A stretch of DNA of 64,000 nt from Nostoc sp. DedSLP01 (GTDB lineage: Bacteria > Cyanobacteriota > Cyanobacteriia > Cyanobacteriales > Nostocaceae): assembly GCA_034530875.2 (NCBI GenBank), contig JAVRCJ020000002.1, forward strand, positions 64,001 to 128,000, written 5' to 3'. Within the stretch, counting starts at the first letter, position 1; the number at the start of each line of letters is the position of its first letter. Shown here one piece after another: positions 1-64,000 of this stretch. The notes under the pieces are model-generated. The model was not told the origin of the DNA. It saw only the letters and a list, made by a program, of their open reading frames with translations, and did no database searches. Position numbers and translations under genes: made by a program.

Positions 1-765
1 GAATACATTAAGCCCTATATCATGCCCAACGGTCAAAGAAAAAATACGGGCATTAAATATCACAAAATTACTGGACGTGGTTTAGGACTCTCGGATAAGG
101 CACTCTACGACCCTTACTGGGCACGGGAAAAAGCAGCCGAACATGCAGCTAACTTCATGTATAACCGAGAGCGGCAATCCGAGCATCTTTATGGTATAAT
201 GCAGCGCCCGCCAATTATCGTTTCGCCTTATGACGCCGAGTTGTTTGGACATTGGTGGTATGAAGGGCCTTGGTTTATTGATTTTCTCTTCCGTAAGTCC
301 TGGTACGACCAAGGAACTTATGCAATGACGCACTTGGCAGATTATTTGCGATCGCATCCCGTGCAACAAGTCTGTCGTCCTTCCCAGTCTAGTTGGGGTT
401 TCAAAGGTTTCCACGAGTATTGGTTGAACGAAACAAACGCTTGGATTTATCCGCATTTGCACAAAGCCGCCGAGCGAATGATTGAAATATCCTACTTGGA
501 ACCAGAGGATGAATTGCAGTGGCGAGCATTGAACCAAGCAGCGCGGGAATTGTTATTAGCACAATCTTCAGACTGGGCATTTATTATGCGCACTGGGACG
601 ATGGTACCTTATGCAGTCAGACGGACGCGATCGCACCTGATGCGGTTTAATAAGCTCTACGAAGATGTGAAAGTTGGCAAAATTGACAGCGGTTGGCTCG
701 AAAAAGTTGAGGTCATGGATAATATCTTCCCTAACGTCAACTATCGCGTCTACCGTCCGTTGTAG
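1..765 (+). CDS. Glycoside hydrolase family 57 protein (DUF1957, branching-enzyme type), 5' end outside window
   Basis: Frame is open from base 1; motifs PYDAELFGHWWYEG, SSWG, ARELLLAQSSDWAFI typical of GH57. Confidence 0.9.
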   Translation, partial: EYIKPYIMPNGQRKNTGIKYHKITGRGLGLSDKALYDPYWAREKAAEHAANFMYNRERQSEHLYGIMQRPPIIVSPYDAELFGHWWYEGPWFIDFLFRKSWYDQGTYAMTHLADYLRSHPVQQVCRPSQSSWGFKGFHEYWLNETNAWIYPHLHKAAERMIEISYLEPEDELQWRALNQAARELLLAQSSDWAFIMRTGTMVPYAVRRTRSHLMRFNKLYEDVKVGKIDSGWLEKVEVMDNIFPNVNYRVYRPL

Positions 766-767
766 TA

Positions 768-791
768 GTAGGGTGGGCAATGCCCACCTTA
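768..791. repeat. GTAG-type REP-like palindrome
   Basis: GTAGGGTGGGCA-A-TGCCCACCTTA; related copy at 1217-1244. Confidence 0.75.
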
Positions 792-815
792 TATTATTAG
801 TAGTGAGGAGCGTTT

Positions 816-1007
816 ATTTTACCAACAACAGAGCAAGCCTTAGCCTGTGTAAGAGTTTGTCAAATGTTGTCAAATCTGTATAAAGATATCCGCTGATTTC
901 GATTTGATGACAGAACCGAACAGGTTTATATCTTAGCTGGAGACGAACTCCAAATTATTGTATTGAGTAATGGTATCTGGGATTTTGTGAATGAACCCCA
1001 ATTATGA
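816..1007 (+). pseudogene. DUF6888-like small protein interrupted by an in-frame TGA (894-896)
   Basis: Manual translation ILPTTEQALACVRVCQMLSNLYKDIR*FRFDDRTEQVYILAGDELQIIVLSNGIWDFVNEPQL*; GAGGAG at 805-810; overlaps the start of the next gene. Confidence 0.65.
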
Positions 1008-1188
1008 ACAAATGACTTTTCAAGAATTGAGAGCTTATGTAGTGGGAAACCGCGAAGACATTGAAGCTCTACGTTTCTTGATGAGCAAACGTGACCCTAA
1101 TTCTCCTAAGTATCCTATCCCTTTAACAGAAGCTGATATGCAAGCCCAGATGGAAATCATCAGGCGCAAGATTAACGGACAACTTTGA
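991..1188 (+). CDS. DUF6887-like small cyanobacterial protein
   Basis: PNYEQMTFQELRAYV..NRED.EA N-terminal pattern. Confidence 0.7.
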   Translation: MNPNYEQMTFQELRAYVVGNREDIEALRFLMSKRDPNSPKYPIPLTEADMQAQMEIIRRKINGQL

Positions 1189-1216
1189 AATTATTGTCTA
1201 AGTTAATTAAGCAACA

Positions 1217-1244
1217 GTAGGGTGGGTGTTGTTTACCCACCCTA
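1217..1244. repeat. GTAG-type REP-like palindrome between convergent genes
   Basis: GTAGGGTGGGT...ACCCACCCTA. Confidence 0.7.
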
Positions 1245-1280
1245 ATTTTTTATCCACATTCTAGTAAGCTGCCTTTATTG

Positions 1281-1508
1281 CTATTGAGGCAGGTTGCGGC
1301 TGGTGTAAGCATCTATCGCATAAGCGGGAATGCGTTTTGTGTAGTCGATATCCAAACCAGTAATGGACTTAGCCAACTTTTCAAAAGACTCAGAACGCCA
1401 GTTACGCTCGTGGATAGGCTTGCTTTGTTCTCCTAAGAAATAAGCTAAAGAGCCTAAAACTGAAGCAGCTACCCAACCCACAACTACTAATGCTGTTACG
1501 ATAGTCAT
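1281..1508 (-). CDS. Small single-TM membrane protein, conserved cyanobacterial family (tentatively Psb35-related)
   Basis: N-terminal hydrophobic helix followed by GEQSKPIHERNWRSESFE; GAGG RBS. Confidence 0.7.
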   Translation of the reverse strand: MTIVTALVVVGWVAASVLGSLAYFLGEQSKPIHERNWRSESFEKLAKSITGLDIDYTKRIPAYAIDAYTSRNLPQ

Positions 1509-1530
1509 CTTTTAACCTCTTTTTTTAATT

Positions 1531-1558
1531 TTTGTAACTTTATGTAAATAAATGTAAC
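1531..1558 (-). promoter_or_regulatory. Triple HLR1 (RpaB-binding) direct repeat
   Basis: Minus strand GTTACATT-TA-TTTACATA-AA-GTTACAAA: three exact (G/T)TTACA(T/A)(T/A) octamers with 2-nt spacers. Confidence 0.75.
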
Positions 1559-1784
1559 TTTATTGATATAAACTTTGCAATACATGCTTTTGGTGTGCTA
1601 GCCGTCAATAAAGGTTGGGTATTCCACACTGAACAGTGCTGAGTGATAATTATTGACGAATTTTGCTTTTGCACAGTTGTAGTTGTTGTGCTTGTTGCTC
1701 CCGTAGCAATCGGTGTTCTCAAGTAGTTATGTAAAAGCAACTCCTGACTGAAGAGTAGAACGGGAATAACGCCAAACTATTCTG

Positions 1785-2471
1785 TTAGAGGCTATCTGGA
1801 TCGATATTTAATTCTCGGAGTTTAGCAGCTAATCTTTGCGCTTTTTCTTCTGCCGCTTGTCTTACAGCTACTTCTTCTTCATGAGTTAGAAGTATTTGGT
1901 CTGTAGCTGGATTGTAAAAATGTAATTTTCCCTCTTCTAAACGTAACTCCAGCCCTAAAACTTCGCTGTGTAGGGATAGCGTACCATTTGATAAGTTATT
2001 AGTTGGCACTGGAAAATAATTGTTTTCGGTCAAGCGAAAACCTTGGAGCTGGGGATGAAGATAATCGCCTGTGGGGTCATATTGGAAATATTCACGCACT
2101 CCCAAAAAGGCGTAGATTCCTTTCTTTGGGCCTTGGTCTTTGCTACGAGTGGTTTTTGAGGTAATCTCTAGGACAAAATCTGGGGTTTGATTATTTTCTT
2201 CCCAGGTTTTGTAAGAACGTCTGTCACGTTTTTCTACTCCAAACACCACAAATACATCTGGTGCGACAACTGATTCTGGATAACCTTTTTCGTAATAAAT
2301 AAATAGATTACCAGCGACGTATACATCTGGGTGATTTTGAAAATAAATATCTAGTACAGTAGTAGCGTATACAAGATACTTACGCTGTAAATCACCTTCA
2401 GCCATTGGCTTACCATCCTCATCTGGATACTCAATCGGGGTAACGGGGATATACTCTATTGAAGTTGTCAT
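1785..2471 (-). CDS. Uma2 family endonuclease
   Basis: YP..DGKPMAE, VAPDVFVV, PDFVLEITS, GVREYFQYDP; ATG at 2471 preferred over TTG at 2507. Confidence 0.9.
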   Translation of the reverse strand: MTTSIEYIPVTPIEYPDEDGKPMAEGDLQRKYLVYATTVLDIYFQNHPDVYVAGNLFIYYEKGYPESVVAPDVFVVFGVEKRDRRSYKTWEENNQTPDFVLEITSKTTRSKDQGPKKGIYAFLGVREYFQYDPTGDYLHPQLQGFRLTENNYFPVPTNNLSNGTLSLHSEVLGLELRLEEGKLHFYNPATDQILLTHEEEVAVRQAAEEKAQRLAAKLRELNIDPDSL

Positions 2472-2574
2472 GGTCGGATACCTCAACTTAATTGGGGCTA
2501 GATTCAATAATATCGCTCAAAATCCTGTAGTGTTGACTAGTAGGCATGAAACCACTAAAAATACCAAATTCTCT

Positions 2575-3042
2575 TTAATCTTGACTTTTATCATCAGAAT
2601 CTTCTAACTCACATTCTGCAAGTAGATGATCGACACTTTCAGGAAATTCCCCATTCTCAACTTTTTTATTAAAAACTTGATAACAATCTTTTTTATCGCC
2701 TTCCTTCCGAGGAAAGCCTAACCAAAGAATAATAATAATTTTTTGTTTTTTAAATGCTCTAAAAAATAACCTATATCGTTCGGGTAATCCCATTTTTTTG
2801 AGACGTCCATACTTTTGCAAAGGTTTTTGCAAAGCAAAGTGACTAGCAAAAGGGTCTTGAGGAATTTTTTCTTTAATACCAACATTCAATGCTTTTAATA
2901 ATTTCACATCTGAATGTGTAATAAATTGTTCTTTAGGTAACTCACTTTTTAAAATCCGAACCCTATTACGCAATTCTACCCATTGTTCGTTAAACAATGG
3001 GTAGAAAAAAATCTGCCATTCATTACAAGTAAATGCAGCCAT
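2575..3042 (-). CDS. Type II TA toxin, YhaV family (RelE-like RNase)
   Basis: IPQDP, RYRLFFR, IIIILW.G..RK.GDKKDCY.VF pattern; TAATG coupling to the upstream gene. Confidence 0.8.
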   Translation of the reverse strand: MAAFTCNEWQIFFYPLFNEQWVELRNRVRILKSELPKEQFITHSDVKLLKALNVGIKEKIPQDPFASHFALQKPLQKYGRLKKMGLPERYRLFFRAFKKQKIIIILWLGFPRKEGDKKDCYQVFNKKVENGEFPESVDHLLAECELEDSDDKSQD

Positions 3043-3362
3043 TAATCTATAACTACATCAGCTAGTAAATCATCAATTTCATCACTCATTTCTTGGGTAT
3101 AAGGAACAAGCTTAGAAGGATTTTGCATCGCATCCTTCATCAAAAAGTCCAGAAATAGACTCATCATAATGCCCTCATCTTCATCAACTTCATCAACATT
3201 ATCAGTTTCTAATCTAAGCAAGAACGTGTTATCAGATAGCACTTCAATATGACCTGAAGCATTAGCTAAATGAGGATAGTCCTTAAAGAAGGCGCGAGGT
3301 AAGCGAAACCCATCTTGATTTCCTACCTTTGCATGAGTCACAGGATAACTTTTTCCAGCCAT
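3042..3362 (-). CDS. Cognate antitoxin, PrlF/AbrB-like
   Basis: KVGN..GFRLP AbrB-type N-terminus, acidic C-terminus, overlaps the toxin start. Confidence 0.7.
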   Translation of the reverse strand: MAGKSYPVTHAKVGNQDGFRLPRAFFKDYPHLANASGHIEVLSDNTFLLRLETDNVDEVDEDEGIMMSLFLDFLMKDAMQNPSKLVPYTQEMSDEIDDLLADVVID

Positions 3363-3420
3363 GAGCTAATTCCTAAGTAGGAAGATGTTCGGTATTCTAA
3401 TCTAATACCTAGATATCATA

Positions 3421-3546
3421 TAGAAATCATATTTGATTTGGTGAAAAAAATCAGTACACCCAAACAAGGTTTCTTTCCCACTCCCTACTCCCCATTCCCT
3501 ACTCCCTACCTACACAAATAATTTCAGTAATCAAACCGGATTCCTA
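3421..3546. mobile_element. MITE-like element with internal STRR repeats (family A)
   Basis: Imperfect TIRs TAGAAATCATATTTGATT / AATCAAACCGGATTCCTA, TA flanks; inverted homologue at 55749-55873. Confidence 0.7.
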
Positions 3547-3786
3547 TAGATTTAATATGAGAAGCCATATTTTTGTTATAACAAATGTTATGACTTACGA
3601 TTAAACCATAACAGATTCCACAAAAAGAGACTAAGAAGTTGATATAAAAATTTTTAATTAAGTATATATACTTTGAAAGCAAATTCCATATAAGGCTTGG
3701 AGTCTTATACAAAGGCTGAGAACTATAATATTAAAAAAGACAGGCAAGATGCCTGTCCTACCAGGAATGAATAATTCAGTAAGAAT

Positions 3787-4788
3787 TTAGAAATTCATCT
3801 CAGCAGCTTGGACTCTTTCAACCTGCTTCTTCTTCAGCACTAGCATAACTTGAGCCAGCATTACAAGAGCGATGAATGCAATTAACCCTTTGACTCTACC
3901 GGAGTCTTGGAGTACGATTTCTGCATCTTTTTGACCGAATCCACCAACGTTGGGGTTATTGGTCAAAGCATCACCAGCTTTAACTGCTTGTCCTTCGGCA
4001 ACAATCAATTCTGGGCCTGCGGGAACTGTATCAACCACAACATCACCAGATTCAGGTTGGATGCTTACCTGATATTTGACGTTACCATCTGCATCTTCCT
4101 CTTTGGCAATCTTGGTAATTGTGCCAGTAGCGGAAGCATTGTAAAGGTTGTTATTGCTCTTTTCGCCAGTGGGATAAACTTGTCCGCGTCCGCGATTACC
4201 ACCTACGTGAACTGAATATTTTCCGAAGTGGATGTTTTTGTCAGTTGCGGGGTTGGGAGAAAGAACTGGGAAGACGATTTCTTGGTACTGTTCGCCAGGT
4301 AACGGGCCGACAATGACGATATTTTCTTTGTCTTCGCTGTAGGGTTGGAAGTAAGTATCGCCGATTTCTTCTTGAAGTTCCTCAGAAATGCGTTCTGGTG
4401 GAGCAATCTTAAAGCCTTCGGGTAGCATCAGTACAGCACCGACGTTTAAGCCAGTTTTAGAACCATCGGCACCAACCTGCTGGACGCTGGTATCGTAAGG
4501 AATTTTCACCACAGCTTTGAACACAGTGTCAGGTAGCACTGATTGGGGAACTTCCACTTCTGTCGGCTTGGCTGCTAAATGACAGTTAGCACAAACAATC
4601 CGTCCGGTTGGTTCGCGGGGAGTTTCAGGATAGGTTTGCTGTGCCCAAAAGGGATAGGCAGCAGCAGATTGGGGAAGGGCAAGATCGCTAGTGAAGTAAA
4701 ATGTCACAGTGGCGATCGCTATGAGCAATGTTTTTACAATTGCTTTAGCACTGCGAGTTAACCTCGCTCTTACAGAAGCATTTCTCAT
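3787..4788 (-). CDS. petA: Apocytochrome f
   Basis: YPFWAQQ, CANCH heme motif, C-terminal TM and [15 protein letters not shown]; start set at MRNASV. Confidence 0.98.
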
Positions 4789-4810
4789 CTCAATAAGGAC
4801 AATGATTGAA

Positions 4811-4890
4811 TTAGTCATTGGTCATTAGTCATTAGTCATTAGTCATTGGTCATTAGTTACAGGACTAAGGACAAATGGCTAAGGACAAAA
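4811..4890. repeat. STRR heptamer tandem repeats in the petC-petA spacer
   Basis: (TTAGTCA/TTGGTCA)n followed by CTAAGGACAAA units. Confidence 0.85.
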
Positions 4891-4893
4891 TTA

Positions 4894-5433
4894 TTAAGTC
4901 CACCAAGGTGCATCGCCGGTGCGGAAGTCGGTTTCAGTCCAAGGACTTAACACAATTTTGTCTTCTGATGTGTTGGCGTGGGCTAAAGCCAAAGACAGTG
5001 GTGCTGGGCCGCGAACAACTTTACCAGTTGAGTCATATTGAGAACCGTGACAAGGACACTTAAATTTGTTCTCAGCAACGTTCCAAGGTACAACACAACC
5101 TAAGTGGGTGCAGATAGCATTAATGCCATAATCTTTGATGGCTTCTTTGTTTTCTACCACAATATAGGTGGGGTCACCCTTGAGTCCTTGAACTAAAGTG
5201 CGATCGCCTGCATTACGGTTTTCGAGAAATTTGGCGAGACTAACATCGTTGCCCAATTCGTCTTTTGCCGTTGTTCCACCACCAGCACCACCGCTAGCTG
5301 GTGGAATAAAGTACTTGACAACGGGATACAATGCACCCAGAGCTACTCCAGTGACAGTCCCAAAAGTGAGCAGATTCATGAACTGACGACGCCCCATATC
5401 TGGCACGTCTGCTGATTCTGAAAATTGAGCCAT
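4894..5433 (-). CDS. petC: Cytochrome b6f Rieske iron-sulfur subunit
   Basis: RRQFM Tat signal, CTHLGC and CPCHGS boxes. Confidence 0.98.
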
Positions 5434-5663
5434 AATCTACGCGCTCTTTCGTGTATTTTGTTAAGCATTTTGACAGGAGTACTTGTACTTGAGCAACTCT
5501 TGTCTAAGTTGAAATGTTAACGCTGACAACGATGCTATACTTCTGTGTTCCAAGATTTATTTAGCATCTTTTCTGTTAGCATTACATTTCTTTATATCCT
5601 TATCATACTGGAGTTACGGAACTTAACATCATAACTAAATGTAAAATCTGATTGAGAAAAGCT

Positions 5664-5972
5664 ATGACAGGACAGGAATTGCGTCAGCTGTTGGTTGAGA
5701 AGTGGGGATACTCTTACGATGTCCAGTTTCGCCGGGCACAAGGGAAGATATTCTTGCAAGTCATGTGGAAATATCTGGAGCAAGCTTCTTTTCCTTTAAC
5801 TGAGGCAGAGTACCAAGAACACCTTGATAGCATCGCTAATTATCTTCATGCTTTGGGTGGAACAGCACAAGTGCAAACATTTATCACCCAAACACGCGAT
5901 CGCCCCCGACTCGGTAAAGCTGTCAGCATTCCTCTAGATTTGGGCGAACGAGCTTCAGAATGGATCTTATAA
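5664..5972 (+). CDS. DUF3067 family protein
   Basis: KWGYSYDVQ, LQVMWKYLEQASFPL, RPRLGKAVSIPL; divergent from petC. Confidence 0.85.
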   Translation: MTGQELRQLLVEKWGYSYDVQFRRAQGKIFLQVMWKYLEQASFPLTEAEYQEHLDSIANYLHALGGTAQVQTFITQTRDRPRLGKAVSIPLDLGERASEWIL

Positions 5973-6047
5973 CCTGTTATTCCTTGAGCATTAATTTCTC
6001 AGTTATTACATTTTTTTAGAGCAATTAAATTTCTTACCTAAAATGTG

Positions 6048-6383
6048 CTATAAAATTCTCTTGCCAAGGGGTACATCTCTATCTGGCTGAATTAACACAA
6101 CTTCTCCATCATCTAAAACTACTCCCAAAACCAAAACTTCCGAGATTAAATCTGCAATTTGGCGGGGTGGAAAGTTGGTAACAGCTAATATTAGTCTATC
6201 GATTAATACCGCTGGCTCATAAAGTTTAGTAATTTGGGCACTAGATTTTTTGATGCCCAAATCGCCAAAATCTATCCACAATTTATAAGCTGGCTTTTTA
6301 GCTTCAGGGAATTCTTCGATTTTGATGATTTTGCCAATACGAATTTCGACTTTTTCAAAATCATCAAAGCTAATTTTTGTCAT
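6048..6383 (-). CDS. csaA: tRNA-binding/export chaperone CsaA
   Basis: KPAYKLWIDFG, KKSSAQIT, NFPPRQIA, SEVLVLG. Confidence 0.9.
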   Translation of the reverse strand: MTKISFDDFEKVEIRIGKIIKIEEFPEAKKPAYKLWIDFGDLGIKKSSAQITKLYEPAVLIDRLILAVTNFPPRQIADLISEVLVLGVVLDDGEVVLIQPDRDVPLGKRIL

Positions 6384-6505
6384 TTTATTTCAAATTTTAG
6401 ATTGGCTCCCTACCTCAAACTAGGGAGTTGAATAAAGAATTTGAGATTGTTTACACATAAATTTTGTGAGTTTGCATTCTAATTTTTTAATTGAATCAGG
6501 TTATA

Positions 6506-7300
6506 TCATTTTCCGGTGAGCTTTACTAAACCAATGCCACCAAAATAAAGCCCTAAAACTGCTCCTGCTAAAAGACTTTGAGTCAGAGGATCGGTAGAAG
6601 GTGTGAGAATAGCTCCTAAAATCACTGCTCCCATAATCACGTAACGCCAACCAGAAACCATCTTCTCAGAGGAGACAATATTCAAGTTACCGAGTAGCAG
6701 TTGAATGATAGGAATTTGAAATGCTAAACCAGTGCTGAATAAAAGCAGCAGCACAAATTCAAAATATTTATCAATTGACCAAAGTTGCTCGACTACATCT
6801 GCTCCGTAGCTGATAAAAAATTTCAAAGCTGCGGGAATGAGAAGAAAATAAGCAAATACTAAACCTCCTGCAAATAAAACACTCGAACCTAAAACCACAG
6901 GCCCCAGCAAACGGCGTTCGCGGCGAGTCAGTCCGGGAAGTATAAACTGGATAATTTGATAAAGAATGAAAGGACTACAAAGCAGTAAACCTGTGTAAGC
7001 TGCAACTTTGAGGGAGACAAAGAAATATTCTCCAGGTGCAAGTTGAAGGAATTTTACTCCTTGTGCTGGAACTTCAAGTAGTTGGACAATCGGCTTAACG
7101 GCAAAGAAACAGCCGCTAATGCCTATTGCTACGGCAATCAGCGAATAGAAAATTCGCTGTCGTAACTCTTCTAGGTGGTCGAAAAGAGACATTTCGACTT
7201 CACCTGGCAACTCATCTAAAGGATCTGTTTCGGAGTTGCCATCAGTTTCTGAGTCAATATCAGGAAGATTTACAGTATCTACGTCTTGTGAAGGCGTCAT
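6506..7300 (-). CDS. tatC: Twin-arginine translocase subunit TatC
   Basis: [29 protein letters not shown]; multiple TM helices; start at 7300 or 7321. Confidence 0.96.
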
Positions 7301-7377
7301 GAGTTTGTTTCTAGGCAACATTTATAGCTGAGTGCTAAGTTAGGAGTAGAGACGCGATGAACCCAAGTCTTTCCAAG

Positions 7378-7470
7378 AGTTAGGAATGAGGAGTTAGGAG
7401 TTAGGAGTTAAGAATTATCTTTGTCTCCTTGTCCTTTTGTCTCCCCATCTCCCCATCTCCCTACTCAGCA
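7378..7470. repeat. STRR-type short tandem repeats
   Basis: GAGTTAG and TCTCCCC units. Confidence 0.7.
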
Positions 7471-7761
7471 TTGTTAACTATTTTATCTGGGGAATGCAGC
7501 CACCAAGATATGTTTTTGAGTGCTATTGGTTTTTTTCCTGTTTTTTGGGGCTGCATCTGCATAAGTTAGTAGAAAGCCATCTTGTAGGCAATGCCTAACC
7601 TAAAATAGGGTGGAACCGATAATTTTATAAATTATGTCTCTGCGTCTAGTAAAACTAAGTAAACTAACACAACATCAACATAGAATACTCAGTTTTTTAA
7701 CTCCGGTTCATCAAGGTGGTATCTAAGTTTAGGGTAATCGGAAATTTTTAGCTGAGGTTTT

Positions 7762-7989
7762 ATGAACCGGACAATTTGCATTGGTCTGATGGCATTGCCT
7801 GTTTATTTATCCAATGCTCAACTAGGCAATGTTTGTAGTAACGTGTTAATTGTCAAAAACCATCTTCCTAGCATAGCTTTTCTCATGGTTGACAGTACAA
7901 ATGCTCAACTAGATATCTTACCGTGGCAAATATCGGCTAGAGATGACCAAACTGAAGATTGTCTTCGTACTGGTATTTGCAAGGATTAG
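7762..7989 (+). CDS. Small hypothetical protein
   Basis: GAGG RBS, ATG start, signal-like N-terminus, C-terminal DCLRTGIC. Confidence 0.55.
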   Translation: MNRTICIGLMALPVYLSNAQLGNVCSNVLIVKNHLPSIAFLMVDSTNAQLDILPWQISARDDQTEDCLRTGICKD

Positions 7990-8160
7990 TACAGCAGAAT
8001 TCAGAATGTGGGAAAGACCACTGTGCTAACAGAAGTCAAAGAGGATTTGGATTGTTATTTTGTTTTTTTCTGATGACTAATAATTGTTTGAGTGGAAAAA
8101 GACAACATCTATAAATGCTTATAAGAGAAAGATTACAGCAGTTTCATCATCAAAAAAACA

Positions 8161-9021
8161 ATGGTTGCAGTCAATTATCAAGGTACAGTTGTGATTACTG
8201 GAGCGTCAACAGGAATTGGTGAAGCCTGTGCTTTGCTTTTAGATAAGTTGGGATTTTCTGTTTTTGCTGGCGTGCGTCAAGATATTGATGCTCAAAGACT
8301 CCAAGAAAAAGCTTCGCCAAGATTGATGCCGATTTTTTTAGATGTTACTGATGCTGAATCCATCGCTTATGTAGTCGATCGCATCACAAATATAGTCGGT
8401 AATGTCGGAATTTTAGGTTTAGTAAACAATGCTGGAATTGCTGTCCCAGGCCCTTTAGAATTATTACCCATTGCTGAATTTCAAAACCAGATGAATGTTA
8501 ATGTCACCGGACAACTAGCAGTAACACAAGCATTTCTGGGTTTATTACGCCAAGGTCGCGGTCGAATTGTTAATATGGGTTCTATTTCTGGTATTAGTCC
8601 GACACCGTTTTTGGGTGCTTACAATGCTTCAAAGTTTGCTTTGGAAGCACTCACTGATGTCATGCGTATGGAATTAAAACCGTGGGGAATTTCAGTTTCA
8701 ATTATTGAACCTGGTTCTATCGCTACACCAATTTGGAATAAATCCCTGAATCAAGCTGAAACCGGACAAAATAGTTTACCAGAATCAGCACTAAATCTTT
8801 ACGGCCGGGCGATGAACATTGTACGTCAGAAAATGCAGGCGATCGCATCTAGAGGAATTTCTCCGGATATTGTCGCTCAAGCTGTTGTCCACGCGCTGAC
8901 TGCAAAGCAACCAAAGACACGCTATCTGATTGGGCAAGATGCCAAAATCCAAGCAGTGTTAAAGCATATTTTGCCCGATAAGCTCCACGACCAAATAATT
9001 TTATATTCGATGGGTTTATGA
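8161..9021 (+). CDS. SDR family oxidoreductase
   Basis: TGASTGIG, NNAG, YNASK. Confidence 0.95.
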   Translation: MVAVNYQGTVVITGASTGIGEACALLLDKLGFSVFAGVRQDIDAQRLQEKASPRLMPIFLDVTDAESIAYVVDRITNIVGNVGILGLVNNAGIAVPGPLELLPIAEFQNQMNVNVTGQLAVTQAFLGLLRQGRGRIVNMGSISGISPTPFLGAYNASKFALEALTDVMRMELKPWGISVSIIEPGSIATPIWNKSLNQAETGQNSLPESALNLYGRAMNIVRQKMQAIASRGISPDIVAQAVVHALTAKQPKTRYLIGQDAKIQAVLKHILPDKLHDQIILYSMGL

Positions 9022-9293
9022 AGGCAGGAGGCAGAAGGCAGAAGGCAGAAGGTAAAACCCTCAACAGTAAAAGGTTTTGCTGCTTTGGATTTTACATTTA
9101 ATTATGTCTGTCTACTTAGCAATACTTTTGCGAGAAGTGCCAATTTTAGCAACGCCTGGTGAGGATAACAATCATGGTATGGGATTTACAAACAGGCTGC
9201 TGGTTGCAAAGCTTATAAGGACATCAGTACTGGATAAAAGCGATCAATTTTAGTGCATAAGAGTGTATTAGCAGGCGGGATAAGTGTAATTAA

Positions 9294-9387
9294 TACTAAT
9301 TCCTAATTGATAATTCGTAATTCAGAAAGCTAAATCTGGTATCTATTTTCGGGCTGGAATAGGTTGTCGGATTGTAGAGAATTGGTA
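9294..9387. mobile_element. MITE-like element with TAA target duplication
   Basis: TAA|TACTAATTC...GAATTGGTA|TAA. Confidence 0.55.
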
Positions 9388-9947
9388 TAAATAGTAAGGC
9401 AAATCGATAAAAGCCTGCAAACGATCGGACTACATTATAAGTATTAAATAATACTATAAATTTTTCTTGGGATTGTACCTACTTAAATAGTAAACTGGTC
9501 GTCAGGTTATCTAATGTAGAATAAATAGAGCAAAAAGAAACAATAATCTGCTCCGCAAGTTACTATCGCGAATAGAGTTATGTGTCATTTCTATGGCTCA
9601 ATCAAAATTAAACGATACTGAACAAGATAAATTAGCTCAATTTGAGCAGATAAAAAGGCAACTATAGCCTTAGCACAATAAGAATAACTTTTATTACAGC
9701 AATGCGATTTTGCTCTAGTGGTGCTTGGATCGCATCTTATCAGAAGTTAACTAGGTTAATACATGAACTTGTACAAACACAAAATACACACTAGACAACT
9801 CCATCAACTAGTAAGGGCGAACAAGAAAAGTCGGAAGAAGTATCAATAGAAAAAACTCTGCTAATAGAAAATAAAAATTTTCATATAGATTACTTCTTCA
9901 CAAAGGAACTAGTCAAAGGTATAGATGAAACATTATCAGAAGATAAT

Positions 9948-11462
9948 ATGATAAATCTGATACATCCTCCTGGCACAGTAATCCGCAGCCGTTATAAAAT
10001 TATTCAAGCCTTGGGAAGCGGTGGATTTGGGAAGACATATCTGGCAGAAGATTTGGATATACCTACAAATCCCAAGCCTAAATGTGTTGTCAAACATCTA
10101 AAGCCGCAAAATCAGAATGAAGCACTTCTGAAGATTGCTAAAAGTTTATTTAACCGAGAAGCTGAAATTTTATATCGCTTAGATAAGATTGATAACCAAG
10201 TTCCCAAATTATTGGCCCATTTTGAAGAAAACGGCGAATTTTACCTAGTACAAGAATTTATTGATGGGCATGACTTAAGCAAAGAAATAATAGCAGGTGA
10301 GCCTTGGGATGAAGCAGAAGTAAAAAAACTGCTCAGGGATATTTTAGAAATTTTAGCAGTTATCCATCAACAAAACATCATTCATCGTGATATTAAGCCA
10401 CAGAATATCATGCGTCGTCGTCAAGACGGAAAGATTATACTGATTGATTTTGGTGCAGTTAAAGAAATTAAATGCTTGGAGACGAATAGTCAAGGTCAAG
10501 TCACATCAAGCATTCTGATTGGCACAAATGGCTATATGCCAAACGAACAAGCCAATGGCAAGCCCAAACTATGTAGCGATATCTATGCAGTAGGGATGCT
10601 GGGAATTCAAGCTCTTACAGGCATACTACCTCGAGATTTACCAGAAGATCCCGTATCAGGTGAAATAATTTGGCGCGATCGCGCCAATGTCAGCGACAGA
10701 TTTGCTGAGGTGTTAACAAACATGGTGCGCTCTCATTTTAGCCAGCGTTACCAAACAGCAGTAGAAGTCTTGCAAGCACTTTCTCAATCTCCACCACCAA
10801 AGTCAGAGCGCTGGCCGCGACCTAATCGGAAAGTTATGGTAACAGGTGGAGCAGTTTTACTTGCATCGATTGTGTCTTTGTTTGTGGTGCCTAGATATTT
10901 TACGCGATCGCCAATTACGCGATCGCCAACACCTCCAAACCCACAAGCACTAACCCCACAACCGACTTCTAAAATCAAAAAATTCACTCAGCTACCTTGC
11001 AGTAGCGATTCACAGCTATCATCGCCTCCCCCAGCTACAGGCAAACCAACTTGGGAAACTACAATCTATAAATATTATGGGCAGATAGATCCAAAAGCAA
11101 AAGATGCAAACGGTAGGGGGTTGATGGTTTTTAAAAAGAACCAATTTCAATACTATGGAGACTTTAAAAATAATAAACGTAATGGTTGTGGAAGATTATC
11201 GTATCCAGCCTCGGGCGATATTGACTATTACTTAGGCGAGTTTAAAAATGATAAATATCAAGGGTTAGGAATATTGAAATGGAAAAATGGAAATGAATAT
11301 CGAGGAAACTTTGCTAACGATAAATGCCAAGGAGAAGGAGTATTATACCTATCAGCAGATAATATCGAGCGAGATGGGCAATGGAGTGAAGGTAAGTTAG
11401 AAGGAACTGACTTGTTATGTAATAAGGAGCATTCAGTATCTAGTACAGCACAGCGGCAATAA
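9948..11462 (+). CDS. Membrane Ser/Thr protein kinase (Pkn2 type) with C-terminal MORN-repeat domain
   Basis: GSGGFG, HRDIKPQN, DFG; one TM; repeats of Y.G.F.N....G.G. Confidence 0.93.
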   Translation: MINLIHPPGTVIRSRYKIIQALGSGGFGKTYLAEDLDIPTNPKPKCVVKHLKPQNQNEALLKIAKSLFNREAEILYRLDKIDNQVPKLLAHFEENGEFYLVQEFIDGHDLSKEIIAGEPWDEAEVKKLLRDILEILAVIHQQNIIHRDIKPQNIMRRRQDGKIILIDFGAVKEIKCLETNSQGQVTSSILIGTNGYMPNEQANGKPKLCSDIYAVGMLGIQALTGILPRDLPEDPVSGEIIWRDRANVSDRFAEVLTNMVRSHFSQRYQTAVEVLQALSQSPPPKSERWPRPNRKVMVTGGAVLLASIVSLFVVPRYFTRSPITRSPTPPNPQALTPQPTSKIKKFTQLPCSSDSQLSSPPPATGKPTWETTIYKYYGQIDPKAKDANGRGLMVFKKNQFQYYGDFKNNKRNGCGRLSYPASGDIDYYLGEFKNDKYQGLGILKWKNGNEYRGNFANDKCQGEGVLYLSADNIERDGQWSEGKLEGTDLLCNKEHSVSSTAQRQ

Positions 11463-12063
11463 GAAAATATAATTTTTTTGACTTTTGATTTTTGCACAAC
11501 AGTACTAATGTGCTATGTATTGGCTTTATCACCTTGAATTTTATATATTGATGGCTAGTTTAAATTCCTCATACAAAATTTTATTCCGAGATAGTAAATT
11601 CAGTAGAACTATGTCTACTATCCAATTTATAAAAGTATCTTATAGAGGTTTTTTCATTTTACGTAAGTATATATCTGATTTTTCTTTCTAGAGAGTTTTA
11701 TTATTGGCAATTCTGCTAACAAATTCTCAACTAAGAAGCTCATTTCATTGCTTATTTAAAAGCTAAAGTATCTCACCTATTAAATAGTTTTATTACGTAT
11801 CAAATATATATTAAGTTTGTTTTCATCAATGTTAATTCAGTAAATTTCATGGTTTATACTGAATTTACTAAGAATATTTTGTTAAATTAAGTTCTATACT
11901 GAATTTATAGAATTTTGTATTGAATATATTTTTGAATAGCATGGTTGAAATGTTGGCTTTCTACCGTTATTTAAAAGTATCTATTAAATACAATGTCTAG
12001 AAAATTAGTATTTATTTTGATGATTTTTAAGTCCTACATATTAAAAATAAAGTAAGGTGTTTT

Positions 12064-12768
12064 ATGAAGATAAAATTTATACTTTCTACTTCTTGTTTGC
12101 TTATTTCTACAAGTTTAAGTCTTCTTCCAACACAGCGAATACTAGGGCAACAAACATCGCCACTATCTCCCGAACCAACCACTGTACCACGTTCCCCAGC
12201 AGCACCATCCTCTACGCCAACTGGTTCGCCATCTTCTACACCAAGTCCTGCACCAGTTCCCACAACAGCACCAAATACGAATACGAAACCAGCTTCTTCA
12301 GGATTTTCCCAACTACCTTGCGATAGTGATGTAGAGCTATCCTCGCCCCCAGCGGCTAAAGGCAAGCCAACCTGGGAAACTAACATCTATAGATATTATG
12401 GTCAGATTAATCCCAGAACCAAAGAAGCTAACGGTAGAGGGTTGATGATTTTTAAACAGAATGGTTTTCAGTACTATGGAGACTTTAAAAGTAATAAGCG
12501 TAATGGTTGTGGGCGATTATCATATCCGGTAGAAAGTAATATTAACTATTACTTAGGTCAGTTTAAAAACGATGAATTGCAAGGTCTGGGATATTTGAAA
12601 TTGAGAAACGGTAACGAATATCGAGGTAACTTTGTTAAGAATAGATGCCAAGGAGAAGGAGTTTATATATTTGCAGATAAAGCTGAGCGAGATGGAATCT
12701 GGCGTCAAGATAAATTAGAAGGAAGCGATGATTTATCTTGTAAAGATTTTAACCCCAATTCACGATAG
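12064..12768 (+). CDS. Secreted MORN-repeat protein, paralogue of the kinase C-terminal domain
   Basis: Signal peptide, P/S/T linker, MORN repeats; 59/75 identical residues to the kinase over FTQLPC...RLSYP (hand count). Confidence 0.88.
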   Translation: MKIKFILSTSCLLISTSLSLLPTQRILGQQTSPLSPEPTTVPRSPAAPSSTPTGSPSSTPSPAPVPTTAPNTNTKPASSGFSQLPCDSDVELSSPPAAKGKPTWETNIYRYYGQINPRTKEANGRGLMIFKQNGFQYYGDFKSNKRNGCGRLSYPVESNINYYLGQFKNDELQGLGYLKLRNGNEYRGNFVKNRCQGEGVYIFADKAERDGIWRQDKLEGSDDLSCKDFNPNSR

Positions 12769-12852
12769 TCTGTATATAAATCTGATTGATTGAGTTTACT
12801 ATTCCAGCTATCTGCACTGAGATAAATTAATAAAGCAAAGGTTTTATAGAAG

Positions 12853-13296
12853 ATGAAAATAATACTTTCTACCACTGCTTTAGTTGTTGTCACAACCTTG
12901 AGTTGTTTTCCAGCGCAACGATTACTAGCCCAAGAAGCACTTCCTGTTGCAGGCCCGGCAGTAGCATCAAACAATAGTAATACTGATGAATTACCTGCTG
13001 CCGGGCCTGCGATACAACAAGAAAGTGGACGCTCTTCATCAAGCCGCCCAAGAGCTATTAGTAGAGCAGAACCTACAAGGTCATCAAGGCGTCCAAGAGT
13101 TATTAGTAGAGAAGAACCTAGAAGACAATTAAGGCGTTCAACAGCAATTAGTAGACCAGAACCTAGACCGCGAGTTAGACCAGTAACGGACATACCACAG
13201 AGACAAACACCTCCAAGAAGGAGGCTAAAAAAACCTGCCACACCAGCTCCAAAAGCGCCTTCAACGTCTCCCGATTTTCCCATCAGACTATGGTAA
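12853..13296 (+). CDS. Secreted Arg/Pro-rich low-complexity repeat protein
   Basis: Signal peptide resembling that of the preceding gene; LPxAGPA twice; [AV]ISRxEP three times. Confidence 0.7.
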   Translation: MKIILSTTALVVVTTLSCFPAQRLLAQEALPVAGPAVASNNSNTDELPAAGPAIQQESGRSSSSRPRAISRAEPTRSSRRPRVISREEPRRQLRRSTAISRPEPRPRVRPVTDIPQRQTPPRRRLKKPATPAPKAPSTSPDFPIRLW

Positions 13297-13488
13297 AACT
13301 CTAGATTTTTGAAGGGCAAAGTGGAAAGCCAAAAATTAGAATTTATCTATTTGTTGCATTCTTTAAGTTCCTGCCGACGACGTTGACGGTTAACACCAGT
13401 CAAAAGTCAACGTAAACCATCGCTTAAAAAAATTGAGATGAGCTTAATTGAACTTAAATAGCTAGCTTTGCACCAAGCTGAATATTTT

Positions 13489-14076
13489 ATGCAAAACAAG
13501 TTAATCAAGAAGAACCTAGAACTTTGTACTGGTTTAAGTATTGGTTTGGGTGCAATTGCGCTGTTGTTCTGGCTGCAATCACAGCATACTACTAGGGTCA
13601 ATATTGAGAAACGTGCAGATTCCCAAAAAACAATTGAGAAGCCAGCATTTCCTATAGTCAAACCAACTGTTCCCGCAACTTCTAAACAAGATATCCATTT
13701 AGTACTTAAACGAAGTGTGCGGAAGCTTTATGTATACAAAGGAGACAGTTTACAAGCTAGCTACCCAGTCGCGATTGGTAAACCAGGGTGGGAAACACCA
13801 ATAGGAAAGTTCAAAGTTATTGAGATGTTGAAAAACCCAGATTGGAGACATCCTCAAACTGGGGAATTAGTTCTTCCAGGTGCAAATAATCCCTTAGGAG
13901 AACGCTGGATTGCATTCTGGAATGTTGGCAGAAAATACATCGGATTTCATGGTACTCCTGATAGAACATCTGTCGGAGAAGCAGCTTCTCATGGTTGCGT
14001 TCGGATGTATAACGAGAATGTCCGCCAACTGTATGAAATGGTCAAACTTGGTACGCCTGTTTCAGTAGAACCTTAG
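13489..14076 (+). CDS. L,D-transpeptidase (YkuD family), N-terminal TM anchor
   Basis: YPVAIGKPGWETP.G, NPLGERWI, IGFHGT, ASHGCVRM. Confidence 0.93.
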   Translation: MQNKLIKKNLELCTGLSIGLGAIALLFWLQSQHTTRVNIEKRADSQKTIEKPAFPIVKPTVPATSKQDIHLVLKRSVRKLYVYKGDSLQASYPVAIGKPGWETPIGKFKVIEMLKNPDWRHPQTGELVLPGANNPLGERWIAFWNVGRKYIGFHGTPDRTSVGEAASHGCVRMYNENVRQLYEMVKLGTPVSVEP

Positions 14077-14121
14077 CTCGATTTTATCCATATCACATTA
14101 AATTCATCAGATAGGCAAAGA

Positions 14122-14160
14122 ATCTCACCGCTAGAATGGAATGCATTTAACGGTGAGATT
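14122..14160. terminator. Hairpin between convergent genes
   Basis: AATCTCACCG...CGGTGAGATT. Confidence 0.5.
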
Positions 14161-14215
14161 GTCAATATTTCAGCCAATATTTAATACTCAGAATTTAGCT
14201 CTCTGTGGTACTGAA

Positions 14216-15085
14216 TTATTCAGGATAGAACACAAATGTCCGCAACTCGATACTCTCGCGTGGAGGTGCATTTGGTGGGCTGGTAGGGTCTTCAAATGCC
14301 GTATGGAGTGCAAAGCGGGCGCGTCCGTCCTCTGCGGAGTCGAAACACTTGATTAATACTGCTTCGTTCCTTTTCATTTGAGGAAAGTAGTACCACTTGT
14401 GTTTTGGATTATAAGTGACAGCGTAGGTCTCACCGATGCGATCGCGGTATATCAGGTCATTTACTACCAAGTCTGTTGGTGCAACAGTTTGAGCATCACA
14501 TAACGTTAGTGGTGATTCTTGAATTGTGTCGCCAATTCCTCGCCAAACATTGATAATCGCAAACCGTTGTTTTAAAAGGCTGTCAATGTTCTCTATACCT
14601 TGTGCTGCTAATTCCCTACGTACACGTCTATGTCCGCCTGGAGTGCTGAAGTCATTGTGTACGCGCTTGACAGGTTCCCGAATACCACTATTAATGTCCT
14701 GCTTCATCAGTGTGGCATTCCGCAAGGTAGCATCGAAGATCGCGACCTCAGTTGCACCAGTCACCTCTTTTAATAACTGTTTCGCTTCTGCGTAGTAAAC
14801 TTGGCGTACCTCTTGTGGATCGTAAAAGTTACGGACGCTGGTATTATGCTCGGTAAATGCAAAACCTTCTCGATCTAGCGAGATATTCTTTGAAATGGAA
14901 CGAGCATTGTAGATTGGCACTTTGTATGATTGATAGCTGCCATTAGAACGCACAACACCTGATGGTGGTTCGTAAGCATAGCTAAAAAGCTTGTCTGTAG
15001 TTGGCAGTAGGTAACTGAGGTTACCCTCTACAGATGGCAAATTCTCAACAATTGGTCTGTCTAAAACTTGGCTATTTAAGCTCAT
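14216..15085 (-). CDS. CmcJ/NvfI/AsaB-family oxidoreductase
   Basis: SLDREGF, VHNDF, INVWR, PLTLCDA, HKWYYFPQM, HTAF, RESIELR. Confidence 0.85.
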   Translation of the reverse strand: MSLNSQVLDRPIVENLPSVEGNLSYLLPTTDKLFSYAYEPPSGVVRSNGSYQSYKVPIYNARSISKNISLDREGFAFTEHNTSVRNFYDPQEVRQVYYAEAKQLLKEVTGATEVAIFDATLRNATLMKQDINSGIREPVKRVHNDFSTPGGHRRVRRELAAQGIENIDSLLKQRFAIINVWRGIGDTIQESPLTLCDAQTVAPTDLVVNDLIYRDRIGETYAVTYNPKHKWYYFPQMKRNEAVLIKCFDSAEDGRARFALHTAFEDPTSPPNAPPRESIELRTFVFYPE

Positions 15086-15641
15086 AAGTCATACCATTTG
15101 TAATTTTGTGATTAGACCTGACTTGAAAAAGGAAGTAAAAAATTCCTAGAGACGCGATTGATTAATCGCGTCTGTATGGAAGTAGGCGAGGAAACCTTTT
15201 TATTGTTAGTTGTCAGATTTTGTCGTGATTGACTACTTTGAAAATAGAAAGTAGGGAAAAGAAATTTTGATAACTTACGCAAAAATCACCCAAAAGCCTA
15301 ATCTCTCGAACTTCCAAGAATCGTCGAGTCTGCGTAAGTCCTAATTTTCATTGCTTGTTGTGAGTGCAACTTATGGAGTCTCTTGCATAAATATTTCCTA
15401 ATTTCGCGTATAGACACCTTCGCGTAACGCAAATAAGAGTACAAAAAACGACTTGTGAGTAATTTAGCCGTACAGTACTTACTCTATTATAAAATACTGT
15501 TTATCTACCGTGTTTAAGGAGTTTGTTTTAGGAGTATTGCATGGCTATAGCTAAAATTCAAGTCTTCGACAATAAAATATACGATCATTTAAATTTATGT
15601 ATGGCTAATAATTAGTTTAGCTAAGTATACTGTGATTATTA

Positions 15642-15801
15642 TAGAACTTACGCACTGAAGCCTGAAACCTAGATCCCCCCTAGCCCCCCTTAAAAAGGGG
15701 GGAACTTCTAAAGCCACGCCACTTGCTACAAGTCGGGGAACCCGCCCAATGCAGTGGCTCCCCTTTTTAAGGGGGTTGGGGGATCTGAGTGCGTAAGTCC
15801 T
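15642..15801. mobile_element. Composite MITE-like element with palindromic core
   Basis: TIRs AGAACTTACGCA / TGCGTAAGTCCT; internal CCCCCTTAAAAAGGGGG arms; related ends at 15271-15341, 17080-17125 and near 49553. Confidence 0.7.
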
Positions 15802-15900
15802 GTATTACACGTATATCAGGTGAAAACTCTTGGCTGCCCATCTGCGTTATCTTTAACAGTCTCTTGTGAGAGATAATCGAGGCGATCGCAGCACTTTAAC

Positions 15901-15935
15901 AAACAAAAAGCCCCTGGTTAAGTCAACACCAGGGG
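15901..15935 (-). terminator. Orphan intrinsic terminator
   Basis: CCCCTGGT-loop-ACCAGGGG followed on the minus strand by CTTTTTGTTT. Confidence 0.65.
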
Positions 15936-16316
15936 TATCCATCTTTATTCCCTAAATACTAAGATCGCATTTTTTAGACTGTAATACATGCTTACTCATG
16001 CAAGAAAAACATACATTTGATGATGATTTTGCAATCAACTGTGCAATTGGGTTAGCAAATCATAAAAAAGGCTTAGCACTGAGGTGAGCCTGCATATACT
16101 TAGTTTTAAAAACAACATTAAAAATTAATTTTAGCTGACTTGACAAATTAGTTCATCTTCCTCTCATCTGTGTCCAAATATATTGGAAGAACTGGCAAGA
16201 AAGATAGCGATTGCAAAGTCGAGATTTTGATTTCTACCATCAAGTTTTACTGTAATTTCGGCAATTAAAGTGTTAAAAAAGACTTTGGTATAAAGCTTGT
16301 CTTGAGGTAACAGGAT

Positions 16317-16922
16317 ATGGATGAAGTCGTCAAAAAAGTTGCCGCTGTGGGATTACCTTGTATTGTCTTGCTAGTAATAATGGCAACTACAGGTTTAAAA
16401 GATGCCGCTGCGATGGCAGCGGCATTAGCATTGCTGGGAGGCCCAGCAGGGATGAAGGGCGGAATTGCTGTTTTAGGACTAATAGGTTTAATTAGCGATT
16501 TTTTGGCAAAATTAATTTTGGAAGGTTTCTTAACAGGTATTTATAGCCAAAGACGACAGACTCAATCACAGACAAAACTTCTTCAAGAAATTGATTATTT
16601 ACTATTATTTGACAAAAATCTTAAACAAAGGCTCAAAGCTACAATCAAAACTCACACTGAAAATGTGACTAAAGAGGTAATGGATATTTTAGAGAATGTT
16701 CCTGGCATGACTCACGCAGACCAAAGAGATTTTAAAAGGTCAAATTTGATTATGAGGCTCAGAGATGGGACAGTGGTAAGAACTTGGAAAAACCCTGTTG
16801 GTGTTGACCATGTTTTTTTAGGCGATCGCACCGATAAAATGATTTATGGTGGATATGTTGGCTGGATTCACAGCGAAGGATTAAAGCAAGCATTAACTCG
16901 CATTAGAAGAGATTTTACTTAA
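16317..16922 (+). CDS. Hypothetical membrane protein, Gly/Ala-rich hydrophobic N-terminus plus soluble C-terminal domain
   Basis: GAGG RBS; ALALLGGPAGMKGGIAVLGLIGL segment. Confidence 0.75.
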   Translation: MDEVVKKVAAVGLPCIVLLVIMATTGLKDAAAMAAALALLGGPAGMKGGIAVLGLIGLISDFLAKLILEGFLTGIYSQRRQTQSQTKLLQEIDYLLLFDKNLKQRLKATIKTHTENVTKEVMDILENVPGMTHADQRDFKRSNLIMRLRDGTVVRTWKNPVGVDHVFLGDRTDKMIYGGYVGWIHSEGLKQALTRIRRDFT

Positions 16923-17130
16923 GGCAATAGTTTTAACATAATTACTTATTATAAAAGACTTGGCCAGACCAAGCCTCTAGATAGATATAGCAAGCATTTA
17001 CTACACTAAGATTAATTTAGACTTAGAGGTTGTTTTAAAAGTGGTTAACTGTGATTTTAGTTACTTGTTTATCCCCCATAGTCCCCTTTTTAAGGGGATT
17101 GGGGGATCTGAGTGTGTAAGTTCTGATTAA

Positions 17131-17230
17131 TATCAATTTGAAAAAAAAATGCGACAGACGTATTGTAGGGGCGCAAAGCTTTGCGCCCCTACAGATTTTT
17201 GATGTGTTGTCAAGATTTTTTGAAACAGTA
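17131..17230. mobile_element. MITE-like element carrying a REP-like palindrome
   Basis: TAA flanks; central GTAGGGGCGCAAAG-CTTTGCGCCCCTAC. Confidence 0.6.
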
Positions 17231-17235
17231 TAAGC

Positions 17236-19119
17236 CTAAGTTTCTAACATCTGCAAGTTATGTAAGGTGGCATAAAGTCCACCTTGTTGTAGTAATTGTT
17301 CGTGGCTTCCTTGTTCGATTAATTCGCCGCGCTTCAAAACAAAAATCCGGTCTACATTACGAATTGTAGATAAACGGTGAGCAATAATAATCGCGGTGCG
17401 TCTGAACAAAAGCTGGTCTAATGCTTGTTGAATTAAAGCTTCTGTCCCAACATCTAAACTAGCGGTGGCTTCATCTAATACTAAAATTTGCGGATCGCGA
17501 ATAGCAGCACGAGCAAAGGCTAAAAGTTGCTTTTGCCCGCTAGAAATATTTGTGCCTCTTTCTCGAAGTTGAGTATCGTAGCTTTGGGGTAACTCTTCTA
17601 TAAACTGGGCAATGTTGGTTTTTTCTGCTGCCTGTTGAATTTGTTCGATTGTATAACCATCTCCTAAAGAAATGTTGCTTTTAACATCACCAGCAAATAC
17701 AAAACCGTCTTGTAAAATTACTGCCATGTAACGCCGCAGTTCTGCTTGTGGCACTTCTCTAATATCTATACCATCTATGAGAATGCGTCCTTGGGTGGGT
17801 TCGTAAAGACGACATAAAAGGCGAATGATAGAAGTTTTACCCGCACCTGTGGGGCCGACTAATGCAATTTTTTCACCAGGATGAATGGTGAAATCTAAGT
17901 CTTTAATTACATAATCATCGTTTTTATAAGCAAACCAAACGTGTTCAAAACGGATTTCTCCGAGTTCAGGCGGTGACTCGATATCTGGAGATTCTAAATT
18001 TGCAACTATCTCGTCTATATAGCCGAATTTAGCATCAAGAATTGAGTAGCGTACATTAGCCCGATCGCGGATTTCTATCGGTTCGTCTAATACATCGCTG
18101 ACGCGTTCAATGGCAGTAAAACCAGCTTGAATTACGGTAAATTTTTCGGCAAAATTTCTTAATGGATCGAATAATCGTTGGGCATATAAAACAAATGCCG
18201 ATAAAGTTCCAAAAGTTAAAGCTTTATTTAAAAGCATCAAACCACCCAACCATAAAACACCTGCGATCGCCACTAATCCAATCCATTCCAAAGTGGCAGA
18301 AACAGCTGCATCATAAAAGATATTTCTATCTACTTGTTGAGTGTAGCGGGTGTTAGTGGCACGAAATAACTCCGCATTAAATTTTTCTCTGCGGAACAAC
18401 TGCACTACGTTAATGCCAACGACATTTTCTTGCAGTTGTGAATTTAGTATCGAAAGTTCTTCCCGCCCTTTGTAATTGGCTTTGCGATACTGTTTCTGTA
18501 AGTAAACTATTATCCAGGTAATCGGCAACAGCATCAATATTAACAAGCAAGCAAGTTGCCATTGAAGAGAAAGCATTAAAGCCACAATCACCAGCATGGA
18601 AAACAAATCGGAGATGATGCCGATCGCTCCAGTAGAAAAGACATCGCCTAATACTTCTACATCACTAGTGATTCTGGTAATTAATTTCCCTACGGGTGTC
18701 CGATCGAAAAAACGTACCGCTAGAGATGTGACGTGGTGGAATAAATCTTGGCGAATTGCTGTGGTGATTTGTTGCCCTAGTTTCTGTACGAGATAACCCT
18801 GATAGCCTGTCAATACCAATCGAATGGCGATCGCAATTAGCAATAACCCTTCTAAGATATTTAGCGATTGGGAGAATGGACGATTCCTCAAGAATTCGTA
18901 AATACTCGGTTCCTTGCGAATCAGGGAAATAATTTGTCCAATTAACAGCGGTTGTACGGCATTACCGATGGCGATGGGTACGAGTAGCAACATCGACAGT
19001 GCCAATAGTCCGCTATTGCGACGGGCATAAGGCACTAAACGCAGAAACAACCGCCAGTCATTTTCACCCCGACCGTGTTGTGTGTATGATTTTTTTTTGA
19101 GAGATTGGTAGATGCTCAT
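17236..19119 (-). CDS. ABC exporter, fused permease/ATPase (ABCB/MsbA-like)
   Basis: TM domain, GPTGAGKT, ISSGQKQ, LVLDEATA. Confidence 0.95.
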   Translation of the reverse strand: MSIYQSLKKKSYTQHGRGENDWRLFLRLVPYARRNSGLLALSMLLLVPIAIGNAVQPLLIGQIISLIRKEPSIYEFLRNRPFSQSLNILEGLLLIAIAIRLVLTGYQGYLVQKLGQQITTAIRQDLFHHVTSLAVRFFDRTPVGKLITRITSDVEVLGDVFSTGAIGIISDLFSMLVIVALMLSLQWQLACLLILMLLPITWIIVYLQKQYRKANYKGREELSILNSQLQENVVGINVVQLFRREKFNAELFRATNTRYTQQVDRNIFYDAAVSATLEWIGLVAIAGVLWLGGLMLLNKALTFGTLSAFVLYAQRLFDPLRNFAEKFTVIQAGFTAIERVSDVLDEPIEIRDRANVRYSILDAKFGYIDEIVANLESPDIESPPELGEIRFEHVWFAYKNDDYVIKDLDFTIHPGEKIALVGPTGAGKTSIIRLLCRLYEPTQGRILIDGIDIREVPQAELRRYMAVILQDGFVFAGDVKSNISLGDGYTIEQIQQAAEKTNIAQFIEELPQSYDTQLRERGTNISSGQKQLLAFARAAIRDPQILVLDEATASLDVGTEALIQQALDQLLFRRTAIIIAHRLSTIRNVDRIFVLKRGELIEQGSHEQLLQQGGLYATLHNLQMLET

Positions 19120-19597
19120 AATAAGAGCATTATATTCATGTTTGCTAAAAAGACACTTTATTAAAACTTGTCACTTCGATCGCGTAGCCAAACACTATAC
19201 CAATATTTACTGATTTATTTTCACTGGTTTACAGAACTTTAAAGAATTTATATCTGACCGAAAATTATAGCAATTTTCATTTGAATGAGGTAAACGCTAG
19301 GGGCGCACAACTGTACGCCCCACGAATTATATGTACTCCGCAGAATTACAAACTGCCATATATCAAGGCGGTTATATAGCAAGCTGCTCATACGTATTTT
19401 GACTCAATAATCGCTGGAGTATTTGTAAGAATTGCTGCATAAGTATGCTTTGAAGTATGAAACAATACCATACTTCTCCCTTTACGTCTTATATCTAAAG
19501 GTAGAAGATAAAGGTTAACTCAAATTTGGGAAACCTAAGAGAAGTTCATTCCCAAGACATATCTCGCTTATTTATCGCAGAGTGCAACTGAGGTCAG

Positions 19598-20626
19598 ATG
19601 ACGCAATCTTTATCTTTAAATCCAGTCAAAGAGTGGGAACAACGCCGCAATGAAGCCAACCGTTATTACCAACGGGGAAAATTTCAAGAGTATCTCGACC
19701 TTGTGACTAAGAATTTACAGCTAGCAAGAGCGATTCCAGACCGAGTTAGGGAAGGCCACACATTGAACGATCTTGGTTTAGCTTATTTGAGTTGCTGGCA
19801 AACTCAAACGGCATTAGACCGTTTTCACCAAGCGCTGTCTGTTGCTATTGAAATCGGTAACGCGCCCGCACAAGCAACTGCAATGAGCAATCTAGGTTCT
19901 ACCTACAGCCGTCTTGGACGCTTTTCGCAAGCGTTGGAGTACTTTAACAAAGCCCTTCCCATATTTAGGGAATTGCAAGACGCTCAAGGAGAAGTTTCTA
20001 CTCTCAATGATGTAGCTCTCATCTATACCCGATTAGGAGAACCGAAACGCGCATTGTTGCTACAAAACCAAATTTTGACAATGCGTCGATTGCTAGGCGA
20101 CTTTTCCGGTGAAGCAACAACTCTAAATGGTATTGGGTTTGCCTACAATGTTTTAGGCAAGTTCGAGCAAGCTCTAGAATTTTTTCAAGCAGCACTGCCG
20201 ATTCAACGAGCTGTGAAGAATTTAACTGGTGAAGCAACTACCTTGAATAATATTGCCTCAGTTTATAGCGATTTAGGGCAACCCAAACACGCACTGTTGC
20301 TTTATTATCAAGTTCTTTTGACACGTCGAGCGATTGGCGATCGCTCAGGCGAAGCAACAACCCTGCACAACATTGGTTTTACTCACAGCATCCTCGCCCA
20401 GCATCGCCAAGCAATGAAGTATTACAAACAAGCCATTGTTATTTACGAAGACTTGGGCGATTCTCTCGGAGAAATTTCCACTTTGTTGAATATGGGAAGC
20501 CTTTACGTCACAACCAAGCGTAAAAAAATGGCGCGATTGTGCTACCAAAATGCCCAAGAGTTAGCTGAGAAAATCGAACATCAGCCACTCTTAGAAAAGA
20601 TAGAGCAGTTTATGGATTCTCTGTAA
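19598..20626 (+). CDS. Tetratricopeptide repeat protein
   Basis: About 40-aa repeats GEATTLN.IG..Y..LG...QAL. Confidence 0.9.
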   Translation: MTQSLSLNPVKEWEQRRNEANRYYQRGKFQEYLDLVTKNLQLARAIPDRVREGHTLNDLGLAYLSCWQTQTALDRFHQALSVAIEIGNAPAQATAMSNLGSTYSRLGRFSQALEYFNKALPIFRELQDAQGEVSTLNDVALIYTRLGEPKRALLLQNQILTMRRLLGDFSGEATTLNGIGFAYNVLGKFEQALEFFQAALPIQRAVKNLTGEATTLNNIASVYSDLGQPKHALLLYYQVLLTRRAIGDRSGEATTLHNIGFTHSILAQHRQAMKYYKQAIVIYEDLGDSLGEISTLLNMGSLYVTTKRKKMARLCYQNAQELAEKIEHQPLLEKIEQFMDSL

Positions 20627-20783
20627 AGGAATCGGGTAGGGAGCAGAGGGGCAGGGGGAGAGATGTGGAAGTGTGGGGAGTGTGGGGGAAAGATTTCTTC
20701 CCCATCCTCCCACACCTCCCACACCTCCCACACTTCCCTGTTTGCCCAATGCCCAGTATTGCTACTTAATCGTTAAAATACTG

Positions 20784-21653
20784 ATGGAAAACCCAGCGGG
20801 ATCTATCGTGTCTAATAGCAATACCAAGGTTTGGTTGATTACTGGTAGTTCTAGCGGCTTTGGGCGTAATTTAGCTCAAGCAGTACTGAAAAAAGGCGAT
20901 CGCTTAATTGCCACTGCCCGAAAACCCGAGCAACTTCAAGATTTAGTCGATCGATACCCAAATACAGCAAAGGCAGTTTCTTTAGATGTTACCAATCCTG
21001 CCCAAGTAAAAGCGGCAGTCGATGAAGCACTTAAGGCTTTTGGACAAATTGACGTACTGGTTAACAATGCTGGGTATGGTTTGATTGGGGCACTGGAAGA
21101 GGTCAGCGACGAACAAATTCGACGTAATTTTGATACTAACCTTTTCGGTGCAATTAACACTATCCGGGCAGTTTTACCAATTATGAGACAGCAAAAAAGT
21201 GGGCATATTATCAATATGTCTGCAATTGCTGGATTCTCCAATGAATTAGGTTTTTCCATCTACGGTGGTGCTAAATTCGCCTTGGAAGGAGTATCGGAAG
21301 CGGTACATGGCGAAGTAGCACCTCTGGGTATTAAAGTGACAATTGTCGAGCCTGGCCCTTTCCGTACTGATTTTATTGGGCGATCGCTTGACCGCGCTGC
21401 CAATAGTATGGACGCCTACAAACCAACTGTGGGAAAATTCTTAGAGTTCCTAGAAAAAATTGAAGGCACTCAACCTGGCGATCCAGAAAAAGCAGCTGAG
21501 GCATTAATTAAAGTTGTGGAATCAGATAACCCACCGTTACGCCTGGTGCTAGGTAAGTACGCTTACAAAAAGTTCCGCGATAAAATTACCTCCTTGAGTG
21601 CTGAGTTAGATGCATGGGAAGCAGTTGCAGCAAATACTGATTTTGAAAATTAG
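20784..21653 (+). CDS. SDR family oxidoreductase
   Basis: TGSSSGFG, NNAG, YGGAK; the ORF-track N-extension is STRR DNA. Confidence 0.93.
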   Translation: MENPAGSIVSNSNTKVWLITGSSSGFGRNLAQAVLKKGDRLIATARKPEQLQDLVDRYPNTAKAVSLDVTNPAQVKAAVDEALKAFGQIDVLVNNAGYGLIGALEEVSDEQIRRNFDTNLFGAINTIRAVLPIMRQQKSGHIINMSAIAGFSNELGFSIYGGAKFALEGVSEAVHGEVAPLGIKVTIVEPGPFRTDFIGRSLDRAANSMDAYKPTVGKFLEFLEKIEGTQPGDPEKAAEALIKVVESDNPPLRLVLGKYAYKKFRDKITSLSAELDAWEAVAANTDFEN

Positions 21654-21779
21654 AAATTAGGCTAATGAATGGGGAAAGGGAAAGATTAAATTTATTCCTT
21701 TTCCCTTTAACCTTTTTCCCTGCCTCCCCTGCCTCTCTCATCTACCCCTTATCTCCCCATTCCCCACTCCCTATTCCCA

Positions 21780-22796
21780 ATGAAAGTTTACGAAATCCAA
21801 AGCAATGCCGGCATCGATGCCCTGACATTAGTCGATCGCCCAGAACCAAAACCCGCAGCAGGGCAAGTGTTGGTTCAAGTCAAGGCAACATCTCTCAATT
21901 ACCGCGATTTGCTTGTGGTTGAAGGAGCCTACGGTGCTGGACAGCAATATCCGTTAATTCCCATGTCTGACGGTGCGGGAGAAGTTGTGGCGGTGGGCGA
22001 AGGTGTGACGCGAGTGAAAGTAGGCGATCGCGTCGCTGCTACTTTCTTCCAAGACTGGATTTATGGCTCTTTAACTAGAGAAAAAATGAAATCCGATCTC
22101 GGAGGCGGTATCGATGGAATGTTAGCAGAGTATGTTGTCTTACACCAAGATGGGCTAGTAATTTTACCAGACCATTTATCTTACGCTGAAGGTGCAACTT
22201 TGCCTTGTGCGGCAGTCACAGCTTGGCACGCGTTGGTAACAAAAGGGAATATTAGCTCGGGCGACACTGTTTTATTGCTCGGTACTGGTGGGGTTTCGAT
22301 TTTTGCTCTTCAGTTTGCCAAGCTACGGGGTGCAAAGGCGATCGCTACTTCTAGCAGCGATGAAAAATTGGCACGAGTCAAACAGCTTGGTGCTGATGAA
22401 ACAATCAATTACAAAACAACACCAGATTGGGAAAAGCAAGTTTACCAATTAACTAATCGCACAGGTGTAGATCGTGTAATTGAGGTAGGCGGTGCAGGAA
22501 CTTTACCAAAATCACTACAAGCAGTCCGGATTGGCGGACATGTTAGTTTGATTGGCGTATTATCGGGTAGAGGAAATGAAATTGACCCCATGCCAATCCT
22601 TTTTAAAAGTTTAACAGTTCAGGGAATTTATGTTGGCAGCCGGGAAATGTTTGAGGCAATGAATCAGACAATACAACAGCATCAAATCAAACCGATTATC
22701 GATAGAGTTTTTCCATTTAATGAAGCACGAGAAGCATATAATTACCTCAAAAGTGCTGCTCACTTTGGTAAAGTTGTTATTAGCATCAATTCATAA
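21780..22796 (+). CDS. Medium-chain (zinc-type) alcohol dehydrogenase/quinone reductase-like protein
   Basis: SLNYRD, PMSDGAGEV, GTGGVS, HFGKVVI. Confidence 0.93.
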   Translation: MKVYEIQSNAGIDALTLVDRPEPKPAAGQVLVQVKATSLNYRDLLVVEGAYGAGQQYPLIPMSDGAGEVVAVGEGVTRVKVGDRVAATFFQDWIYGSLTREKMKSDLGGGIDGMLAEYVVLHQDGLVILPDHLSYAEGATLPCAAVTAWHALVTKGNISSGDTVLLLGTGGVSIFALQFAKLRGAKAIATSSSDEKLARVKQLGADETINYKTTPDWEKQVYQLTNRTGVDRVIEVGGAGTLPKSLQAVRIGGHVSLIGVLSGRGNEIDPMPILFKSLTVQGIYVGSREMFEAMNQTIQQHQIKPIIDRVFPFNEAREAYNYLKSAAHFGKVVISINS

Positions 22797-22949
22797 AATA
22801 ACATCGATGTAAATTGCAGCAAGAGTTAAGATATAGTAGCTTTCAACTTAGTTAAGTACGCCATTTAAATATCAAAGCTAGCTACATAACTGACTCTTAT
22901 TTTGAATTCTGCTGTAAAATACTTTGGAATTTCAGAGGTTGCATAATTT

Positions 22950-23666
22950 ATGAATCTCGTCAAAGTATATGCTCTAACAGCTTTATTTTCAGCCTTGACA
23001 TTTGGTCAAGCAACTCGCGCTGGTGCCGCTAGTCCGCCACCAATTGATATACAAGTCAAGCAATTAGCACAGTGGTTTACTGGTTTGTTCGATAATTCCG
23101 AGCAAGCGGCAAACAGTAAACCTCCTGTCCCCTTGATTACTCTGTCAAGTTGTAGTGTGGAATTTACTAATGGAAACTCTCTAAACGGAACAGAGAATAT
23201 TTATCTCGAACAACCAAGTATTAATCGCTTCCGTCTTTATTCTTTTAGCCAACAGAATTCAGGAGTAAATCTCAGCATTCGCGCTCTTAATACTGACTAT
23301 TCTGTTACTGGGTTATGCAATCGACCTGAGTCAGAACAAACTCTTGACTTGAGCAAAATTTCAGCCATAACCTGCAACTTAGAAATTTTTTGGAATGCTG
23401 GTGACTACATTGGAAATAACTCTCCTAATGGCTGTCCCACAAATTCTGGTGGTAAGGTGATTTCTAGTGTAATTGTCTCGGAAAATCGCATCTACTCTAC
23501 AGATGAGATTTTTGCGCCTAATGGTAATTTAGTTTTTGGTACGCCGATTGATTTTCGCCGAGTTCCTTCTATTCCCGAACCATCATTCACATTAGGAATA
23601 GTAGCTTTAGGCGTGTGGGGTACAAGAAAAATAATTTTAGGCAAACAGAAATCAACAGTTAAATAA
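22950..23666 (+). CDS. Exported CpcT/CpeT-like protein with PEP-CTERM sorting signal
   Basis: Signal peptide; W.TG.FDN.EQA, YLEQ, R.RLY, NGNLVFG..I.FRR; IPEPS-TM-basic tail. Confidence 0.75.
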   Translation: MNLVKVYALTALFSALTFGQATRAGAASPPPIDIQVKQLAQWFTGLFDNSEQAANSKPPVPLITLSSCSVEFTNGNSLNGTENIYLEQPSINRFRLYSFSQQNSGVNLSIRALNTDYSVTGLCNRPESEQTLDLSKISAITCNLEIFWNAGDYIGNNSPNGCPTNSGGKVISSVIVSENRIYSTDEIFAPNGNLVFGTPIDFRRVPSIPEPSFTLGIVALGVWGTRKIILGKQKSTVK

Positions 23667-23783
23667 GAATATTTTTGAATCGCTAATGATTAGAATTCAG
23701 AACTCATACTCTGAATTCCAAATTATTTTAATCTAGCGTCTCTTATTTAAGGCTTACTTAAAAAACCTCTTTAATTTTTATTC

Positions 23784-25460
23784 CTATGGAACTTCAGATC
23801 GGCGGCTTCCGCCAATCTGAATTTTGTCTGTGCTATCTGTGTTGTCTGTGGTTGTTTTTTTGTTATCTGTACCTAAGTCAAGTTTTTGTAACTTCCGATC
23901 TTTTTGGATTTGATTATCAGTTGGTGAATCTTGCTTCTCCAATGTTGGTACTTCTACAGCAGAAGAATCTGGAGGTCTGAATCCCCGTGGCAGTGTTTCT
24001 GGTGGTGTAACTACAGAATTTGCAGGAGTTACAGGTTGAAGAGGAGCAGAATTTTGATTAGAAGTTGGTGGGTTATTATCTGGTAATTTTGCAGGGGAAG
24101 CATCACGTGCTGATTTGATAGCCCGGAGTTTTTCGAGTATCGAGGGTGTGGGGGAAACGATAGGGGCAGGTGTGGATTGTTCGGAACGATCGCGTTGTAA
24201 TTCTCTTCCAGGACTGTTGGTAGATTCTTCGACAGCAGGACGGTTACGCCGACGCTGCCTGAAATTGGACACAGGTGCAGATTCGGTTTTTGAGGTGGCG
24301 TTAGTTTCTGAATTAGATGAAGATGTACGGCTGGAGTTGGGTACTTTCGCGGCTGGTTCTTGAGTAGGCTGTTGAAAAAGTGGCTTGGAAGTTGGTTGCG
24401 GCTGAGATTTCGGTAATATGTTAGTGATACCAAAACCTGCTGTAGCAGCAACTACAGCGACACCAATACCAAGAAGTATTTGCGATGACTGTTGTTTGTT
24501 AGCGCGTGGAGTTTTCTTGACGTTGGCGATCGCCTTGCCCTCAGGCATCGCATTTTTACCAGCTTTGCCCATCAGAGTTTCTCCCTGTTGGGCAGATAAG
24601 TTAATAGTTTGCACTGCGGAAGTAGGTAAAACTTGGGGCGTAACATTCACTCCGCTTCCCGGTAGCAATTGCAGCCACTCGGCAACAGTCGCCGGACGAA
24701 AACGAGATTCGACTGCCATACCGCGCATTACTGCTTGGTTGACAGCAGCAGTCAAATGTGGTTGTAGTTCGCGGGGGGATGGCATTTGCTCGCGATCGCG
24801 CAATAATGCTGGCATGGGAACTTGAGCTGTTAGCAGTGCATACAAGGTTGCTGCTAAACCATAAACATCAGTGGCGGGCGTGCGCGGTGCTTGGCTGAGG
24901 TACTGCTCAATGGGAGAATAACCCTCAGACACCAAACCCGTATGAGTCTGCCTAACGCTGCCATTAAATTCCCTGGCAATGCCAAAATCAATTAATATGA
25001 CTTCCTGAGTTCCTTGGCGGAGAATAATATTATCTGGTTTGATATCTCGGTGCAGTAAACCGTTGCTGTGTACTACCTGCAAGGCTGCGCCGATTTGCTT
25101 GATGTAATGAATTGCTGTGGCTTCCGGCAGAGGTATTCCTGGTAACACGAAGGCGTTACCTAAAGTTTCGCCAGGAATGTACTCCATCACCATATAAGGC
25201 AACCCATCTTCCACAAAAAAGTCACTAACTCGGACTATATTTGGGTGAATACAAGTAGCTAATCGTCTGGCTTCATCTTGGAATTGGCGCTCAAACTTGG
25301 CAAAATCAGGATGTTGTCGCAGCCGTTCGTTGATGGTTTTCATCACCACCTCCTGCCCCAAGTAGTGATGTTTAGCTTTGAACGTAATGCCAAAGCCACC
25401 ACGCCCTATTTCTTGAATTAGGGTATATTTTCCACCTTGTAAAATTGTGCCTGCTAACAT
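23784..25460 (-). CDS. Membrane Ser/Thr protein kinase with disordered C-terminal region
   Basis: GRGGFG, HRDIKPDN, DFG; one TM. Confidence 0.93.
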   Translation of the reverse strand: MLAGTILQGGKYTLIQEIGRGGFGITFKAKHHYLGQEVVMKTINERLRQHPDFAKFERQFQDEARRLATCIHPNIVRVSDFFVEDGLPYMVMEYIPGETLGNAFVLPGIPLPEATAIHYIKQIGAALQVVHSNGLLHRDIKPDNIILRQGTQEVILIDFGIAREFNGSVRQTHTGLVSEGYSPIEQYLSQAPRTPATDVYGLAATLYALLTAQVPMPALLRDREQMPSPRELQPHLTAAVNQAVMRGMAVESRFRPATVAEWLQLLPGSGVNVTPQVLPTSAVQTINLSAQQGETLMGKAGKNAMPEGKAIANVKKTPRANKQQSSQILLGIGVAVVAATAGFGITNILPKSQPQPTSKPLFQQPTQEPAAKVPNSSRTSSSNSETNATSKTESAPVSNFRQRRRNRPAVEESTNSPGRELQRDRSEQSTPAPIVSPTPSILEKLRAIKSARDASPAKLPDNNPPTSNQNSAPLQPVTPANSVVTPPETLPRGFRPPDSSAVEVPTLEKQDSPTDNQIQKDRKLQKLDLGTDNKKTTTDNTDSTDKIQIGGSRRSEVP

Positions 25461-25836
25461 AGAGAGTCCTGATTCTTGAGTGAGCAGATAACTAGCGAGT
25501 CCTGAATCTTGAGGGATTGCTCAAAAATTTTCCCATATTTTTGAGATGGTAAGGTTTTTACTTGGCTATCTATGGGATAATTTAGTTTTTTAAGTTCCCT
25601 CAGTGGGAAAACCTCCCCAGCGATCGCAACAGTTTTACCTTTTTCAGATGATAGCGCGAGAGTCAACAAATCCTGAACTAGGGAACATACTCAAGCTGCC
25701 TTCTACCTCCGTGATGTTAGGGATGAATTTTGACTTGACAGAGTGCTTGCTAATCAGGGACTCGGCTTGAGAACAGGAATTTTAAATCATAAAAAAGATG
25801 ACGGGTAAGATTTACTTTATAAATGGTTTCTAAATT

Positions 25837-26274
25837 TTAACCTAGAGATTGTAGATACAGTAGTAATGTTTCTGTCGTCCAAGTGGCACAACCACAGCCA
25901 AAAAAATCATAGTCTTGTGTCCAAATTGCTGCTTCTAAATGAAGTGCTAAAGCAACTGTCTGCCAATCATTTTGATCTCTGGGAATTCGACTTCTAGCTT
26001 TAGTTTCTAAACCTTCATACGTTTCTAATTTAAATACTCTCAAATACGTTTGCAGTACATCGAATCCAGAGTCCAGTAATTCATTTCCCGTTGACTCATT
26101 TAATCGACCATTCGATATCATGCGAACGATACGTTGTTGTAATTCATATTTAGTTTCATCTATAATCTGCTCTGTAACGCACAGTAATAGTCTGGAATCT
26201 CCAATCAGCGCTCTTCCTCTGTGTCGCAATAATTCTGCTACTAAAACATTGGTATCAACTACTAATCGCATCAT
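25837..26274 (-). CDS. PIN-domain ribonuclease (TA toxin)
   Basis: VVDTNVL, RD..D...VALAL, IWTQD.DF. Confidence 0.85.
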   Translation of the reverse strand: MMRLVVDTNVLVAELLRHRGRALIGDSRLLLCVTEQIIDETKYELQQRIVRMISNGRLNESTGNELLDSGFDVLQTYLRVFKLETYEGLETKARSRIPRDQNDWQTVALALHLEAAIWTQDYDFFGCGCATWTTETLLLYLQSLG

Positions 26275-26590
26275 TAGGAAATGGTTTAATTAGCTCAAAC
26301 ATCCCAGTCAGTTCAGCTTCGGTCATACCAGTTTCAGCGAGTACTTGCTCAACAGCTTTTGCAAAGCGTTCCATAACCTGCCTTTTTTTTTCCGAATCTT
26401 TACCAAATGAATTATCTAATACTTCCAAAGTTTTTTCTCTATTTGTTAATTGCTGCGGTACTGGAGAAACTTGAGCAATATTTTCATCTAGAATTTGCTT
26501 GAGGACAAGTTTTTCATCTAGCTGTAATGCTTTGATAGCTTCAAGCAGTACCGAAAAAGGAATTTGCAATTTTACGATCGCTTGTTCCAT
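26255..26590 (-). CDS. Probable antitoxin partner of the PIN gene
   Basis: Small ORF overlapping the PIN start. Confidence 0.6.
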   Translation of the reverse strand: MEQAIVKLQIPFSVLLEAIKALQLDEKLVLKQILDENIAQVSPVPQQLTNREKTLEVLDNSFGKDSEKKRQVMERFAKAVEQVLAETGMTEAELTGMFELIKPFPNDAISS

Positions 26591-26770
26591 TTTTCACCCT
26601 ATCCTAACTATTAGAATTATGAACCAGCGTCAACTTGACACTTTGACATTCATCTTACACCCCTACAATAAAGCACTCAGAGGAATTTTAACAATAAAGA
26701 ATTCAGGAGTCGGTTGTCAGAATTAGTGAATTCAGAATTTTTCTTTTGAATGTTCTGAATGCTCATTTTT

Positions 26771-28858
26771 TTAAAACCGCTGTCCTATACCTAAATGTAA
26801 TTGGCTTTCTCCCTGGTCGTTAAAACCATAATCAGCACGAATTAAGCCCAAAGGCGAATCAATTCGCACTCCAGCGCCATAACCAAAACCAAAGCCTGGT
26901 TTATCCCGCACACCCGCCGGATTTCCCAATACAGTATCGCCAGAACCCAAGTCAGAACCGAAGTCGGCAAACAATACACCGCCGACAATTGGTAAAACGG
27001 GGAAGCGATATTCTGCCGAAGCTAAAACATAACTGCGACCGCTGCCAACTTCTCCAGAATCGTAACCGCGGACTGAGTTTGAACCGCCCAAGTTAAAGCT
27101 TTCGTAGGGCGGTAAATTGCCAATGACGGTACCAGCTTGGAGATTGACTGCAAATACTTGTGGCTGTTTGCTATTAAATAACTGAACAGGTAAATATTGG
27201 CTGTAATTGGCTTTGAGGCGATTGAGGGAAATATTACCTTGACCAATGGGCACAGATTGTTCTGTACTCAGACTCAAGACGGAACCTTTAGTAGGATTAA
27301 TGGGGTTATCTCGTCGGTCTTTGGTGGCGGTGAAGGATACGGTAGTGAGGTCATCTACACCTGTGCCGCTGGCAGATAAGGGATTGCCTTGAGCGTCTGT
27401 TGGGGTAATATTACCTTGGCGATCGCGGATACTAGTCCTGGTATAGTTAACTCCTAATGAGGTATTCCAGTCATCAATTGGTCGCTGGAAGCTGATACCG
27501 CCACCAATATGGCCTTCCTGCACTTTATCGCCGTTAGCTAACCTAATCTCATCGTCAAAGGTTTCTGAAACTTCCCGATTGCGGAAAACATTTACAGTGT
27601 ATCCCAAGCGATCGGGGTTAGTTATGCGATAAGGACTGATAAATTTAGTATTAAACTGTAAGTCCCGGCTACTAACGCCAACATTCAGCGCCAAAGTATC
27701 GTTACTACCGCCCACATTCCGGTCTTGATAGCTGATTGTACCGATTAATCCTTGGTCGGCGTTGTAACTACCACCCAAGTTAACACCACGCGCCCCAGTT
27801 TCTTTGAGTTGATAGATGACATCAAGTTTTGTCGCATCTCCTTCCAAGGCAACATTTACACTCTCAAATAAACCGATGCCATATAGCTGTTGTATGTCTT
27901 GTTTAACTACATTTTCTTGGAAGATTTGACCCGGTTTGAGTTTGAGTTGCTGTTGCAGAAAATCTGGTTTAGTGCGCCCTCCTACGGGATTACCTTTACT
28001 GTCAACGGTTTTGCCGTCGTCACCCACAAAGCGAAACTTAACATCACCCACCAAGCCTTCAGCAACATTCAAAGTCAGGATTCCTTGAGGGCTGGGTTTA
28101 ATCGATACCACCCGTGCCAAGTTATAACCATTGTCAGCGTACCACTTATTAATTTGTGCCACTGCTTGCTGGAGTCCAGCCGGACTGATAGCGGTACCGA
28201 TTTGAGATTGCAAACTTTGTTGCGCTACTTGGTAAGTAAGTACTTTAGCACCGGATAATTGTAGCGATCGCACGATTACCGGTTGCACTTGATAAACTAC
28301 ATTCAATCCAGCGGATGTACTTTGGCTATTGACGCTGGCATTACTAAATAAACCCGTATCTAAAATTGCTGCCACATCTTTTTGTAACTGGCTTTGACTC
28401 GTTTCTCCACCGATTTGAGTTTTAATAACTTTGCGAATGATTTCTTGCAATTCCTGATTAGCTCCTACTATCTGTACATTAGTAGCAGTAACTACTAAAT
28501 CGTTGTTATTAGTAGGTTTTGGGGAAGATGAGGGGAACGGAAGCGGTGTTACGGAGGGGTTAACTTTGTCTTTTTGGCTTTGTATTATCGTCGCTGCTGG
28601 TTTTAAGATGACTGGGGAATTTTTATTTGCAGTTGTTGGCGTTGGGAGGGGATTTTGAGAAAATTGTTGTGCAACGATAGTTTCTGGAGAAGCAATTGTT
28701 TCTACTCGTGTAGGAGTTTCTTCAATTACTGGTACAACCAAGCCATCGGGTTTTGCAGTTGGAGTAACATTTTTAGTAGATGCAGCCGTCGCTTGTTGAG
28801 TAACGTTACCAGCAGCTAAAGTCGCTAAAGTCAAAATTGCAGTAGTAGAAATTTTCAT
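26771..28858 (-). CDS. Omp85/BamA/TamA family outer membrane protein
   Basis: Signal peptide, POTRA region, GGSNSVRGY, C-terminal GIGQRF. Confidence 0.93.
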   Translation of the reverse strand: MKISTTAILTLATLAAGNVTQQATAASTKNVTPTAKPDGLVVPVIEETPTRVETIASPETIVAQQFSQNPLPTPTTANKNSPVILKPAATIIQSQKDKVNPSVTPLPFPSSSPKPTNNNDLVVTATNVQIVGANQELQEIIRKVIKTQIGGETSQSQLQKDVAAILDTGLFSNASVNSQSTSAGLNVVYQVQPVIVRSLQLSGAKVLTYQVAQQSLQSQIGTAISPAGLQQAVAQINKWYADNGYNLARVVSIKPSPQGILTLNVAEGLVGDVKFRFVGDDGKTVDSKGNPVGGRTKPDFLQQQLKLKPGQIFQENVVKQDIQQLYGIGLFESVNVALEGDATKLDVIYQLKETGARGVNLGGSYNADQGLIGTISYQDRNVGGSNDTLALNVGVSSRDLQFNTKFISPYRITNPDRLGYTVNVFRNREVSETFDDEIRLANGDKVQEGHIGGGISFQRPIDDWNTSLGVNYTRTSIRDRQGNITPTDAQGNPLSASGTGVDDLTTVSFTATKDRRDNPINPTKGSVLSLSTEQSVPIGQGNISLNRLKANYSQYLPVQLFNSKQPQVFAVNLQAGTVIGNLPPYESFNLGGSNSVRGYDSGEVGSGRSYVLASAEYRFPVLPIVGGVLFADFGSDLGSGDTVLGNPAGVRDKPGFGFGYGAGVRIDSPLGLIRADYGFNDQGESQLHLGIGQRF

Positions 28859-29105
28859 AATATTTAATCTAATTAATTAGGAGTTATAGCAATTTTGGAT
28901 TTTAGGTTTTGGACTAAAAAATTATTCCAAAAATTGCAAACAATACATTTTTTCGGAATTTAGTGTTAGTTGTAGACAAGTAAATAAATAGAGATAATAT
29001 CTGAGAATTCAGCAACCATGAGCGAACTATCTCCAGCTTTTCTCTTTAATTTCCTATTTATACTTCTTACCCAAATAGACAGTTAATTTTGATATTTTGT
29101 TTCTC

Positions 29106-30470
29106 ATGAGTAATGTATCTCGTTCTTCTCAAGCTTCTAATTCTCAAACTGCAACTTCTCGTTTGCGGTTACTTGTATTAAGTAACGGACATGGGGAAGA
29201 TATAATTGCAGTCCGAATTTTGCAAGAACTCCAGCGACAATTAAACCCACCAGAGATATTTGCTTTGCCTCTGGTGGGTGAAGGACGTGCTTACCAACAG
29301 TTGGATATTCCTCTGATTGGTTCGGTACGCACTATGCCTTCTGGTGGCTTTATTTATATGGATGGACGGCAATTGGCGCGGGATGTAAAGGGAGGTTTAT
29401 TGCAACTTACCCTCAGCCAGATTAAAGCTATTCGTCACTGGGTAAGTTCGCAAAAGAAATTAGGTAACAAAAGAGCAATTTTAGCTGTGGGAGATATTGT
29501 CCCATTGTTATTTGCAGCTTTTAGTGGTGCTAATTATGCTTTTATCGGTACGGCGAAATCGGAATATCACGTGCGAGATGAATCTGGATTATTACCAAAA
29601 AAATCTCAAGGTGTGAATTGGGAAAATTTCTCTGGTTCGGTGTATCATCCTTGGGAACGTTGGTTGATGAGTCGCCGCCGTTGTCAAGCGGTGTTCCTCA
29701 GAGATGAACTGACGACAGAGATATTAAAACAATGGCGAATTCCAGCTTTGAGTTTGGGGAATCCGATGATGGATGGGTTAGAAACAACATTTCCATCCGC
29801 ACAATTTTATAGTGTAGCTAGTCACCAACAGGAGAAAATTCGGCCTTTTGTGGTGACTCTTTTACCTGGTTCCCGCGCGCCAGAAGCATACAACAATTGG
29901 GAAACAATTATTATCGCCGTATCTGCATTGGTAACAAGTTTCCAACAGCGAAATTCGGTTTTTCACGCTTCTGGCACGGTAGTATTTTTAGGTGCGATCG
30001 CTCCTAGTCTCGACTGCAATCTTTTGGCTCAAAATCTACAATCCCAAGGCTGGCGAACCACATCAGAATCACCCATCCAAATTTCCGACCCCAATGTATT
30101 GATATTTAAGCACAGAAATGCATATTTACTGTTAACCCAGCAAGCTTATAACGACTGTTTGCATTTAGGAGATGTGGCGATCGCAATGGCAGGTACAGCG
30201 ACAGAACAGTTTGTTGGTTTAGGCAAACCAGCGATCGCGATTCCCGGCAAAGGGCCTCAATATAACCGTGGCTTTGCACAAGCTCAAAGTCGGCTTTTAG
30301 GCTCATCTTTGATTTTAGTCGAGCAGCCCGCAGAAGTTCCCAAAATCGTCCAGTCCTTATTCAAAGATCCCGATCGCTTGCAAATAATTGCCGAAAATGG
30401 TCTGCGGCGTATGGGAAAATCAGGTGCAGCACTACGCATTGCCCAATGTTTACAAGAACGGTTCGGATGA
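29106..30470 (+). CDS. Lipid-A-disaccharide synthase-related protein
   Basis: SNGHGED, LLPGSR, MAGTATEQ.VGLGKP. Confidence 0.85.
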   Translation: MSNVSRSSQASNSQTATSRLRLLVLSNGHGEDIIAVRILQELQRQLNPPEIFALPLVGEGRAYQQLDIPLIGSVRTMPSGGFIYMDGRQLARDVKGGLLQLTLSQIKAIRHWVSSQKKLGNKRAILAVGDIVPLLFAAFSGANYAFIGTAKSEYHVRDESGLLPKKSQGVNWENFSGSVYHPWERWLMSRRRCQAVFLRDELTTEILKQWRIPALSLGNPMMDGLETTFPSAQFYSVASHQQEKIRPFVVTLLPGSRAPEAYNNWETIIIAVSALVTSFQQRNSVFHASGTVVFLGAIAPSLDCNLLAQNLQSQGWRTTSESPIQISDPNVLIFKHRNAYLLLTQQAYNDCLHLGDVAIAMAGTATEQFVGLGKPAIAIPGKGPQYNRGFAQAQSRLLGSSLILVEQPAEVPKIVQSLFKDPDRLQIIAENGLRRMGKSGAALRIAQCLQERFG

Positions 30471-30621
30471 GACTAATTACTAATTCGTAATTCGTAATTA
30501 AGCGATCGCCCGTTTAGTGCAGTGATGTGTGAGAGACCGATCGTTCTCACTCACTTAAGCCACAAAAACGCGATCGCTACGGGAGCAAATTTGAGCCTGC
30601 CAAATTTTGTTGACAGTTCGC

Positions 30622-31344
30622 CTACGCTACTAAACCAGAACGTAAAGCACGAACGGCAGCTTGGGTACGGTCATCAGCGCAGAGTTTATTGAGAATATTG
30701 CGAACGTGGGTTTTCACAGTACCGACTGTAATGTAGAGTTTTTCCGCAATTTGTCCGTTGCTACACCCAGCTACAATTAACTCTAAGATTTCTAATTCTC
30801 GTTGGGTTAGGGGATATGTTTCTAAAACTTGCTCGTATTCTGTAGCCAGCGCTTCGATTTTGACTGTCTTTGGCTTGTCGGAGGATTGGCTTTCTCCGGG
30901 AATTCCTTGGCGCATCTTCCGTAAGACTACGTTGGCGATCGCGGGATCGATCCAAGAATTACCACCAAAAGTTGCTTGTATAGCTTCAGTTAATTTACTG
31001 ATGCTGGTTTCTTTCATGTAATAAGAATCTGCTCCTGCGGCAAAAGCCGCAAGTACGGCATCCTCTGTATGATCCATTGTCAGAATTAGAATCTTCGTTG
31101 CTGTTTGCCCAGTTTCAGCTTGATGACGTTTGAATTTACGGGTGAGTTCAATCCCATCCATATCAGGCAAGCCAATATCTACAACTGCCACATCTGGCTT
31201 TGCCGTTTCCAAAAGTTTTAATCCCTGAGTAGCATTTGCAGCTTCGCCAATTACTTTTAATGCACTGTGAGACTGTAATGCAGCCCGTAGTCCCATGCGG
31301 GTTAAATCATGATCTTCAATTAAAATAATGCTGATTTCACTCAT
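30622..31344 (-). CDS. NarL/LuxR-family response regulator (possibly OrrA-like)
   Basis: Receiver EDH...VVDIGLP; LTQRELEIL...TVKTHVRNIL HTH. Confidence 0.92.
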   Translation of the reverse strand: MSEISIILIEDHDLTRMGLRAALQSHSALKVIGEAANATQGLKLLETAKPDVAVVDIGLPDMDGIELTRKFKRHQAETGQTATKILILTMDHTEDAVLAAFAAGADSYYMKETSISKLTEAIQATFGGNSWIDPAIANVVLRKMRQGIPGESQSSDKPKTVKIEALATEYEQVLETYPLTQRELEILELIVAGCSNGQIAEKLYITVGTVKTHVRNILNKLCADDRTQAAVRALRSGLVA

Positions 31345-32690
31345 TGCTACACTCACTCTTACACTGTTTGCATCTTTCAAAGTATTACCTTTTGTAATTA
31401 CTGTCTTTGTAAGAATTCAGGAGTCAGAATAATCCAATAATTAGGAGACTTATTGATGAATCAATATAACTATCATATTAGATTCCTATATCAATCCTGA
31501 CCTTTTAATGGCAGTTGCTACCCTTGTGTTTTTTACCAGACGCTATGCGTAGTTTGCTTTCCTGTAGGAGTAGGGAAAGGCTCAGGGCAAACAAGCCCAA
31601 AAACTCGACGCTAGTCGCTTATGGCTAAAATTCCCAAGACTGCGCTCAGTATCTCCAACGCACCACCTCGTTTTAAGCGCTGAATTCTTTTTTTTATTTT
31701 ATTTTTCCAAACTTAAGATAGATGATTTTTTCAACGCTCTGCATCCACCGATAGAAATAATAAATATCCTATTTTTTTATATTTAGATAGAGGGCAAATC
31801 TAGCTGGAGATATATGGCTACTTGCACAAAAAGGATGAAATATTGATACGAATGCTAAGTTGCCCTCTTTGAGTGAAAATTCAGCTTTCAATTGTTATGT
31901 TCTGCTAGTTACTTAACTATTATAGAGAGCCGATTTGATTCCAAGAATCACTCTTAAGGCAAGGGAAGGGGAAACAGGAGGTCGCCGCAAATACAGCAGT
32001 TTTCATTTACATGAGGTACAAAGTTACAGGTTTTGAGGCAGGATAGCGCAGCGTTAGCGAGTCCGCGAGCGTCGCCAGAAGGCTTTTATGGAATCCCCAT
32101 AAATAAATTTAGGGGATTTAAACACTTTTGGCAGAGGGCAAAAATTAAATTATATTCTCTTCCTTCTGCCTCCTGCCCTCTGCCCTCTGCCTTTCTTCGG
32201 TAAGTGTAATCTTGTGATTTTCCCAATTCTAGAGGTTTGCTTGCCATCGCCAACAAAACTTTAACAACGGTTCAGCGATTGATAAAAATTTTACAAATTT
32301 TATGGAGTAAAATTACTTAATCTTTTTTAAAAACGTAGATAAAATAATACTTTTTATTTACTTTGTCTCAGCAATCTAATGGGTAAAACTGCTCAAGCTT
32401 GTGCTAAATAATAATGAGATGCAACTCTCACTAATGACTGACGACGGCGCTTGATTCACTCATTTACAATGATCTTAAGCTCGATAAAGTATTTTATTTT
32501 ACTTGTTTTTAGCGCTTGCTGTCTCCTGCTCTTTAGTTTAATAGTTTTGAGTTCGTTTGTTGATAATTGTTTTAGAGGCACGGATCGTCACTTAGAAGTG
32601 CAATCCTAAACTCGGCTCGATTAAACAGACTCAGCATCAAATAAAGTCAATTCAAAGTTAGGAAACCCTAAAATAGCGATCGACATTCTC

Positions 32691-32759
32691 ATGGAGGAAA
32701 ACTAAATTGATGGTATGAATGTCAAGAGCGTATTTATGAAAATTAATATTACTAACCTG
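32691..32759 (+). pseudogene. Remnant of a single-domain response regulator N-terminus
   Basis: In-frame MEEN*IDGMNVKSVFMKINITN, resembling the D(V)MNVKRAF.K.NITNP segment of cyanobacterial CheY-like regulators. Confidence 0.45.
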
Positions 32760-33133
32760 GAGCAAAACTTATCACTCTTGGGCTGCGATCGCAGTTACCC
32801 TGGTAAGGATATATCAAACTACGCTTACTTTTGTTGTTTGAGAGTTAAGGGTTTTGCTCGACTCAAAAGAGTTATGGCAAATGCTAGCGATCGGTTAGAG
32901 ATTAACCTGAGTCTAGTATGATTGGAATATCGATTGTCAATCAAATATTTATTTTCCCGATTTTTTTAACTATTGTGATTTATAAATTTTGAAAAGTTTC
33001 CATATTATCAAAATGTCTTAGTTAATTAAGTTACAGATTTGAGATATCAGAAAATCTTACATTCTTTAATAGAAGAATCTGAAAATACAAATGTTATACA
33101 TCAACATCTGTTTAACGACGAAAATAAAAACCA

Positions 33134-34465
33134 ATGGAAGAGACGCTGAAAATTTTGGTTGTAGACGATGATGAAGTAGACCGGATGACGTTACGCCATG
33201 CTCTAACACAAACAGGCGTGAAAATGTTTTTGTCCGAAGTCGGTAACGGTAATGATGCGCTCTCTACCTTAACCACTTCTACTTATGATTGTGTTTTCCT
33301 CAACTATCGCTTACCAGACCAAGACGGATTAACCTTAATTCAACAGATACGCTCATCGGAAATCAAAGTTCCTTTAGTAGTGCTGACCGATGCAGGAGAT
33401 GAAGAAATTACTGTTGAATTAATAAGAGCTGGTGCTACAGATTATATTTATAAGTCTAGAATATCCTCAGGGATTTTAGCACATATTCTGCGCAATGCGA
33501 TTCGAGTTTATCGTGCTGAAGTTGAACTAGCTGTGGCAAATCAGAAACTTCGAGAAAGTCACGAACAACTGACTCGTAAGAATCAAGAATTAGAAAGACA
33601 ACAGCAACATATTCAAATACAAAACTTCAGGTTGTTAGAGGCATCGCGGTTAAAATCACATTTTTTAGCCACTATGTCCCACGAATTGAGAACGCCAATG
33701 AATGCCATTATTGGTTTTTCGCAAATACTATTGCGTCCTAAGTTCGGCCAACTAACGCACCAACAAACGGATATGGTCGAGCGCATCTTGAATAATGGAA
33801 AACATTTACTGATGTTGCTCAATGAAGTTCTCGATTTTTCCAAGCTGGAGGCGGGACGATTATATTTAAAGCCAGAAATATTTGATGTTTCAAAAATTAT
33901 TAATGGCGCTGTAGAAGAAATGCGTTCTCTAGCTGAGGCTAAAAATCTCCCCTTGCAAGTAGAAATAGACTTGCAAAATCCTTTAGGATTCAACGATCCC
34001 CTGCGTCTCAAACAGATTTTGATTAACTTGCTTTCCAATGCAATTAAATTTACGGAGTCCGGTCAAATCTGGGTTGAGGTTAAGGAATTACCAGCAAACC
34101 AAGTGGCAATTATTGTGAAAGATACAGGTATTGGCATAGCAGCAAAAGATTTCAAACATATTTTTGAAGCATTTCGCCAAGTAGATCAAAGTATAACTCG
34201 CAAATATTCAGGCACAGGGTTGGGTTTGGCGATTGTAGATTCGCTAGTGCAAATGATGGGCGGTAAAATTTTTTTGGAGAGCCAATTAGGTGCTGGTTCA
34301 ATGTTTAGAATTGAATTACCCCGTCAAGTAACATTACCAAATCTAGAAGTCGAGCCTCCCCCCTTACAGTTAGAGAAGGATAGCGTTTTTTGTTCTGCTC
34401 AAAATCCGCATCAATCATCTAATAAAGTGAAAAAAGCTCTTATAGAATCTCCTAAATTTCAATAA
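33134..34465 (+). CDS. Hybrid histidine kinase (receiver-HisKA-HATPase); receiver has Asn at the acceptor position
   Basis: SHELRTP, NLLSNAIKF, GTGLGL; CVFLNYRLP. Confidence 0.93.
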   Translation: MEETLKILVVDDDEVDRMTLRHALTQTGVKMFLSEVGNGNDALSTLTTSTYDCVFLNYRLPDQDGLTLIQQIRSSEIKVPLVVLTDAGDEEITVELIRAGATDYIYKSRISSGILAHILRNAIRVYRAEVELAVANQKLRESHEQLTRKNQELERQQQHIQIQNFRLLEASRLKSHFLATMSHELRTPMNAIIGFSQILLRPKFGQLTHQQTDMVERILNNGKHLLMLLNEVLDFSKLEAGRLYLKPEIFDVSKIINGAVEEMRSLAEAKNLPLQVEIDLQNPLGFNDPLRLKQILINLLSNAIKFTESGQIWVEVKELPANQVAIIVKDTGIGIAAKDFKHIFEAFRQVDQSITRKYSGTGLGLAIVDSLVQMMGGKIFLESQLGAGSMFRIELPRQVTLPNLEVEPPPLQLEKDSVFCSAQNPHQSSNKVKKALIESPKFQ

Positions 34466-34507
34466 ATTAAAATTCCTCCTAAAAAAGCTGATAAAAGTCG
34501 AGCGAGT

Positions 34508-35632
34508 ATGTCTGTAATTGAAAATAATAAAATAGATCGCATTCTCGCAGTTGATGATACGCGAGATAATTTGATTTTAGTACAAACAATTTTAGAAAGT
34601 GAAGGTTATGAAGTAGATTTAGCCCCAGATGGGATAACTGCTTTGCAAAAGATTGAAAAATCGCCACCGGATTTAATTTTGCTAGATGTGATGATGCCGG
34701 GGATGGATGGTTATGAAGTTACGGATCGAATTCGTAAGAATCGTGCAATAAGTTATATCCCAATTTTGCTAATTACAGCTTTTCACGAATCCAGCGTTGT
34801 TGAAGGTTTGGATGCTGGTGCTGACGATTTTATTCGCAAACCATTTGATACTGATGAACTGTTGGCAAGAGTGCGATCGCTATTGCGTCTCAAGCACAGT
34901 CTCGACGAACAACAAAAAATGGCACGCCAGCGAGAAGACTTTGTTTCTCGTCTGACTCATGATTTGCGAACTCCCTTGGTAGCGGCCGATCGCATGTTGA
35001 ATTTGTTCGAGATGGAAACATTCTGCAAAATTTCACCGGAAATGAAGCAAGCGATCGCGGTGATGATTCGCAGCAACCAAAATTTGATGCTGATGGTCAA
35101 CACTCTGTTAGAAGTTTATCGCTTTGAAGCTGGTAAAAAAACTTTGAATTGGGAGGAATGCGATTTACCAGAAATTGCTCAAGAAGTAGTGAGTGAAATC
35201 GAACCTCTGACAAATGAAAAAGGCTTGAGTTTGAAACTAGATACCAGCCAATTAGACCCACAAGCTAAAAATCCTGGTATAGTTATGGGCGATCGCCTCG
35301 AACTTAGACGAGTACTATACAACTTGATTGCCAATGCTATCAAATTTACAGATACGGGAGGGATCGCAATCCGCATTTTTGAAAAATCACCAAATCGTCA
35401 ACAGCAAGATTGGGTAACTATTGAGGTAGAAGATACAGGATATGGAATTGCGCCTGAAGACCAAGCAACAATTTTTGAGCGATTTCGCCAAGGTAGAAAC
35501 AAACGTTCGGGTAGCGGCTTAGGGCTACATCTATCGCACCGAATTATAGAAGCTCATACAGGAACTATCCAAGTCACTTCTCAAGTAGGTAAAGGCAGTT
35601 TATTCACTGTGGGACTACCTAAAAATATTTAA
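34508..35632 (+). CDS. Hybrid histidine kinase (receiver-HisKA-HATPase)
   Basis: LLDVMMP, THDLRTP, NAIKF, GSGLGL. Confidence 0.94.
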   Translation: MSVIENNKIDRILAVDDTRDNLILVQTILESEGYEVDLAPDGITALQKIEKSPPDLILLDVMMPGMDGYEVTDRIRKNRAISYIPILLITAFHESSVVEGLDAGADDFIRKPFDTDELLARVRSLLRLKHSLDEQQKMARQREDFVSRLTHDLRTPLVAADRMLNLFEMETFCKISPEMKQAIAVMIRSNQNLMLMVNTLLEVYRFEAGKKTLNWEECDLPEIAQEVVSEIEPLTNEKGLSLKLDTSQLDPQAKNPGIVMGDRLELRRVLYNLIANAIKFTDTGGIAIRIFEKSPNRQQQDWVTIEVEDTGYGIAPEDQATIFERFRQGRNKRSGSGLGLHLSHRIIEAHTGTIQVTSQVGKGSLFTVGLPKNI

Positions 35633-35736
35633 TACCATTTTTGTTTAATTATTTGTAGAAAAATTTCTACATTAAGTGTCAGTCTTAATAATCAATTGTT
35701 ATTTTTGGAGAAATTTTTTCTGGTTGATTACTAATC

Positions 35737-36186
35737 TTAGCAAAGCTCAAAAGCTGATTGAAGGTCGAATTTTCCCTTAAGTAAACGGCTAATCATAGCT
35801 TCTAAATCTTCGAGCATGTAGGGTTTGCTGATGTAATCATCAAAGCCTGCTTCAAGAATCTCCTCTCGAGCCTCTGGGGTAGCTAAAGCTGTAACTGCAA
35901 CCACTGGAATTGTGCGAGTTAAAGTTTCTTGCTTCAAATGACGCGCAACATCAATACCACTCATACCTGGTAACAAAATATCCAATAATATCAAATCTGG
36001 TTGATATTCTTTAGCTACCAGCACCGTTGCAGTGCAATCTTTTTGACAAATGAATCTACAACCAATCGCCTCCAGAGCATAGCTAATCACCAGAAGACTA
36101 TCATCACGATCTTCAACTACCAAAATCAAAGGCTGGTGACAAGTTTGCTTTTCGTCATCAATTGTGAATGAGTGTGCCAAATACAT
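35737..36186 (-). CDS. Single-domain response regulator
   Basis: VVED, LLDILLP, VTA, ISKP. Confidence 0.9.
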   Translation of the reverse strand: MYLAHSFTIDDEKQTCHQPLILVVEDRDDSLLVISYALEAIGCRFICQKDCTATVLVAKEYQPDLILLDILLPGMSGIDVARHLKQETLTRTIPVVAVTALATPEAREEILEAGFDDYISKPYMLEDLEAMISRLLKGKFDLQSAFELC

Positions 36187-37830
36187 CTCTACTCCGGAGG
36201 ATTTTTTTTAATCGATTGTCATTCTTGAGAGATAGGAAGAGGCTTCCTAAAAAGGATAAAATATTTTTTTTAGTTAGGATTGGCTGTCGCTTTGACCTAG
36301 CTTATAATCGTTGCCCATAAAAAAACAGTGAGGAAAGAAAGCCCTAAGCTTATAGCCTTAGCGGCTACTTTTCGATTATAGGCAAAATTACAAAATATCT
36401 TTTTAATAAGTTCATAATAAATTTATATAGTAATGAGCTAGAAAAATCCAATAGTTATTTATACCAATCTGTGTATTTTGGTGTAACTTTTAGCTGCCAC
36501 ATTCGTTAAACAGGCAATTTCTCGCCTCTTTAGCGGATTCGCTAAGAGAAATTTATCAATTCAGCAAATGGCATACAAACTACGTATGACAACAAATTGC
36601 TTTAACTATGGTGCTTTGAAAATAAAAATATACTGTAAACTAAGTGATAACAACTAGTTTGGTTATATTAATTACTCTATTTAAGTAATTAAAAAGTTTA
36701 ACAGTTATTACTAATAATATACGCATCTTAATATTGAATTAGTATTACTATTGGCGATCGCTGAATTTACAGCGTATTTCAAGTTAATGAAGTAGACAAA
36801 CTAGGTTTCCAAGAGTGGCGTTCAGCCTGTTTTGCTTCTGTTCGCGCAGCAGTGTGTATGCTATTGTGACTCTTGAATTCTGCTGTCAAGAAGTCGGTGC
36901 TAATATTTCCATGTAAAGTGTGTTGCCGCCAAGAGCCGCACCATCGAGAATTTAACTGCTTGAGCTTAAGTCATAACTAAAGCATAATTTCAAATAAAAG
37001 TTAATCAAATTGTTCCAAAATATTAAGATATTTTTTTATTCTCAAAGGATAATTATCAAATATTTGGTCAACATTCACTAGCAACATATTTCATAACTAT
37101 TGGGCACACCCTAAAGGAAGATGACTATAAGTCTGACTCAGCTTAAATTATTTTTGGTGTGTCGAATAACTGCTTTCTATGGAGGTTTAGCTGCGAGCTA
37201 AGCCTTTTTTATTATTAAAATAATTCTGCGATCGCCAAGATTAAGCAATATTTATCTACTCTCTCAAGACAGATGTATTTCTCAACTAAAATGACTAAAT
37301 TTTCCTGATAGACTCTACTCTTACTTAAGGCTTGGTTAACAATCAAGCCTTTCTCTATTAATTAAAGTTCCTGTAAAAGTAAATAATAGCAAATATTAAC
37401 GAAGGCAGGAGGCAGAGGGCAGTTCTTGCTGGAGGCCGTTTTTGTAACGAGGATTTATACCCCGTGACAAAAAATTTTCGCCTTAAAAGGCGTTAGCGTA
37501 GCAGAACGAAGTCCGGTTTTAGACCCGATTGTTTCGATAAATAAAATTAATTGCTTCTTACTTTAGCTTGTAAGTTATTCTTTGTAAAAATCAAAATAAG
37601 CTAATTCATCAATAGCGTGCAATATTGTTGTAAACCCGCTGTAGACAGATGAACTCACCAAAAAGTAATCCTAAATTAGCTATGTATGGTAAACACTTGG
37701 TATATATAAGGCGTGGCTGCTAAAGGTCATGCCTTTTTCGTTATTTATACTAACTAAAACGTGTAGCTATAGAACTCGTATTTGATGTTTTAAACAACTA
37801 ATTACCCTTTGATTGCTTCTTGTTTGTTCC

Positions 37831-38340
37831 CTATTTTCTGCTAAGAGTTCTCTCTCTAGGATTGTGTCCTGTGAATAGATATTCGAGTAACCTCCTTACA
37901 GCTTCAGTTGCATAGCCGTTATACCGTTTCACTTTCAGGTTGATACATTTAGGCAAGCAGGGGGAGCAGAGGGAGCAGAGGAGGCAGGGGAAGAAAGAAA
38001 AATGATTTGTATCAACAATTGAGTGAAACGGTATTACTTGGTGCGATCGCGTCAGTCGTCCGCGATCGGCTAAAATGCAGAAGGCGCAGTCCCTAATCAT
38101 TTCGCCTGTATCCTTAAGCACAATCGCCAGCTGATACCACTCGCCCAAGACACCTGGTGTTGACTGCTGCATGGATTGTATAAATTTCATGGCTTCCATT
38201 TCTAGATAAGGCGGATCCCAAGTTTGATACTTCGCCACTTCCAGATCGTTGCGATAGGGCAAGAACGCCGCTAGGTCGTTATCCTGGAATCTACGTAACA
38301 GCAATCGTGGAGTTTCCAACCCCATGAGAACTTGAGACAC
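37831..38340 (-). pseudogene. RimJ/RimL-type GNAT acetyltransferase, MITE-interrupted and C-terminally truncated
   Basis: ETPRLLLRRF and GYATEA present; 39 foreign codons inside the Q-x-x-G-Y-A motif; C-terminal GNAT strand missing. Confidence 0.75.
37922..38033. mobile_element. MITE with TTA target duplication
   Basis: TTA|TACCGTTTCACT-N6-TTGATACA...TGTATCAA-N6-AGTGAAACGGTA|TTA. Confidence 0.85.
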
Positions 38341-38563
38341 GATCTAAGATGAAATAATTACTAGTTTTACAAAGGCAATGTCTACGACGGGCTACGCCTA
38401 CGGTTATTCAAGCCATAGGTAGAAAAATCTCTGGCTATAAAACGCTGATTTACTTCCTGGCCTTTGCTCCAAGTACTGAATTCGCCAAAATGCAAAATTA
38501 AATGTCAATTATTTCTTCTTTAATTGTGGTTTATTAACTTGAATTTTTCGTTTTTCACTGATT

Positions 38564-41377
38564 ATGAAGTCACGCGCATACATGCTTATCGGATTTTTTC
38601 TCAGTATTCTCCTCAGTTTAGTGCCATTTTCAGGGAACTTTACCATTGCCGCAACACCAACAACAACTGCTGCACCTGTATCTCCACTGTCATTTACCCA
38701 AGGAGTGCAAAAAACAGTATTGGACAATGGTTTAACCGTCCTCACCAAAGAAGTCCATACGGCTCCCGTGGTAAGCGTGCAAGTTTGGTATAAAGTCGGT
38801 TCGCGCAATGAAGGTAAGGGAGAAAGCGGTATCTCGCACCAGTTAGAACATTTGATGTTCAAAGGTACAACCGACCGTCCAGTGCAGTTCGGACGGTTGT
38901 TTAGTGCCTTGGGTAGCCAGTTCAACGCCTTTACTAGTTATGACGAAACAGCTTACTTTGGCACAGTGCAGCGAGACAGACTCGAAGCATTGCTTGTACT
39001 GGAAGCCGATCGCATGAAAAATGCTTTAATTAACCCAGAACAACTTGCAAGTGAGAAACGAGTAGTCATCTCTGAGTTACAAGGCTACGAAAATTCGCCA
39101 GAGTATCGTTTGAATCGAGAACTCATGCGCAATGCTTTCCCAAATCGAGCTTATGGCTTACCAGTGGGAGGTACAAAAGCTGATGTCGAAAAATTCACGG
39201 TAGAGCAGGTACGAAATTATTACCAAAAGTACTACAGTCCAGAAAATGCCACATTGGTAATTACTGGAGATTTTGCCTCCGAACCTGTACTGAAAATTGC
39301 CAAAGAAACTTTTGGTAAGTTATCGCCACAGGCAAAACAAGACAAAGTAGTTGATGATACAAGCCAAGCGCTCGATCGCTTCTCGACATCTTCTGCCCTC
39401 GCCGATGCTTCCCCGGCTACTGCTAAGAAAAAGGCTCCGATTGTCCTCAAGCAACCCGGAAGTGCAGCATTACTACAAGCGCTGTATCCTCTGTCAGATA
39501 TCAAGCATCCTGATGTGCCAGCAATTGATGTCATGGATGCCGTTCTCACTGGCGGACGTAGTTCTAGACTTTACCAGGCTTTGGTAGAATCTGGACTCGC
39601 TAGTTCAGTTAGTGGCGGTGCCGTGGAACTTATCGAACCGGGTTGGTATGAAATTGATGCTACGGCGGCTCCCGGTCAAGAATTAAGCAAAATTGCTCAG
39701 GTTATTGACGAAACTTTGACAAAACTGCAACAGCAGCCAGTCACCCCAGAAGAGTTGAAGCGAGCTAAGACGCAGCTGCAAGCGTCATATATATTGGGTA
39801 ACCAGGACATCACTAGTCAGGCCAACCTCCTGGGATATAACCAAACTGTCGCTGGAGATTATCATTTTATAGAAAAGTATCTCGCTGCGATCGCCAAAGT
39901 CACCCCAGAACAGATACAAAAAGCCGCCAAAACTTACTTAGATCCTGCCAAACAAACCATTGGCTACTTTGAACCGACCCAACCAGACGGTCAACCGGGA
40001 GCTTCCAATGCTGGTTCTGGTCGTACCGCAGAAAACTTCAGCCCTGGTAAACCTGTAGACCCAGCAGAACTGGCTAAATATCTGCCACCTGCCACATCAA
40101 CTACAGATTCCAAAAAACAATCGCTACCAGAAGAGTTTACTTTGAGTAATGGTTTGCGAGTTTTGCTGTTAAGCGATCGCAATGTTCCTAGTATTAATCT
40201 CAGCGGTCAAATTGACGCTGGTACTGAGTTTGACAGCAATCAAAAAGGTGGATTAGCGAATTTAACTGCAATCAACTTAATGAATGGAACGAAGACTAAA
40301 AATGCTCTCACCCTCGCAAAAACCTTAGAAGACCAAGGAGCCGGTTTAAACTTCAGTGCTAGCCGCGAAGGGGTAAACATAAGCGGTGAGGGCTTGTCAG
40401 CAAACCTGCCAATTTTGGTTCAAACTCTGGCAGATGTCTTAGAAAACGCTACTTTCCCCACCGACCAGTTAGAACTCAGTCGTAAAAGGGCGTTAACAAG
40501 TCTCAAAATCCAGCTAGATGACCCCAACGGTCTGGGAAGACGGGTATTTCAACAAGCAATTTACCCAGAAAATCATCCGTTCCATACCTTTCCTACGGAA
40601 GAGAGTTTAAAAAGCATTACTCGTGATGACTTGCTTAATTTTTACCAGACACATTACCGGCCAGACACCACAACCATCGCATTAGTGGGAGACTTCGATT
40701 CAGCTAAGGTGAAAGCATTGCTGAATGAGGCATTTGGTAAATGGGAAGCCACAGGTAAGCCACCCGTTCTCAAAGTGCCGTCAGTGCCATTACCGAAAAG
40801 TTCGACACAATTAAATAAAGTAATTCCCGGCAAAGCTGAGGCTGTGACCTACATTGGCTACAACGGAATTTCTAGGAAAGACAAGCGTTTCTATGCAGCA
40901 TCGGTACTGAATCAAATTTTGGGTGGCGATACCTTAGCGAGTCGCTTGGGTACGGAAGTGCGCGATCGCCAGGGATTAACTTACGGTATTTATAGTGCTT
41001 TTGCTGCTGGAATTAATCCCGGCCCCTTCTTGATTCAAATGCAGACTGCTCCCGGAGATGCTCAAAAAGCGATCGCCAGTGCTGTTGCTTTACTTAAACA
41101 ATTACGCGAACAAGGAGTAACTGAAGCTGAATTAAATACAGCAAAACGCTCAATTACTAACAGCTACCCTGTAGATTTAGCTAATCCTAGTAATGTATCT
41201 AGCATCATTTTGGATAATGCTGTCTTGGGACTTTCACGAGCCGAAATTCGAGAATTTCCCCAGCGAATTCAGGCAGTTACTATGGCTCAAGTCCAACAAG
41301 TAATTGAGGATTTAATTCAGCCGGAAAATTTAGTAATTGTCACTGCTGGCCCTGGAGATAGCGTGCCAGATAAATAG
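38564..41377 (+). CDS. M16 family (pitrilysin-like) zinc peptidase, exported
   Basis: Signal peptide, HQLEH motif, NAFT, duplicated M16 halves. Confidence 0.95.
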   Translation: MKSRAYMLIGFFLSILLSLVPFSGNFTIAATPTTTAAPVSPLSFTQGVQKTVLDNGLTVLTKEVHTAPVVSVQVWYKVGSRNEGKGESGISHQLEHLMFKGTTDRPVQFGRLFSALGSQFNAFTSYDETAYFGTVQRDRLEALLVLEADRMKNALINPEQLASEKRVVISELQGYENSPEYRLNRELMRNAFPNRAYGLPVGGTKADVEKFTVEQVRNYYQKYYSPENATLVITGDFASEPVLKIAKETFGKLSPQAKQDKVVDDTSQALDRFSTSSALADASPATAKKKAPIVLKQPGSAALLQALYPLSDIKHPDVPAIDVMDAVLTGGRSSRLYQALVESGLASSVSGGAVELIEPGWYEIDATAAPGQELSKIAQVIDETLTKLQQQPVTPEELKRAKTQLQASYILGNQDITSQANLLGYNQTVAGDYHFIEKYLAAIAKVTPEQIQKAAKTYLDPAKQTIGYFEPTQPDGQPGASNAGSGRTAENFSPGKPVDPAELAKYLPPATSTTDSKKQSLPEEFTLSNGLRVLLLSDRNVPSINLSGQIDAGTEFDSNQKGGLANLTAINLMNGTKTKNALTLAKTLEDQGAGLNFSASREGVNISGEGLSANLPILVQTLADVLENATFPTDQLELSRKRALTSLKIQLDDPNGLGRRVFQQAIYPENHPFHTFPTEESLKSITRDDLLNFYQTHYRPDTTTIALVGDFDSAKVKALLNEAFGKWEATGKPPVLKVPSVPLPKSSTQLNKVIPGKAEAVTYIGYNGISRKDKRFYAASVLNQILGGDTLASRLGTEVRDRQGLTYGIYSAFAAGINPGPFLIQMQTAPGDAQKAIASAVALLKQLREQGVTEAELNTAKRSITNSYPVDLANPSNVSSIILDNAVLGLSRAEIREFPQRIQAVTMAQVQQVIEDLIQPENLVIVTAGPGDSVPDK

Positions 41378-41387
41378 GGGCAGAGGG

Positions 41388-41648
41388 CAATACTACTCGA
41401 TTAAGCATTTTGAACTCAGAATTTGGTTTGGGGAAAAGGTTAAAGGGGAAGGGTTATATCAAGTTCGGATGATTAGTTATGATTGCAGTCCTCGCGTTAC
41501 CCCTCCCCAACCCTCCCCTTAGCAAGGGGAGGGTGCCGTAAGGCGGGTGGGGTGTTTCAGGATTTATAAGTAATTAAGCGAACTTGATATTAAAGGTTTT
41601 TTCTTTCCCTTTTTCCCTTCCCCTTTTCCCCTTAACCGACAAGTATTG
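41388..41648. mobile_element. Outer MITE with 10-bp target duplication
   Basis: TIRs CAATACTACTCGATTAAG / CTTAACCGACAAGTATTG; GGGCAGAGGG at 41378-41387 and 41649-41658. Confidence 0.8.
41457..41589. mobile_element. Nested inner MITE with TTA duplication
   Basis: TTA|TATCAAGTTCG...CGAACTTGATA|TTA. Confidence 0.8.
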
Positions 41649-41773
41649 GGGCAGAGGGGAGAATAATAACTTCTGTACAAACAAGGGTTAATCGCGTCTC
41701 TCACTCCTAACTCAGCACTCTCAATGCCCCATCCCAATCCAAAATCTAAAATTGTCTGACTTGTAAATAATTA

Positions 41774-42409
41774 CTATTCTTCTTCCTTCTTGTTTTCAAT
41801 ATTAGTTATTTTGGTATTTTCCATCACAATATAGTTTTCCGGTTTTTTTTGTTCTTCTTTCTTCTCTTGTACAACTTGTGTGGCATATATTTCTACATCT
41901 CGCTGGATAATATCTTCTACTTGACCAGCAAAAAAATTAAATGCCTGTTCGTGACTTGTATAATCACGATAAGGGCCTGTCAATTGGGAAAATTGCCATC
42001 CTTGAGTTTTCAAAGATTCCACCGTGCGGCGATAATGCCGCCAGCGTTCTCCATAATGAAAAAATTCTTCAACGGCAGCGCTAATAGCAACGAATTGGCC
42101 GAGAACAAAAGTAGAAACGTTAATTAAATTTTTAACTTCAATATTAGTTCCAGGAATTTTATTCTTTAAATCAGTATTCAGATTGAGAGTAATCAACGCG
42201 GGCAGAATTACGCCACCGATAATGGTTGATAGCCGCCAAAAATAATAGCGATCGCGGGAAAAATTCGCCTTACCTTCCATCCAAAGTACTTGGTCTAACC
42301 AACGCGATCGTAAAAAATGTCTTTGGACATCTCCTAGCTTCATGCCTTCAAACAATTTGTTAAAATCTTCCTTTAAAAATTCTTGATAACTATTCTTTTT
42401 TGCCATCAT
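41774..42409 (-). CDS. DUF4231/SLATT-family two-TM protein
   Basis: RWLDQ..W, two TM helices, F.Y.ERW..YR.T.E.LK. Confidence 0.85.
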   Translation of the reverse strand: MMAKKNSYQEFLKEDFNKLFEGMKLGDVQRHFLRSRWLDQVLWMEGKANFSRDRYYFWRLSTIIGGVILPALITLNLNTDLKNKIPGTNIEVKNLINVSTFVLGQFVAISAAVEEFFHYGERWRHYRRTVESLKTQGWQFSQLTGPYRDYTSHEQAFNFFAGQVEDIIQRDVEIYATQVVQEKKEEQKKPENYIVMENTKITNIENKKEEE

Positions 42410-43162
42410 TTACTCCTTAGCAGAAAGCAAACCCTTAATTATTTCCCCTAAGTTACCAACTTCTTCCTCTATATCGATTAAATTGATATACAGCAATTTA
42501 CCAGATTTGGCTAATTCTTTAGCGCGATCGTCCGTGGCGTTTCCCACCAAAGCACCAGCGAGTATATCTGCGGTTCTACCACTACCAGCAATTACTACAA
42601 CTAACCTACCAGTATTAACACTAGAAAACGCATCTTTAAAGGTAATTTCGCCACCATTTAAAAGTACTGTTACCGAAGGCGCGCCATTAGCTAATACCGT
42701 CGCCACTTCAGATATCCAAGGAGATTCATCGCCCCAATTACTACCAGGAACTAACACAAAATGAGTATGATTTGGCTCTAACGGCGTCAAATCAGCGTCA
42801 GCTGCTAACTGATTTGGTAAAATCGCTTTCTTTTCAGGTGTCACACCAACCAAAGCAAACTTAGCATCTATTTGGGTACGAGCCGCACCCATTAATCGCA
42901 TGACTCCCGCATCCGTACCCCCATCCACGACATAAGCGCCTAAACTTTCAGCGATGGGGGCTAAAACTTCCACGAATAACCGTTGGATGCGGAGAAAGTC
43001 AGCTTCACTGATATTACTCGCACCCCCCACCACCACTAAAACAGGACGCGAACCGCTAAGTCCTATTTCCTCTAAAGCATTTGGCAAATTTGTTTGTTGA
43101 TTAACTCGAATAGCTAATGCTGTTTGTCCGTTGTCAAAGGTAAGTTCCAAACAATTGTTCAT
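42410..43162 (-). CDS. SLOG-superfamily protein, prokaryotic TRPM N-terminal-like (LSDAT)
   Basis: VVVGGA, VDGGTDAGVM, LEPNHTHFVLV, NGG, VIAGSGRTAD. Confidence 0.85.
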   Translation of the reverse strand: MNNCLELTFDNGQTALAIRVNQQTNLPNALEEIGLSGSRPVLVVVGGASNISEADFLRIQRLFVEVLAPIAESLGAYVVDGGTDAGVMRLMGAARTQIDAKFALVGVTPEKKAILPNQLAADADLTPLEPNHTHFVLVPGSNWGDESPWISEVATVLANGAPSVTVLLNGGEITFKDAFSSVNTGRLVVVIAGSGRTADILAGALVGNATDDRAKELAKSGKLLYINLIDIEEEVGNLGEIIKGLLSAKE

Positions 43163-43256
43163 TTGTCTAAATTACTGACTGCCTAAGTTTTACAGGGTAG
43201 ACCTTTGCAGTCATGTTCGGCAAGCGTTGTATTACGCACACTTGTCGATTAAGCAT

Positions 43257-43417
43257 GTTTCCATAACGTTTTCATCTCGGTTGGAGAAAGTCTGAGATTC
43301 CTTTTGGTTTCCATCGTCTTTGGGGATGAGGTAAGTGGAAAGTTATCTCACTTTTCAAAAAAACTTCAAATGCTTCTGATGTTTCCATGCCCTTTCGAGG
43401 CGATCAATGTAATAAAT
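43257..43417 (-). CRISPR. Degenerate orphan CRISPR-like mini-array (3 repeats; 38-nt and 16-nt spacers)
   Basis: Three units starting GTTTCCAT at 43257, 43307, 43381; two end GAAAG; 36-nt repeat plus 38-nt spacer period; minus strand ends ATGGAAAC after a stem-loop. Confidence 0.6.
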
Positions 43418-43521
43418 CAAATCATAAGTTCATTACAACAATTGCTGCAATGATTTAAGCGTTTTTTATATATGGAATAGCAATTGCTGCAAAGTATTAA
43501 ACATTTTTGCAACTAGTGATA

Positions 43522-43651
43522 TAAGTAGAATGCCGTAAAAAATCAAAGTATGTAACGAAAAGTAAAGTTGCCCAAAAAGCTCTTCCCTCCTGCCTTCTGC
43601 CCTCTGCCTCCTGCCTTGCCATAACGACAATTTTCAACACCAACCTACTTA
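43522..43651. mobile_element. MITE-like element with internal CTGCC[CT] heptamers
   Basis: TAAGTAG...CTACTTA ends. Confidence 0.55.
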
Positions 43652-43834
43652 TTTTCAAGAAAGACTTAAGCCTTTCTTATATATAAAATAGCCTTTGTTG
43701 CAAAGTATTAAGCTTATATCTAAACTATTGACAAACTTTTAAAAGACTGGTCTTATTTAATAAAAATAAGTTGTTTTCCAAATAAAGAAAATGCATCAAC
43801 TCAATAAAATTACCATCAAATCAATAAGATTACT

Positions 43835-44290
43835 ATGTCTATAACATCTACAATTTACAAAATTAACACTCCATCAGTTGCTCATGAAACAATTGATGGT
43901 GAAGTTGTAGTCATTAACCTAAAAACAGGAGAGTATTATAGTTTATTAAAAGTAGCTGCTGAAATTTGGAATCAAATCGAAAAAGGCATCTCTAAACAAA
44001 ACATCATTGCAGAACTCTCTGAACAATATAATAATATCAACCAAGAAATTCAAAATTATGTAGATAATTTTTTTGAAGAACTACAGCAAGAACATCTCAT
44101 TAAGTTAGAAGGAAATAATATAGATATACCAAAAAATTCCAAGGTTTTTTATACACAAATACAAACAGAAACAATTACAGAAAAAATAGAATTTGAACCA
44201 CCAAAATTAAATAAATTTACTGATATGAGAGAATTACTTTTGCTAGATCCCATCCATGAAGTAAATGAAACCGGCTGGCCAAATACTTAG
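43835..44290 (+). CDS. PqqD/RRE-domain protein with C-terminal leader/core-like tail
   Basis: ETIDGEVVVINL.TGEYYSL...AAEIW, F.EEL...LI; tail FEPPKLNKFTDMRELLLLDPIHEVNETGWP. Confidence 0.85.
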   Translation: MSITSTIYKINTPSVAHETIDGEVVVINLKTGEYYSLLKVAAEIWNQIEKGISKQNIIAELSEQYNNINQEIQNYVDNFFEELQQEHLIKLEGNNIDIPKNSKVFYTQIQTETITEKIEFEPPKLNKFTDMRELLLLDPIHEVNETGWPNT

Positions 44291-44413
44291 TAAAATCATG
44301 CAATAGACCTGCCTTGAAAATAGGGACTCTTTACTGGTGACTGGTGACTAGGAAAGAAATATTTTCATTCCTTCGTTGTGAATTGTATTCATGGAGTAAG
44401 AGTGCATAAATAT

Positions 44414-44506
44414 TAGACCTCTTGCAAAAGTCCCTTAATACCCCACCCCCCAGTTCCTCCCCGCAGGCGGGGTGGGGTTCTTTTTTTGATTTCTGCAAGA
44501 AGTCTA
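44414..44506. mobile_element. MITE-like element
   Basis: TIRs TAGACCTCTTGCA / TGCAAGAAGTCTA. Confidence 0.7.
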
Positions 44507-44642
44507 ATGACTTTTTTCAGCCTAAAGGTATGAATAATCTTCTCTCAGCCTTGATAAAAAACCTCTATATTATTTATGTTCAAATTTAGCAATACTGAAA
44601 TAATGTATTAAACCTTCTAATTTCAAAGGGAAATATTCAAGA

Positions 44643-45326
44643 ATGAATCAAGGATTGGTTAGTGTTATTATTGCTATAAAAAATGGAGAACGGTACTTAG
44701 CAGCAGCTATTGACAGTGTTATAGCTCAAACTTATAAATGCTATGAAATTATCGTGATTGATGGCAACTCTACAGATAATACTGAAAAAATTGCTAAATC
44801 TTATAAGCAAGTTCGCTACGTATCTCAGCCTAGTCAAGGGATTGCTAATGCTTATAACTTAGGAATCGATCTAGCTCAAGGAGAGTTCATTTCCTTTATT
44901 TCCCATGACGATCTGTGGACACCCGATAAATTAACTATTCAAGTAAATTATTTACTAGATCGTCCAGAAATTCAATACACGATCGCTAGAGTCAAATTTT
45001 TTCTTGAGGAAGGATTTTCTATTCCACCTGGATTTAGACCAGAGTTGTTAATAGGCGATCGTATTGCCTATATTATGGAAACTTTGGTCGTGCGAAAAAC
45101 TATATTTGCTCAAATCGGTATGTTAAATCCTGAACTTAGTGTAGCAGAAGATGTTGATTGGTTTGCTAGAGCTAGCGATCGTCAGGTTTTACACATGGCA
45201 ATTCAGAAAGTTTTACTTTATAAACGCGTTCATGATAGCAATCTTTCATTAACATCATCAATTAATAATCAGAATCTACTAAGTATACTTAGACAATCAA
45301 TTAAACGTAAACGTAATTTAATATAG
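44643..45326 (+). CDS. Glycosyltransferase family 2
   Basis: VSVII, IDGNSTD, SHDD, EDVDW. Confidence 0.92.
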   Translation: MNQGLVSVIIAIKNGERYLAAAIDSVIAQTYKCYEIIVIDGNSTDNTEKIAKSYKQVRYVSQPSQGIANAYNLGIDLAQGEFISFISHDDLWTPDKLTIQVNYLLDRPEIQYTIARVKFFLEEGFSIPPGFRPELLIGDRIAYIMETLVVRKTIFAQIGMLNPELSVAEDVDWFARASDRQVLHMAIQKVLLYKRVHDSNLSLTSSINNQNLLSILRQSIKRKRNLI

Positions 45327-45337
45327 GAAAAATATGG

Positions 45338-46048
45338 ATGGCAAATAATCCATTGGTTAGCGTAATCATTCCAGTGTATAACTGTAATCAATATCTCGCC
45401 CAAGCAATTGAAAGTGTATTATCACAAACCTATCAGCCAATTGAAATTATCGTCGTTGATGATGGTTCAACTGATAATAGTGCTGAAGTTGCAAAGCATT
45501 ATGCTCCACTAATTCGCTACTGTTTCCAATCTAACGCTGGTAGTGGTGCTGCCCGAAATCGTGGCATAGAATTAGCCCAAGGAGAATTCTTTGCTTTTCT
45601 CGATGCAGATGACCTTTGGGTGAAAGATAAATTGATGCATCAAATGGCAGCTTTTAATAATAATAGTGAACTTCATATTGTATTCGGACAAGTCAAACAG
45701 TTTCATAGCCCAGAATTAGATGAGGCTTTTAAAGCCAAAATACACTGTCCTGCTGAATTAATGCCAGGAACTATACCCTCAGCACTACTGATGAAGCGGG
45801 AGGCTTTTTTCCATGTAGGTCGATTTGAAGTTAATTGGCAAGTAGTAGAATTTGCTAGTTGGTATATGCGTGCAAATGAATTAAATATGAATATGCTGAT
45901 TCTGCCAGAATTAGTCACACTCCGACGTTTACACACAACAAATAAAGGGGTTAGCCAACAACGTCAAGAAATTACAGAATATGCGCATATTTTGAAAGCT
46001 TCCCTTGACAGACGTCGGATAGCTAGCGAAAGAAAAGTAGAGGTTTAA
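45338..46048 (+). CDS. Glycosyltransferase family 2
   Basis: VSVIIPVYN, DDGSTD, ARN.G, FLDADD. Confidence 0.93.
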   Translation: MANNPLVSVIIPVYNCNQYLAQAIESVLSQTYQPIEIIVVDDGSTDNSAEVAKHYAPLIRYCFQSNAGSGAARNRGIELAQGEFFAFLDADDLWVKDKLMHQMAAFNNNSELHIVFGQVKQFHSPELDEAFKAKIHCPAELMPGTIPSALLMKREAFFHVGRFEVNWQVVEFASWYMRANELNMNMLILPELVTLRRLHTTNKGVSQQRQEITEYAHILKASLDRRRIASERKVEV

Positions 46049-46300
46049 TATATTCAAATAAAATCTGGATTATTCGAATAATATTGAGGATTTGACTACA
46101 AAAGTCAAGATTAAATTGGAAAAATGAGCAAAATTATAGAAGAAAAAATTTAATTTATGTATTAAGTCTAAAAAAAGACTGAAAATAAATTTTATAAATG
46201 AAAAATTGAATAAGAATTAATGTTTTTTATAACTAAATAAGAATTATTACTAATCACATATAAAATCAAATTCCATGATAAATAAAGTGAATTAAAACAC

Positions 46301-47185
46301 ATGAAATCTGAGAAAAAACCTAACTTAGATTTACCAACTCCTCAGCAAAAATTACTTTTGCAAGCCTCTCTTCTTCATGGTCAAAATGCGCTGAATGCTT
46401 GGCAATCGTGGAGTGAAATTGTTGATATTGAAAAGTTAGATTCAGAATCATATAATTTGTTGTGTTTACTTTATCGGAATTTGTCTGTACACAAAATACA
46501 ACACTCAAAAATAACAATAATTAAAGGTATTTACCGCCGTACATGGTATGCTAACCAACTCCTATTTAGCAAAATTCAACCTATTTTACAGACTTTTTAT
46601 GAGACTGGAATTAAAATACTGATGCTTGCAGATATTGCTTTGATTAGCAATTATTACCAAGATTACGGTCACCGACCAGTGTATGCCATAGATTTGTTTA
46701 TACCTTCATTAGATATTGATAAAGCAATTAAGCTGTTGGCAAATTTAGGCTGGAAAAAAGTCACATCAGAAAAACTTGATTTTGAATTGCAGGATGAATT
46801 CCCACAATTACTTTTTATTCCCCGTGGTATCTTCTGGGCTGAACCTCAAGAAAAGACCGATAATCAACTTTGGAATTATGCAATTTCCTGCAAAATTAGT
46901 AATATTTCTACTCTAGCTCTGAGCCATACCGATCAATTATTATATATCTGCTTACGGGCGTTTCCAACGAATCAGTTGCAAGAAATTCGTTGGCTAGCTG
47001 ATGCTATGATTATTCTTCAAGCTTATGGAAATGAAATTGATTGGAGCAGATTAGTTACCCAAGCACAAAGGTATCAGTTAGTTTTACCATTAAAAAATAT
47101 GCTGACTATCCTAGAAGAAATTTTTAATTTTTTAATACCTAACTGGGTTTTAGCAAGTTTAAATAAAACGCCAAATTGTCCTTGA
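46301..47185 (+). CDS. Nucleotidyltransferase-family protein (NTP_transf_5-like) with degenerate active-site motifs
   Basis: LYRNL, KGIYRRTWYANQ, YY.D.G.RP...IDL, IRWLAD, IDW..L. Confidence 0.75.
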   Translation: MKSEKKPNLDLPTPQQKLLLQASLLHGQNALNAWQSWSEIVDIEKLDSESYNLLCLLYRNLSVHKIQHSKITIIKGIYRRTWYANQLLFSKIQPILQTFYETGIKILMLADIALISNYYQDYGHRPVYAIDLFIPSLDIDKAIKLLANLGWKKVTSEKLDFELQDEFPQLLFIPRGIFWAEPQEKTDNQLWNYAISCKISNISTLALSHTDQLLYICLRAFPTNQLQEIRWLADAMIILQAYGNEIDWSRLVTQAQRYQLVLPLKNMLTILEEIFNFLIPNWVLASLNKTPNCP

Positions 47186-47299
47186 AATTTGTTATTAAAT
47201 CAAATTAAACCTGAAAAAAGTCTAATTATTCAAATTTCCTTAATAAAAACCCAAATAAAGTTAAATTAATTTCTAATTAATACCAACCAAGGTTAACTA

Positions 47300-48718
47300 A
47301 TGAATCAAGAATCATTTGACAATACAAATTTAGCAGAAGCTAAATGTAAATTGGCTAATATATGGCAAGTGAAGGGGAGAATAGAATTAGCAACTGCTGG
47401 TTATCAAGAAGCTTTACGATTACAACCAGACTATATACCAGCGTATGAATCTTTGGCTAATTTAAGCATCCATCAAAACCGAATGAATGAAGCAATTCAA
47501 TATTATGAAAAAGCTTTATCTATAAATTTTGAGGCTACAGATTTATCTGTTTATTATATATATCTTGGATTATCATTAAAAATAATTAGACAGGAAGATA
47601 TAGAAATCTACAATTCAGATTTTTTGCAAGCTTACTATATCAAGGATAATCCAAATGGAAAAATAAATTTATCTAGCCAGAAGGAATTTGATTTTCATAG
47701 AAGTGGTTGGAATTTTGCACTCAATGCTTTAAAACCTTTGCATAATAGTCAAGGTATTTTGTTTGATGGATTTATTGAGAATAATTTTGTCTGGGATTAC
47801 GGAATTGCTAATGAAATATCTCCTTTAATTGTGGAAAAAATGAAACGAGATGGAGTATTTAATATCCTGAAAAATAAGTTTGCATTAGAAAAAAAACTAA
47901 TTGTACCTTATACCCAACCTTGGGCAGGTTTCATTCATAATCCACAAGAAATGCCAACTTGGCTTTATTATGAATCTTCTCCTCAAAAACTTTTTACTAA
48001 AGATATATGGAAGAAAAGTTTATATTCTTGCATTGGTCTATTTGCATTTTCAGAATACCATGCTCAATGGTTACGAGAACAAACAGGAAAAATAGTTTCT
48101 ACTTTAATCCATCCAACAGAAATACCAGAAATACAATTCAATTTTCATAAATTTTTAGAGAATCCTGAGAAAAAAGTTGTGCAGATTGGTTGGTGGTTAA
48201 GAAAGCTAAGTGCAATTTATCAGTTACCTATTGCTAAAAATAATGTCTTAAACTTTGAAAAACTAAGATTAATTCCTATGTATTGTGACAATGCAGATGA
48301 ACAGCAAGAAGAAATCATCGCCAAGGAAATTAAGATTAATAATTTAAAAATTGAACCTGCTTTTTCAAGTAATACTAAAGAAATAAAGCATATATCAAAT
48401 ACTGAATACGATATACTCTTGTCAGAAAATATAGCGTTTATGGAATTATATGACTCTAGTGTAAATAACGCAGTTATTGAATGTATTGCTAGAGGAACTC
48501 CACTTTTAATTAATCCTTTACCCGCAGTAGTAGAATATCTTGGGAAAGATTATCCTATGTACTTTACTAGTTTATCAGAAGCTGCAAAAAAAGCTGTGGA
48601 TACTTCATTGATTTTAGATACTCATAATTATTTAATAAATTGTGAAACCAGAAATAAGTTATCTCAAGAGTATTTTTTGAAAAGCTTTGAGGAAAGTGAA
48701 GTCTATCAATTAATTTAA
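47300..48718 (+). CDS. TPR-containing protein with glycosyltransferase-like (GT-B) C-terminal domain
   Basis: N-terminal TPRs; NNAVIECIARGTPLLIN..PAVVEYLG. Confidence 0.7.
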   Translation: MNQESFDNTNLAEAKCKLANIWQVKGRIELATAGYQEALRLQPDYIPAYESLANLSIHQNRMNEAIQYYEKALSINFEATDLSVYYIYLGLSLKIIRQEDIEIYNSDFLQAYYIKDNPNGKINLSSQKEFDFHRSGWNFALNALKPLHNSQGILFDGFIENNFVWDYGIANEISPLIVEKMKRDGVFNILKNKFALEKKLIVPYTQPWAGFIHNPQEMPTWLYYESSPQKLFTKDIWKKSLYSCIGLFAFSEYHAQWLREQTGKIVSTLIHPTEIPEIQFNFHKFLENPEKKVVQIGWWLRKLSAIYQLPIAKNNVLNFEKLRLIPMYCDNADEQQEEIIAKEIKINNLKIEPAFSSNTKEIKHISNTEYDILLSENIAFMELYDSSVNNAVIECIARGTPLLINPLPAVVEYLGKDYPMYFTSLSEAAKKAVDTSLILDTHNYLINCETRNKLSQEYFLKSFEESEVYQLI

Positions 48719-48784
48719 GTACCAGACCAAACCCATCTAAATGATTTACTACTTGTTTAATTCCGAAAATGACAAAATAGGGAT

Positions 48785-49540
48785 ATGCTCAAAGTCACAT
48801 TATCAATTAGTGTTATTCTTCCGGTTTATAACGGAGAGAGGTTTTTAGTGCAGGCGATTGAGAATATTCAAGGGCAAAATTATCAGCCCCTGGAAATTAT
48901 TGTTGTCGATGATGGTTCTACCGATCGCACCGCCGAAATTGCCAAAGAATTTGAGGACAACATTCACTATATCTATCAACCCAATCAAGGCCCTTCCTCT
49001 GCTCGCAATCGCGGAATCAAAAGCGCGCGAGGAGAAGCGATCGCTTTTCTCGATGTTGACGATCTATGGGAAGAGGGAGTATTGGCCGAATTCGCTGATT
49101 ATTTAGTAGCTAATCCCGAAGTGGATATCGTTCAGGGATTAATTCAGCAAATGCAGATAGAGAATCTTCCCTCGGAAAATGATTCTTACCAATTCAAACC
49201 TGTCTTTCAACCTTATCAGTTTATTAATCTGGGGAGTGCTATCTACCGTCGATCGGTGTTCGATCGAGTGGGTTTACTCGACCCCAAGCTACATGATAAT
49301 GAAGATACCGATTGGTTTATGCGCGCTTGGGAAAACGATATTTGTAAAGTTGTTATACCTAAACTTATGTTGTATTACCGAAAACACGATCGCAATATGA
49401 CCCTACACCAAAAAGATTTAGTACATTTCGGAATGCTCAAAATCTACAAGCGTCGCATCGATCGTATGCGGGCGCAGGGGAAAGAAAAACATACTTCCTC
49501 CGTATCCTGGTATAGCTATTATGGTAAAACGCCGGAGTGA
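48785..49540 (+). CDS. Glycosyltransferase family 2
   Basis: SVILPVYNG, DDGSTD, FLDVDD, EDTDW. Confidence 0.93.
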   Translation: MLKVTLSISVILPVYNGERFLVQAIENIQGQNYQPLEIIVVDDGSTDRTAEIAKEFEDNIHYIYQPNQGPSSARNRGIKSARGEAIAFLDVDDLWEEGVLAEFADYLVANPEVDIVQGLIQQMQIENLPSENDSYQFKPVFQPYQFINLGSAIYRRSVFDRVGLLDPKLHDNEDTDWFMRAWENDICKVVIPKLMLYYRKHDRNMTLHQKDLVHFGMLKIYKRRIDRMRAQGKEKHTSSVSWYSYYGKTPE

Positions 49541-49694
49541 ATTTAATTGTTTGCGTAAGTCCTGAGTTAGAAAAGCAGCAATACTACCTTCCAAAGAAGC
49601 ATGTCTAGCTCTCAGCAGTGCTGAGTCTAAACTCCAGTTAATTACTCAGTATATAGAAGTGTTAAGGAGAAAAGGCGATGAAGCTGATTCTATC

Positions 49695-50519
49695 TTATCT
49701 AGGCAAGCGGTCAAAATCTTGCGGATTTATTTTATCAACATATTTTGAAATAATATCTCCAATCCTGTTTTCAAATTTTATGCCAGAATCCGAAGTGAAA
49801 CTTTGCGGCTCCCACCATACGTAGTTATCAGACGGAAAAGGGAGTGGGTAATAGTCGATTTCTTTCTGATAAATCTCTACTGGGTAAAAGTCAGACATCA
49901 CAATTTGTCCTGGAAAAAAAGTGTTAAGCGTGACTATTTTGTAGGTTAGTTGAGGAAAGACACATTTGATGACCTGATTCAAGCGACTTGGATATGTATT
50001 GTGTTCACAGACAAACAAAATATTATCGTCTGCAATATACCGATAGAAATTAGCAATACGCGCCCTATATAGCTCTATTAATTTGGCAAAATTGTTGGCT
50101 GCGTATAGCTCGTGTTTGCCATCTATTGATTCGTGACGAAACCTCACATTGTATTTAGTATGCTCAATGTAATTATCCTCGGTCACTATCAGGAAATCAG
50201 AGTTACAATAATCCTTAAAGCTTGACTTAATAATTTCACACAGACCATCATAATGATGCAAAGATAAATCAAAAGGTAATGTCAGTTCCCCTTGAGCTTT
50301 TGTCTGTTTATATCCTTGGCGTGTAAGTATGGTGCGTGGAAGACAGCTATATCCTAAAGAAATTATATGGTTATAATTTACTTGTCTCACTATTGCTCTG
50401 TGTGAATATATTAGTGATTTTTTGAACGGCAGGTAATTATCAGTATTTAATTTAAACCTGTACTTATAAAAAGCAGCATAACTTCCTGGAATATTACAAC
50501 AATTTCGCACTTTGGGCAA
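49695..50519 (-). CDS. DUF1796-like putative papain-like cysteine peptidase (start uncertain)
   Basis: IISLG.SC, PFD, F.HE, Y..RI.NF. Confidence 0.7.
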   Translation of the reverse strand: MPKVRNCCNIPGSYAAFYKYRFKLNTDNYLPFKKSLIYSHRAIVRQVNYNHIISLGYSCLPRTILTRQGYKQTKAQGELTLPFDLSLHHYDGLCEIIKSSFKDYCNSDFLIVTEDNYIEHTKYNVRFRHESIDGKHELYAANNFAKLIELYRARIANFYRYIADDNILFVCEHNTYPSRLNQVIKCVFPQLTYKIVTLNTFFPGQIVMSDFYPVEIYQKEIDYYPLPFPSDNYVWWEPQSFTSDSGIKFENRIGDIISKYVDKINPQDFDRLPR

Positions 50520-50863
50520 GTTGGAACTGCCAGTACCAGAAATTCCAAATTCAAAAATTTAAAAGGATGTTTGAAAAGTAGTTAAAAGCGAATGAATATG
50601 GCATTAGCTACATATTCAATTGTCCATTTTTATTTCGGCGACTAAATTTGCTACTTTAGCGTTAGCTCGTTTGTCTGTACACCTATGCAAGCGGGGAGGC
50701 GAAGTCCATTGCAAATTGGTATTATGCCCCTACCGATGTACTTCATGTACCTGAAAAATGCTGTATATCTGGTATCTAGGCACAAAGCCTATTTTAATTC
50801 TGAATTTTGATTGCGACTCTCAAAACTGGGTGATTTGAAATTTTTAATCGGGGCAAAATTACC

Positions 50864-51766
50864 ATGACTGCTGCTGTCTGCTTAGAAAACGTCTACAAAT
50901 TTTACAACAATGTACCTGTAGTCAATGACTTGTCATTCCAAATTGAAACCGGGGAAATATTTGCTTTACTCGGCCCTAACGGTGCGGGAAAATCTACCAC
51001 AATTCGGATGCTGACTACACTCACCAAACCTTCCCAAGGACGGATAGAAGTAAATGGATATGATGTGGTACGGCAACCAATGTTAGCAAAACAGAGTATT
51101 GGCGTAGTCTTGCAGCAAGTCAGTGTAGATAACGATCTAACCGTTTGGGAAAATATGGAACTGCATGGAAGACTGCATCATATTAGCAATCCGCAGCGAC
51201 AACAATTAATTAATCAATGGTTAGAGTATGTTGAATTAACACAAAAGCGTAATGATTTGGTCAAAACCCTGTCTGGGGGTATGAAACGACGGTTGCAGAT
51301 AGCGAGGGCTTTATTGCATCAACCGCAAATGTTATTTTTGGATGAACCAACGGTAGGACTAGACCCCCAAACCAGACGACGCCTTTGGGAAATTATTCGA
51401 GATTTGAATAAGCAGGGAATGACGATGCTACTAACGACCCATTATATGGATGAGGTCGAATTTTTGTGCGATGCTTTTGGCTCTACCAAACCAGGACGCA
51501 TCGGTATTATGGATGGCGGGAAGCTAATTTCTCTGGGAACGCTAAAACAACTGCGTTCTACTTACGGTGAAGGTTTGGTGATGAAGCAATTAGGTTTATC
51601 CGAAGTAGGAAGTGACAGCGCCCTAGCTTTAGAATATTTGTTTTTCCCTTCGTTGGAAGAAGCAAATAGCTACTTGAATCAACAACCCGATAAAACTGGA
51701 ATGATGGTGCGTCCCTCTAACTTGGAAGATATTTTTGTGGAATTAACGGGACGCCAGTTAGATTAA
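50864..51766 (+). CDS. ABC transporter ATP-binding protein (ABC-2/NodI-like)
   Basis: GPNGAGKS, LSGG, FLDEPT, THYM. Confidence 0.93.
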   Translation: MTAAVCLENVYKFYNNVPVVNDLSFQIETGEIFALLGPNGAGKSTTIRMLTTLTKPSQGRIEVNGYDVVRQPMLAKQSIGVVLQQVSVDNDLTVWENMELHGRLHHISNPQRQQLINQWLEYVELTQKRNDLVKTLSGGMKRRLQIARALLHQPQMLFLDEPTVGLDPQTRRRLWEIIRDLNKQGMTMLLTTHYMDEVEFLCDAFGSTKPGRIGIMDGGKLISLGTLKQLRSTYGEGLVMKQLGLSEVGSDSALALEYLFFPSLEEANSYLNQQPDKTGMMVRPSNLEDIFVELTGRQLD

Positions 51767-51768
51767 TC

Positions 51769-52491
51769 TCAACCTCCTAACTGTCGCAGCATGGTTTCTA
51801 CTCTATCCACGCCATCTAAATCATTGCGTTGCTTGTACAAGTCGCGGGCTTTTTGAAGTGCAGCGTTTGCTTGTTTAGCTTGCCGTCGCTGTTTATACAT
51901 CGAACCCATTAATTCATAAGTTTGGGCATTATTTCTATCTAAGCTCAGTGCTTGTTCGTAAGCCCAGCTAGCGGCACTATAATCTCCTAAACGAGATTGG
52001 GTTACAGCTAAGCCTAAGTAGGCGTTAACATTGTTACGGTTCAGTTGTATGGCACGACGGTAACCTTCTTTAGCCCCCGCGGTGTCTCCCAAATTCGCTT
52101 TAATGTAACCGACTGCGTAAAAAAAGTCACTATTATTAGGGTTGATAGCGATCGCCCGACGATAAGACGTTAATGCCGCTTGATAATTTCCTTGTTGAGC
52201 GTATAAGTAGCCAATACCAGAGTAAATTTTAGCATTCTTGGGATCGAGGCTAGCTGCTTGTTGATAAACAGCGATCGCCCCAGCATAATCGCCTGTATCA
52301 ACTAACCTCCGTCCTTCTTCTAATAATTGCTTTAATTCTGGGTTTTTAGCTTGCGCCACTAATACCTGACCCTGAGCCGGTGTAGGCATACTAAAGGCAA
52401 AACATCCTAGTAACACCACACTAAACACAAATGATGTTGGCTTGTACACAGTAAATTTCCTGAAATTTTGGACGACTTTTTTCTTGTACAT
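51769..52491 (-). CDS. Exported TPR protein (start may be GTG at 52449)
   Basis: Signal peptide, 34-aa TPRs. Confidence 0.88.
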   Translation of the reverse strand: MYKKKVVQNFRKFTVYKPTSFVFSVVLLGCFAFSMPTPAQGQVLVAQAKNPELKQLLEEGRRLVDTGDYAGAIAVYQQAASLDPKNAKIYSGIGYLYAQQGNYQAALTSYRRAIAINPNNSDFFYAVGYIKANLGDTAGAKEGYRRAIQLNRNNVNAYLGLAVTQSRLGDYSAASWAYEQALSLDRNNAQTYELMGSMYKQRRQAKQANAALQKARDLYKQRNDLDGVDRVETMLRQLGG

Positions 52492-53120
52492 TAAAACAAA
52501 AATGTGGACTTTTGAAAACTGTATTTTTTCGCATTAATAAAGATGTTAAGAGTTCATTTTTTGCTTACTTTACAGTCAGGACTATACCATAGAGTTTTTA
52601 CTGAATAGTGAAGTCTAAGCTCTCCCTCGGTCACCAAATTGTTCTAGATATCAATCATTCCAAGAGGAAAAATTACACTTTTTTATCAGTGCTTATACGT
52701 ATCAGGGAAACACGAACCGATGTCTGAACTCATCATCAATACGGGATGCAACAATCTTTACAGAGGCTGGAAGATTAATAACTATCTGTTAGTTTATTTA
52801 GGAATTTGTTCGGACTGTATTTAATATTTAGCCTCTAATACTAGCTTTGGTAACCGAAATAACAGGTTTTTGATTTTTTTTGCAGTCCTTACACGCTAAG
52901 ATAAATTCAACAAACAAAATGTTCCTCAACTCCTGCTTTGGTTAAGCAATACTCGCCGATGAGAATGGCGATCGCTTTTAGGAATTCTGTAAAAGTCTAT
53001 TTATCAAAATAGACACGATTAATCTCGCCTTGGGGTATTCCTTGACTATAGCGATCGCTTCAGACATCAAAGCTAACTAGTATATATAATAATGTTGATA
53101 AATATTGATGAGGTGAATTC

Positions 53121-53447
53121 ATGATTATAACTACCACTGATGTGATTCAAGGAGCCGTTATCGAATCTTATTTAGGTATTGTGACAGCAGAAGTTGTTTA
53201 TGGTAGCAATTTTTTGCGAGATTTTTTAGCTAGTATTCGGGATATTGTTGGTGGGCGCACTGGTAGTTACGAGCGTTTATTTGAGCAGGGTCAACGCAAA
53301 GCCTTAGAAGAATTAGAACAACGAGCGCAACGTTTAGGAGCAAACGCTGTAATAGGTATTGAAATTGATACTGGCACAATCAATGTTGACCAATCAGGAG
53401 TTCTATTACTAATTACCGCCACAGGTACTGCTGTGAGAATACGTTAA
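53121..53447 (+). CDS. YbjQ/UPF0145 family protein
   Basis: RDIVGGR..SYE, GANAVIG, ATGTAV. Confidence 0.92.
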   Translation: MIITTTDVIQGAVIESYLGIVTAEVVYGSNFLRDFLASIRDIVGGRTGSYERLFEQGQRKALEELEQRAQRLGANAVIGIEIDTGTINVDQSGVLLLITATGTAVRIR

Positions 53448-53647
53448 TTTTGATTATTTTGATTTTTGACAGCGATTATAAAGTTTTGTGCTGAGTCTAA
53501 TTGCATATACGAAGTAAAATATTTTTTCATAAAATTTAATAATCGTATTTTAATTTAACAATTTTCATATAGACATTTTCTAAATATCTATTTAACAACT
53601 TGATTGAGATGAAATTGTATTACGAACTTTTAATCAAAGCCTCTTTT

Positions 53648-53663
53648 TCTAACTAAAGATAGA
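53648..53663. promoter_or_regulatory. 7-2-7 inverted repeat, putative regulator site
   Basis: TCTAACT-AA-AGATAGA; related copies elsewhere in the window. Confidence 0.5.
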
Positions 53664-53783
53664 CAGATTAATTATTTCTATTGATAGATAGTGAAGCAGA
53701 TAATTTAGTTATTTAATCTTAAGCAAGAACATAAATATACCTGAACAGAAACATTGCTCAAGCAGCGCTGGAGAATATAAGCT

Positions 53784-54407
53784 ATGTCATACGTAAATCG
53801 AACAGGCAATGACGTTATTTCTACCGAGTCTACGGTAGGAGGCCGAGTAGGCGAATATCACGACCTTGTTCGCTGGGGGCCAATTATTGCAGGTTTGTTA
53901 GTTGCTTTAGCTACTCAATTAATCTTGAGCGCTATAATTGGTGCTGTTGCCGCTGGTGCAGTTGAAGGTTCAGGTGCGCCCAGGACAATTGCGCCTAATG
54001 CTGCGGGTAATGCCGGGCTTTGGTCAACGATCGCTCTATTAATTTCTCTATTTACTGGTGGTTGGGTTACAGCTCGTGCTTGCGGCCCAATGAACCGCAA
54101 TACAGCTCTGCTTAACGGCGCAATTCTTTGGGCAACTACCTTGGCAGTTAGCTCGTGGTTATTGGCAAATGGAGTGACTGGTGCTTTTGGTGTTGCTGCT
54201 TCCAATGCTGGGGAAGTCATAAACCAAGTTGGTACCCCCAATCTACCCCGGACAAACGTAACTGCTCAAGAAGCTCGTGACATTGCAGGAAATGTGCGTT
54301 CGGGATTGTGGTGGTTTGTGTTTGGTTCGTTGTTGGGTTTAGTAGCCTCAATGATCGGATCTGTAACTGGTGCTCGCAGCCCTCGCGCTAACACTTACAA
54401 TCCATAA
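53784..54407 (+). CDS. Conserved four-TM membrane protein
   Basis: VRWGPIIAG, four hydrophobic segments, GGAG RBS. Confidence 0.8.
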   Translation: MSYVNRTGNDVISTESTVGGRVGEYHDLVRWGPIIAGLLVALATQLILSAIIGAVAAGAVEGSGAPRTIAPNAAGNAGLWSTIALLISLFTGGWVTARACGPMNRNTALLNGAILWATTLAVSSWLLANGVTGAFGVAASNAGEVINQVGTPNLPRTNVTAQEARDIAGNVRSGLWWFVFGSLLGLVASMIGSVTGARSPRANTYNP

Positions 54408-54446
54408 AAAATTGTCAGGAAATTCAAAATATTATTTATTTTCAAT

Positions 54447-54478
54447 AAAAGCACCTTGGTTCAAGAAAGGTGCTTTTT
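54447..54478. terminator. Bidirectional intrinsic terminator
   Basis: AAAAGCACCTT...AAGGTGCTTTT between convergent genes. Confidence 0.75.
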
Positions 54479-54488
54479 GTTTATTATT

Positions 54489-55130
54489 TTAAGACTGGCG
54501 TTTGTAGCGTCCAATTAATTCTGCTGTTGCCAAAACATGACCTTCCATTGCGGCTAATATTTGGTTTTTAGTAGCACCTGCTGCTAAACTCAAACTTTTA
54601 TCTAAAGCATAAAGTTTAAAAAAGTAGCGATGGGTACCGCTGGGCGGACACGGGCCACCGTAACCAAAGTTACCAAAATCATTTTTGCCCTGCACTCCAC
54701 CATTGGGTAAAGTTTTTACAGCTGAGATATTCTCTGGGAATTCACGAATTGTATTAGGAATATCGTAAATGACCCAATGAACAAATGTTCTTCCAGGTGC
54801 ATCAGGATCGTCAACAATCAATGCTATGCTTTGCGTTTCTTTTGGGATTTCATCCCAGAGAAGTGGGGGAGAAATATTTTTTCCATCACAGGTGTATTGA
54901 GCAGGAATTAAATCATTAGCTTTAAAGGCATTGCTTTGTAATTTCATAGCGATCGCTTCCTTTGCCGATTGGTTATTATTACTCGAATTAACGAGCATAT
55001 TGCCATCACAACCAGAACTAAAAATAATTATAAATACCGATAAAACAAAAAAAATAAATTTGATTAGATATATATCAATTTGGCTTTTATTCATGAAAAA
55101 TTTTTCCATAAAAATATAATAAAATGACAA
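54489..55130 (-). CDS. YbhB/YbcL (PEBP, Raf kinase inhibitor-like) protein, probable lipoprotein
   Basis: DPDAP, FVHW, GPCPP, HRY; FSSGC lipobox-like; start uncertain. Confidence 0.9.
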   Translation of the reverse strand: MSFYYIFMEKFFMNKSQIDIYLIKFIFFVLSVFIIIFSSGCDGNMLVNSSNNNQSAKEAIAMKLQSNAFKANDLIPAQYTCDGKNISPPLLWDEIPKETQSIALIVDDPDAPGRTFVHWVIYDIPNTIREFPENISAVKTLPNGGVQGKNDFGNFGYGGPCPPSGTHRYFFKLYALDKSLSLAAGATKNQILAAMEGHVLATAELIGRYKRQS

Positions 55131-55324
55131 TAAATAACCACTTTAGTTATATATCAAAAGTTGAGCAAAATACTTTAATCTTTCTAACTAAAGGTTAATG
55201 AATCTAAATTATTAAGATAGCTAAATTGATAAAGCCAATAACATTTGATGAAATGAAAAACCGATTTAAGGTTTTGATTGGCTGAAAACAACAAAAGCTT
55301 TAATTAGTTTCAAGGAGTATTATC

Positions 55325-55657
55325 ATGTCAGATACAAGCAAACGTGGTTTCGCTTCGATGGATGAAAATAAGCAACGCGAAATAGCAAGCAAAGGTGGAC
55401 AAGCTGCTCATGAGAAGGGTACTGCCCATGAGTTCACATCTGAAGAAGCTCGTGAAGCTGGACACAAAGGTGGTGAAGCTGTAAGTAAAGATAGAGAACA
55501 CATGGCTGAAATCGGCCGTGAAGGTGGCAAGAGTTCTCGCAAAGGAAATCGCGATCGCCATAACGACGATAGCGATACTGAAGAAAAGGGAACCCAAGGA
55601 GGCACATCAGAACAACATTCTAAAGCAGGACGGCAGAGCCACAAGAATAAGAAATAG
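55325..55657 (+). CDS. KGG-repeat general stress protein
   Basis: RGFASMD...REIASKGG, EAGHKGG, EIGREGG; AAGGAG RBS. Confidence 0.9.
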   Translation: MSDTSKRGFASMDENKQREIASKGGQAAHEKGTAHEFTSEEAREAGHKGGEAVSKDREHMAEIGREGGKSSRKGNRDRHNDDSDTEEKGTQGGTSEQHSKAGRQSHKNKK

Positions 55658-55693
55658 ACTCATCTTCAATTAGCCCACTGGTTTTTATCTATT

Positions 55694-55741
55694 AATATCC
55701 CGCTTTTAAGAAACGTTTCTGCTTTTTAAAAGCGGGATATT
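55694..55741. terminator. Hairpin downstream of the KGG gene
   Basis: AATATCCCGCTTTTAA...TTAAAAGCGGGATATT. Confidence 0.65.
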
Positions 55742-55748
55742 CTGTATA

Positions 55749-55873
55749 TATAAATCCGGTTGAATTCTTAAAATTTTTTGCGTAGGAAGGGAATAGGGAA
55801 TGGGGAGTAAAAAGTAAGGAATCCAGTTTTCGATGTATACGGAGTTTTTTCACCAAATCAAATATGATTCCTA
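55749..55873. mobile_element. MITE-like element (family A, inverted relative to 3421-3546)
   Basis: Shares TTTTTTCACCAAATCAAATATGATT and TAGGGAATGGGGAGTA with the reverse complement of 3421-3546. Confidence 0.7.
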
Positions 55874-55972
55874 TAACTTTTGAAAATTAAATTATTATAG
55901 GGATGCATAGCTAGCTGCCTCTACTTTAGTCTATTCAATCAGTACAAATTGCTATAAACTTTATTACACAGT

Positions 55973-56233
55973 TCACCACTTCAAAAATGAAGCTTCAATT
56001 CCTTGTTCGCGTCGAATTTTGGCATCTTTTTCAAACCAAGCAATTACTTGCTCGGATGTCAAATCTTCAATAGCAACGCCGTATTCTTGAGCTATATATT
56101 TTAAAAGTTTCAGTGATGAAAGTGTCAATCTGGTTAAAAATTTTTCTGGAGAAGACAACAAAGCCGCGTCTACTTGTGCTGACTCTTCCAATGTTAAAAA
56201 TTGGGTTGACGGTTGCTGTGGTGCTACATCCAT
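55973..56233 (-). CDS. Conserved hypothetical protein downstream of sufR
   Basis: FLT.EESA.VDAALLS..EKFLTRL; AGGA RBS. Confidence 0.75.
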   Translation of the reverse strand: MDVAPQQPSTQFLTLEESAQVDAALLSSPEKFLTRLTLSSLKLLKYIAQEYGVAIEDLTSEQVIAWFEKDAKIRREQGIEASFLKW

Positions 56234-56331
56234 AAAATCCTATCTCAAATTTATTTTATTAGGTATGGGGCATAGGGCATTGGAGATTAGTTTTCACTAA
56301 TGACTAATGACCAATGACTAATGACTAATCA

Positions 56332-57012
56332 CTAATTACAAGCTTGTACCAAATAACCACAACGGTGTTCGCCGTTGATAATCCAGTGGGTGCGTTCTAC
56401 AGTACAGTCTGGTAAAACGGCGGCAAACATTTGTAATTCATGACCGCAAATGGTGGGGAAAGATTCAGCAACGTTGGAAATGGCGCAGTTATGTTCTATT
56501 AATATGAAACTTTCGCCTCTAGAGGAGTCAGGCACATCAACGGAGTGATACTCAGCCATGAAGCCTTCAGCTTTTCTCAACTCTACTAGGTTGGCTACAC
56601 GTTCTCGCAGCGAACCGTTACCCACGCGATCGCGGTATTCTTGTGCTTTACGCTCCCACTGCTTTTGTAAAATCGATTTAAATTGGTCGTATCCTACGGT
56701 TTCAGCTAAGGTATCGAGCAGCGAAACCGCAAAATTGCCGCTAGCATCACCAAATTTATCGCTCATTGTCCGATGCAAGCGATCGCGTCCTTGACGACTC
56801 AGTTGATAAACATGCTGCGGACGCCCCATTCCGGCTTGTTCTGATATCGAAAACAAAACTAACTCCTCCGTCTCCAAATCTTTGAGGTGACGGCGAATCG
56901 CTTGCTTGCTGACTTCCAAAACTTCAGCTAGCTCAATAGCGGTTGCTTTTTCGTGCTTGTGCAGGTACTCTAGGATTTCTTGCTTGGTTGAGGACTGGTT
57001 GATAGTCGCCAT
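56332..57012 (-). CDS. sufR: Iron-sulfur cluster biosynthesis repressor SufR
   Basis: HTH, GRP, EHNCAI...C..E, HRCGY; divergent from sufB. Confidence 0.95.
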   Translation of the reverse strand: MATINQSSTKQEILEYLHKHEKATAIELAEVLEVSKQAIRRHLKDLETEELVLFSISEQAGMGRPQHVYQLSRQGRDRLHRTMSDKFGDASGNFAVSLLDTLAETVGYDQFKSILQKQWERKAQEYRDRVGNGSLRERVANLVELRKAEGFMAEYHSVDVPDSSRGESFILIEHNCAISNVAESFPTICGHELQMFAAVLPDCTVERTHWIINGEHRCGYLVQACN

Positions 57013-57071
57013 CTTCTGATGTCAAACGCTGCGGGAACGTCCCAAAAATTTCTCTGAAAATTTGACTTTGA

Positions 57072-57085
57072 CAACATTGTTGTTG
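57072..57085. promoter_or_regulatory. SufR operator 1
   Basis: CAAC-ATTGTT-GTTG. Confidence 0.8.
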
Positions 57086-57112
57086 TTAATTTAGCGTAAA
57101 ATGGAGATACAT

Positions 57113-57134
57113 AAAACAACATAGCTGTTGTTTT
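57113..57134. promoter_or_regulatory. SufR operator 2
   Basis: AAAACAAC-ATAGCT-GTTGTTTT. Confidence 0.85.
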
Positions 57135-57252
57135 TGTCTCCACCACTATTCTAGCAGCCGTGTAACCACTCCGTAACGGAAGATGGGAGTCGGCAAAAAA
57201 TCTTGTCTCCCATCCTTAAAGAGATTGAACTGAACGCGAGAGATTATTACCG

Positions 57253-58692
57253 ATGAGTGCCACTGTCAAAACCTTAGTCAACCAACCTTACAAGTACGGC
57301 TTTGTCACCGACATTGAGACGGATACTATCCCTCGTGGGCTAAACGAGGACGTTATCCGCTTGATTTCGGCGAAGAAAAACGAGCCAGAGTTCATGTTGG
57401 ACTTTCGCCTCAAGGCTTATCGCCAGTGGCAAAAAATGACAGAACCAACTTGGCCTAATGTCAAGTATCCGCCAATTAATTATCAAGATATTATTTATTA
57501 CTCAGCACCAAAACGCAAGAAAGAAAAACTCAACAGCTTGGAAGAAGTAGATCCAACGCTGCTGGAAACCTTTGAAAAGCTGGGTATTCCTCTATCCGAA
57601 CAAAAGCGACTGGCTAACGTAGCTGTAGATGCGATTTTCGATAGCGTTTCTGTTGCGACTACATTTAAAGAAAAGCTAGCCAAAGACGGCGTGATTTTCT
57701 GCTCGATTTCCGAAGCGTTGCAGGAACACCCAGAACTCGTAAAAAAATATCTGGGTAGCGTCGTTCCCGTAGCTGACAACTATTTTGCCGCCCTCAACTC
57801 TGCGGTATTTAGCGATGGTTCCTTCGTCTACATTCCTAAAGGCGTCAAATGTCCGATGGAACTGTCTACCTACTTCCGCATCAACTCCGGAGACACGGGA
57901 CAATTTGAGCGGACTTTGATTGTCGCCGAAGAAGGTAGCTACGTTTCCTACCTCGAAGGTTGCACCGCGCCAATGTACGACAGCAACCAGCTGCACGCGG
58001 CTGTGGTGGAACTCGTCGCCCTCGACAACGCTGAAATTAAATACTCCACTGTACAAAACTGGTACGCTGGAGATGCTAACGGTAAAGGCGGTATTTACAA
58101 CTTTGTCACCAAGCGCGGTTTGTGTCAGGGCGTAAATTCTAAGATTTCCTGGACTCAAGTAGAAACAGGTTCGGCAATTACTTGGAAGTATCCTAGCTGC
58201 GTTTTGGTGGGTGATAACTCTGTGGGTGAATTCTACTCGGTGGCGCTGACAAATAACATGCAGCAAGCCGACACGGGTACAAAGATGGTTCACGTAGGGA
58301 AAAATACCCGCAGTACAATTATTTCTAAGGGAATCTCCGCAGGTCAATCCAGTAACAGTTACCGGGGTTTGGTAAAAATCAACCCGACTGCTAAAGGGGC
58401 GAGAAACTATTCTCAGTGCGACTCAATGCTGATTGGGGATAATGCCCACGCCAATACTTTCCCATACATCCAGGTGCAAAATAATACCGCAAAAGTAGAA
58501 CATGAAGCTTCTACTTCCAAGATTGGGGAAGACCAGTTATTTTACTTTGCTCAACGGGGTATTTCTTCAGAAGATGCGATTTCGATGATGATTAGCGGCT
58601 TCTGTAAGGATGTTTTCAATCAGCTACCAATGGAATTTGCTGTGGAAGCTGATAAGTTGTTGAGTTTGAAGTTAGAAGGCAGTGTTGGATAA
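57253..58692 (+). CDS. sufB: Fe-S cluster assembly protein SufB
   Basis: [32 protein letters not shown]. Confidence 0.98.
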
Positions 58693-58776
58693 ATCGAACC
58701 AGAGATGAACGCCGAAAAACCAGCGTTCATCTTTGAACAAACCGATTCAGGCGCACAGAAAGAGAAGAGAGAAAAG

Positions 58777-59565
58777 ATGATTATTGAAAATAGCGAAGTC
58801 GTGCTGTCAGTAAGGGATCTGACGGCTAATGTTGATGGGACACCGATTTTAAAAGGTGTGAACCTAGAGGTGCGATCGGGTGAAATTCATGCGATTATGG
58901 GGCCGAATGGTTCTGGTAAGAGTACCTTTTCTAAGGTGTTGGCTGGGCACCCGGCGTATGAGGTGACTGGCGGCGAAATAATTTTCCAAGGACAAAATCT
59001 CCTGGAGTTGGAACCAGAGGAACGCGCTAGAAGTGGTGTATTTTTAGCTTTCCAATATCCGTTAGAAATTCCTGGTGTGAGTAATTTGGATTTCTTGCGG
59101 GTGGCGTACAATTCCCGGCTGAAAGCGCAGGGTTTAGAAGAAATAGACGCGTTTGATTTTGACGATTTAATTGAGGAAAAGCTGGAAGTGGTAAAAATGA
59201 ATGCCGCTTTCCTCAATCGGAGTTTGAATGAAGGATTTTCTGGTGGTGAGAAAAAGCGCAATGAAATTCTGCAAATGGCGCTGTTAGAACCGAAGTTGGC
59301 AATTTTGGATGAAACAGATTCGGGTTTAGATATTGACGCGCTGAGAATTGTGGCGAATGGCGTAAATCAACTGGCAAATCCAGAAAATTCCACGATTTTA
59401 ATTACCCACTATCAACGGTTACTCGATTATATAGTGCCAGATTTTGTTCATGTGATGGCAAACGGGCGGATTCTCACCAGTGGCGGTAAAGAATTGGCAC
59501 TAGAATTGGAGTCTCGCGGTTATGACTGGGTGCTGGCAGAATTCGCGGCTGAGGTGGGTGTCTAA
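58777..59565 (+). CDS. sufC: Fe-S cluster assembly ATPase SufC
   Basis: [28 protein letters not shown]; start set at MIIENS. Confidence 0.97.
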
Positions 59566-60917
59566 TGACTATTCAAGTTTCTCCTAGTCCAATTCCTAAC
59601 TCGGATGCAGTGAGTTTGACAGCTACTCTGTTGGATAAAGATGCGTATTTAATTGGTTTGTTAGATCGAGTAACCGCATCAAAAACAGAAGGCTGGTTGC
59701 AAAGTCTACGTGAAAGCGCCGCTAATGTGGTACGCCACTCTACTATTCCCAACACCCGCGAAGAAGAATGGCGATTTACTGATTTATCTTCTCTGCGACA
59801 AGTGCAATTTAATGTAGAGACGTTACGTGTAACCTCTCTACCAGAGATTTTGCCAGAAACGGCTAACAGTCGTTTGGTTTTTGTGAATGGCCTTTACGCA
59901 CCGGAGTTATCCGCAGTCGCAGATTTACCGCCTGGAGTGGTGGTGAATAATTTGGCTGGTTTATCTGTAGGTGAACAAGAAACTGTACAACAGTATCTAG
60001 CTCAAGCTGAAGGAGCGCAAGAAGTTTTTACAGCTCTCAATACTGCTGGAATCACTGATGTAGCAGTAGTTTGGGTAAAGAAGAATGTGGTAGTTGAAAC
60101 GCCAATTCATCTGGTATTTGTTGCGGTTGCGAGTGAGAGTGCGACAATTTCACAGCCGCGTTGTTTGGTGGTGGCTGAAGCTGGTTCGCAGGTGACTTTG
60201 GTAGAAGAGTATAGGAACCTGACACAAGGGGTTTACTTTACTAATGCGGTAACGGAAATCTGGCTTGGTGAAAATGCCGAAGTGAGTCACACTAGGGTTG
60301 AGCGAGAAGGTGGAGAGGCTTTTCATATTGGGAAAACTGCGATCGCTCAGTCTCGTGATAGCCGATATACTTGTCATGCCATAACTTTCGGTGGCAAATT
60401 ATCGCGGCACAATTTGGAGATTTTGCAGACTGGCGAGCAAACCCAAACTACTCTCAATGGGTTGACGATGATTTCTGGCAAGCAGTTGGCGGATACTCAC
60501 AGTGCGATCGCTCTGAATTATCCTTATGGTACAAGTAAACAATTGCATAAGTGTATAGTTGGCGATCGCGCTCATGCAGTGTTCAATGGTAAAGTTTTTG
60601 TACCCAAGCCGGCGCAGCTCACAGATGCAGCCCAGCTAAATCGGAATTTGCTGCTATCATCAAAAGCCAGAGTCGATACCAAACCCCAATTAGAAATTAC
60701 TGCGGATAACGTCAAATGCGCTCACGGCGCTACCGTCAGTCAATTGGAGGATGATGAAATCTTCTATCTCCAAAGTCGGGGAATTGATGAAAATGATGCT
60801 CGCAAATTGTTAATTAACGCCTTTGCTGCTGAAATTATCAACCAAATACCCGTTCCCTCTCTCAGGGAAATATTACTAAACACAGTCAATAGTCTCAAGT
60901 CTCTAACTAATGACTAA
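59565..60917 (+). CDS. sufD: Fe-S cluster assembly protein SufD
   Basis: EEWRFTD, KPQLEI.AD.VKCAHGAT. Confidence 0.97.
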   Translation: MTIQVSPSPIPNSDAVSLTATLLDKDAYLIGLLDRVTASKTEGWLQSLRESAANVVRHSTIPNTREEEWRFTDLSSLRQVQFNVETLRVTSLPEILPETANSRLVFVNGLYAPELSAVADLPPGVVVNNLAGLSVGEQETVQQYLAQAEGAQEVFTALNTAGITDVAVVWVKKNVVVETPIHLVFVAVASESATISQPRCLVVAEAGSQVTLVEEYRNLTQGVYFTNAVTEIWLGENAEVSHTRVEREGGEAFHIGKTAIAQSRDSRYTCHAITFGGKLSRHNLEILQTGEQTQTTLNGLTMISGKQLADTHSAIALNYPYGTSKQLHKCIVGDRAHAVFNGKVFVPKPAQLTDAAQLNRNLLLSSKARVDTKPQLEITADNVKCAHGATVSQLEDDEIFYLQSRGIDENDARKLLINAFAAEIINQIPVPSLREILLNTVNSLKSLTND

Positions 60918-60954
60918 TGACTAATGACTAATGACTAATGACTAATAACTAATC
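60906..60954. repeat. STRR (ACTAATG)n between sufD and sufS
   Basis: Five perfect and two degenerate units; the same unit occurs at 56296-56330. Confidence 0.9.
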
Positions 60955-60959
60955 TACCA

Positions 60960-62222
60960 ATGACTTTCACCACTACTAAAACCCTTGCCGATAAAGTTCG
61001 CGCTGACTTCCCGATTTTGCATCAGGAAGTCAACGAGAAAACCCTAGTTTATCTCGATAATGCTGCGACATCCCAAAAACCTTTACTCGTATTAAATACT
61101 CTGCGGAATTATTACGAGCAATATAATGCCAACGTGCATCGTGGCGCTCATACCTTGAGTGCTAAGGCTACCGATGCTTATGAAGGTGCGCGAAACAAAG
61201 TTGCTAAATTTATTAATGCTGCATCCCGTCAAGAAATTGTCTTCACCCGCAACGCTAGCGAGGCAATTAATCTAGTTGCTTACAGTTGGGGAATGAATAA
61301 TTTACAGCCGGGAGATGAAATTATTCTCTCGGTGATGGAACACCATAGTAATATTGTGCCTTGGCAATTGGTGGCACAAAAAACGGGCGCAGTGTTGAAA
61401 TTTGTTGAACTGACACCAGAACAAACTTTTGATTTAGAACAGTTTAAAAAGCTGATTTCCGATAAAACAAAACTGGTGTCAGTAGTGCATATTTCTAATG
61501 CTTTGGGTTGTATTAATCCAGTGCAAGAAATTGCTAGTATTGCTCACAGATACGGTGCGAAATTCTTAGTCGATGCTTGTCAAAGTGTACCTCACTTTCC
61601 TACTGATGTCCAAAAAATAGATTGTGATTGGCTGGTTGCTTCCGGTCATAAAATGTGCGCTCCAACTGGCATCGGATTTTTGTATGGCAAGTTGGAATTG
61701 TTAAACTCAATGCCTCCATTTTTTGGTGGTGGTGAGATGATTGCAGAGGTGTATTTAGACCATTCCACCTATGCAGAATTGCCGCATAAATTTGAAGCTG
61801 GTACGCCTGCAATTGGGGAAGCGATCGCTCTTGGTGCTGCTATAGATTATCTTAGTAGTATTGGCATGGATAAAATCCACGCCTACGAAGCTGAATTAAC
61901 AGCTTATTTGTTCCAACAATTAGAGCAAATTCCCCAAATTAGACTTTACGGCCCCAAACCAAACGCTCAAGGCGAAGGTAGAGCCGCCTTAGCTACATTC
62001 ACCGCCGAAGGAGTCCACGCCAACGACTTATCTACATTATTAGATCAAGAAGGCGTTGCCATTCGTTCTGGGCATCATTGCACTCAACCATTACACCGCT
62101 ACTTAAGGCTTTCTGGAACCGCACGGGCAAGTTTATCATTCTACAATACCCGTGAGGAAATTGATGTTTTCATCAAAGCACTCAAGGAAACCCTAGACTT
62201 TTTTGCTCAATTCTCTAGTTAA
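60960..62222 (+). CDS. sufS: Cysteine desulfurase SufS
   Basis: [21 protein letters not shown]. Confidence 0.97.
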
Positions 62223-62316
62223 CAGTAGACAATGTTTAGATACTGATTGTGTCAATTATTAAGTAATAATATTTGGCACAATTTCACTACCTGGATTATT
62301 TACAGGAGTAGCTAAA

Positions 62317-62925
62317 ATGTCTTACAGTGACTTTACTCTCGACAAAGTTAGAAAAACCTTTGATTTAATCATTTCTGACAAAATTGATATATTTGCATCT
62401 ACGCCACAAATAGAATGCCCACCATTACTTGCAGAAATATTGCAGGAAAATATCCCTTTAGCTTTAGCAAGTAATACAGAAAAATCTCGTTCAGAAATGA
62501 TTATTGCGCCTATTTTAATCGCTATTAGAAAATATTTAAACAATCAAATAAGTTTATTTTCAGGTATTGATTTTACTGTGGATGCACCACAGGGACTAAA
62601 TGGAAATTGCGACTTTATTATTAGCCGTTCGCCAGAACTATTAATTCTTAATGCACCAGTAGTAACAATTGTAGAAGCAAAAAAGGAAAATATCAATGCA
62701 GGATTAGGTCAGTGTGTAGCAGAGATGTTAGCAGCTAAGTTGTTTAATGAACGTGAAGGAAATAACATTAAAACAATTTATGGTACTGTCACCACTGGAA
62801 CTATCTGGAAATTCTTAAAACTGATTGGGCAAGTTGTTGAAATTGACTTGGGCGAACATTATATTAGTGACATAGGTAAAATTTTAGGAATTTTATCTCA
62901 CATCCTGACAGAAGAAGTATTTTAA
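62317..62925 (+). CDS. PD-(D/E)XK restriction-endonuclease-like hypothetical protein
   Basis: G.CDF, IVEAKK, GLGQC.AEM, GTVTTG..W.F. Confidence 0.75.
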
Positions 62926-62926
62926 T

Positions 62927-63559
62927 ATGCTTGTCCAGTCACCGCCTGCCGAACAAAGAACAGTCCTACACAACATTAGCTGGGAAACCTTTGAAGCCTT
63001 ACTGAGAGAGACAGGCGAAGATAGAGGTTCTCGGTTTGCTTATGACTGCGGCACTTTAGAAATTATGACACCAGTGTTTGAGCATGAAAATCCTAAAATT
63101 CAGTTTGACAGATTTATTGTAGTTTTAGCTGAAGAATTAGATATTGAAGTCAGAAGTGCTGGTTCAACAACATTGAAACGAAAAATAGCAAAGAAAGGAA
63201 TAGAACCAGATACTTGTTATTATATCCAGAATGAAGCAGTTATTAGAGGTAAGCAAAAGCTAAATTTAGAAACAGATCCGCCACCTGATTTAGCAATTGA
63301 GATTGATATCACCAGCAGTTCAGTTAATAAATTTGACATTTACGCAGCATTGGGTGTAAATGAACTTTGGAGATATAACGGACAAGATCTAAAATTTTAT
63401 CAGCTGGTAGAGGGACAATATGTTGAGTGTCAGTTTAGTATTGCTTTTCCTATAGTTTCAGTGAGTGAGATAAGTAGATTTATTGAGCAGAGTAAAACAA
63501 GTGGCGAAATTGCGTTGCTTAAATCATTTCGCGCTTGGCTTAAGGGTAAACTAAGATAG
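62927..63559 (+). CDS. Uma2 family endonuclease
   Basis: GSTT, EPD.CYY, PPPDLAIEIDIT, GV.ELWRY. Confidence 0.9.
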   Translation: MLVQSPPAEQRTVLHNISWETFEALLRETGEDRGSRFAYDCGTLEIMTPVFEHENPKIQFDRFIVVLAEELDIEVRSAGSTTLKRKIAKKGIEPDTCYYIQNEAVIRGKQKLNLETDPPPDLAIEIDITSSSVNKFDIYAALGVNELWRYNGQDLKFYQLVEGQYVECQFSIAFPIVSVSEISRFIEQSKTSGEIALLKSFRAWLKGKLR

Positions 63560-64000
63560 TTATTTATAAATTAAAAAATAATTTTCTCCATTAATTATTA
63601 CTAGCCGTTTATTGTTCTCTTTGTCTTTAATTTCTACTTGAGCATAATGTAGCATTCTATGATGATTGGGACATAAAATAACAACATTATTTTCGTTTTG
63701 TGAACCTTCCTGAGATAAAATAATTAAATGATGTGCTTCCGAATAAAAGCCTCCATTATTTTTTGAAAATGTAAACCCACAATTTTCAAATTGGCAGCGA
63801 TTATTATATTTATTCTTAATTTTTAATATTATCTCTCGATCCCTTTTTATTCTTTGTACAATAACTTCTTCCCTTTCATTCTCTAAATGTGGCTCATGTT
63901 CAAAAATATTATTTTTTATTTCCTGATATTCTATTGTATTAATTTTTTCTAAAATTTCTTGAATATATTTTTGTTTGCAACAAATAGTTTGATTGCATTT
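63560..64000 (-). CDS. HNH endonuclease, C-terminal part (5' end outside window; absent from ORF track)
   Basis: Open for 147 codons: RCQFENCGF...YSEAHHLIILSQEGS...NVVILCPNHHRMLH. Confidence 0.85.
   Translation of the reverse strand, partial: KCNQTICCKQKYIQEILEKINTIEYQEIKNNIFEHEPHLENEREEVIVQRIKRDREIILKIKNKYNNRCQFENCGFTFSKNNGGFYSEAHHLIILSQEGSQNENNVVILCPNHHRMLHYAQVEIKDKENNKRLVIINGENYFLIYK

What the first reader, a model, noticed from the sequence alone, without database searches (positions are those of the whole stretch)
43257..43417. Degenerate CRISPR-like mini-array in the leader of the SLOG-SLATT operon
Seen (minus strand, 5'->3'): ATTTATTACATTGATCGCCTCGAAAGGGCATGGAAAC - 38 nt - CTTTCCACTTACCTCATCCCCAAAGACGATGGAAAC - 16 nt - CTTTCTCCAACCGAGATGAAAACGTTATGGAAAC, ending about 95 nt before the SLOG start codon. 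All three units keep the 8-nt ATGGAAAC end, and the first keeps a GAAA-loop hairpin just before it. Known: cyanobacterial type I-D/III repeats are 35-37 nt with a hairpin followed by an 8-nt ...GAAAC handle cut by Cas6, and degenerate mini-arrays can be regulatory (CreTA/CreR-type). Inference: with no cas gene in the window, this may be a Cas6-processed regulatory RNA tying a putative toxic membrane effector to the host CRISPR machinery; it could equally be a decayed orphan array. I found no target for either spacer in the window by eye.
Basis: partly seen in the sequence, partly recalled or inferred. Interest (0 to 1): 0.85.

Follow-up and report, generated by a model that had tools for sequence, protein, structure and literature searches.

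The report
Decayed orphan type III CRISPR remnant
The repeats are real CRISPR DNA, but they are most likely the worn-out tail of an old stand-alone array that once landed in front of these two genes, not a control switch for them.

Summary
The three ATGGAAAC ends are real (about 0.001 such triples expected per genome). Units 1 and 2 rank first and second genome-wide against a profile of a type III-linked cyanobacterial repeat family; unit 3 is collapsed trailer DNA, not a whole repeat. The same locus in relatives holds a leader plus 8 or 3 intact repeats, one repeat, trailer only, a leader stub, or nothing. All traces fall in one 17-genome clade; 0 of 55 other SLOG loci examined have any. Here a ~7.2-kb gene island replaced the leader and front of the array. 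The matching long Cas6, RAMP and Cas10 genes were not found in this genome; intact repeats occur in 3 of 8 clade genomes with that Cas6 and 0 of 8 without. Spacer 1 has no promoter, phage or plasmid target found, and its seed is not kept in relatives. Verdict: a decaying orphan-array relic (about 0.85), a known kind; a regulatory RNA is unlikely (about 0.05). The scan's notes showed no earlier report of it.

The parts
43381..43417 (-). Degenerate type III-family CRISPR repeat 1; its first few bases overlap the end of a dispersed repeat
   Evidence: Profile score 20.2, best in genome; 9 mismatches to nearest intact repeat; shifted 4-pair stem still ends at the base before the handle; overlap
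43343..43380 (-). Old spacer (38 nt), no target found; distal part shared with the spacer at this locus in G342 and G348, 5' seed not shared
43307..43342 (-). Degenerate repeat 2, the old last full repeat of the array; stem broken
   Evidence: Score 18.1; 5 mismatches to the repeat in L190, all at positions 16-27; same position as the last full repeat in G345, G373, G344
43291..43306 (-). Shortened trailer spacer, shared with drift among clade genomes
43257..43290 (-). Collapsed trailer: internally deleted repeat ending ATGAAAAC (43290-43268) plus an extra handle (43267-43257)
   Evidence: Score -42 as a whole repeat; motif found in 9 of 72 SLOG loci; a less decayed form in G400
43172..43241 (-). 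Conserved block before the SLOG start, independent of the array, with a 7-pair inverted repeat (43213-43207 / 43182-43176)
   Evidence: Present in all 27 rows aligned, with or without array traces
42410..43162 (-). SLOG gene (LSDAT_prok, 250 aa)
   Evidence: PF18171 E 4e-67; match in 83 of 126 other genomes of the genus
41774..42409 (-). SLATT / DUF4231 two-helix membrane protein gene (211 aa)
   Evidence: PF14015; NF033634 SLATT_1 above cut-off
43409..43711 (.). Dispersed repeats where the CRISPR leader used to be: pieces of an ~84-bp tandem element (43409-43506, 43660-43711) split by a ~130-bp multi-copy element (43521-43652)
   Evidence: no match to the family leader at this locus
43418..50624 (.). 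~7.2-kb segment absent at this locus in relatives (PqqD, three GT2, nucleotidyltransferase, TPR, DUF1796) that replaced the leader and the front of the array
50864..51766 (+). ABC-transporter ATPase gene, the direct upstream neighbour of the array and SLOG in relatives
   Evidence: 96% identical to the G344 neighbour; adjacent to SLOG in the loci

Best explanation
The stretch is the trailer end of an orphan CRISPR array of the type III-linked repeat family, now decaying. Shown: an array with its own ~230-nt leader sits between the ABC gene and SLOG-SLATT in two relatives, and traces of it occur only in one clade. Inferred: it arrived once, in that clade's ancestor, and was served in trans by a type III system elsewhere in the genome. 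Shown: this genome has no match to that type III machinery, and a 7.2-kb segment stands where the leader and most repeats were. Inferred: with no leader promoter and no matching Cas6 or effector, the two repeats left behind collect mutations and make no working guide. The position in front of SLOG-SLATT is an accident of insertion; the operon's own conserved 5' block lies downstream and does not depend on it.
For: Intact orthologous arrays in G344 (leader + 8 repeats) and G373 (leader + 3) with the same trailer. Repeat score above 10 in 7 of 72 SLOG loci and the trailer motif in 9 of 72, all inside one clade; best score outside it -12. Clean losses in G022 and G356 (leader stub joined to downstream DNA), G369 and G376. 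The same leader and repeat family sits beside a 370-aa Cas6 and Cas10/Cmr2 in L184, and at many unrelated cas-free sites. No RAMP, Cas10 or long Cas6 found in G000, which is 99.8% complete. Intact repeats in 3 of 8 clade genomes with the long Cas6 and 0 of 8 without; decayed-in-place repeats in 4 of 8 without and 0 of 8 with. Two more lone decayed repeats of the family elsewhere in G000. No target for spacer 1; its seed is not conserved.
Against: All three handles are letter-perfect, and repeat 1 keeps a 4-pair stem ending exactly at the Cas6 position (pair probability 0.98). All 5 changes in repeat 2 fall in the stem region, which is more clustered than even decay would give, though the comparison repeat was picked as the nearest. 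G345 keeps a near-perfect last repeat without a leader. The genome is a 113-contig draft, so a type III locus could be unassembled. Clade genomes are kin, so the Cas6 counts are not independent.
Confidence: 0.85

Rival explanations
1. A CreA/CreR/CRISIS-type regulatory guide: the host Cas6 cuts repeat 1, and the type I Cascade uses spacer 1 to repress the SLOG-SLATT promoter or another promoter.
For: Two divergent repeats around one spacer is the published shape of such guides (10.1101/2023.03.03.530964), and one supervised system has a SLATT gene (10.1101/2024.12.27.630466). Repeat 1 keeps a stem and handle. A type I operon is present.
Against: The repeats are not of the host type I family. 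Best 5'-anchored match is 3 nt in the SLOG leader and 6 nt upstream of the cas operon; longest match at any offset is 7 nt in both. The unit is not in a cas locus. The seed is not conserved. In Anabaena 7120 the short Cas6 did not cut the type III group repeats (mapping to this genome inferred).
Confidence: 0.05
2. A relic that acts passively in cis: it is part of the SLOG-SLATT 5' region and alters transcript start, stability or processing without guiding anything. In relatives with the long Cas6, cutting at the last repeat would give the operon a processed 5' end.
For: Array and operon point the same way; the trailer motif survives in 9 of 15 genomes of the inner clade; G345 keeps an intact last repeat with no leader; in G356 and G022 the leader's TTGACA stub now lies just upstream of SLOG.
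Against: G369, G376, G022 and G356 have the long Cas6 yet lost the repeats; G341, G376 and G396 show no trace at all. The weak hairpin before the third handle is broken in several relatives (by eye). 55 of 72 loci work without any of it.
Confidence: 0.08
3. Chance likeness of AT-rich promoter DNA to CRISPR repeats.
For: Each unit folds no better than shuffles; no Rfam family matches; a gapped HMM barely finds unit 1.
Against: About 0.001 triples expected; top two profile hits in the genome; intact arrays at the orthologous site.
Confidence: 0.01

Closest known systems
Orphan group 1 (type III) CRISPR arrays of Anabaena sp. PCC 7120 (Reimann et al., 10.1101/2020.04.14.041012; read parts 1-4 of 5, figures not visible)
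   Same: Cas-free array in a filamentous cyanobacterium, served in trans by a long Cas6 with an extra C-terminal domain; the family here sits beside 370-378 aa Cas6 genes and type III effectors.
   Different: Those arrays are transcribed and processed and the host has the matching Cas6. Here the leader is gone, the repeats are decayed and the matching Cas6 was not found. The paper's repeat letters are in images, so identity with its group 1 is inferred.
Type III-B and orphan array repeats of Nodularia spumigena UHCC 0039 (PMC5853447; passages seen)
   Same: One of the two printed repeats has the same CTTTCCA start, ACCTC core and GATGGAAAC end as unit 2 (compared by eye).
   Different: Its C4/G4 stem is intact and both loci are transcribed; unit 2 has two of the four stem pairs broken.
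CreA / CreR mini-arrays (Shmakov et al., 10.1101/2023.03.03.530964; read part 1 of 10 and passages)
   Same: Two divergent repeats around one spacer.
   Different: Those lie in type I or V-A cas loci, resemble the local repeat, are conserved among relatives and pair with a promoter beside a PAM; none of this was met here. The paper found no enrichment between type III cas genes.
CRISIS crRNA-like regulators of defence genes (Shu et al., 10.1101/2024.12.27.630466; read part 1 of 6 and passages)
   Same: A repeat-like unit next to a putative defence operon; one CRISIS has a SLATT protein.
   Different: CRISIS genes sit inside type I-C cas operons, the repeat unit follows the genes and targets their promoter with a PAM. 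Here the unit precedes the genes, there is no cas operon nearby and no target was found.
Array-targeting Tn7-like transposons (PMC11837452; abstract start and passages)
   Same: In relative G344 a TnsA/TnsC/TniQ remnant sits in the spacer before the last full repeat of the orthologous array, with a 5-bp duplication, the position that paper reports as common.
   Different: It is not in this window; it only shows that the ancestral array was a normal array. Membership of that element in the family was not tested by phylogeny.

Membership tests
Orphan type III-family CRISPR array (as origin) | Repeats match a family found in real arrays | tested here: met
   Units 1 and 2 rank 1 and 2 in the genome on a profile from 105 variants; unit 2 is 5 mismatches from the L190 repeat
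Orphan type III-family CRISPR array (as origin) | Spacer of normal length between repeats | tested here: met
   38 nt; 418 family spacers span 31-51 nt, most 35-40
Orphan type III-family CRISPR array (as origin) | Family linked to type III cas genes elsewhere | tested here: met
   L184: same leader and repeat beside Cas6 and Cas10/Cmr2; L143 and L145: same 3' half beside Cas6 and Csx7-type RAMPs
Working orphan array | Leader with promoter upstream | tested here: not met
   No match to the G344 leader at this locus; dispersed repeats and a 7.2-kb segment instead
Working orphan array | Matching Cas6 and effector in the same genome | tested here: not met
   Only Cas6 found is 271 aa and 27-29% identical to the long type; RAMP and Cas10 not found; draft genome
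Working orphan array | Intact stem before the 8-nt handle | tested here: inconclusive
   Unit 1 keeps a shifted 4-pair stem; unit 2 lost it
Working orphan array | Transcribed and processed to crRNA | not testable with these tools
   Needs small-RNA data
CreA/CreR/CRISIS regulatory mini-array | Inside or beside a type I (or V-A) cas locus | tested here: not met
   cas genes found only on contigs C26 and C64
CreA/CreR/CRISIS regulatory mini-array | Repeats derive from the host effector's own repeat | tested here: not met
   Host type I repeat has a different stem and an ATTGAAAC handle; no host array within 13 mismatches of units 1 or 2 among the best hits listed
CreA/CreR/CRISIS regulatory mini-array | Spacer seed (10 nt or more) pairs with a promoter next to a PAM | tested here: not met
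   3 nt in the SLOG leader, 6 nt at the cas operon, 4 nt at cas12k; 38 genome-wide 10-nt seed matches including itself were not checked one by one for promoters
CreA/CreR/CRISIS regulatory mini-array | Unit and seed conserved among related loci | tested here: not met
   Two-repeat form in 1 of 72 loci; G342 and G348 share only the distal spacer
CreA/CreR/CRISIS regulatory mini-array | Cas-dependent repression shown | not testable with these tools
   Needs reporter or knockout work

The most novel reading that the evidence does not exclude
A type III array relic has been taken over as a cis control element of a SLOG-SLATT membrane-effector operon: the leader promoter drives the operon in some relatives, and Cas6 cutting at the last repeat (or, here, at the register-shifted stem of repeat 1 by the type I Cas6) sets the operon's 5' end and level, so that losing or inhibiting CRISPR changes effector output without any guide-target pairing.
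Probability: 0.07. Interest if true: 0.75.

Novelty: new member of a known kind. Interest (0 to 1): 0.17.

Why it matters
As a relic it matters little by itself. It is a warning for mini-array searches: two degenerate repeats in front of a defence-like operon can be plain decay, and the orthologous locus settles it. The 17-genome series (intact, transposon-split, one repeat, decayed, deleted) and its link to presence of the long Cas6 is a tidy natural record of how orphan arrays in filamentous cyanobacteria die. If the cis-control reading held, it would be a new way to tie an effector to CRISPR status.

Tried and rejected
Rfam: no match near any gathering score. PADLOC: no model for SLOG or SLATT. 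Spacer 1 targets: 0 exact matches of a 30-mer and a 22-mer in viral contigs; only E 5-6 hits in unrelated phages and plasmids; 23/24 and 23/25 hits in G337 and G243 are at the chance level for 389 genomes; longest self match 17 nt, reached by 11 of 200 shuffles. The DNA 5' of unit 1 looked like a CRISPR leader but is dispersed repeats. The 21-mer from the 5' half of unit 2 gave 16 single hits in other genomes, none in an array. Metagenome scans gave 0 and 1 loci; the one locus was not used. A conserved RNA fold before SLOG was not predicted; the named 7-pair helix was 90% paired with weak covariation, so it may be a DNA site. No fold or complex job was sent, as none bears on the question. In one search, 3 of 75 loci were dropped for lacking a SLOG hit; G016 and G309 are broken copies on long branches; G315, G121 and G126 had under 1200 nt upstream. 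Literature searches listed no paper on CRISPR repeats before a cyanobacterial SLOG-SLATT operon; Hou et al. 2019 was not seen and is known only through Reimann et al.; bioRxiv supplements, which hold the repeat alignments, were not seen.

Full report
Observation. The octamer occurs 285 times on both strands of the 8.57-Mb genome; this is the only cluster of three, against about 0.001 expected. The units fold no better than shuffles and match no Rfam family.

Which repeat family. The arrays found in this genome are five of a type I family and one beside cas12k; none has this handle. A 23-nt motif from a relative's array matched 15 of 127 genomes of the genus, mostly as runs at 70-77 nt spacing, and matched unit 1 with 2 mismatches. 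A scan of genome contigs returned 50 loci. From those with three or more repeats, leaving out two that carry the SLOG operon and one duplicate, I built a profile of 105 repeat variants. Units 1 and 2 scored 20.2 and 18.1 bits, ranks 1 and 2 in the genome; unit 3 as drawn scored -42. A gapped HMM from the same set was much less sensitive (unit 1 at E 48, unit 2 not listed), which I report against this test. Unit 2 is 5 mismatches from a repeat in L190 and resembles a type III-B repeat printed for Nodularia (PMC5853447, passages). Most of these arrays have no cas gene in the DNA held, judged from ORF lists. Where cas genes are present they are type III: L184 has the same leader and repeat beside a 370-aa Cas6 and Cas10/Cmr2, and L143 and L145 have the same 3' half beside Cas6 and Csx7-type RAMPs.

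The host lacks the matching machinery. One cas1 and one cas6 were found, both on contig C26, in an operon that PADLOC models type as Cas8b/7b/5b with Cas3. That Cas6 is 271 aa and 27-29% identical to the long type III enzymes. RAMP and Cas10/Cmr2 searches found nothing; the genome is 99.8% complete but in 113 contigs. In Anabaena 7120 the 377-aa Cas6 cut the type III group of repeats and the 290-aa Cas6 did not, in vitro and in vivo (10.1101/2020.04.14.041012, parts 1-4 of 5 read). That these two enzymes correspond to the long and short types here is my inference from length, mutual identity and gene context; the repeat letters in that paper are images I could not see.

The orthologous locus. 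SLOG matched in 148 of 389 genomes of the family. I examined the upstream DNA of 72 loci, one per genome (75 given, 3 without a SLOG hit) and built a tree of the gene. A repeat score above 10 was found in 7 and the trailer motif in 9, all within a clade of 15 genomes (support 100/99); a leader stub in G356 extends the traces to a clade of 17 (99/94). The best score among the other 55 was -12. Inside the clade the states differ: leader plus 8 repeats with a Tn7-like remnant in the last spacer (G344), leader plus 3 (G373), one near-perfect last repeat (G345), two decayed repeats (this genome), one decayed repeat (G348, G342, G400), trailer only (G369, G022, G015, G349, G367, the last three with an internally deleted copy of unit 2 seen by eye), a leader stub (G356), and nothing seen (G376, G341, G396; G315 ends at a contig edge). 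In G022 the leader is joined straight to trailer DNA at a shared TTGAAAA, a clean deletion of the array. The 16-nt second spacer and unit 3 are this shared trailer: 41 of 51 columns are identical with G345, and G400 keeps a less decayed form showing that the stretch ending in ATGAAAAC was itself a repeat. Compressed units of this sort end other arrays of the family too (L138, L160).

What happened in this genome. In relatives an ABC-ATPase gene lies directly upstream. Here it is at 50864, and the shared flank stops at about 50625. The 7.2 kb between there and unit 1 hold PqqD, three glycosyltransferases, a nucleotidyltransferase, a TPR protein and DUF1796; parts of it match only a few genomes of the genus, at other places. 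Next to unit 1 lie dispersed repeats, not a leader. The promoter scan found 1 weak site against 3.3 expected, and a terminator-like hairpin at 43453-43430 just upstream of unit 1. So the leader and the front of the array were replaced and the tail was stranded; the order of events is inferred.

Decay tracks the enzyme. I searched 16 of the 17 clade genomes for the long Cas6. Eight have it at 61-81% identity; eight do not (two keep only a C-terminal piece). Near-perfect repeats at this locus occur in 3 of 8 with it and 0 of 8 without; repeats decayed in place occur in 4 of 8 without and 0 of 8 with. Four genomes with the enzyme lost the repeats by deletion, so the operon does not need them even when Cas6 is there. 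These genomes are kin and I give no P value. Two more lone decayed repeats of the family lie elsewhere in this genome, at C40:1041 and C1:318233, as expected after loss of a type III system.

The regulatory reading. Published regulatory mini-arrays lie in cas loci, derive from the local repeat, are conserved and pair through a seed with a promoter beside a PAM (10.1101/2023.03.03.530964, part 1 and passages; 10.1101/2024.12.27.630466, part 1 and passages). Spacer 1 gives a 5'-anchored match of 3 nt in the SLOG leader, 6 nt upstream of the cas operon and 4 nt at cas12k, and at most 7-9 nt at any offset. Genome-wide the best seeds are 14 nt with free sixth positions, among 38 ten-base seed hits that I did not check one by one. 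No phage or plasmid target was found. The same ancestral spacer survives in G342 and G348 (0 of 2000 shuffles score as high), but only its distal part; the seed is lost, the reverse of what a guide under selection shows. Against my reading: the three handles are perfect, unit 1 keeps a shifted 4-pair stem ending at the cut position (probability 0.98), and the five changes in unit 2 cluster in the stem region. Processing was not testable.

Mechanism and odds. Most likely (0.85) the stretch does nothing now: a stranded tail of an orphan type III array in a genome without the matching Cas6 and effector. A passive effect on the operon's 5' end (0.08) or a true guide (0.05) is not excluded. That SLOG-SLATT is a nucleotide-gated membrane effector is a prediction from the literature (PMC9503650, passages), not tested here; the pair is common in the genus with or without the array. 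Orphan arrays in filamentous cyanobacteria and Tn7-like elements that insert into them (PMC11837452, passages) are known, so this is a new member of a known kind, of low interest. The genus is inferred to be Nostoc-like from the named records that share the repeat family.

Noticed in passing
L081:13200-16590 (G344): Tn7-like remnant (TnsA-like, truncated TnsC, TniQ; TGT...ACA ends, 5-bp duplication) inside the last spacer of the orthologous array; fits the published array-targeting family.
   Followed up: partly
L134:5900-15417 (G317): Tn7-like element with a long transposase, TnsC and two TniQ genes about 2.7 kb from two repeats of the same family.
   Followed up: no
L120-L133, L136-L184: One leader-plus-array cassette with a shared ~230-nt leader stands at many unrelated chromosomal sites without cas genes across Nostocales; how it moves is not explained. 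The repeats carry a HIP1-like CGATCGC/CGATCAC core (motif name recalled).
   Followed up: partly
window 43172-43241 (minus): Conserved block before SLOG in the genus with a 7-pair inverted repeat, 90% paired, weak covariation; an RNA hairpin or a protein-binding site.
   Followed up: partly
L075 (G356) and L084 (G022), just upstream of SLOG: After deletion of the array, the TTGACA promoter stub of the CRISPR leader lies close before SLOG and could drive it.
   Followed up: no
window 43835-50519: Patchily distributed cluster of PqqD, three GT2 enzymes, an NTP_transf_5 protein, a TPR protein and DUF1796.
   Followed up: partly
window 43409-43506 and 43660-43711: Pieces of an ~84-bp tandem element found at several sites in many genomes of the genus, here split by a ~130-bp multi-copy element.
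   Followed up: partly
G000:C40:1006-1041 and G000:C1:318198-318233: Two more lone decayed repeats of the type III family; the second lies just upstream of a type I leader and array.
   Followed up: partly
G000:C64:3047-5904 (L186): cas12k with a 6-repeat array and no transposase gene recognised among the ORFs listed for that contig.
   Followed up: no
L084:16950-18400 (G022): SLOG carries a stop and is followed by a transposase-like ORF instead of SLATT, so the operon is broken in that genome.
   Followed up: no

Follow-up and report, generated by a model that had tools for sequence, protein, structure and literature searches.

An RRE domain fused to its own leader-like tail in Nostoc sp. DedSLP01: a possible self-bound acceptor protein for glycan assembly

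The 64,000-nucleotide stretch of Nostoc sp. DedSLP01 DNA analysed here (the window) encodes a small protein in which an RRE/PqqD domain is followed, in the same chain, by a leader-like FxxPxL motif and an invariant Asp-Pro (DP) segment. We tentatively propose that this RRE-tail protein is an uncleaved, self-bound acceptor or carrier that is modified at Asp138 for glycan assembly, a reading to which we assign a probability of roughly 0.42. It builds on features that we observed directly, namely the fusion itself, the pattern of conservation, the partner genes, the register of Asp138, and the lack of a leader peptidase, cyclase or precursor near the gene. According to the proposed mechanism, the FxxPxL motif would fill the groove of its own RRE, and the RRE is predicted to dock on the HprK-like kinase of the family. 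Asp138 would then receive phosphate from the kinase, and the PF14907 and glycosyltransferase enzymes would add sugars at this residue. The end product would be a glycan, as the accessory genes for glycan tailoring and export suggest.

Table 1. Features of the RRE-tail gene and of the operon downstream of it (window positions).
Feature	Position	Strand	Remarks
RRE-tail protein, whole ORF, 151 aa	43835..44290	+	
RRE/PqqD domain, residues 4-91	43844..44107	+	Pfam, AlphaFold2 model, Foldseek, conservation, complex model
Variable, disordered linker, residues 92-119	44108..44191	+	pLDDT <50 over 96-116; dN/dS ~1.0 against the G012 copy
FEPPKL, lasso/LPP-type recognition motif	44192..44209	+	Predicted occupant of its own RRE groove
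NKFTDMRELLLL, predicted short strand and helix	44210..44245	+	Residues 128, 130-132 and 134-135 contact the kinase in the model
DPIHEVNETGWP, invariant segment with Asp138, proposed acceptor	44246..44281	+	Asp138 codon 44246-44248, aromatic+18
Dispersed repeat, ~110 nt	44301..44412	.	45 matches to the 341-nt spacer in this genome
Terminator-like hairpin after the dispersed repeat	44459-44487		
GT2 glycosyltransferase, cassette-specific subfamily	44643..45326	+	
GT2 glycosyltransferase, cassette-specific subfamily	45338..46048	+	
PF14907 nucleotidyltransferase-like protein, 294 aa	46301..47185	+	Sole member found in the assembly
TPR and putative glycosyltransferase-like domain (weak GT matches)	47300..48718	+	In 15/80 related loci
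Third GT2, cassette-specific subfamily	48785..49540	+	

Domain layout and predicted fold

The reading frame, its translation and the first nucleotide of FEPPKL are exactly as quoted in the initial annotation (Table 1). Residues 23-89 match PF05402 (PqqD; E 2.4e-14), and the best NCBIfam match is lasso_PqqD_Bac, with 54.9 bits and thus below the cut-off of 80. In an AlphaFold2 model built with 120 homologues, the RRE is confident (block pLDDT 74-94 over residues 1-90), the linker is disordered over 96-116 (pLDDT below 50), and block 121-130 is confident again (pLDDT 86). Residues 126-128 form a strand and 131-135 a helix, ahead of a low-confidence end. It is the confidence of block 121-130 and its strand that place FEPPKL, as a prediction, in the protein's own RRE groove. 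The B1-type RRE fold, a criterion for a lasso system, is present, and the best Foldseek matches are TbiB1 in its leader complexes (5V1V/5V1U) and the B1 protein of 6JX3; these discrete lasso RREs are the best structural matches but bind a separate leader.

The central claim of the initial annotation, that a cis leader-like motif is fused to its own RRE, was upheld, and the fusion proved to be the rule across relatives. Equally, the canonical Gly of lasso leaders and the penultimate Thr (given in the accessible text of PMC10368454) are absent, as had been pointed out: counting F120 as -17, Thr falls at -8 and Leu at -2. That this would not be a standard lasso peptide also stands, with Leu at -2, no cyclase at the locus and no B2 in the genome.

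Conservation of the tail

Relatives of the RRE-tail protein are encoded by 567 of the 579 GTDB pattern matches, the 80 that were kept being named from at least a dozen phyla, and 1388 clusters at 50% identity reach E<=1e-30. Among 249 single-domain homologues, the mean frequency of the top residue is 0.51 in the RRE, 0.16 in the linker, 0.60 at 119-125 and 0.90 at 135-149; the homologue alignment that had been asked for thus finds a tail conserved against a variable linker, and even more so than the RRE. Within FxxPxL, the frequencies are 91% for F, 98% for P and 88% for L, and the aromatic residue lies 18 positions before the Asp of DP in 234 of 244 single-domain homologues. In the wider set of 399 distinct tails, Asp occupies +18 in 397, both exceptions being degenerate inner repeats of tandem proteins, and the search pattern, which fixed +0 to +11 and not +18, did not impose it. 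None of the 399 has Ser or Thr at +17 to +20. Position -2 is Leu in 373/399, so the Thr (or Ile/Val) expected of lasso leaders is missing although FxxPxL is present. The C-terminal extension after the invariant segment varies from 2 to 20+ residues. Among kinase-bearing pairs, tail dN/dS is 0.00-0.13 in five of the six that were computable and 0.46 in the remaining one, a very close pair compared over 30 codons.

As the homologue sets were partly gathered via the tail, the RRE by itself served as the query in control searches. From 401 genomes belonging to the window's phylum, taken as cyanobacterial from its named relatives, 30 loci were inspected, and the tail is present in 14/14 at >=84 bits and in 0/16 at <=71 bits; the low-scoring loci examined in detail are ordinary discrete RREs, some adjoining B2- and cyclase-like genes. 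Two other phyla, each represented by 251 genomes, gave 29 inspected loci: 13 carry the tail, one carries only a leader-like motif and 15 carry neither. All 24 tails recovered by RRE-only searches have Asp at +18. Conversely, a tail-first metagenome search found the RRE in frame in 79/80 cases, the 80th being cut by the contig start. A quick RRE tree put the tailed RREs on one side of a branch from 38 discrete RREs (SH-aLRT 96), with groups defined by the profile of the tailed RREs and the window's own row lost in de-duplication. The tail profile had no match in PDB sequences or the ESM Atlas and one chance match in NCBIfam, and the viral contigs searched held no RRE-tail relative. At one locus (L227, G528:C53), the RRE is followed by a leader-like motif and a short end only, and the DP segment is missing.

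Other residues of the tail were considered as modification sites and set aside. T129 is Ser or Thr in 342/399 tails, and its D and N substitutions fit a helix N-cap (S/T/D/N in 369/399); T146 is Ser or Thr in only 223/399. The case for H141 is weakened because a divergent subgroup has no His there. In that subgroup (L242:7509-7949 on the minus strand; P0161) the tail reads L[AI]DPP[ML]P, keeping Asp-Pro and losing His and GWP, and the L242 copy adjoins a divergent kinase.

The tail appears to have two parts. In 14 tandem-RRE proteins, the leader-like motif follows many of the RRE units, and the DP segment occurs exactly once per protein; in five RRE-RRE-RRE-kinase fusions, the DP segment is internal. 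It therefore seems from these arrangements that FxxPxL behaves as the built-in ligand of the RRE, and that the DP part behaves as a once-per-protein functional site with no need of a free C-terminus.

A kinase and glycan enzymes accompany the gene

The near-obligate partner of the RRE-tail family is an HprK-like kinase, which the initial annotation did not mention. It occurs (E<1e-50) in 13 of the 14 tail genomes among the 401 and in no other genome, and its copy number tracks that of the RRE, including two copies where the RRE has two; ten further genomes of the 401 gave only weak matches, to a longer protein. The family kinase retains the His-Lys-Asp-Asp catalytic set. For 48 of the 80 loci, the downstream sequence is at least 8 kb long; counted with partner profiles built from the very same loci, these contain GT2 (48), the kinase (46), PF14907 (41), an MsbA-like ABC exporter (17) and the TPR-glycosyltransferase protein (13). 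The GT2 subfamily, whose profile had the window's GT2s as part of its seed, scores 235 bits or more in all but one of the 14 tail genomes, and in that one it reaches 212 bits beside the gene. Other neighbours in the family include glycosyltransferases, sulfo-, methyl- and acetyltransferases, epimerases, Wzm/Wzt-type exporters and FkbM; these accessory genes are suited to glycan tailoring and export, and we infer that the end product is a glycan.

Some loci depart from this arrangement. Cyanobacterial loci often have a pair of PF14907 genes, of which the one immediately behind the RRE is degenerate and the one farther away has an intact DxD (L010, L012, L017, L019 and L026). G261, the one other genome in which the GT2 subfamily scores 235 bits or more, has GT2s and PF14907, with no RRE-tail gene or kinase within 18 kb. 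In G038 the kinases lie at a locus separate from the RRE-tail gene (L240, G038:C128), which holds two clade kinases, one of them fused to a GT2, and ABC-2-type-sized genes.

The machinery of a cleaved and cyclized product was also sought. Two lasso-cyclase queries found no macrolactam synthetase in the window neighbourhood or in any of the 80 loci; five asparagine-synthetase-like genes lie elsewhere in this genome, away from the RRE-tail locus. The B2 leader peptidase (PF13471) is absent from this genome (G000) and from 15 of 29 tail genomes, and the only B2 among the 80 loci belongs to a separate discrete RRE ~10 kb away. No recurrent peptidase appeared among 59 further neighbours together with 25 cluster representatives and fusion proteins, and no Pfam match to an SpI-like leader peptidase among the window's neighbours or the scanned neighbour proteins, which cover many but not all ORFs of the loci. 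When the 1110 small intergenic ORFs of 78 loci were clustered, every cluster was confined to four loci or fewer (gene fragments or close kin), and the 28 with a leader-motif match have nothing else in common.

Modelled docking on the kinase

A complex of the RRE-tail protein (P0001) with ATP, Mg and the kinase of locus L026, from another genome, was predicted with a score of 0.80 against 0.00 for the best control. The complex mark is reached by 116/157 solved and 2/215 mismatched pairs, counts that apply roughly given the alignments and ligands used here. The runs showed at least 68% contact agreement, with partner pLDDT of at least 74. In the model, the exposed beta-sheet face of the RRE (E18, E23, V25, I27, Y34 and S36) packs against a conserved kinase helix (L318, A322 and P323), and E18, E23, Y34 and S36 are among the most conserved RRE residues. 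Tail residues 128-135 contact kinase residues 119-120 and the P-loop K204; residues 136-149 have no confident contact, so Asp138 is unplaced relative to the active site. Among solved sequences, the kinase profile matches nothing but HPr kinases and further P-loop proteins, and recall of a like complex is thus not apparent. As a prediction, the model supports binding of the RRE-tail protein to the family kinase.

The locus in Nostoc sp. DedSLP01

In the RRE-tail family generally, the HprK-like kinase is paired with an NTP transferase, but this genome lacks the kinase and its NTP transferase is degenerate. The assembly (8.57 Mb, 99.8% complete) has a single RRE-tail gene and a single PF14907 protein, which is ~50 aa shorter than its closest relative and lacks the first Asp of DxD, as do many cyanobacterial RRE-adjacent copies. 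The 341-nt spacer after the RRE-tail gene contains no kinase remnant. A misassembly hiding the kinase was considered, as contigs break at the dispersed repeat, yet no such kinase was found in any of the 113 contigs; in run X4 of a relative, the contig over the gene end runs on into letters resembling the post-repeat sequence. Nor is there any sign that the window's tail is decaying, its score being at the family median (rank 116/249). Compared with the copy in G012, a relative of the same genus, dN/dS is 0.24 in the RRE, which indicates purifying selection, and 1.01 in the linker, which thus evolves neutrally. G012 also has no kinase, and its tail ends before the DP segment, a pattern consistent with the kinase being lost first and the site afterwards.

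With a GC content of 0.34, against 0.40-0.41 on either side, the locus is AT-rich. It is also patchy within the genus, with matches in three of 24 relatives, one of them weak; together these are in keeping with gain and loss. As the kinase step is missing, either the copy was orphaned recently or it works directly for the GT2s. A promoter scan at the locus gave results at chance level.

Several features around the operon can be recorded. Upstream of the RRE-tail gene, a 52-nt direct repeat occurs at 43449-43500 and 43660-43711 (211 nt apart), with a multi-copy genomic repeat between the two (43537-43650). Divergent from the operon, at 41774-43162 on the minus strand, a SLOG (LSDAT_prok) gene is followed by a gene for a SLATT/DUF4231 two-TM effector, a nucleotide-signalling conflict-type pair. 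Farther off (37831-38340, minus strand), the C-terminal half of a GNAT-like ORF reads as interrupted by repeat-derived sequence. Convergent on the operon (49695-50519, minus strand) is a DUF1796 'putative papain-like cysteine peptidase', which we do not take as the leader peptidase because the ORFs of the 80 related loci include no homologue.

Discussion

The closest parallels are two groups of systems, described here from the accessible portions of the cited sources. With the LPP clusters of Bacillota (LppA/K/B/S/D/N; Popov et al. 2026, PMC13381572), the RRE-tail family shares the RRE, a YxxP-type motif, the HprK-like kinase and NTP-transferase, often an MsbA-like exporter, the absence of a cyclase, a polysaccharide gene setting and the aromatic+18 acceptor register. 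Unlike LPP, as far as that text describes it, the family joins RRE and peptide in one chain (79/80) where LPP has a discrete RRE and a separate precursor, has Asp-Pro at the acceptor register where LPP has Ser, differs in its motif, keeps its C-terminal part invariant where that of LPP is variable, shows no SpI-like peptidase among scanned neighbours and extends over many phyla. With the phosphorylated lasso peptides Bsf (PMC10368454), paeninodin (PadeK; PMC9266682) and pseudomycoidin (PsmK/PsmN; PMC6993621) it shares the B1-like RRE fold, a YxxPxL-like motif, a His-Lys-Asp-Asp kinase and a PF14907-type partner, but, on the published descriptions available, it lacks their B2, macrolactam synthetase, free precursor, penultimate Thr/Ile and Ser acceptor. 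Thus, the family works like the kinase/NTP-transferase arm of the LPP and phosphorylated lasso systems and is a member of neither. Our literature search, confined to openly readable main texts (members may appear in the LPP and RRE-Finder data sets), found no description of a protein that joins an RRE to a leader-like tail of its own, or of the tail motif.

The choice of Asp138 as acceptor draws on these parallels. In the LPP motif YxxPxVLxHQxIxFETxxS, the Ser phosphorylated by LppK is at aromatic+18 (PMC13381572, accessible text), and BsfK phosphorylates Ser3, 19 residues after Tyr(-17), with the Bsf RRE accelerating the kinase (PMC10368454, likewise). Asp138 is in register with the LPP phospho-Ser, a match that is suggestive rather than strong, given three invariant nucleophiles within ~24 tail positions. 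PsmN-type enzymes add hexose onto a phosphorylated residue, according to the part of PMC6993621 consulted. Against an Asp acceptor, kinases of this type act on Ser in the same accessible texts, which state that LppK rejects even S3T (PMC13381572) and that BsfK takes Ser, and also Thr (PMC10368454). The carrier model must also contend with this genome and two Ignavibacteria MAGs, which retain an intact tail without the clade kinase; in the MAGs, this would fit either a kinase-independent role or incomplete assemblies. Aspartyl phosphate is labile. Proline after Asp would block aspartimide formation.

A possible but somewhat doubtful alternative is that the self-bound protein is a permanent, unmodified subunit, a scaffold or activator of the kinase and glycosyltransferases, in which Asp138 is a fixed phosphoserine mimic or serves for docking. 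The substrate of the kinase would then be a sugar or the growing glycan, by analogy with O-antigen chain-capping kinases. The invariant tail does resemble a binding motif, no hydroxyl acceptor is conserved, the RRE-kinase interface is strongly predicted, and natural RRE-kinase fusions exist; retention of the tail in kinase-less copies and the Wzm/Wzt and FkbM neighbours would suit such a role as well. However, a docking residue sits poorly with a DP segment that stays single per protein while the docking units multiply, the kinase has a full catalytic set and the characterised members of its group act on RRE-presented peptides, and the +18 register would have to be chance or a relic.

It seems improbable that the protein is instead a single-chain RiPP precursor, whose tail, once modified, is severed by a host protease or by self-cleavage of the Asp-Pro bond. 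The cut would either free a short core or, as happens in inter-alpha-inhibitor heavy chains, attach Asp to a glycan. Such a precursor would explain the lasso-like leader register, the acidic residues at lasso core positions 8-9 (D144 82%, E/D145 95% in homologues) and the MsbA-like exporter of some long loci, and for ITH3 the accessible text of PMC8267560 documents an Asp-Pro bond that cleaves itself and forms an ester with a glycan. The short cleaved core envisaged by the initial annotation nevertheless finds little room: the segment is invariant, with variability confined to the extension beyond it, whereas LPP cores are described as highly variable (PMC13381572, accessible part); it lacks a conserved Ser, Thr or Cys, and lies inside natural RRE-kinase fusions. 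Furthermore, the loci have neither a cyclase homologue nor a recurrent peptidase among scanned neighbours, their sole B2 serves another RRE, and about half of the tail genomes have no B2 at all. The other suggestion made there, an autoinhibitory leader mimic gating a separate precursor peptide, is very unlikely, since the motif fits the RRE recognition consensus but no conserved free precursor was found among the small intergenic ORFs of 78 loci and the strongest conservation lies after the groove-binding motif.

Returning to the acceptor or carrier reading, a broader version of it, which we consider unlikely to hold in full, is that, in at least a dozen bacterial phyla, RiPP tailoring machinery now serves as a protein-primed glycan factory, with a self-leadered RRE as carrier, a kinase that activates Asp rather than Ser, and PF14907 and glycosyltransferase proteins that build an exported glycan. 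If true, HprK-like kinases would have an Asp-directed chemistry to add to their repertoire, and bacteria a way of making glycans on a carrier protein. What RRE-kinase-nucleotidyltransferase cassettes do in polysaccharide loci is described as open even for LPP and paeninodin (PMC13381572, accessible text). By packing substrate and chaperone into one small gene with one candidate residue, the RRE-tail family makes this question directly testable, and nature has already supplied two deletions, the kinase-less state of the window and the truncated tail of G012, that help to tell kinase-dependent from glycosyltransferase-dependent roles. Finally, a complete cassette (L243, NC_019735.1:5896-14180) resides on a mobilizable cyanobacterial plasmid of 44 kb, which may help it to spread.
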